From NCBI RefSeq assembly GCF_004010195.1, contig NC_057753.1, forward strand, positions 6,463,629 to 6,504,627: a stretch of 40,999 bases of DNA, given 5' to 3'. Below are positions 1 through 40,999 of this stretch, piece after piece. Made by a program: the position numbers and the translations under genes. The stretch is from Chiloscyllium plagiosum (lineage: Eukaryota). The notes under the pieces were generated by a model. That model did no database searches. It was not told the origin of the DNA and saw only the letters and a program-made list of their open reading frames with translations. Position 1 is the first letter of the stretch. Every line of letters starts with the position of its first letter.

Positions 1-220
1 CCAATGTAGAGGAGACCACATCGGGAGCAACGGATACAATAAATGATACTGGTGGATGTGCAGGTAAAACTTTGATGGATGTGGAAGGCTCCTTTCGGGC
101 CATGGATGGAGGTGAGGGAGAAGGTGTGGGCGCAGATTTTGCAATTCCTGCGTTGGCAGGGGAAGGTGGCAGGATGGGAGGTTGGGTTGTAGGGTGCGTG
201 GACCTGACCAGGTAGTCACG
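1..220 (-). mobile_element. Penelope-like retroelement (family A) fragment encoding the Zn-knuckle/GIY-YIG endonuclease N-terminus; lies in the intron of GPCR copy A and runs off the window
   Basis: Minus-strand translation reads PCQRRNCKICAHTFSLTSIHGPKGAFHIHQSFTCTSTSIIYCIRCSRCGLLYIG (IIY...YIG motif with CxxC). Similarity to the paralogous intron (18718 onward) begins only at ~225. Confidence 0.8.
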
Positions 221-388
221 GTTGCAAGCTTAAAATTTTGGTATCTCATCCAATGTCAGGTTGCTCCTTCGCAGTACGACGACTGGTTTGGTATTTATGC
301 AAGTTACTATATATGTAATTAACTTTCACTTATCACTTCTCATCGTATTATCTGAGCTGACAGCAAACCACGTTTGCTTTCGATTTAA

Positions 389-535
389 GGAGAAAGTGAG
401 GTCTGCAGATGCTGGAGATCAAAGTTGAAACTTTATTGCTGGAACAGCACAGCAGGTCAGGCAGCATCCAGGGAACGTCGAATCTCCTGTTCCCTGGATG
501 CTGCCTGACCTGCTGTGCTGTTCCAGCAATAAAGT
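389..535. mobile_element. 147-bp palindromic mini-element derived from the Penelope family A terminal repeat, with a 16-bp target-site duplication
   Basis: Perfect 49-bp inverted repeat (428-476 / 489-537, 12-nt loop). Flanked by tttgctttcgatttaa (373-388) and tttgcttttgatttaa (536-551). The paralogous site (~18866-18881) has a single copy of the target and no insert. The arms match the terminal repeats at ~6690-6780 and ~14700-14797. Confidence 0.8.
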
Positions 536-1401
536 TTTGCTTTTGATTTAACCACGACAAATTGAATCCAAGTCACTGATACTATAATGTTTAAAAAAAT
601 ATATTACGATGGAGTGACTTCAGATGTCAGCTCATAAGAAACAGGTTGTGTTCTATTCTTTGGTTACACAAATGCAATAGAAAATCCAATATTAAGTCCT
701 TAAAAGGCAAGATTCCTGTAAATAGTCATCGGTATGTGTTGAATGTAATGATATCCTTAAGTTTTACTGATTCCAATAAAAAGAGTGATGATCCCTATTA
801 TTGCCGTTTATCCGGGAGAGAACATTGATCACTTCACTGCCTCACACACACATATAACGGGGCATGCCGGAAATCCGAAATGAAACCGACTCTAGCATCA
901 TTTGTGGAGAGAAAATAGAATTAAGTAGGCATGAAAGAATAATTGTGTTCACAGATGATGCCAGGCTTGCTCTGATTTCCCAGCAATGTGTATTTTTGTT
1001 GTCATAATCACTGGAAGTGAATTTTGTTCCTCATTAACAATGACCAACATGCCGCAATGTGCAACGAGTCTAAGAATGAAGATGAATGAAAGAAAGGAAT
1101 AGTTAATGCAACAGAATTTGAATGCACACTCGATTCATTGCTATTCCGTTAATAGTACACACATTTTCAGTCGAACGTTAAACTATCGAATGACAGAAAT
1201 ACAAAAATACTTTCTGGCATAAGGAGGCAATTCAGTCCACATTAAATGCACCTGCTTTTCAAGTAACAATGCCTGATGGCACTATGTTCAACCACTCTGC
1301 TTCCTTGAACATACAACGGACTAACTTGAAGATTTAAAGCTTTAGAGAAATACGCAGCTCATGGACAAAAACAAATAGCTTTACTCAGATTAGAAACTTA
1401 C

Positions 1402-1468
1402 CAGGAACTCCAATGATGGCAAGGATCAGATAGTATACTTTCCTAACCATTTGAATAGGGAGATGCAT
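1402..1468 (-). CDS. Exon 1 of GPR139/GPR142-like class A GPCR, copy A (exon 2 lies left of the window)
   Basis: ATG at 1468 reads MHLPIQMVRKVYYLILAIIGVP plus G, followed by a gtaag donor (1401-1397). It has the same 67-nt length and phase-1 donor as exon 1 of copy B (20033-20099), but without the stop codon. Confidence 0.75.
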
Positions 1469-3109
1469 TTTTTTTCGCGTGACGTATTGTGTCCTTGCCT
1501 GTCTGAACAATAGTTTGAAATAGGCTGTGAACCAATACATTGCGAATGCGTGATCCTTATGTATTCCAACATCTCTCACGGGAATCGGTGGTTGTGAAAC
1601 TATCCATAATGGGTTTAACGTTCCTTGAACAAACAGTTTGTTGATGACAAGCTAATTTTCAGAGCGAAAGCATTTTCATTGCTGATGTCATTGTACGCCT
1701 CCACCCTGTCCACTCGATAAGACTAGGTATATCTCTACATCAAGAAGTTGACATTGTAGCTTGCCTTACAGTTTACTGGTGATGATTTACCCTGAACGCT
1801 GTTTCAGGAACGTCTACTCTTTGAACACACTGACTTCCCACAATTGACTGCACAACATTTTGGGCAGTGTTTATATCGGTTTGAGGCTGGCATTGAGTCA
1901 TTATTAATGGAGTATTGAACTCGAAATGTTCCCTGTGCTTTTTTCATTTCTTCACAGATGGTTCCAAGCCTTGTGTGTTCACCAGAAATTTATCTTTAAG
2001 CTGAATGAATCAGCATATCCGCTTTACACTTTCATGTTCTCTCAAGTATGCATGCCAATCAAAAGTATGCACTTACATAATGTTTAACAATACACAATTA
2101 AATGATTAATAATGGATTCTTCACATGTCTCACGTTAATGTGTACAACGAGCTAAAGCATTTTAACACTTCTAGATGCCAAATCCAATGCATAATAGATT
2201 GCTTTTCATTGACCCTTGCCGCTGGTTAAACATTATCTGACATGTACCATTGCTGTAGAAGTTTCTTTTGCCCCATAATAAACAAGTATTTTTGTTTTGT
2301 TAGTCGTATTCCTGTATTTGATTTGCTGTTTGTTTTTGAATTTTAGCAGTTTTTCGTTCTGATACTGGAAATGTTTCAGGTTACTTCGCCTTTCTTTTGG
2401 CATTTTATATTTACCAAAGGAGCATAATTAATAATGAGAAAAGCAAGTCATCCACTTGCTCTGCCGTATCCTAAACCATCCTTGCTGGCATGAGCAGTTT
2501 CTACCTTTTCTCTTTGAAATGCAGAGATTTATTCCATTGTTGAAATGATCAGTACAGACTTTAGCTGCACATTTTTGGTAACAACACATGCGGTGGCCCA
2601 TGTAAGCATAATTCCTGTCACTAACATTATGCTCTTGAAAATGTCCTATCAGTCTGTTACACAGTTTCCTGAAAAAACAAGGTTATATCACAAATGTCAG
2701 GTTCAAGTTTGATTTGTAATAGTAAGTGACCCAGTAGCTAGGTCCATTTGTACAAAGCCTCGATGGATATGTTGCAGGTACAGATTGATATTAGAGCGAT
2801 TTGAATAGTTTGTATGATCATGTAACGAGGGGATTCAACGACAAACACTGAATAATCGCACAGAAAATCAAACCTAAGAGTTGAATTTGCTCATTTTCAC
2901 TGAAACTCTGTCATCACCGAAGAAGGTCATTTGTATACAAATACTAATGTTTCAGATGCAAGCCACACACTTTTCCCCACAACCTCCTTAATTCAGTTTG
3001 TTCTTCTGTAAATCCTGTGGGTTCATTGAGGATACAGCAGTTCACTGAAGAAGGGAATCAGCAGAGTGAAAATGGGATACGTGACACTTTTGGTTGAGAA
3101 AATTCGGTT

Positions 3110-4400
3110 AATGTAGAGATTCTTCAAGTATATCAGAATAAATGACGAGAGAAAGAATAGGACATCTCAAACCAAAGTGAGCATGTATGTGTCGAACTGC
3201 AGCAGGTGGCTGAGGTCCTGAATGAATATTTCTACTCTATGTTTACCATGGAGAAAGACATGAAGATTTGGGAATGTGGAACCAATAGTGATAATTTATT
3301 GGGGACAACGCACAGCACCGTAGAATAGGTGTTGGATTTATTAGAATGTATGAAGCTGGATAAATCTCCACGTTCAGAACAGTGATATCCACGAACGCTG
3401 CAAGGGGCTAGAGAATAAATTGCGGGGGCCCTGGCTGACATTTTTGCAACATAGTTATCTACGGATGAAGTCCCAGAAGACTGGAGAGTAGCAATTCGTG
3501 TCCTTCATTCAGGAATATCTGCGAAGTAAGGCCTGAGGGCTATATACCAGCACACAGAAAACTTGTTGTAGGAATTTACTTAGGAAGCTTCTGAGATACT
3601 ACAGAGTAGAGACATACGCATTTGGAAAGAGATGTTTTGAGCAGGAATAGGTAGCCTGGTTTATTGCGTGTGAGATCAGGCCACACAAATTTGCTGATGT
3701 TCTTTGTTTAATTGAAGAGAAAGTTTGAAGAAGTCAGAGTGTTAGATACAGTCTCCATGGAATTCGGGAAGGCCGATGATTGGAATCTTCATCAGAATCT
3801 GTTCTGGAAGGTTGAATTGTTTAGAGTCGATGCAGAGCTGTCAAACAGGATGCACAATTGACTTCATGTTCGGAAGCAGAGTGCAATAAAAGAAGAATGC
3901 TTGTTGTACTGCAAATCTGTGACGAGTGAAGTGCCCCAGTGGTTGATGCTGGGCCCATTCCTGTTCACCATTTTTATCAAGGACCGAGAAATTTGAAATG
4001 CTGTTTAACATAGATAAGCGTGTGGTCTTCCACTGTGCTAAGTTAAAGCAAGGTACAAATTGACCAAGTTAGGCGAACTGGTAGAGATTAAGGAGCGCAC
4101 TGGAACAGTGGGATCTTAGTTTTCAGGTACATGTTTCTCTGAAAGAGGAACCATAGGCGGATAAGGCAGTGAAGACACACTGGCTTTCATCAGTCAGACT
4201 ATTGAGTATAGAATTGCCAAGTTAGCTTGCAATTTTACATGACGTTAATGGGGCTAGAATTGGAATATTGTGTTGAGATTTTTTTTTCTCATTTTCCTAA
4301 TGGAAGGATGCTATTAAACTGTAAAGACTGCAACGAATTTTTCGTGAGTGTTGCAAAAACCTAACGGCCTAGGTTACAGGGAGCGGTTGGACAAGCGAAC
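3110..4400 (+). mobile_element. Decayed CR1-type LINE ORF2 (reverse transcriptase region) fragments
   Basis: Interrupted peptides typical of CR1 ORF2 (KSP..YPRTL..ARE.IAGALADIF..EVPEDWRVA; VTSEVPQW.MLGP.LF), with many stops. Boundaries approximate. Confidence 0.75.
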
Positions 4401-4995
4401 TGAATTCTTACTTCTATTTCTTGCTGAATTTTAGACAATCCGGTCCGTTAAGACGAGCTCCTACAGACAAAATGTTTCAGTCCACTTTTCTGCCAGTTGT
4501 ATTTGACGATCCTGCTGTGTCAGATTTTTTTCTTCTTTTTTTTCTGATGATTGTATTCAGAAATGCAAAAGTTGTGTTAGGTTCACAGACATAACACAAA
4601 TGCACAATGCAACAGATAAGTGATAGGCCCCTCTTCACACCGCGCACAAGAATCAACATCTACTAGATTGTGAGACACCATGTCTGTCAGCTCAAAAAGC
4701 TTTCCATGTGTGTTTGCTCACTTGTTAGCCTTTATGAGGAACCATTTACCCCACCACAAACTTGGCACCTCCTCCTCCATACCTTTTGCCAAGCTCTGAG
4801 AGTTTGGCTGATTTTAGATCTATTACTATCAGTCATTCCTTCCCCTTGTTTCACTGGGGTGTAGAGTCAATGAACCGAGTGGAATGTCCCAGAAGTTCTC
4901 TTCCTGAGTCTTTAACTCTCTAACTATTACAGCGGATCAAGGAGAAGTGTTGTTCTCAAATCTCCCTGTTTTTCAGTATTTCACATTGGGTGAAT

Positions 4996-5552
4996 TGGCA
5001 ATGCTGTGGACCAGGCCAATTCCGTCAAACAATTTTTAAAATGGCTCCCCGGACCGTATTTGTTCTCTTTTATAAGGCGGATGTGAGTGGATAATGCAGG
5101 AGGTACACAACTGTTGAAATCACGCGGCTCCCAGCAGAACAGAACTTAAGCAAACAGTGCAGTTAAACACGAGTAAAGGAAAATAGAATTTAGCATAACC
5201 TAACCATTTGTAAACCTACCGATTCGATGTAGCAACTTAACTAAGGAACTGCTCCAATTCTCACAATAATCACAATAATCGTAAATTAAAATGCAGGTTA
5301 TTAAAGGCAGTCAAGATTTCAGACCGAAGACAGCCATCTGCTAAAGCATGAAAGCTGTTTGCATTTTATGAGCTTCTGCTCCAACTAAAACTAAACCAAT
5401 TTAGATGAAAAAAGACTGAACTGGGAGATCGGGCTACGGTCCTGCCATTTTAAAGTAACCATTTGCAGATATTTCAGCACCTCTGACTTTACCACCTCTT
5501 TTCAAAAATGAGTGAAGGCCAAAATAACTTTTTTAATGAGACAGCATCATCA
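4996..5552. mobile_element. Putative solo LTR (~560 bp)
   Basis: TG...CA ends with imperfect terminal inverted repeats (tggcaatgctgt / acagcatcatca). The paralogous copy (24525-25095) is flanked by gaat/gaac, a possible 4-bp TSD. No coding content. Confidence 0.4.
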
Positions 5553-5689
5553 GACCAACTGACGATCCAAACTTCTCCAACGGGTTCCTGATTAGATCTC
5601 TTTGGAACTCATTAGAAAACAATAGATAATCATTACATACTTAGTTTGGTTCAGTAATTGTTTCACACTTGGACTCATTGTAAACGTTT

Positions 5690-6350
5690 CATATCCAAGG
5701 ATGTGACCAAATGCATTTTAAATGTTGTTAATGCAACATCTTCTGCTTGCAGCTCATTCCAGACGCATTACATCTTCAAAAAGCGTTGCCAACTCCCCTC
5801 AGGTACCCTTCTTGCTTGCCTCTCTAATTCTAAATTAATGCTCGAACGTCCTTGACTCTCACATTCTGGAAAAAAAAGACTGCGAGTAATCACACATTCC
5901 GCACCCATGATGATCTTATACAATTGTTTACGATACACCCCTCAAAATCCTGCACTCAAAAGAGAAAAGTTTTACTTGTCTACACTCTCCCTATAATTCA
6001 GAACGTGGAGTCCTAGCAACCGGTTTATAAAGTTGTTCTGCTCTCTTCCCAGCTTAATAACTTTTGCCAACAGCAATGGGGCAAAAACGCAACACTATAT
6101 TACAAATGCAGTCGCACCAAACCCTGTACAACTGAAACATAACTTCCCAACTTCAATACCGGATGCTCTGAAAAATTTTGGCCAGTGTGCCAAAAGCCTT
6201 ATTCATTGTCCTGTCTACCTTTGACTCCAGTTTTAGAGAATTGTGCACCTGAAACACCAAGTCGCTTTGTTCCAGTACATTCCTTAAATCCAGACTATTC
6301 ATTGTTGATCCCCTACCTTGGTTTGACTTAGCCAATTGTATGCCCACGTT
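5690..6350 (-). mobile_element. Decayed CR1-type LINE 3' portion
   Basis: Minus-strand ORF 6153-6371 contains DLVFQVHNSLKLESKVDRTMNKAFGTLA, typical of the CR1 ORF2 C-terminus. Boundaries approximate. Confidence 0.65.
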
Positions 6351-6649
6351 TTGCAGATCCTCTGATTCCATGTGATCTCAGCTTAGTTAACATCCTACCA
6401 TATGGAAACTTATCAAAAGCCTTATAGAAATCATAGAGTCTAAGTCTACCACCTGCCCTCATTACCCTTCTTGGTCACTTCATCCAATGTTGCAATGTGT
6501 GTCAAATACATTAATCCGGGAGTGCAGAGGAATGAATTAGCGGCCATTGCTGAGGACTAAATGTTTATCTTCAGTGGCGGGAGGTCTGGGCTAATAGTGA
6601 AGACATGGAAAGGTTGGGAGCTAAGATATGGGATGGGGCTGGAGCTGGG

Positions 6650-6780
6650 TGTGGATGATGAAGAGCTTATGACCGAAACGTCGATTATCGTTCTCAGTCG
6701 ATGCTGCCTGATTGCTGTGCTTTTCCATCATGACATTATAGACTCTGATTTCCAGGATCTGCAGTCCTCACTTTCTCCAA
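6650..6780 (+). mobile_element. Penelope family A terminal repeat with a degenerate hammerhead motif
   Basis: atgatgaagagcttatgaccgaaacgtcgatt...gatgctgcctga...tctgcagtcctcactttctcc. Paralog at ~25540-25668. Confidence 0.65.
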
Positions 6781-7400
6781 GAACCTGCCTCAGGCAGTTC
6801 CCTTAAACCTTCCTTCAATCACCTTAACATTGTGGCCCTTCGTGATAGGCATTTCCGTTGTGAGAAAAATATCTATGGCTGTCCTCTCTATCCATGCCTC
6901 TCACAATCTTGTGCACATCTCTATCAAGTCACCTTCCATCCTTCTTCGCTCCAATGAGAACAGCCCTCGCCCCCTCAAACTTTCTTTCATAAGACATGCC
7001 CTCCAATCCAGGCAGCATCTTGGTAATCTCTTCTACACCCTCTCTAAATCTTCGACATCCTTCTCATACTGAGCCGGCCGGAACTGAACACAATATTCCA
7101 CGTCTAATCGACCAACGGCTTCAGAGAACTGCAGTATAACCTGCGGCTCTTAAGTCACTCCTCCTGCTAATGAAAGCCAACACATCCCATACATTCTGAG
7201 CAAACCTGGCAAGAATGGTGGAAACCTTGAGGGATGTATGGACCTTGGAAGGCGCAACAAGATTAAAGTGTACTGGGCTGATGGTAAGTTTCTTGGCTGT
7301 TTCGATCAACAAAGAGATCTTGGTGTCCATGTGCATAGATACCTGAAAGTTTCCACCCAGGTTGGTAGGGGTTATACAAAGGATACGATGTGTTCCCTGA
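6781..7400. mobile_element. CR1 fragments: a minus-strand piece fused at ~7243 to a plus-strand piece
   Basis: The minus-strand paralog (25786-26028) reads VRLDLEYCAQFWSP. The plus-strand ORF 7238-7432 reads QQRDLGVHVHRYLKVSTQV. Confidence 0.65.
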
Positions 7401-7404
7401 TATT

Positions 7405-8605
7405 AGTTAAAAATAACAATACCAGGTTATAATCCAATAGTTTTAATTGGAAGCACATTAGGTTTTGGAGCGTCGCTCCTTCATCAGATGGTAGTGGAGG
7501 GCTTAGTCCTAACACACAGAATTTATAGCAAAAATTTAGTGTCATGTCACTGAAATTATGTATTGAATAATTGATTGCCTGTCAATCATTTCATCAGTTA
7601 GAATGCTGTGATATTTTCACTTGCTTCATGTGTAAATCACAAAATCTTTTTTTTTTAAATGTTGCATTCTCGGGTTCGCTGTTAACAATGGTGATAGACG
7701 ACAATATGTTGGCCCCCTGTGTTCTCTGTCGATGCCATGAATCTAATCTAAAAAGGGAGATTACGAAGTATGACATGAATTCATACATCTTTTGAGCTCA
7801 GAGGTCTACATGAATGCATGCAGTTTTTGAGAAAATTACAATGTAACGCTGCAAGTCCAAATTGACACAACAAAATATATGTGTGCATGTGGGTCTTTGT
7901 CTGTATGTGTGTTTGTGTGTGTCTCTCTGTCTGGGTTGGTGGTTGTGAGTGTGAGAAAGTGTATGTGTGTCTGCAGTGAATGCAGAGTGTCTTCCGTCTG
8001 TAAGGGGGTGCATGTGTGAGTGTGGGAGTGTGTGTCTGTGAGGGTGTGTGTGGGTGTCCGTGCGTATGTGTGTATACGAGTGCCTGTGTGTGAGTGAGAG
8101 TGTGAGTGTGTCGGAGTGTCTGTATGCGTGTATAGTGCAATGGTGGTCACCTGTATTGTGACATGAACCCAATGTCCCGGTTGAGGCCCTCCCTATGGGT
8201 ACCGAACTTCGCTATCAGCCTCTGCTCGGCCACCTTTTGCTGCTGCCTGTCGCGAAGTCTGCCTTGGAGGATGGTCATCCGAAGTTCCGAGGTCGAATGT
8301 CCTGGACCACTGAAGTGTTCCCCAACTGGGAGGGAACACTCTTGTCTGTTAATTGTTGTGCGCTGCCCACTCATCCGTTGTCATAGCCTTTGCTTAGTTT
8401 CCTCAATATACCATGCCTCCGGGCATCCTTGCCAGCCACTTATAAGACAGACAACGTTGACTATGTCACATGAGTACGTGCCACCTACATGATGGGAGGT
8501 GTCCCCACGTATAATGGTGGTATCTATGCCCACACTCTGACACGTCTTGCAGCGCTTACCGTGACAGGGGTGTATGAAGTTGTCCTGAGAGCTGGGCAGC
8601 ATGCT
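7405..8605 (-). mobile_element. 5'-truncated Penelope-like element (family B): GIY-YIG endonuclease, CA-rich tract and terminal repeat with hammerhead motif
   Basis: ORFs 8381-8656 and 8147-8374 read PCHGKRCKTCQ...YSCDIVNVVCLI...CPEAWYIEETKQRL*..PVGEHFSGPGH...EQRLIAKFGTHREGLN. (TG)n-rich tract at 7880-8135. Reverse-complement CTGATGAAGGAGCGACGCTCCAAAA at ~7456-7490. Confidence 0.85.
7880..8135. repeat. Degenerate (TG/CA)n microsatellite within the Penelope 3' region
   Basis: Interrupted gtgtgt runs; paralog at ~29595-29845. Confidence 0.85.
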
Positions 8606-9053
8606 ACGAAAATGAATGTGGGAGATGTAATTTGTAGACGGCAAAACGCCAGCCAAACCATTCCTCGTGAGGAATAAGGTTGTAGAATTATTTGTTTGGT
8701 TGGCTCGAAATGCATTCAGTTATTATTCAATCTGGAGAATGCTCGGATTCAGAACAGATCACTTGTTGTAAATCTGTATCCTGTGAACACAAACTGATGA
8801 ACACCTTGTTCTATTTTTTATTCGTTCGTGGGACTTTAGCGTCGCTGCCGACCAGCATGGGTAGCACACAACTATTTGTTCTTGATAAAGTCGTCTGGAG
8901 CTGCCTCACTTTAGAAATAGATTTGACTCAACATTGGTACTGAGATTACAATCAGACATTTAATGCATTGCCTGAGTTAAGATGACACATATTATTAGAT
9001 AGTTAAAAATCACACAACACCAGGTTATAGACCAACAGGTTTAATTGAAAGCA

Positions 9054-9088
9054 CACTAGGTTTCGGAGCGATGCTCCTTCATCAGGTG
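9054..9088 (-). ncRNA. Minimal hammerhead ribozyme motif (Penelope-type)
   Basis: Reverse complement is CAC-CUGAUGA-A-GGAGC-AUC-GCUCC-GAAA-CC-UA-GUG: intact CUGAUGA and GAAA core, 5-bp stem II, CAC/GUG stem I, minimal stem III. Confidence 0.65.
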
Positions 9089-9099
9089 ATTGTCCTGAT

Positions 9100-9134
9100 C
9101 GCCTGATTAAAGAGCTTCGCTCCGAAAGCTAGTG
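9100..9134 (+). ncRNA. Degenerate minimal hammerhead motif (core mutated to CUGAUUA)
   Basis: CGC-CUGAUUA-A-AGAGC-UUC-GCUCC-GAAAGCUA-GUG. Confidence 0.5.
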
Positions 9135-9359
9135 TGCTTCCAATTAAACATGTTGGACTATAACCTGGTGTTATGTGATTTTTAACTTTGTACACCCCAG
9201 TCCAACACCGGCATCTCCGAATCAAGCATATTATTAGATAGGCTAACTTCATCTTGAAAATACAATTCTGGGATTTCCATTTTAAAGAACATAAAACACC
9301 ATATCCCGTCAAAAAGAAGAAACTCTTAATCTAAATTTGTTTACGAGCTATAATCGGTT

Positions 9360-9542
9360 GTTGTGTGATTTTTAAATAGAGTTGTTTAATATAGTATAAC
9401 ATGACACTGTAACACTTGTGCTCTGCATTCTGTGCTGTGTGATCGTGTTCCACAGCCACCTGATGAAGAGACGGCGCTTCGAAAGCTCGTGTTTTTAAAT
9501 AAACCACTTAGGCTATAACATGTTGTTGTATGATTTTTTACA
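9360..9542 (+). mobile_element. Older Penelope family B terminal-repeat remnant with a hammerhead motif at 9457-9491
   Basis: CAC-CTGATGA-AGAGACGGCGCTTC-GAAAGCTC-GTG followed by ...ggctataacatgttgttgtatgattttt. Paralog at ~30830-31015. Confidence 0.6.
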
Positions 9543-9949
9543 ATGTTTTGCAGAAGGAGACACACATAGACTGGTGGTGATATGTATCAATGGGTATGTG
9601 GGGTTAGATAGACTGTGGAATGGATAAGTTGATGATTCCTCATTATAATGAATGCTGCAGCGGTTTCCAGCGCTCGAATGATATATTCCTGCTCATCCTA
9701 TGAGTTTTTGCATTTACTATCGCATGAGAACTCCTGTTTTTTGGGTGTGAATTCGTCATAGAAATGATCAAAATGTAACAACAACTGACTGCTTCCTGCA
9801 AGGCGACACGGTCTAGCTGTGATATCACCAAAGAGCCGATCTGACAGTTTGGACCATTAGCCGTTTGGTCATCTAGTCATAAATGTCGAGAATCAGCCAG
9901 AATTTTGTACAATCTTTTTTCCCAGGAAGTCGGGAAGGCAACAACTGTG

Positions 9950-10690
9950 AAACATAGAATAGTACTGGCCCTTCAACCCTCGATGTTGTGCTGGCTTTTT
10001 ATCTTATTGTCAGATCAGGCTAACCTACACATTCTTCATAGTACTACTACCCATGTGCCTGCCCAAGGGTCGCTCCAATTTTATTAATACGTCAAATTCT
10101 ACTACCAAAATTGGCAGTATATTCCACGTGCCCCTTTAAATACTGGCCGCGAACATCTCCTTTAAAACTTGCTCCAATCACCTAAATTTGATATCTCTTT
10201 TGATAGCCATTTCTGTCCTGAGGATAAACTTAGTCTCTGACAAATCACTCTATCTTTGCCTCTCATCACCATGTGCAACTTTACCAAATCGCCTCTCAGG
10301 GTTTTTCACTCCAAAGTGATAAATCTTAGCTGCCTCCAACTTTCTTCATTAGATATTCCTTCCAGCCAGGCAGCATCTAAAGCTTTCACATCCTCCAAAC
10401 ATTAGGTGAAAAGAACTGAAAACAACATTCCAGGTCTCTGTCTAGGTGTAGTAAAATCTCGCGGCTATTAAACTGAATCCCGTTCCTAATGAAAACCAAA
10501 GCTGCATATGCCTTCTTATCAGCACTATCAACTTGAATTGAACTTCAAGGAATGTATGGACATGGACCCCAAGATTCCTCTGTTCCTCTACACTTCCAAG
10601 AACCATGCCTTTAAAGCTGCCTTTAAACCTGCATTTAATTCGACCTTCTAAAATGAATCGCTTCGCACTTTTTCACTGTGAACTCCATTT
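9950..10690 (-). mobile_element. Decayed CR1-type LINE 3' portion
   Basis: Same CR1 3' motifs as other copies (acatggaccccaagattcctctgttcctc; ccttcaaccctcgatgttgtgc). Paralog at ~31455-32160. Boundaries approximate. Confidence 0.6.
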
Positions 10691-12439
10691 TCAATGACTT
10701 TTCATACCTTGATACCCGCAGTGTTCTGACGAAATTATATCAATAGATCGACAAATAACAAATATCTGACAGAGAGTGACTCAAATGCAGTTTTCTTTGC
10801 ACCTCTTGGAATTATGGCAAAAAACAACATTTTCTTGCTTTCAGCTGATCCGGCATGAAATTTTGAACCTATCTCAATTTAACCCATTGCTAAACCTCCT
10901 TGAAATCTCCCACTTTGAAAAACAACGTTATTAAAATGACGGAATCTTCAATGACTTAACTTTATGATTATATCATTAGTGGTCAACGCGTGGGTGTATT
11001 TGTGAGTACTGAGAACGTGAAAGCAATTGGCTCAGTTTAAACATTTGTTCCAGGACATGCAAGTTGTGATATCTAAATTGGTCCTCATCACTTCCAAAAT
11101 TAATCTCACTGCTTGTGTTTCGATTCGACACGACGAAAGTGAACTGTCTAAATATTTTAAATATTCGAATGTTTCCCGCTATCTGCCATGGTGAATCCTC
11201 AACAATGTTTTGCATCCTCAGCTCGGTCAGGCAACAGTACGGTCAGGGAATCCTCCAATTTGAATCAGATTGGGCTTTCTACTTCCCTTCAAGCAATCAT
11301 GGAAAATTCAAGGAAATGTAAAATATACTTTACCTGTCCAGAGATATTTTAAGGCAGTACGAAACTTATCATTCCCTACACCTGTGGTAGTTGATCGTAA
11401 AGCATCCATGCAGAGAAATTAATTCTTATCAAAATGACCCCAGAGTTTTCAGCATCCAGTTCTGGAGTATGTTGGAAATCATGAACCACTATGGCCAGGA
11501 ATGTGAAAAGATTAAATTATTTCTTAACGTTTGTGATCTTTCCAAAATATCCTGTCTTTACAGACAGATGTCAACCAAAAACACGGACTACGTTTCTGTA
11601 CTTAAGTACATTGTGGTTTATTGCACATCACCAAGTTCTAGCTAAAAGTCGATTACTTTGAACTCGTAACTTTTAAAAAGACTAGGTTATTCCCTATTCC
11701 ACTTATAACGGTCACCCACATAGGCATTGAAATGCATGTGTGTGTATATATGTAATAAAATGCGATTATGTAGGGAGAGAGAGAGAAAAAAATACAGGAC
11801 GGTGTTACAATTACCCACAGAGTGCACTGAGGTGTTGTCTTTTTTTTTACTAATATTAGGCTGCTGTTGAGCACATCTCCAGCTCCTTTTCGATGGCTTG
11901 TGAAAGACATTGCATCATCACGTAGGACAGGAACGGAAGAAAAATCTTCAGTCCAACTACTTTCTACCACCCATAATTACTAACTGAACAGGTCACGTCT
12001 GCCTGGATTTGGTCCATCTGGCTTCGAATCTTTCCTATTCAAGGACATATCCAAACGTAGTTTTAACTTTGCAATGGAATCCGCACACATGACCTCCCCT
12101 GCCAATTCATTCTGCACACTGACCACCCTCAATGCAAAAGATGTCCCCTCTCAGGTCTTTGAATAACTCTCATCTCACCTTAAAATTGTATCCTCTAGTC
12201 TCAACATACCCCAGTCAAGCAAAAGATCACTTAGCGTTAAATTTAGCGATAAACCTCATGTTCTTATACACCTGTAAGTTCACCGTTCAACTTACAAAGC
12301 TGCAGCGAAAATAAATACTTTGCCTTTCAAGTTATTCCTGAGAAGTCAAAGGTTCCATACCCTCAGCATGCTGGTTAAAAAAAAAAATGCTGAACTTTCC
12401 CAACTTCGTTATAAAGCATTCCAATAACCAGAACAATTG

Positions 12440-12662
12440 AGGACAGCAGACTGCAGAAGCTGCAGATCAGAGTCAAAAATTGTGTTGTTGAAAAAATACA
12501 GTCGGTCATAGAGCATCCGAGGAGCAGGAGACCCGATGTTTCTAGCAGAAGCACGTTCTCAGGAATGCGTGATGAAGAGCTAATGCACAAAACGTTGACT
12601 CTCACTCTCTGCAGACGTTGCCTGAACGGCTGTGGTTTTCTAGCAACAGAATGTTTGGCTCT
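12440..12662. mobile_element. Old, degenerate palindromic pair of Penelope family A terminal repeats
   Basis: Left arm gaagctgcagatcagagtc...gagcatccgaggagcaggagacccgatgtttc...ctcaggaatg, then an inverted arm tgatgaagagctaatgcacaaaacgttgactctc...gttttctagcaacaga. Paralog at ~33632-33857. Confidence 0.6.
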
Positions 12663-13618
12663 TTTCCATAATGGGTTTAAAAGAAATGGACAACAATGCT
12701 CCATGGGAGACGTCACTAACATTTTTAAATCTAAAGATGACGTCCCAATTCCTATCCTCAAACGTCTGGTCAGTGAAGGCCAGCATACTAAATGCATTCT
12801 TAACTATCCTATAAATGTGTGACATAAAGTTCAAAGAATTATGTACCTATTCTCCGAGGTCAGTCTTATCTATAATACCATATAAGTTCTTGAGTTAATT
12901 GAATATTTCCTGCCCTGTAGTTTTGCAAAATGAATGTTTCATATTCATTCCTGTTGAACTGGGTCTGACATTGTTCCACGCCTTCACCCATCCTATTAAA
13001 ATCACTTTGTAATCTTAGAAACATGTCTTCACTGACTAATGGCCAGCGTTTTTGCTGTCATCCATAACCTTGTTGATGTTTGCTCCATTTTGTAACAAGA
13101 TGAGGGCGCCGCTGGCTAGGCAGCACATATTGTCCATCCCTAATTGCTGGAAACAGGTCTCTCGTCCGAAAATAAACAACCAAAATCCACCCCTCTCCGA
13201 CTCTTGCTGGCAATCATATTTCATATTCAATTACTAGGGTAACCCTGAATCCCATGCAATCAAACTTTACAAATTAGACGAGAATGTGAAGCCTTGTCAC
13301 AGGTTTTACTGAAGTCCAAGTAAACAACATGAACCAGTTTCGCTTATCAATCGTTTTGGATGTTTCCTCAGAAAACTCAATCACCTGTTGGAGACACGAA
13401 ATCCCGCACACAAAATTATGCTGATTCATCAATCTTTGACTCGGGCAATGCATGCACATCCCACATTTTAGCAGCACTTACAAGAACATACCCATCATCA
13501 AAGATGGACTCAATATAACTGCAATTCATCGGTTTCTCTTTGTATCCCTTTATAAACAGTGCCACTCTCCAGTGATCTTGCATCTCTCTCGTTGATATAC
13601 ATGATGCATACGTGTCTG

Positions 13619-13846
13619 CAAGGGCCCTGTAATTTCCTCCCTAATTTTCCAGAATGTTCTGAGACATGCGACATCAGGTCACTGTAACGTATCGATATCT
13701 ATATTTTCTAAGACATTCAACACTTCCTGGTCCAAGGGCCCTGTAATTTCCTCCCTAATTTTCCAGAATGTTCTGAGACATGCGACATCAGGTCACTGTA
13801 ATGTATCGATATCTATATTTTCTAAGACAGTCAACACTTCCTGGTC
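13619..13846 (+). repeat. 114-bp tandem duplication (2 copies, 2 mismatches)
   Basis: caagggccctgtaatttcc...cacttcctggtc starts at 13619 and again at 13733. Unit 2 has a single copy (~34814-34927). Confidence 0.95.
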
Positions 13847-14044
13847 AGTGGTGTGAATAATTTCAAAACACCAATATTTAATTCTCTGCATTCTCTCGCC
13901 TTTGTTTATTTCACTACAGTAAAAAAGAAGAGGACAAAAGATATTCACTTAATATGACATGCTTCCGTGGGATTGAACACAAAGGCGACCTCTTCAACGT
14001 TTATTGGGTCATACTCTGTTTTGCCCTTTTGCTCAGAATCACTA

Positions 14045-14797
14045 TTGTCCCCTGTCCCTGCCACAGCGGGAAGTGCAACACCTGCCCCTGCATCGTCCCC
14101 TCATCTCCATCTAAGATCCCAAAGAATCCTTTCACATCTGACAGAAATTAACCTGTACCTCCACAAATGTCAATTGCCGTATACGTTACACTTGATGTGT
14201 CCGTCTGTACATTGCGGAGAGTGGATGTAAACTTGTGGATCGTTTCAGAGAACTTCGCTGGGACACCGCACCAACCAACCCCATTGCCCTGTGGTTGAAC
14301 ACTTCAACTCTCCCACACACTCCACCAAGGACATGCAAGTCCTGGGCCTCTTCCATCGCCAAACCTTAACCATCCAAAGCCTGAAGGAAGACGCCTCTTC
14401 TTCTGCCTTTGTAAAATACAAACATACCGGATTAAAATAGACTTCATAAGTTTCCTCATTTCCTCTTCCCTCAGTTTATCTCAGTCCCAAGACTCCAACT
14501 CGATAAAACCTGCTGGAACTATCAATCGGCTTTCCCATCTTTATGTTCCCCCCATACCTCTGACCTATAATCTTCCCCCCACCTTCATCTACCTATTGTC
14601 TTCTCAGCTACCGTTTCACGAACCCCTCCACCTTGCATTTATCTCTCTGACCTCCGCCCACAAGCCTCATTCCGGGCGACAGTTTGATGACTGAAACTCG
14701 ATTCACCTTCTCCTCGGTTACTGCTTGACATGGTTTGCTTTTCCAGTACCACATTTCCGACTCTGATCTCCAGCATCTGCACTCCTCACATTTTCCC
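14045..14797 (+). mobile_element. 5'-truncated, decayed Penelope-like element (family A): GIY-YIG region plus terminal repeat
   Basis: PCHSGKCNTCP...TCTSTNV..IR...LYIAE...DRFRE...NQPHCPVVEHFNSPTHSTKDMQVLGL, ending in ctctgatctccagcatctgcactcctcacattttcc. Confidence 0.8.
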
Positions 14798-17551
14798 GAT
14801 ACATTGCTTTGTTTCAGACATTCAATGATTTATGAGCGATCGTGAGTGATGTTTATTGCTGTTTCTCCCAAAACACATGGGTCCCATTATATTTATGAAG
14901 CGATGTTTGTCTGGAAAGTTATAAGAGAACTGCAGGCATGTTTCCTCGCTTCTTCTGGACTAGAACCTCTGCATGTTTATTCATTCATTGCACCCAAATC
15001 TTACGAGCCTTGTATTTCACTTTCACATGAAGATAATTATTCAGAACTGTCGTCGTCGCTCTTCTGAAAGACCCTCCTTTGTCAGACGTCCTATTGCGTG
15101 GAAATAGTGTACGTTAATCATCTTTGAAAGTTGTGGTCGCATAACAATTATTCAATTATCTACGATGCCTTATCATACGGTTGTCTCAACTTCACTATGT
15201 CTACTTGGATGCCTAAAGTACAATCTCAACAAGGTGACCATTCCTTTCCTATTTCGAATTTCAACTTATTTGATAACGCTCGACTATTTTTTCATAATTA
15301 CCGTGTCTCGTTCCAACAGTAATGTTTTCCCTCAATAAAAAATTGAGATCCCACTCCTCTACACCCTCCCATTCCTTCATTTCAATATCATTTTGCACCT
15401 TGGAACATTGAACTGCCACACCTGTCCATTCCTCACATTTCTGTAATAACCACAACGTCTCAACCCCATATTTCCCAACATTCGCTGCGTTCATCAGCCT
15501 AACATGCAAAATATCTTTCCTTAAAAAAGAGGCAGTTTAATTTTGTAGTCTGATATTTCATCGTCAGTTTTTTCGAAGTAACTTGTTATTTTCATAATCA
15601 ATGCTTTCTGTATTCATGTTCTATTTACACTGCTGCCTCATCTTGCTCTACCAGCTACCCCTCCCCACTAACATTTTACATTCTCACTTAATGGGACTAG
15701 CAAAGATAGCGAGTGCTTTACAAATTACTAAAATCTGTGAATTACTGATCAAATGTAATACCTTAGCGCAAACGTCACCTTGAATAAAATGGCCTTTTTC
15801 AAACATCACTTTTTTTGTACTGCAAGGAGACACACCATCTTTCCTTCTCAACATCAGAATGCTTTGAAAGTATTGTTCGCATTCAGAAGAAGACGTACAC
15901 TGGTGACAAACACAAACGCTATTCCTTCGTCAACCCTAACTAGTCAGTATAACAAAAAAAAACAATCAAGTGATTAGTTCGGGCAATTGTCGTTGCGAAT
16001 GCACCTGTTGCTGCTATCCTATTCGTAACAAACCTCCCATATTTCCCAAAGAAAGTGGTGAAAGTATCATCTCCCATGACTTTTTTTCCAAACTTAGTTC
16101 TAAGAATCACAATTTCCTTCATAAAGCATCATGTTAATACAGTTGTTTACTACGTCGGTTCATAATTTTTTGAAAAAACGAAAAACATAGACGTTTACAC
16201 GTGCAAGAATGCCCCTGAAATCACTTAATGGTGAGAGTAAGGAAACGATTGTTACAAGCGAGGAAGAAGGAGAAAATGGAGCTCAGTGAAACGTGAGGAA
16301 AGAATGCAACATAGGGTGCGAAAAACAATTAGGGAAGAACAAGAGACTTGATGTTAGAAAATGAACGGATGATTCAAGGAAGTCAGTGCAAAAACTTACT
16401 CGCATGACAAATGAATAAGACTTAAGTTATTCAAAAATGAGAAATTCGGAGAAGCAGTTCGTTCTGGGCAACTATTGTTTGAATGTCTGATAAATACATA
16501 CATCGGGAAAAACATTACAATTGCTGAAAAAACTGGTGCATGTTATCATGTGTTGAATTCAAAACAACTACACGCAGGAAACGTTTCAGTTATACTGGAC
16601 TTCGTGAAATCAGACCTGGAGTATTTTAAAAGCCAATGCCCTTGCAATTAAGCAAATATACAACACTGATGAAGTCAAATTAGAGACAATTTTATCGTCT
16701 AATAACTAGAATAAGTGGCAGTAATTTTTGGACATTATTACGCTGGCACATGTCAAATATTACAAGATGTGACTTAATGTATCTATATTAAGATAAACAC
16801 TTGGTCAGAAATGACTTGTTTTTCAGGACTGGTAGGAATGTCAACTAGTCAGGTCCGTCATGATCGCAATGAGTAACAAAAGAGGCACAATGGGGCATAT
16901 GGGTATGTTCCTTCTTCCTATCCATATTTTTGGATACGCATGTGCATGTCTGTAAAGAATGCAATGCAGCATTATTGGAAATATGTGGATAACCTGTGAT
17001 ATGAAAAATTAAAGGTTAAACACGTTCAGTTACCTTAGGTATTTGAAGCACTTTACGCTTTTCAGTAATGTTTTTAGGCCGATAATTTTGAACACTTGTG
17101 GAATTTTCTTTTATCGAGTTAGGGAAACATTCGATCTGGAAGTAATTACAGAGATTGGAATGACCTCGGACCAGCAGGAAATTGCTGATTAATGCTTTCA
17201 AGGTTAAGGATTGCACAGACCGTCATGCAAGGAGAGACACGATGAGAACCTTAAAATATAAATGAAATATGTAAGTCGCAGAATTTAAAGAGGAGGGATA
17301 GTTTTGATTATTGGAGGATTATTGAAGAAAACGTAAATGGCGTGATGTAAAAAGGAACTCGCAGATATCATTTTTATTACTGGAACAGATCATGTTGGAG
17401 TGGGGTGGAGGTTATTGGGCCGGGGGAAAACACAGTAATGGAGACCGATGCACATTTTGTCGGAAGTGACTGGGAAAAAAAGAAAAGTTACAGGATATTC
17501 TCTACTGGTTCACATTTTGCCCATTATCTGTTTTTGCATAACAAAATGATG

Positions 17552-20099
17552 TCAGTTTGATTGTTTCTTGATAAACACAACAAGTAATGTCAGAGGATAT
17601 GTCAATGTAAGTTTTAGCTCTTCTCTGAACTTAGATTGTGTTACCACGTAAATGAACGTGTTTGTGCAGCAGCTTAAATTACGCAGCATATATGCCAAGT
17701 TCTCAAATACATAAGCAGACGGGCCATCTAATAGCTCATCAACATCAAAAAAATATAAAACATCGATGAACCACAGAAGTATGAAGCTGCTGAATATGGT
17801 GAAGAGCAAAATGATAGACTTCCTTCTGCTCTCAGCTCCAGAGTCTCCCTTGCTGTGACATTTGAGTCATTTACGGATTCGACTGGCCACTAAAATATAA
17901 CTGACTGTTGCACCGTTGAGAAACAGAATTAACCCAAATGGTATCAACGGTGTTAAAATCTTCTCAAATGTACAAAATCCAATCCATCTCGAGTCAGTGA
18001 AATAGCTTGATCTATTAGAACAGCGCCAAGGTATGTTGTTGATAATCCTCTGTGGTCTAAACCTAAAGTATATTGGAATATTTTTCAAACCGAGAAAAAT
18101 CCCTGTTGTTAGGAGAATCACTGTTGCAGTTTTCTTGGTACAATTGTGAGATTTCAACTTTGGGCAACAAATAACAATAAATAGACAAAAGTGAAAATGA
18201 CAGTGAACCAGACAGAACAGTCTGTGGCAGCGCGGAGCAGAACACAGTGAATACTGCACACAGGAGTGATTTTCAGGAAAGTTAATGGAAAATAATAATC
18301 ATTGATTCTGTTCAGTACAACGTCAGTAATGATGAAGAGGAGATCTGCTGTTGTCATGGCCAACAGGTAGCGAGTCATGCAGGTTGATAGCCCACAGTTT
18401 TCCTGTGACATGACTAAAACTGAAAGTAAATTCACTGGAAGAGGACAAGAACATGTATTTGGTAATGATTTTTTTTCTGTTTCTGATCAGCCATTAAGAA
18501 CTTTTCGCTAGAGAAGTATGCATTTGGCATCATCACAGAGTTGAAAGGAATGGAAAAATTAACTGTGTGGCAATGTAAATTGATTCATGATTGCTGAGAA
18601 GAATTCTCCATTCGTAAGCATTAACCATTTAATATCTACACACGTATATGTTGGTACTGCGGCAGCGACAAGATACACTGAGCAATGAATCCAGTCTGAC
18701 TGATAACTGCACACTTTCAAGCTTAAAATTTTGGGATCTCATCCAATGTCAGGTTAATCCTGTGCAGTATGACGACAGGTTCAATATTTATGCAAGAACT
18801 TATATATGTAATTAACTTTCACTTTTCACTTCTAGTCGTATTATCTGAGCTTACAGAAAACAACCTTTGGTTTTGTTTTAACCACTGCAAATTGAATCCG
18901 AGTCACTAATACTATAGTCTTTCAGAAAGTATATTACAATGGAGTGATTTCAGATTTCAGCTCATAAGAAATAGGTTGTGCTCTATTCTTTGGTTACACA
19001 AATGCAGTGCAAATATCCCATATTGAGTCCTCAAAAGGTAAGATTCCTTTAAATAGGGATATGGAGAAGATAATTTAACTGTCAATTTTCTAAAATCAAA
19101 GTTTACCACTTTAAAATTGCCAATGATAAATATACAGTAAAGTGGTATTTAAGTCCAAGAATGTTTACCTTATGCAATTATTGGTACATGGAATAATTGA
19201 GAACATTAGCTTCCGTGAGATAAGACATAAAAATTGCAACAATGGCAGGACGTGCCAGTTGCCTTAGATGAGATGTAGTAGATGGAAGCTTTCATGGATC
19301 AAACAGTCTGTTATTACTTCATTGAACGAAAAGTGTTCAGTTTTGCCCTTTGAAATCTGACTTAAGCCTAATTGAGCTACATTAGTTGCATTCCCTCACA
19401 GTCATCTGTATGTATTGAATGTGATGATATTCTTAAGTTTTACCGATTCCAATAAAAAGAGTGATATTCCCCATTACTACTCTTTATCCGGGAGAGAACA
19501 GTGATCACTTCACTCCCTCACACACAAATCCGAAATAAAACCAACTCTTGCTTCATCTGTGGAGGGAAAATAGAATTAAGTAGACATGAAACATTAACTG
19601 TGCTCACAGATGATGCCAGGCTTGCTGTGAGTTCCCAGCAATGTGTATTTTTGCTGTCATAATCACTGGAAGTGAATTTTGTTCCTCATGAGCAATGACC
19701 AACATGCCGCAATGTGCACCGAGTCTAAGAATGAAGCTGAATGAAAGAAAGGAATAGTTAATACAACAGAATTTGAATGCATTCTCGATTCATTGCTATT
19801 CCGTTAATAGTACACACAGTTTCAGTAGAACGGTAAACTATCGAATGACAGAAATACAAAGATACTTTCAGGCAGAAGGAGGCAATGCAGTCCATAATAA
19901 ATGCACCTGCTCTCCAATTAAAAATGATTAACGAAACTATGTTCAACCATTCTGCTTCCTTGAACATACAACGAACTAACTTGTAAGATGAAAAGCCTTC
20001 GAGAAATAGCTTTACTCAGATCAGAAACTTACCAGGAACTCAAATCATGGCAAGAATTAGATAGTATACTTTCCTCACCATTTGAATAGGGAGATGCAT
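17552..20099 (-). pseudogene. GPR139/GPR142-like class A (rhodopsin-family) GPCR pseudogene, copy B; exon 1 at 20033-20099, exon 2 at 17552-18434
   Basis: GT-AG intron 18435-20032 (gtaag donor, cttgtcctcttccag acceptor) joins VP|VNLLSVLV in phase 1. Seven hydrophobic segments with YLLAMTTADLL (TM2), PVCS..DCSVWFTVIFTF (TM3), LTPLIPFGLILFLN (TM5), SRRKSIILLFTI..FILLW (TM6) and LSCCTNTFIY..QSKFREEL (TM7/H8). Lesions: TGA at 20040-20042, a 1-nt deletion at ~18185 and TGA at 17867-17869. The repaired ORF is ~316 aa. Confidence 0.9.
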
Positions 20100-21739
20100 A
20101 TTTTTCGCTTGACGTATAGTGTCCTTGCATGTCTGAACAATAGTTTGAATTAGGCTCTGAACCAATGCACTCCAAATGTGTGAGCCAAACGTATTCCAAC
20201 ACCTCTCACGGGAATCGGTAGTTGTGATATTATTCATAATGCTTTTAAGGTCCTTCGAACAAACAATTTGTTGATGTCAAGCTAATTTCCAGAGCGAAAG
20301 GCATTTTTATTGCTGATGTCATTATACGCCTCCACCCTGTCCACTCGATAAGACGAGGTATATCTCTTCATCAAGAAGTTTACATTGTAGTTTGCTTTAC
20401 AGTTTACTGGAGATGATCAATCATGCAAACTATTTCAGGACCGTCTATTTTTCCAACTCACTGACTTCCCACAATTGACCGCACAACATTTTGGGCAGTG
20501 TTTATATCGGTTGGAGGCTGGCATTGAGTCAATATTAATGGTGTATTGAACTCGAAATGTTCCTTATGCTTTTTTTTCTTTTCTTCACAGGTGCTCCCAA
20601 GCCTTGTGTGTTCAACCGAAATTTCTCTTTTGCCTGAATGAATAAGCACGTCCGGTTTACACTTTCATGTTCTCGCAAGTGTAATCTATGCATGCCAATC
20701 AAAAGTACGCTCTTACATAATGTTCAACAGTACACATTTAAATGATTAATAATTTATACTTCACATGTCTCACGTTAATGTGTTCAACGAGATAAAGCAT
20801 TTCATGAAACCTAGATGCCAAAATCCAATGCAGAATAGAATGCTTTGTTTTTGTCCATTGCCGCTGGTTTCACATTATCTGACATGTATCATTGTTCTTG
20901 AAGTTTCCTTTGTCCCAGAATGAACAAGTACTTTTTTTGTCACTCGTATTCCTGTATTGATTGGCTGTTTGTTCTTGGTTATTAGCAGTTTTTGTTCTGG
21001 TATTGGAAATATTTCACCTTACATCGCCCTTCTTTTGGCACATTATATTTGCCAAAGGAGAATAAGTAATAATGAGTAAAGCAAATCGTCCACTTGCTCT
21101 GCCGTAACGTAAACAGTCCAGCTGGCATGAACAGTTTCGGATGCTTTCTTCTTTTCACTTTGAAAAGCCGAGATTAATTCAAATGGAGAAATGATCAGTA
21201 CAGATTTTAGATGCACATCTGTGGTGGCCCATAGAAGCATAACTCCTGTCACTAAAGTCATTTTGTTGAAAATTTCTTATCAGTCTGTGACACAGTTTCC
21301 TTAAAAACCAAGGTTATATCACAAATGTCAGGTTCAAGTTTGATTTGTAATAGTAAGTGACCCAGGAGCTAGGTCCATTTGTACAAAGCCCCGATGGATA
21401 CGTTGCAGGTACAGATTGATATTAGACGCGATTTGCATAGTTTGCCTCATCACGTTACGAGAGGATTCAACTACAAACACTGTATCATCGCACTGAGAAT
21501 CAACCATATGAGTTGAATTTGCTCATTTTCAGTGAAAATCTGTCATCACCAAAGAATGTAATTTGTATACAAAGACTAATGTTTCAGATGCAAACCACAC
21601 ACTTTTACCCACAACCTCCTTAATTCAGTTTGCTCTTCTTTAAGTCATGTGGGTACATTGAGCATACCGCAGTTCACTGAAGAAGGAAATCAGCAGGGTG
21701 AAAATGGGCACGTGACATTTTTGGTTGAGAAGATTCGGT

Positions 21740-23010
21740 GAATGCAGAGATTCTTCAAGTATATCAAAATAAATGACTAGAGAAAGAATAGGACATCTCA
21801 AGCCAAAGCGGGCATGTACATGTGGAACTGCAGCAGTTGGCTTAGATCCTCAATGAATATTTCGACTCCATGTTTACCGTGGAGAAAGACATGAAGATTT
21901 GGGAATGTGGGAACAATAGTGATAATTTATTGGGGACAGTTCTTAGCACAGTAGAAGAGGTCTTGGATTTATTAGAATGTATGAAGCTGGATAAATCTCC
22001 ACGTCCAGAACAGTGATATCCACGACCGCTGCAAGAGGCAAGAGAATAAATTGCGGGGGCCCTTGCTGACATTTTTGCATCATTGATATCCACGGATGAA
22101 GTCCCAGAAAACTGGAGATTAGCAATTAATTTCCTTCATGCAAGGATGTCTGCAAAGAAAAACCTGGGAGCTATATACCAGAACACACAAAACCTGTGGT
22201 AGGAATTTACTTAGGAAGCGTCTGAGAGACTACAGACTAGAGGCACACGCGTTTGGAAAGATATGCTTTGATTAGGAATAGCTAGCCTGGCTTCCTGCAT
22301 GTGAGATTAGGTCACACAAATTCGACGATGTTCTTTGTTTAATTGAAGAGATAGTTTGAAGAATTCAGAGTGTTAATTACAGTCTCCATGGATTTCAGCA
22401 AGGTCGGTGATCGGATTCCTCATCAGTAGGTGTTCTGGAAGGTTGAGTTGCACAGAAACGAGGCAGAGCTGTCAAACTGGATGCACAATTGGCTTTATGT
22501 TCGGAAGCAGAGTGCAATTAAAAAAGGATGCTTGTCGCACTGCAAACCTGTGACGAGTGAAGTGCCTCAGTGGTCGATGCTGAGCCCATTGCTGTTCGCT
22601 ATTTTATTAAGGACCGAGAATTTTCAAATGCTGTTCAACATAGATAAGCGTGTGGTCTTCCACTGTGCAAAGTTTTAGCAAGGTAGGAATTGACCAAGAT
22701 AGGAGTGCACTGGGACAGAGGGATCTTGGTTTTCAGGTATATGTTTCTCTGAAAGAGGAATCATCGGTGGATAAGGCATTGAAGACACACTCGCCTTCAT
22801 CAGTCCAACTATTGAGAATAGAATTGCCAAGTTATCTTGCAATTTCACGGGACGTAAGTGAGGCTAGAATTGGAATATTGTGTTGAGATTTCTTTTTTCT
22901 CATTTTGCTTAAGGAAGGATGTTATTAAACTGGAAAGAGTGCAAACGAATTTTACGAGACTGTTGGCAAAGCCTAACGGCCTATGTTACAGGGAGCGGTT
23001 CGGCAATTGA
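21740..23010 (+). mobile_element. Decayed CR1-type LINE ORF2 fragments (paralog of 3110-4400)
   Basis: ORF 22430-22678 reads WMHNWLYVRKQ...KPVTSEVPQWSMLSPLLFAI. Confidence 0.75.
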
Positions 23011-23269
23011 ACTGAATTGTTTCATTCTATTTCTTCCTGAACTTTAGACAATCCTGACCATTAAGACGAGCTCCTACAGACAAAATGTTTTAGTCCACTT
23101 TTCAGCCAGTTGTATCAGACGATCCTACTGTGCCAGATTTTTTTTTCTGATGATTTTATATGGAAATACAAAAGTTGTGTTAGGTTCACAGACATAACAC
23201 CAAATGCACAACGCAATAGGTCAGTGATATGCCCCTCCAAAAGGAAGTGAGGCACAAGTTTAACAGCGG

Positions 23270-23950
23270 GTCCATCGGGTGTGCAAGATTCCAGAAATTC
23301 ATGGATGTTTAAAATTACTTTGCTACAGAGTATCAGAGGAGTTACCTTGCAAGAACCGTGTAAACTGGTCTGCAGGTAGAGCGCTAATAGGAAAGGCAAA
23401 TTGAATTTTGGCAATTAATGCAAAATTATCGTATGGATTATTCTATAAAGTGGCTGCAAATCAACAAGAATTTAGTGAGACACTATCGTGATATTGCATG
23501 CAGTTTTGTTTCTCTTAGTAGAGGGATGAAGTTTTCATAAAAACAGCTCAGTGAGGGTACGCAGGACTGATTTCAGAAACTATGAGTTTGCCTTATAGAG
23601 AGGGGTTGTGCAGCTCAACCCATACTCTCTGGAGTTTCGAGCATGAGTTCTGTATTGAGTCAGGGATATATGATGCTGAAGGAAATGGATAAATTATGTG
23701 CAGAATGGATGTTTTCTGATGTTAAGCAACATGGAAGAGATGTCATAATTTTATAATACAGTTCAGCAGACGTTACGTGGCACTAAGGATAAAGAATAAT
23801 GCTTCGCAGGTTCAAACAAATCGGAGATGAATTGTTTCATTTGAAGGATCGTAAATATGTGGATTTCATAGTCGTAGAGTAGAGCAGCAGCTGCAATATT
23901 AAGTCAGATTATGGAGAATATAGATTTTTAATCAACAAAAGAGTGAATGG
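23270..23950 (+). mobile_element. Highly decayed CR1-like 3' fragment in a block absent from unit 1
   Basis: Remnant motifs (tgcatgcagttttgtttctct; tatagagaggggttg; tactctctggagtttcga) resemble the CR1 ORF2 C-terminus. Confidence 0.45.
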
Positions 23951-24524
23951 GTGAAAACACTGTCAAGAAAATGAAATAATCGTTGAGTTAGTATTTTATT
24001 TTGACTACAATTTGTGTTGCAAATTCAATGTGACGTTAGAGTTTTGTGGCCAGCATTGTCAAAATGTCCTTAGGCATGTCTGACCCAAATTGCATATTTC
24101 TGTTCGTACACTTTCCATTGCTCCACAGAACAACAGAAGGAACCCTACACCTTAAACATGGTCATCACACGGCGCTCAACAATCAACATCTACAAGATTG
24201 TGGGACATCATGTCTGTCAGCTCCAAAAGCGTTCCATGTGTTTTCGCTCCCTTGCCAACATTTCTGACGAACCATTTACCCCACCAAAAACTTGGCACCT
24301 CCTCCTCCACACCCTTTGCCAATCTCTGAGATTTTGGCTGATTTTAGATCCATTACTATCAGTCATTCCTTTCCCTTGTTTCACTGCAGTGTAGAGTCAG
24401 TGAACCGAGTGGAATGTCCCAGAAGCTCTCTTCCTGAGTCTTTAACTCTCGAACTATTACGGAGAATCCCGGAGATGTGCTGTTCGCAATTATCCCTGTT
24501 TTGGGTGTTTCCCATTGGGTGAAT

Positions 24525-25095
24525 TGGTAATGCTGTGGACCAGGCCAAACTCCCTCAAAATATTTTAAGAAGGCGGCCCAGACCCTAACATTTTTTTAAG
24601 GCGGATGTGAGTGGACAATGCAGGAGGTACACAACTGTTAAAATCACTCGGCTCCCAGCACAACAGAACTTAAGCAAACAGTGCAGTTAAACACGTGTAA
24701 AGGAAAATAGAATTTAGCATAGCCTTACCATTTGTAAACCTACCGATTCGATATAGCAACTTAACTAAGGAACTGCTCCAATTCTCACAATATTACGTAA
24801 ACACATTCCGTTCGCAATAATCATAAATTAAAATGCAGGTTCTTAAAGACAGAACGATTTCAGACAGAAGACAGCCAGGGATCATCTGCTAAAGCATGAA
24901 AGCTATTTGCACTTTATTAGCTTCTGCTCCAACTAAAACTAAACCAATTTAGGAAAAAAAACTGAACTAGGAAATAGGGCTACTGCCCTGCCATTTTAAA
25001 GTAAACATTTGCAGATATTTCAGCACCTCTGACTTTACCTCTTTTCAAAAATGAGTGAAGGACTAAATAACTTTTTTAATGTGACAGCATCATTA
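24525..25095. mobile_element. Putative solo LTR (paralog of 4996-5552)
   Basis: tggtaatgctgt...acagcatcatta flanked by gaat/gaac. Confidence 0.4.
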
Positions 25096-25669
25096 GAACA
25101 ACAAGATCCAAACTCCTCCAACGGGTTCCTGATTAGATCTCTTTGGAACTCACTGCCCACATGGCTCCAGTCTGACAAACGTTCATCCACTAATACTGCC
25201 TTTTTCCTACAAACAAGCTAATTGTATGCCCACTTTTTGCAGATCCCCTGATTCAATGTGATCTCAGCTAAGTTAACATCCTACCATGTGGAAACTTATC
25301 AAAAGCCGTATAGAAATCATAGAGTCTAAGTCTAACACTTGCCCTCGTTACCCTTCTTGGTCACTTCATCCAATGTTGCAATGTGTGTCAAACACATTAA
25401 TCCGGGAGCGGAGAGATTTGAATTAGCGGCCATTGCTGAGAACTAAATGTTTATCTTCACTGGCGGGAGGTCTGCGGTAATAGTGAAGACATGGAAAGGT
25501 TGGGAGCTAGGAGATGGGATGGGGCTGAGGCTGGGTGTGTGGGTGATGAAGAGCTTATGACCGAAAGGTAGATTCTCCTTCTCCGTGGATGCTGCTTGAT
25601 TGCTGTGCTTTTCCATCATGACACTGTAGACTCTGACTTCCGGATTACAGTCCTCACTTTCTCCAAGGA

Positions 25670-26660
25670 CCTACCTCAGGCAGCTCCCTTAAACCTTCCT
25701 TCAATTACCTTAACGTTGTGGCCACTCGTGATAGGCACTTCCACTGTGAGAAAAAATCTGTCGCTATCCTCTCTATCCACGCCTCTCACAATCTTGTGCA
25801 CATCTCTATAAAGTCACCTTCCATCCTTCTTCGATCCAATGAGAACAGCGCTCGCCCCCGAACCTTTCTTTCATCATCCAGGCAGCATCTTCGTAATCTC
25901 TTCTGCATCCCCTTAAAAGCTTCGACATCCTTCTTAGACTGAGGTGACCAGAACTGAGCACAATATTCCAAGTCTAGTCTAACCACGGCCTCACGGAGCT
26001 GCAGTATAGTGTGCGCTCTGAAACTCAATCCCCATGCTAATAAAAGTCAACACATCACAAACCTACTTCGCAACCAGAGCAAGAATGGTGGAAACTTTGA
26101 GGGATCTATGGACATGGTCCCCAAGATCCCTCTGCTCCTCTACATTCTTTAAGCCTGTAATCAGCATTTAAATTCAACCTTCCCATGTGAATAACTTCAC
26201 TGTTTGAAGGCCATCTGACACTATTAGCATCGCTGGCAGTGCATTCTACCGACCAACCACCCTCTGTGTAAAGAACCTACAGAAGACATCCCACCTAAAC
26301 ATTCCTCCAAATATCTTTAACTTATGCCCCACGTAATCGATATTTCCGCCATGGGAAACAAAAGTCTTTTGCTGTCCACTCTATATTTGCATCTCAAGGT
26401 GTTGTACACCTGTATTAAGTCACCTCTCATCTTTATTCACTCCAATGATAAAAGTACTAGCTCCTTCAACTTTGCTAAACTGCTCTATTAACCTGGGTGG
26501 CAACTCTGAGGGATCTATCAACATGAATCCCATTATCCCTCTATTTCTGACTTTGGTAAGAATCCTGCCTTTAACCCTGTTTTCTGCATGCAAATTCAAC
26601 TTTCAAAAGTGAGTCACTTCACACCTTTCCGGGTTGAATTCTTCATCTGCACCTTACATT
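25670..26660 (-). mobile_element. Decayed CR1-type 3' fragments
   Basis: ORF 25786-26028 reads LQLREAVVRLDLEYCAQFWSP..KKDVEA...LFSLDRRRMEGDFIE. Confidence 0.7.
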
Positions 26661-26899
26661 TTATGGACAAATTACAGATGCACATATCAAAAGCCAGGGC
26701 CCACCACTGAGCCTCTGAACGGCTCCCATCAAAAGAAAACAGACTTCTAGTCACAGAAACATTCCAATGCCATCACTTTTCTTTGCTGACTTGCAGCATG
26801 TTTGAAAACATAAATTAATTCTTGGCATTGGATCTCATATCTTCTTGTCCAGTCTTCTACAATGGACATTATCAAAAGCATTGCTGAAGTCTATGTGGA

Positions 26900-29100
26900 T
26901 GTCAGTAGATCCATCCGAGATGTTAATCGCAGTTCCATTTTATCGGTGATGGCTGTGTTTACAGAGTGGAGTTACAGAGAGGTCGTCATGCTGCAGGTAC
27001 AAGAGGAAGGGAGATTGGTTGACGTCAGTGGATGGAAAGTGAATCTGCAGGCAGTGCAGAGACCCTTGCGGCCGTTTCCCTTAATAAGTATACCGTTTTG
27101 GATATTGTTGAGAGGCACAGCTTACAAGGGTAAGCACTGGGGCCTCTTGCCATCTTCTTTGTTCTTACTTACATATCTAAATCCCAGCACATACAACAAC
27201 CATTATTGTCCCTGCTCTATTCATGTTTCCGAAAGGGTAAGCAATGGGGCATAGCTCTCTGACACAAACGTTGGTCCTCTTGCTCAGGAGTGAAGGAGAA
27301 AGAGGAGCAGAACACTAGTCTATGGGGACTCCACAGTCAGGGGACAGAGATGAGGTTGTGTGGGGACGACAAAGACGCACGATTGTTGCGCTACCACTCA
27401 GGTGCCTGGATTCATGATGTCTCTGATCGTGTTTGCGGGATCCTCGACGTGGGGGGTGAACAACCCATGTCGTGGTCCAGATAGGCACCAGTGTCACAGG
27501 TAAGAAGAGAGACGGGGATTTAAGGTTGAAATTCAGGAAGATGGGTTGAGGGTAAAAGTTAGAAGAAACAGTGTTTTTACCTCTCGCTTGTTGCACGTGC
27601 CACATCCTCCGGAGGCACGGTGTCGGGAGAGATTGCAGTTGAACAGGTGGCTGCAGGGATGGTGCATGAGGCAGGGTTTTGGATTACTGGATAATTGGTG
27701 CTGTTTCTGTGGTAGGTGGGAGCTGTACAAACAGGATGATGCGCACCTGAACCAGAGGGGTCGCAATAACTTGATGCGGGTGGGGATTTTTTGCACATCT
27801 TTGAGTGGGCAGAAACTAATTTAGCAGAGTGTCGGGAACCTAAACTGTAGTTTCAGTTTCCAGGAGGTTGTTAGTTGAGATGAAATAAATAAGATTCTCA
27901 AGGTCTCAAGGTCTCAAGAAGTTGAATGTAAAGTGTCTACTTCAATGCCTGGAACATCAAGAAAACGTTGGTTGAACTTGCAACATGGGTTGGTATCTGG
28001 AATTTCGATGTTGTGCGGAGACATCATGAATCCAGGCATCTGATTGGTACCGCAACAATCGTGAGTCTCTGTAGTTCCCAGACAACCTCATCTCTGTCCC
28101 CTGACTATGGAATCCCCAGACACAAGTGCTCTGCACCTCTTTCTCCTTCACTCCTGAGCAAGAGGACCAACGTTTGTGCCAGAGAGCTATGCCCCATTGC
28201 TTACCCTTTCGGAAACATGAATAGAGCAGGGACAAAAATGGTTGTTGTATGTGCTGGGATTTAGATATTTCAGTCAGAACAAAGAAGATGGCAAAAGGGC
28301 CGGGTGTTGAGATATTGCTAAACAACGATATATGGGGGGTAGACACTAACCTGGAAATTATAGACCAGCGAGCTATACTTCGGTTGTGGGGAAAGTACTG
28401 GAAAAGGTATAAGATTTGCATTTATAATCCAGAGAGGAATAAGTTGATAAGTGATTGTCAACACGGTTTCGTGAAGGGTAGGTCGTGCCTGATAAACCAT
28501 TTTGAGTTCCTTTAGAAGGTGACCAAACAGGTGAATGAAGGTAAAGCAGTTGATGTCGTATATGTGGATTTCAGTGAGGCATTTGATAAGCTTCCCCGCG
28601 GTCGTCTATTCCACAAAATATGGTGTCATGTGATTGAGAGTGTTACAGCGGATTGGTTCGCTGAAAGAATACAGAGAGTGGTGATTGATATGAAATGTTG
28701 ATCCTGGCATTCTCTTGTCAGTAGTGTACCGCAAGGTTCTGTTTTGGGGCCACGGCTCTTTGTCATTTTGCAAGATGAATGGGTGAGGCCTTGGAAGGAT
28801 GGTTTAGTAAATGTGCGGGTGACACTAATTAGGTAATGTTATGGACAGTGTCGAATGATGTTGTTGATTACAGAGGGAAACAGATAATCTGCATTGCTGG
28901 TCTGAGTGGTATTAAATAGATTTGAATCCAGAAAATTGTGATGTGATTCGCCTTGGAAGGCGCAACAGGATTAAAGTGTACTGGGCTGATGGCAAGTTTT
29001 TTGGTTGTGTCGATGAACAAAGAGACCTTGGTGTCCATGTACATCGACACGTGAAAGTTTCCACCACGGTTGGTTGGGCTGTTAAAAAGGATACGATGCG
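26900..29100 (+). mobile_element. Rearranged CR1-type LINE: ORF1 SGNH/GDSL esterase, start of the ORF2 AP-endonuclease and an RT fragment
   Basis: Esterase-like pieces (VYGDS..GTEMRLCG...GAWIHDVSDR; LNRWLQGWCMRQGF...ELYKQDDAHLNQRG). Endonuclease start (VELATWVGIWNFDVV). RT pieces (LISDCQHGFVKGRSCLINHFEF; AVDVVYVDFSEAFDKLP). Contains frameshifts and stops. Confidence 0.8.
27140..28301. repeat. ~285-bp inverted repeat (27140-27424 / 28016-28301) inside the CR1 copy
   Basis: ggcctcttgccatcttctttgttct...ggattcatgatgtctc is the diverged reverse complement of gagacatcatgaatcc...agaacaaagaagatggcaaaagggcc. Confidence 0.9.
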
Positions 29101-29111
29101 TTCCATGTTAT

Positions 29112-30325
29112 TAGTTAAAAATCTCACAACACCAAGTTATAGTCCAATATATTTAATTGGAAGCACACGAGCTTTCTGAGCGTCGCTCCTTCATCAGGTC
29201 GTAGTGGAGGGCTCAATCGTAACACACAGAATTTATAGCAAAAATTTACAGTGTAATGTACATAAAATTATACATTGAAAAATTGATAGTTTGTGAAGCC
29301 TTTCATCTGTTAGAATATCGTGATAGCTTCACTTCTTTCATGTGTAATATACAAAATCTATTTTTAAAAGTTGCATTCTCGGGTTAGCTGTTAACTATGG
29401 TGATAGCAATATGCTGCACGTGTTCGCCCCCCGTGTTCACCGTTAATGCAATGCATCTAATCTAAAAAGTGAGATAATGGAGTTTTTCATGAATTCATGC
29501 AGTTTTTGAGCTCATAGTTCTACGTGAATGCATACAGTTTTTGAGAAAATTACAATGTAACCCTGCACGTACAAATTGAGATCACAAAATATATGTGTGC
29601 ATGTCGGTCTTTGTCTGTCTGTGTGTGTGTATGTCTGTCTGGGTTGGAGGTTGTGAGTTCGAGAAAGTATATGTGAGTGTGTAGTTAGTGCAGAGTGCCT
29701 TCCGTCTGTGAGGGGATGCTTGTGTGAATGTGGGAGTGTGTGTGTCTGTAAGGGTGTGTGCGGGTGTCCGTGTGTATGTGTGCATAGGAGTGCCTGTGTG
29801 TGTGTGAGAGTGTGTGTGGGTCGGAGTGTCTGTATGTGTGTAAAGTGCAATGGTGGTCACCTGTAATGTGACATGACCCCAAGTTCCCGGTTGAGGCCCT
29901 CCCTATGGGTAAAGAACTTAGCTATCAGCGTCTGCTCGGCCAGTTTGCGCTGCTGCCAATCCCGAAGTTTGCCTTGGAGGATAGTCACCCGAAGTTCCGA
30001 GGTCGAATGTCCTGGACCACTGAAGTGTTCCCCAACTGGGAGGGGACACTCCTGTCTGTTGATCGTTGTGTGGTGCCCATTCATCAGTTGTCGTAGCCTT
30101 TGCTCGGTTTCCCCAATATACCATGCCTCCGGGCATCCTTGCCTTAAACGTATAAGATCGACATCGTTGGCTGAGTCACATGAGCACCTGCCAAGAACAT
30201 GATCGCAGGTGTCCCCATGTGTAATGTTGGTATCAATGTCCACACTCTGACACGTCTTGCAGCGCCTACCGTGACAGGATTGTATGCAGTTGTCCTGAGA
30301 GCCGGGCAGCTTGCTACGAAAATGA
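29112..30325 (-). mobile_element. 5'-truncated Penelope-like element (family B), paralog of 7405-8605; GIY-YIG frame still open (29857-30387); hammerhead motif at 29166-29200
   Basis: SCHGRRCKTCQ...CPEAWYIGETEQRLRQLMNGH...PVGEHFSGPGH...EGLNRE. Reverse-complement CTGATGAAGGAGCGACGCTCAGAAAGCTCGTG. Confidence 0.85.
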
Positions 30326-31454
30326 ATGTGGGAGATGGTATTTGCAGACGGCAAAACGCCAGCCAAACTATTCCTCGTGAGGAACAAGGTTGTAGAATTA
30401 TTTGTTTAGTTGGCTCGAAATGCTATCAGTTATTATTCAATCTAGAGAATGTTCGGATTCAGAACGGATCACTTGTTGAAGATCTGTAATCCGTGACCAC
30501 AGTCTGATGAACACGTTGTTCAATTTTGAATTCGTTTGTGGGACTTCAGCGTCGCTGCCGACCACCATGGATAGCTCACCGCTATTTGCTCTTGATAAAG
30601 TCGTCTTGAGCTGCCTCACTTTAGAAATAGATTTGACTCAACATTGTTACTGAGATTGCAATCAGACATTTAATGCATTGCCTGAGGTAAGATGACACCT
30701 TTTTTAGATAGGCTGACTTCATCTTGATAATGTAATTCTGGATTTCCATATTAAAGAACATAAAACACCATATCCCGTTCAAAAAGATGGAGGGCTTAAT
30801 CTAAATTTGTTTACGAGCTATAATCTGTTGTTGTGTGATTTTTAAATAAAGTTGTTTCACATATCATAACAACTCCATGACACTGTAACAATTGCGCTCT
30901 GCATTCTGTGCTGTGCGGTCGTGTTCCACAGCCACCTGATGACGAGGCAGCGCTTTGAATGCTAGTGTTTTTACATAAACTAGTGAGACAAGAACATGGT
31001 GTTGTATGATCTTTAACAATGTTTTACAGGAGAAACACGTAGACTGGTGGTAATATGTATCAATGGGTATGAGGGCTTAGATAGACAGTGGAATGGATTG
31101 GCCGATAAGCCCTGATTATAATGAATGCTGCAGTGGTTTCCAGCGCTCGAACGATATATTCCTGCTCATCCTTGGAGTTTTTGCATTGACTATCGCATTC
31201 GAACTCCTGTTTTTTGGGTGTGAATTCGTCATAGAAATGATCAAAAATGTAACAAGTACTGACTGCTTCCCGCAAGGCGACACAGTCCAGCTGTGATCTG
31301 ACCAAAAAGCCAATCTGAGAGTTTGGACCATCAGCCGTTTGATCATCTTGTCATACATGTCGAGAATCAGCCAGATGTTTGTACAGACTTTGTTCCTAGG
31401 ACTTCAAGTACTCATTCGCAAATTGGGAGCCAGGAATTCTGGAAGGCAACAACT

Positions 31455-32160
31455 GCGCAACATAGAACAGTACAGGCCCTTCAACCCTCGATGCTGTGCC
31501 AGCTTTTTGTCTTACTCTCAGATCAAACTAACCTACACACTCTTCATTGTACTACTACCCATGTGCCTGCCCAAGAGTAGCTCCAATTTTTCTAATACAT
31601 CAAATTCTACTACCAGAACTGGCAGTACTTTCCACGTACCCCTTTAAATAACTGTCCGCTATTGTTAGCCATTTCTGCCCTTCGGAAAAACTTAGTCTCT
31701 CATAAATCACTCTATCTTTGCCTCTCATCACCTTGTACAATTTACCAAATCGCCTCTCACGGTTCTTCACTACAATGTAATAAATCTTAGCTGCTTCCAA
31801 TTTTTTTCATTAGAAATGCCCTCCAGTCAGGCAGCATCTAGAGCTTTCACATTCTTCCGAAAACGAGGTGAAAATAACTGAAAACAATATTCCATGTGTG
31901 GTCTAACCAGGGTTCTGTCGAGGTGCAGTAAAATCATGAGGCTCTTCAACTTAATTCCGTTCCTAATGAAAGCCAAAGCTGCATATGCCTTCTTCACAAT
32001 GCTATCAACTTTTATAGTAACTTCGAGGAATGTATGGACATGGATCCCAATATTCCTCTGTTCCTCTCCACTTCCAAGAACCCTGCCTTTAAACCCGCAT
32101 TTAAATTCGACCTTCTAAAATGAATCGCTTCCCACTTTTTCACTGTGAACTCCATTTTCA
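31455..32160 (-). mobile_element. Decayed CR1-type 3' portion (paralog of 9950-10690)
   Basis: Collinear with the unit 1 copy. Confidence 0.6.
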
Positions 32161-32511
32161 TTGACTTTTCATACCTTGATACCTGCAGTGTTCAGACGAC
32201 ATTAGATCAATAGATAGTTAAATAACAAATATCTGACAGAGAGTGACTCAAATGCAATTTTCTATGCACCTCTTGGAATGATGGCAAAAAGCTGATCCAG
32301 TTTGAAATTTTGAACACATCCCAATTTAACCCATTACTAATCCTCCTTAAGATGCTCCTTGAAATCTCCCACTTTGAAAAACAACTTTAGTAAAATGACA
32401 GAATTTTCAATGACTTAACTTTATGATTATATCATTAGTAGTCAACGCATGGGTGTATTTGTGAGTACTGAGAACGGCAAAGCAATTGGCTCAGATTAAT
32501 CAGTTGTTCCT

Positions 32512-33108
32512 NNNNNNNNNNNNNNNNNNNNNNNNNNNNNNNNNNNNNNNNNNNNNNNNNNNNNNNNNNNNNNNNNNNNNNNNNNNNNNNNNNNNNNNNN
32601 NNNNNNNNNNNNNNNNNNNNNNNNNNNNNNNNNNNNNNNNNNNNNNNNNNNNNNNNNNNNNNNNNNNNNNNNNNNNNNNNNNNNNNNNNNNNNNNNNNNN
32701 NNNNNNNNNNNNNNNNNNNNNNNNNNNNNNNNNNNNNNNNNNNNNNNNNNNNNNNNNNNNNNNNNNNNNNNNNNNNNNNNNNNNNNNNNNNNNNNNNNNN
32801 NNNNNNNNNNNNNNNNNNNNNNNNNNNNNNNNNNNNNNNNNNNNNNNNNNNNNNNNNNNNNNNNNNNNNNNNNNNNNNNNNNNNNNNNNNNNNNNNNNNN
32901 NNNNNNNNNNNNNNNNNNNNNNNNNNNNNNNNNNNNNNNNNNNNNNNNNNNNNNNNNNNNNNNNNNNNNNNNNNNNNNNNNNNNNNNNNNNNNNNNNNNN
33001 NNNNNNNNNNNNNNNNNNNNNNNNNNNNNNNNNNNNNNNNNNNNNNNNNNNNNNNNNNNNNNNNNNNNNNNNNNNNNNNNNNNNNNNNNNNNNNNNNNNN
33101 NNNNNNNN
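32512..33108. other. Assembly gap (597 N)
   Basis: Run of N. The flanks correspond to unit 1 positions ~11051 and ~11863. Confidence 0.99.
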
Positions 33109-33631
33109 CAGTCGAGCACATCTCCAGCTCCTTTTCGCTTGCTTGCTAAAGACAGAGCGTCATAATGTAGTACAGCAACGAAAGAAAAACCTTCAGTCCA
33201 ACTACTTCCTACCGTCCAGAATTAGAAACTGAACAGGTCACGTCTGCCTGGATTTGGTCCATCTGGCTTCGAATCTTTCCTATTCATGGACATATCCAAA
33301 CGTAGTTTTAACATTGCACACATGACCACCCCTGCGAATTCATTCTGCACACAGACCACCCTCTATGCAAAAGATGTCCCCTCTCATATCTTTGCATATC
33401 TCTCATCTCACCTTAAAATTATTCCCTCTGGTCTCAACGTACCCCAGTCATGGTTTTATATAGCTATAAGTTCACCGTTCAACCTCCAAAGCTTCAGTGA
33501 AAATGAATACTCAACCGTTCAAGTTATTCCTGAGAAGTCAAAGGTTCCATAACCCTCAGCATCCTGGTTAAAAAAAAAAACATGCTGAACTCCCCAATTT
33601 CATTATATAGCATTCCAATAATCGGAACATT

Positions 33632-33857
33632 TGAGGACTGCAGACTTTAGAAGCTGGAGATCAGAGTCAAAAATTGTGGTGTTGGAAAAGCACAGCTGGT
33701 CAGACAGCATGCGATGAGTAGGAGACCCGATGTTTCTCGCAGAAGCACTTCCTCAGGAATGCGTGACGAAGAGCTTATGCACCAAACGTTGACTCTCCCT
33801 CTCTGCCGATGCTGCCTGTACGGCTGTTGGTTTTCTAGCAACAGAATTTTTGACCCT
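33632..33857. mobile_element. Old palindromic pair of Penelope family A terminal repeats (paralog of 12440-12662)
   Basis: gaggactgcagac..gctggagatcagagtc...ggaaaagcacagctggtcagacagcat, then the inverted arm tgacgaagagcttatgcaccaaacgttgactctcc...gatgctgcctg...ttttctagca. Confidence 0.6.
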
Positions 33858-35129
33858 TTCCCATAATGGGTTGAAACGACATGGACTACAATGCTCCATG
33901 GGAGACGTCACTAACAATTTTAAATCTAAAAATGACGTCCCAATTCCTATCCTCAAACGTCTGGACAGTGAAGGCCAGCATACTAAATGCATTCCTAACT
34001 ATCCTATAAATGTGTGACATAAAGGTCAAAGAACTATGTACCTAATCTCCGAGGTCAGTCTTATCTATAATACCATGTCATGTCTTGCTTTAATTGAATA
34101 TTTCCTGCCTTGCTGTTTTCCAAAATGCATGTTTCATATTAATTACTGTTGAACTAGGTCTGCCATTGTTCCACGCCTTCACCCGTCGTCTAGAAATCCC
34201 TTTATAATCTTAGAAAACTGTCTTCACTGACTAATGGCCAGAGTTTTTGCTGTCATCCGTAACCTTATTGATTTTAGCTCTATTCTGTAACAAGATGAGG
34301 GCGTCGCTGGCTAGGCAGCATATATTGTCCATCCCTAATTGCTGGCAACAGGTCTCTAGTCCGAAAATAAAACTACCATCTACCAACCCTCTCTGTATCT
34401 TGCTAGCAAACATATTTCGTATTCAATTGCCATATTAACCCTGAATCCGATGTGATCAAACTTTATTAATTAGACGAGAATGTGAAGCCTTGTCAGAGGC
34501 TTTACTGAAGTCCAAGTAAACAACATGAACCAGTTCACTTATTGATGTTTTTGGATGTATCCTCAGAAAACTCAATCATCTGTTGGAGACATGATTTTCC
34601 GTGCACAAAATTATGCTGACTCATCAATCCTTGACTCAGGCAATGCATACACATCCTACATTTTAGCAGCACCGACAAGAACTCACACATCATCAAAGAT
34701 GGACTCAATATATCTGCAATTCCTCGGTTTCTCCTTGTATCCCTTTATAAGCAATGCCACTCTCCAGTCATCTGGAATCTCTCTCGTTGATATTCATGAT
34801 GTACATGTGTCTGCAAGGGCCCTGTGAATTCCTACCTAATTTTCCTCAATGTTCTGAGGCATGTGACATCAGGTCAAGAAAATGTATCGATATTTATATT
34901 TTCTAAGACTTCCAACACTTCCTGGTCTGTGGTGTGAACAATTTCAAAACACCAATATTTAGTCCTCTGCATTCTCTCGCCTTTGATAATTTCACCACAG
35001 TAAAAAAGAAGAGGACATAAAAGATTCACTTACTATCACATCTGTCTCGTGGGATTGAACACAAAGGCGACCTCTTCGAACTGTATTGGGTCCAGCTCTC
35101 TCTTTTGCCCTTTTGGTCAGCATCACTAT

Positions 35130-35866
35130 TGTCACCTTCCCCACCACAGCAGGAAGTGCACAACCTGCCCCTCATCATCTCCTCACCTCCATCTAAGACC
35201 CCAAAGAATCCTTTCACATCTAACAGAAATTTACCTGTACCTCTAAAAATGTCAATTACTGTATCCGTTGCACTTGATGTGGTCGTCTGTCGATTGCAGA
35301 GAGTGGATGTCAACCTGTGGATCGTTTCAGAGAACCTCGCTTCGAAACCCTCACTAACCAACCCCATTGCCCTGCGGTGGAACACTTCAACTCTCCCACA
35401 CACTTCACCAAGCTCATGGAAGTTCCTGGGCCTCTTCCATCGCCAAACCTGAGCGATCCAAAGACTGAAGGAAGAACGCCTCTTCTTCTGCCTTTGAAAA
35501 GTGCAACTACACCGGATTAAATGGACTTCATACGTTTCCTCATTTCCTCTTCCCTCACTTTATCTCAGTCCAAAGACTCCAACTTGATAAAATCTGCTGG
35601 ATCTATCAATCGGCATTCTCATCAATGCATTCCCCCCCATCTCTGACCTATATCCTTCCCCCACCTTCATCTACCGATTGCCTTCTCAGCTACCTTCCCG
35701 GGAACCCCACCCACTTACATTTCTCTCTCAAACATCCTCCCACAAGCCTCATTCCGGACGACAGTCTGATGACTGAAACTCGATTCTCCTGCTCCTCGGT
35801 TACTGCTTGACATTGTTTGCTTTTCAGACTCTGATCTCCAGCATCTGCAGTCCTCACATTCTCCCG
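35130..35866 (+). mobile_element. Decayed Penelope family A element (paralog of 14045-14797)
   Basis: HHSRKCTTCP; DRFRE..TNQPHCPAVEHFNSPTHFTKLMEV. Terminal ctctgatctccagcatctgcagtcctcacattctcc. Confidence 0.8.
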
Positions 35867-38491
35867 ATACATTGCTTTGTTTCAGACATTCAGTGATTTA
35901 TGAGCGATCGTAAATGATGTTTATTGCTGTTTCTCCCCAACCACATGGGCCCCATTATATTTATTAAGCGATGTTTGTCTGAAACGTTACAGGAGAACTG
36001 CAGGCATGTTTCCTTTCTTCTTCTTGACTAGAACCTCAATATGTTTACTCATTCATTGTACACAAATCTTACCAGGCTTGCATTTCACTTTCACATGAAC
36101 ATAATTATTCAGAACTGTCGTCGTCGCACTTCTGAAAGACCCTCCTTTGTCAGACGTCCTATTGCGTATAAATAACACACTGTAATCACCTTTTTTAAAT
36201 TTTTTGGTCGCACACCAATTATTCAATTATCTAAGATGTCTTAGCATACTTAGTTCTCAACTTCACTTTGACTACTTGGATGCCTAAAGTACAATCTCAA
36301 CAAGGTGACCATTCCTTTGTTATTTCTAATTTCAGCACATATGTTTCCGCTCGACTATTTTTTTCAGAAATTTAATGTTTAGTTCCAACAGTAATGTTTT
36401 TTCAATGAAAATTTGAGATCAGATCCCACTCCTTTCCACCCCCCCATTCCATCTTTTCAATAGCATTTTGCACCTTGGAACATTGAAGTGCCACACCTGT
36501 CCATTCCTCACGTTTCTGTAATAACCACAACGTCTCAACCCCATCTTTCCCAACATTCGCTGCGTTCATCAGCCTAACATGCAAAACATCTTTCCTTAAA
36601 AAAGAGGGAGTTTCATTCTTCGTACTCTGATAATTCATTGTCGGTTTTTTCGAAGTAACTTGTTATTTTCATAATCAATGTTTTCTTTATTTATGTTCTA
36701 TTTACACTGCTGCCTAATCTTGCTCTACCATCTATCCCTCCCCACTAACATTTTACATTCTCACTTAATGGAACGAGCAAAGAGAGCGAGTGGTTTAAAA
36801 ATTACTGAAATCTGTGAATTACTGATCAAATGTAATACCTTAGCACAAAGGCCATCTTGAATAAAATGGCCTTTTTCAAACCTCACGTTTTTTAGTACTG
36901 CAAGAAGCCACACTATCTTTCCTTCTCAACATCAGAATGCTTTGAAAGTATTGTTCGCATTCAGAAGACGTACACTGGTGACAAACACAAATGTTATTCA
37001 TTCGTCAATCCAAGCTAGTCAGTATAACAAAATAAAAATCAAGTCTTTAGTTCGGGCAATTGTCGTTGTGAATGCATCTGTTGTTGCCATCCTGTTCGTA
37101 GCAAACATCCCCTATTTCTCAAAGAAAGTGATTGTGTAAGCATCATCTACAATGTCTTTTTAACAAACTTAGTTCTAAGAATGACAACAATTTCATGTTG
37201 AAACAGTTGTTTTCCTACATCGGTTCATAACGTTTTTTAAAAAACGAAAAAATAGACATTTACACGTGCAAGGAATGCACCTGAAATTACTTAATGGTGA
37301 GATTAAGAAAACGATTTTTCCAAGCGAGGGAGAAGAAGAAATTTGATCTCAGTGAAACGTGAGGGAAGAATTCAACATAGGGTGCGAGGAAAAATAAGGG
37401 AAGAACAAGAGACATAATGAAGCAAATGAAAGGAAGATTCAAGGAAGCCAGTGCAAAAACTTACTCGCGAGACAAATGAATATGACCTATATAGTTTAAA
37501 ATTAAGAAGGTCGGAGAAGCAGTTCGTTCTGAACATGCTATTGATTGAAAGAGCGATTCATACATACATAGGAAAAGACACTACAATTGCTGAAAAAACA
37601 GATGCATGTTATTATGTATTGAACTCAAAACAAAAATATGCAGGAAACGTTTAAGTGATACTGAACTTCGTGAAAGTAGACGTGGAGCAATTTAAAAGCC
37701 ATGAACCTTGCTCACGAAGGAAATATACAACAATTAGAGACAATTTAATCATCTCATAACTAGAATATGTGGCAGTAAATGTTGGGCATCATTAGTCTGG
37801 TACATGTCAAAGATTATATTGTGTGACTTAATATATACATATTAAGACGAACCCTTGGTCAGAAATGGCTTGTTTTTCAGGACCGGTCGGAATGTCAACA
37901 ACTCAGGTCAGTCATGATCGAATTGAGTAACGCAGGAGGCACAACGGGGCATATGGGTATGTTCCTTCTTCCGATCCATATTTTTGGATATGCACAGGCA
38001 TGTCAATAAAAATGCAATGCAGCATAATTGGAAATATGTGGATTACATGTGATATGAAAAATTAAAGGTTAAACACGTTCGGATAACTAGTATTTGAAGC
38101 ACTTTACGCATTTCAGTAATGTTTTTAGGCCTATAATTTTGAAGAGTTGTGGAATGTTGTAGGGGTGAATTTTCTTTACAGAGTTAGGGAAAACATCGAT
38201 CTGGAAGTAATTACAGAGATTGGAATGACCTCGGACCTGCAGGAAATTGCTATCTACTTTGAGGGTTACACAGACCTCTTGCAGTGAGAGACGCATGGAG
38301 AACTTTACAATATAAATGAAACATTTAACTGGCAGAATATAAAGAGGGAGGGATATTTTTAATTTCAAGAGAAGATACAGAATAACTAAATAGCGAGATG
38401 GCAAAAGGAAATCCCAGATATCATTTGTATTACTGGAACAGATCATGTTGGAGTGGGGTGGAGGTTATTGGGCCAGGGGAAATGCACAGTA

Positions 38492-38991
38492 NNNNNNNNN
38501 NNNNNNNNNNNNNNNNNNNNNNNNNNNNNNNNNNNNNNNNNNNNNNNNNNNNNNNNNNNNNNNNNNNNNNNNNNNNNNNNNNNNNNNNNNNNNNNNNNNN
38601 NNNNNNNNNNNNNNNNNNNNNNNNNNNNNNNNNNNNNNNNNNNNNNNNNNNNNNNNNNNNNNNNNNNNNNNNNNNNNNNNNNNNNNNNNNNNNNNNNNNN
38701 NNNNNNNNNNNNNNNNNNNNNNNNNNNNNNNNNNNNNNNNNNNNNNNNNNNNNNNNNNNNNNNNNNNNNNNNNNNNNNNNNNNNNNNNNNNNNNNNNNNN
38801 NNNNNNNNNNNNNNNNNNNNNNNNNNNNNNNNNNNNNNNNNNNNNNNNNNNNNNNNNNNNNNNNNNNNNNNNNNNNNNNNNNNNNNNNNNNNNNNNNNNN
38901 NNNNNNNNNNNNNNNNNNNNNNNNNNNNNNNNNNNNNNNNNNNNNNNNNNNNNNNNNNNNNNNNNNNNNNNNNNNNNNNNNNNNNNNNNNN
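38492..38991. other. Assembly gap (exactly 500 N, probably a fixed-size scaffolding gap)
   Basis: Run of 500 N. The orientation of the paralogous sequence flips across it. Confidence 0.95.
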
Positions 38992-39929
38992 TGCAGATAT
39001 TCCTGAATGAAGAACACCAATTGCTACTCTCCAGTCTTCTGGGACTTCATCCGTGAATAACAATGATGCAAACATGTCAGCCAGGGCCCCCGCAATTTAT
39101 TCTCTAGCCTTTTGCGCAGCGTTCGTGGATATCACTGTTCTGAACGTGGAGATTTATTCAGCTTCATACATTCTAATAAATCCAAGACCTCTTCTACTGT
39201 GCTAACAACTGTCCCCAATAAATTATCACTATTGGTTCTACATTCCCAAATCTTCATGTCTTTCTCCACGGTAAACATAGAGAAGAAATATTCATTCAGG
39301 ACCTCAGCCAGCTGCTGCAGTTCGACACTTAGATGCTCACTTTGGTTTGAGATGTTCTATTCTTTCTCTAGTCATTTATTCTGATATACTTGAAGAATCT
39401 CTACATTAACCGAATTTTCTCAACAAAAAGTGTCACGTGTCCCATTTTCACTCTGCTGATTCCTTTCTTCGGTGAACTGCTGTATCCTCAATGTATCCAC
39501 ACGATTTACAAAAGAACAAACTGAATTAAGAAGGTTGTGGGGAAAAGTGTGTAATTTGCATCTGAAACTTTAGCCTTTGTATGGAAATGACATTCTTTGG
39601 TGATGACAGTTTTTCAGTGAAAATGAGCAAATTCAACTCATATGTTTGATTTTCTGTGCGATGATTCAGTGTTTGTCGTTGAATCCCCTCGTAACATGAT
39701 CATACGAAGTATGCAAATCGCTCTAATATCAATCTGTGCCTGCAACATATCTATCGGGGTTTTGTACAAGTGGATCTAGCTCCTGGGTCACTTACTATTA
39801 CAAATCACACTTGAACCTGACATTTGTGATATAACCTTGTTTTTTTTTTCAGGAAACTGTGTAACAGACTGATAGGACATTTTAAAGAGCATAATGTTAG
39901 TGACAGGAGTTATGCTTATATGGGCCACC

Positions 39930-40001
39930 ACATGTGTTGTTACCAAAAATGTGCAGCTAAAATCTACATGTGTTGTTACCAAAAATGTGCAGCTAAAATC
40001 T
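39930..40001 (+). repeat. 36-bp tandem duplication
   Basis: acatgtgttgttaccaaaaatgtgcagctaaaatct occurs at 39930 and 39966. Confidence 0.95.
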
Positions 40002-40521
40002 GTACTGATCATTTCAACATTTGAATAAATTCTGCATTTTAAAGAGAAAAGGGAGAAACTGCTCATGCCAGCAAGGATGGTTTAGGATACGGCAGAGCAA
40101 GTGGATGACTTGCTTTTCTCATTATTAATAATGCTCCTTTGGTAAATATAAAATGCCAAAAGAAAGGCGTAGTAAGCTGAAACATTTCCAGTACCAGAAC
40201 GAGAAACTGCTAAAATCCAAAAACAAACAGCCAATCAAATACAGGAATTCGACTAACAAAACAAAAATACTTGTTCAATATGGGGCAAAAGAAACTTCTA
40301 CAACAATAGTACATGTCAGATAATGTTAAACCAGCGGCAAGGGTCAATGAAAAGCATTCTATTATGCATGGGATTCGGCATCTAGAAGCGTTAAACTGAT
40401 TTAGCTCGTTGTACACATTAACGTGAGACATGTGAAGTATCCATTATTAATCATTTACTTGTGTGTTGTTGAACATTATGTAAGTGCGTACTTTTGATTG
40501 GCATGCATACTTGAGAGAACA

Positions 40522-40885
40522 TGAAAGCGTAAAATGGATATGCTGATTCATTAAGCTTAAAGAGAAATTTCTGGTGAACACACAAGGCTTGGAACCATCT
40601 GTGAAGAAATGAAAAAAAGCACAGGGAACATTTCCACTTCAATGCACTATTAATAACGACTCAATGCCAGCCTCAAACCGATATAAACACTGCCCAAAAT
40701 GTTGAAAGTGTAAAATGGATATGCTGATTCATTAAGCTTAAAGAGAAATTTCTGGTGAACACACAAGGCTTGGAACCATCTGTGAAGAAATGAAAAAAAG
40801 CACAGGGAACATTTCCAGTTCAATGCACTATTAATAACGACTCAATGCCAGCCTCAAACCGATATAAACACTGCCCAAAATGTTG
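40522..40885 (+). repeat. 181-bp tandem duplication (2 mismatches)
   Basis: tgaaag(c/t)gtaaaatggatatg...ctgcccaaaatgttg starts at 40522 and again at 40703. Units 1 and 2 have a single copy. Confidence 0.95.
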
Positions 40886-40999
40886 TGCAGTCAATTGTGG
40901 GAAGTCAGTGAGTTGAAAGAGTAGACATTCCTGAAACAGCGTGCATGATACATCAGCACCAGTAATCTGTAAGGCAAGCTACAATGTCAACTTCTTGAT

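Follow-up and report, generated by a model that had tools for sequence, protein, structure and literature searches.

How does a 224-bp non-coding insert, palindromic and carrying two hammerhead motifs, come to lie between two copies of one target sequence in a shark genome? A preliminary description of this locus in Chiloscyllium plagiosum had offered two answers, namely an extreme product of truncation and inversion during Penelope integration, or a MITE- or retrozyme-like family that moves as a unit. The window considered here is the whole stretch of 40,999 nucleotides (41 kb) in which the insert lies, and it was compared with public sequencing runs. We put the probability at roughly 85% that the locus is a single, now inert, 5'-truncated and inverted insertion of a Penelope-like element (PLE), of which the terminal repeat alone was copied twice, head to head.

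Anatomy of the insert

The insert occupies positions 9003-9226, which confirms the length of 224 bp first reported. It is flanked by catattattagatag, a sequence found exactly twice in the 41-kb window (8988-9002 and 9227-9241), and the chance of such a duplication is about 5e-7, even with five bases of slack per junction. While the 15-base match is exact, as had been described, the last two bases of the left copy (9001-9002) double as the terminal bases of the element, and the target-site duplication therefore measures 13-15 bp. Positions 9001-9090 pair with 9098-9187 without gaps and with nine mismatches in 90 (81/90 complementary), and the insert is predicted to fold into one long hairpin of -128.5 kcal/mol (z = -17.8; 0 of 200 shuffles equal it). 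The two inverted arms of about 90 bp are thus real, but they do not make up the whole insert. On the right side only, an unpaired extension of 39 bp (9188-9226; 37 bp of tail and two extra bases) lies outside the arm and has no counterpart on the left.

Also the centre needed revision. Part of the presumed spacer, 9091-9093, is element sequence, as reads of the family match up to 9093, which leaves a filler of only four bases (9094-9097) that was probably made from the element's own sequence. Alternatively, judged from the sequence and the loose ends of the family, 9091-9096 fits the sense strand of the family a few bases further upstream. Four sites that vary within the family are in the same state on both arms (9089/9099, 9071/9117, 9044/9144 and a 2-base indel at 9052/9132), which is what a single type of template would give. 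The junction between tail and flank was found in contigs from two studies of organism A, and the insert is therefore not an assembly artefact. The X1 contig over the filled right junction (9202-9330) has a depth of 105, against 13-24 for most of the listed X1 pieces (one other reaches 99). Six of the contig's 129 bases differ, and the filled unit itself may be duplicated in that organism.

Table 1. Features of the insert, its empty paralogous site and related PLE ends in the window
Feature	Position	Strand	Remarks
Left target-site duplication	8988..9002	+	exact match to 9227-9241; family contigs leave the reference at 9001/9002
Inverted, tail-less PLE terminal repeat copy (pLTR end)	9001..9093	-	ends 8 bases upstream of the hammerhead core
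Putative polyadenylation site region	9025-9045	-	mirror 9143-9163; family-level, run X21
Minimal type-I hammerhead motif, left arm	9054..9088	-	core C3 at 9085, predicted cut after 9057
Inversion junction filler, 4 bases	9094..9097	.	9094-9099 repeats 9102-9107
Direct PLE terminal repeat copy	9098..9187	+	begins 5 bases upstream of the hammerhead core
Minimal type-I hammerhead motif, right arm	9100..9134	+	core C3 at 9103; G8 changed to U (9108)
PLE tail, 37 bases, this arm only	9188..9224	+	departure points of family contigs: 9189-9191, 9218 and 9224
Two extra bases between tail and duplication	9225..9226	+	unmatched by family continuation or left flank
Right target-site duplication	9227..9241	+	contigs crossing the tail into the flank in runs X1 (9202-9330) and X2 (9167-9278)
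Empty paralogous target site, tandem unit 2	30698..30711	+	flanks align on both sides without insert
Older, longer 5'-truncated PLE of a related subfamily	7404..8701	-	GIY-YIG remnant, 3' region, terminal repeat; paralog 29112-30405
Fold-back, second PLE family	389-537		tail on left; arms 428-537 94% complementary; centre downstream of hammerhead core
Older fold-back, second family	33624-33857		paralog 12430-12662; present in both units
Single-arm end with tail, second family	6634-6778 / 25537-25664		likeness to other copies begins at hammerhead core (6656)
Single-arm end with tail, second family	14056-14796 / 35215-35864		follows GIY-YIG-like remnant

The tandem setting and the empty site

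The window consists of two tandem units of about 19-21 kb each and an inverted partial third. As had been observed before, the site in unit 2 that is paralogous to the insert is empty, and the flanks are joined there across a single diverged target copy that is alike at 12 of 15 positions (30698-30711). Units 1 and 2 differ by 11.7% substitutions over seven long blocks, which is close to the 10% divergence of the arms, and the insertion thus probably took place soon after the units were duplicated, a loose estimate that is drawn from 9 mismatches in 90. The target is AT-rich and present in a single copy at the empty site, and the ends of the family likewise lie in AT-rich flanks of low agreement. 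Two contigs of run X13 stop at 9002 and then run on; these may be empty sites in organism B, a matching joint being absent among the joints displayed.

A 2.8-kb segment found only in unit 2 contains a 284-bp inverted repeat (27140-27423 and 28018-28301; 92%, about 600 bp apart). Local tandem duplications at 13619-13846 (114 bp, 98%) and 40522-40885 (183 bp, 99%) are near-identical and are either recent or assembly artefacts, and gaps of N lie at 32512-33108 and 38492-38991. A frameshifted pseudogene of a rhodopsin-family (7tm_1) receptor is present on the minus strand at 17552-18486, with fragments at 1391-1468 and 20034-20099, and its portion 17771-18441 is 63-72% alike to the 7tm_1 part of Chiloscyllium proteins. 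In the related Chiloscyllium gene models P0007-P0009 such a receptor is fused to the PLE endonuclease, and these chimeras are probably annotation artefacts.

The hammerhead motifs

The two motifs face opposite strands and are only about 17 bases apart. At the level of the family, the motif has the CUGANGA and GAAA boxes, stem II, a short helix I and an extra base before stem II. Across the six copies in the window 44 of 48 cells are paired, three of them with double changes, which is weak evidence as the sequences are related. The palindromic helix-III residues AGCU are found in the right arm and, at the G position, in four of the six window copies, whereas they are broken in the left arm and in the copy at 7405.

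The left core had been called intact, and CUGAUGA and GAAA are indeed in place (Table 1), but the helix-III palindrome of this arm is broken at 9060 and reads ACCU instead of AGCU. At this base the family differs from the insert in 307,432 of 324,770 of the summed depth in run X1 (about 95%) and in 1,041 of 1,067 plus-strand first mates in run X21. The right motif is mutated, as already noted, by a U at G8, and additionally its first stem II pair is broken (9111); the family base at 9108 is G in 114,554 of 115,136 of the summed X1 depth. A G8 mutation is reported to abolish cleavage in the lizard element (PMC11167929), and the left arm, being without self-complementary helix-III residues, has lost those needed for the dimer. 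According to fold predictions, forcing the hammerhead helices within the insert costs 42.6-42.9 kcal/mol relative to the 90-bp hairpin. With mutations in the core or in helix III, and with this penalty of about 43 kcal/mol, ribozyme activity at the insert locus is predicted to be very unlikely. The Rfam hammerhead models, which had been suggested for the arms, gave no match in the window (E up to 1) or in either arm (E up to 10), as is expected for motifs without helix III. Both hammerheads are damaged, and the locus appears to have decayed neutrally.

Could the hairpin itself have been retained for a host function, for example as a small-RNA precursor or an editing substrate? Its fold is very stable, as the z of -17.8 indicates, and its tail-to-flank junction is found in two studies of organism A. 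The mismatches between the arms are nevertheless uncompensated and about as frequent as neutral change would make them (10%, compared with 11.7% for units 1 and 2), the Rfam matches, to microRNA hairpins and to other models, are all sub-threshold, those to microRNAs far below gathering scores, and there is a paralog without insert. We consider such an exaptation very improbable.

The element behind the terminal repeat

The arms are 84% alike to the end at 7404-7490 and 86-87% alike to that at 29112-29199. The previously noted match to the end of a GIY-YIG element is hence correct, but this element does not stop at 8605, as its GIY-YIG remnant extends to at least 8701. Both 7404-8701 and its paralog 29112-30405 are, by their sequence, relatives of the insert's element and not its donor, because the sequence upstream of their hammerhead differs and RNA reads show two continuations. 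In run X21, 308 reads continue after 9090, like the 29112 copy, while 426 match to 9093 and then continue into the element body, and these represent the subfamily of the insert.

The open reading frame 29860-30405 (minus strand) resembles GIY-YIG clusters at 0.95-0.96, with the family on 13-18% of the members. Among 334 longer candidates, 12 proteins were found for it, three of which have a precomputed reverse transcriptase (RT) domain. The homologue P0006 (882 aa) has RVT_1 above the cut-off, and P0010 has RVT_1 and GIY-YIG, both below it. These homologues link the terminal repeat to an element that would encode an RT together with a GIY-YIG endonuclease at the C-terminus, the window copies of the insert's family themselves retaining no RT. 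Pfam gave no match in eight window ORFs, and a search of solved structures gave a single match with E 0.27, which was disregarded. An older subfamily with the same terminal repeat is found at 9348-9378 and 9394-9544 (paralog 30776-30845 and 30865-31020), apparently a stub and then a longer copy in the same direction, and its copy at 9457-9492 retains both boxes and AGCU.

Other fold-backs in the window

A profile search yielded seven distinct PLE-end insertions in the window, with unit duplicates merged and one short stub excluded, and three of these seven are fold-backs. All three carry the tail on one arm only, and they have three different centres. In two of them both arms come to a stop no more than about 8 bases upstream of the core, and the centre of the third is downstream of the core. 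The fold-back at 389-537 has a 17-bp duplication with two mismatches, and its paralog near 18866-18881 is empty. It scores 52 bits against the mir-15 model (gathering score 57.3) and is a likely source of false microRNA calls. The older fold-back at 33624-33857 contains two head-to-head hammerhead remnants, a tail on one arm and a 10-bp duplication with one mismatch. For the four PLE ends in the window that are not fold-backs, no convincing target duplications were found. The GIY-YIG-like remnant of the second family (14056-14374) has weak tblastn matches with E 2e-4 to 9e-4.

With 20 bases of the insert's arm as a motif, collections of viral, metagenome and prokaryote sequences gave no match. 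The second family's motif, also 20 bases long, hit 17 metagenome loci, all of which match only 20-26 bases around the pattern, and they were dismissed as chance.

Family copies in public sequencing runs

Contigs of the public DNA runs X1, X2 and X13 were matched to the insert at 85% likeness, and 53,848 (X1), 48,198 (X2) and 52,738 (X13) of them match the arms; the PLE of the insert is a very abundant shark retrotransposon. The loose ends of these contigs pile up at few positions. On the left, 435 and 283 X1 contigs end at 9001 and 9002, and 415 X13 contigs end at 9001. On the right, 310 (X13) and 171 (X2) end at 9189-9191, and in X1 701 and 1,151 end at 9218 and 9224. The sequence beyond the loose ends is AT-rich with an agreement of 0.34-0.44, and this low agreement points to many different flanks. 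Taken as a whole, these piles represent 3' ends of two sorts, tail-less and tailed. The contig ends seen at 9054 and 9134 were considered as ends at the ribozyme cut site and rejected, as they reflect a 2-base family indel.

A jump from the left to the right arm on the same strand was counted as another head-to-head copy. Among 15 displayed joints of 629, 12 are of this kind and all 12 are different; the remaining three, on opposite strands, were set aside, at least one of them being a family indel. Nine more different arm-to-arm pairs are found among 12 displayed of 594. The preliminary description had asked whether many copies share both ends and the central spacer, and had held that junctions which all differ would mark independent truncation products rather than a family. 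The outer ends are indeed common to the copies, but all 21 of the 21 displayed junctions differ and none dominates. The variable centres are those of a displayed sample, not of a whole-genome census of copies with their duplications. Joints are supported by 1-2 contigs per run in the joint table, and most have fewer than 30 letters on the short side; some are common to several runs and organisms, as single loci would be. Three of 12 displayed table rows end at 9091-9092 with at most seven extra letters. Together with two of the three fold-backs in the window, they lend small support to inner ends that gather just in front of the core, in a count that is biased because the reference ends there.

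Copies with nearly the insert's own centre would not appear as joints, and it is here that a small non-autonomous PLE family has to be weighed, in which read-through transcripts of one fold-back locus would be inserted anew by the PLE protein as whole units, giving copies with the same centre. Any copy of the whole palindrome must cross 9104, where the summed depth, which does not equal copy number, is 2,724 (X1), 1,143 (X2) and 840 (X13). The X1 value is well above the right-flank depth of 105-272 in the same run, and tens of copies with a similar centre, be it a small family or segmental duplicates, are therefore possible. Moreover, the tail at the end of the insert's plus strand is intact and includes its start sites, PLEs of a non-autonomous kind are on record (PMC8557442), and pLTRs are reported to be able to move cargo in trans (PMC3846280). 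Set against the arms, though, the centre is minute: well-matched arm bins reach 4-9.5 million of summed depth in X1, so that the centre has less than 0.1% of the arm depth, and even this is in part due to plain copies with a single arm that were placed on the right one; 9,686 X1 contigs fit in two places. Of about 158,000 pieces 24 are listed, and the centre is not spanned by any of these, a weak indication. The template would be a 90-bp double-stranded hairpin, and no RNA reads of the flanks were found in the portion of run X21 that was covered (2%). Taken together, we regard a family of this kind as improbable.

Run X21 consists of poly(A)-selected RNA. Its family reads have poly(T) loose ends, 286 at 9025 and 268 at 9028, that fall 12-15 bases past an AUUAAA/AAUAAA hexamer where there is no genomic A-run. 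A functional polyadenylation site seems to be present in the pLTR, upstream of the first start of reverse transcription by 24-27 bases, and polyadenylated RNAs would then be without both start sites. These reads stem from other copies of the family, possibly from few loci.

Origin of the palindrome

The architecture of the insert is one that has already been published for PLEs (Arkhipova 2013; Cervera 2014; Craig 2021; Frangieh 2024). Craig 2021 describes an inverted 5'-truncated copy with a 30-40-bp tail at one end only (PMC8557442), and Arkhipova 2013 gives rotifer examples of such complex units with 8-10-bp duplications (PMC3846280). The insert shares with these complex insertions the head-to-head, 5'-truncated and inverted pLTR, the one-sided tail of 30-40 bp, the heavy 5' truncation and the duplication, here at an AT-rich site. 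Its duplication of 13-15 bp differs from the rotifer cases in the text of those reports, as do the lack of coding sequence between the arms and the shark host. Cervera and De la Pena 2014 report minimal hammerheads in PLE repeats and opposite-strand pairs 100-700 bp apart (PMC4209133). The motifs of the insert agree with theirs in the type-I core, the extra base before stem II, the short helix I and, in the right arm, the palindromic residues in place of helix III, but, unlike the pairs reported there, they lie about 17 bases apart and are both mutated at conserved positions. In Poseidon of Anolis carolinensis (PAc), Frangieh 2024 found the tail to lie between two reverse-transcription start sites (PMC11167929). 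The AT-rich target, the two start sites that bound the tail and the upstream hammerhead recur in the shark family, whereas inverted products are not treated in the main text on PAc, and the decayed insert copy, different from PAc, has no open frame from the hammerhead through the tail. A search of titles, covering few subscription papers or repeat databases, found no published title on shark fold-back stubs, and the supplements of PMC4209133 and PMC11167929 may show similar ones.

That the insert is an independent truncated PLE insertion is very likely, and the one-sided tail, the fixed outer ends and the variable centres uphold the earlier suggestion of an extreme truncation and inversion during Penelope integration. 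One caveat is that both arms stop 5-8 bases from the core, which random truncation would rarely give. The following course of events is proposed. The endonuclease of the element would nick both strands of an AT-rich target with a stagger of 13-15 bases, and each freed 3' end would prime reverse transcription on element RNA, one at the tail end (9224) and the other at the tail-less start (9001). The left priming would use a match of two bases between target and template, and the right one would add two untemplated bases. Each cDNA would break off once about 90-130 bases had been copied, close to the hammerhead's front edge; relative to C3, the stops would lie 8 and 5 bases upstream (on the right 16, if 9091-9096 is element sequence and a small deletion followed later). 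They would then be joined via a few filler bases, and repair would leave the duplication. The palindrome would hence be a by-product that is made anew with each insertion, after which the locus decays neutrally.

The two-ended priming step specifically is, in our view, only somewhat better than an even bet. It is preferred since the outer end of the inverted arm coincides exactly with one of the priming sites, and, more generally, outer ends at fixed start sites combined with a variable centre favour priming from both target strands. Purified lizard PLE protein is reported to nick and extend both strands, with starts at two sites that bound the tail, although the main text has no case of the two strands of a single target molecule both being extended (PMC11167929). 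The same truncated PLE origin would also permit a mirror arm that stems not from a second priming at the target but from fold-back or self-priming, either on the first cDNA or on an antisense template. The latter is the course preferred in PMC3846280, where it was proposed from palindromes at inverted junctions, and the near-symmetric centre does resemble a hairpin tip. A self-copying cDNA has, however, no obvious cause to stop at 9001/9002, and yet the outer end of the inverted arm is exactly this commonest tail-less boundary of the family, as in the plain copies at 7404 and 29112. Also the very unequal arms among the displayed joints (e.g. 9090 to 9176, 9023 to 9112) are not easily reconciled with self-priming. 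We think that self-priming is possible but rather unlikely.

The remaining answer of the preliminary description would call for a DNA transposase that moves the insert as a MITE, or for a retrozyme cycle via self-cleaved circular RNA. It takes its appeal from an insert that is short, non-coding, palindromic and flanked by a duplication, with hammerhead motifs inside. Indeed, animal non-LTR retrozymes are described as short non-coding hammerhead repeats related to PLE pLTRs (PMC7229834; bioRxiv 10.64898/2026.07.22.740005). Membership in the MITE class does not fit, as the inverted repeats are not terminal, 37-39 unpaired bases lying outside the right arm, and as the centres differ in 21 of 21 displayed joints, a sample and not a census. 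Both ends of the insert are PLE reverse-transcription boundaries, and the duplication of 13-15 bp speaks against this answer as well. According to these reports, a retrozyme consists of tandem units joined head to tail and gives rise to circular RNA, and the animal ones carry canonical type-I motifs (PMC7229834). In contrast, the minimal hammerheads of the insert are head to head on opposite strands and both mutated, so that there is no same-strand dimer and no transcript with two sense copies. We therefore abandon this answer as scarcely credible.

Significance

The insert is a real but ordinary, dead retroelement stub. As a speculative extension, which we rate as unlikely, such stubs would be direct footprints of a symmetric process, in which a PLE complex that is a dimer and holds two RNAs carries out target-primed reverse transcription from both ends. 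The self-complementary helix-III residues of the minimal hammerhead would then serve chiefly to dimerise the RNA and less to cut it, and both cDNAs would stop at the hammerhead's front edge because the paired templates begin or block there. If true, this would explain the inverted pLTR, the one-sided tail and the retention of a barely cleaving ribozyme. Such stubs mimic MITEs and microRNA hairpins, and recognizing them averts mis-annotation in shark genomes. For the PLEs themselves, the stub is one of very many natural end-products that constrain how these elements integrate.
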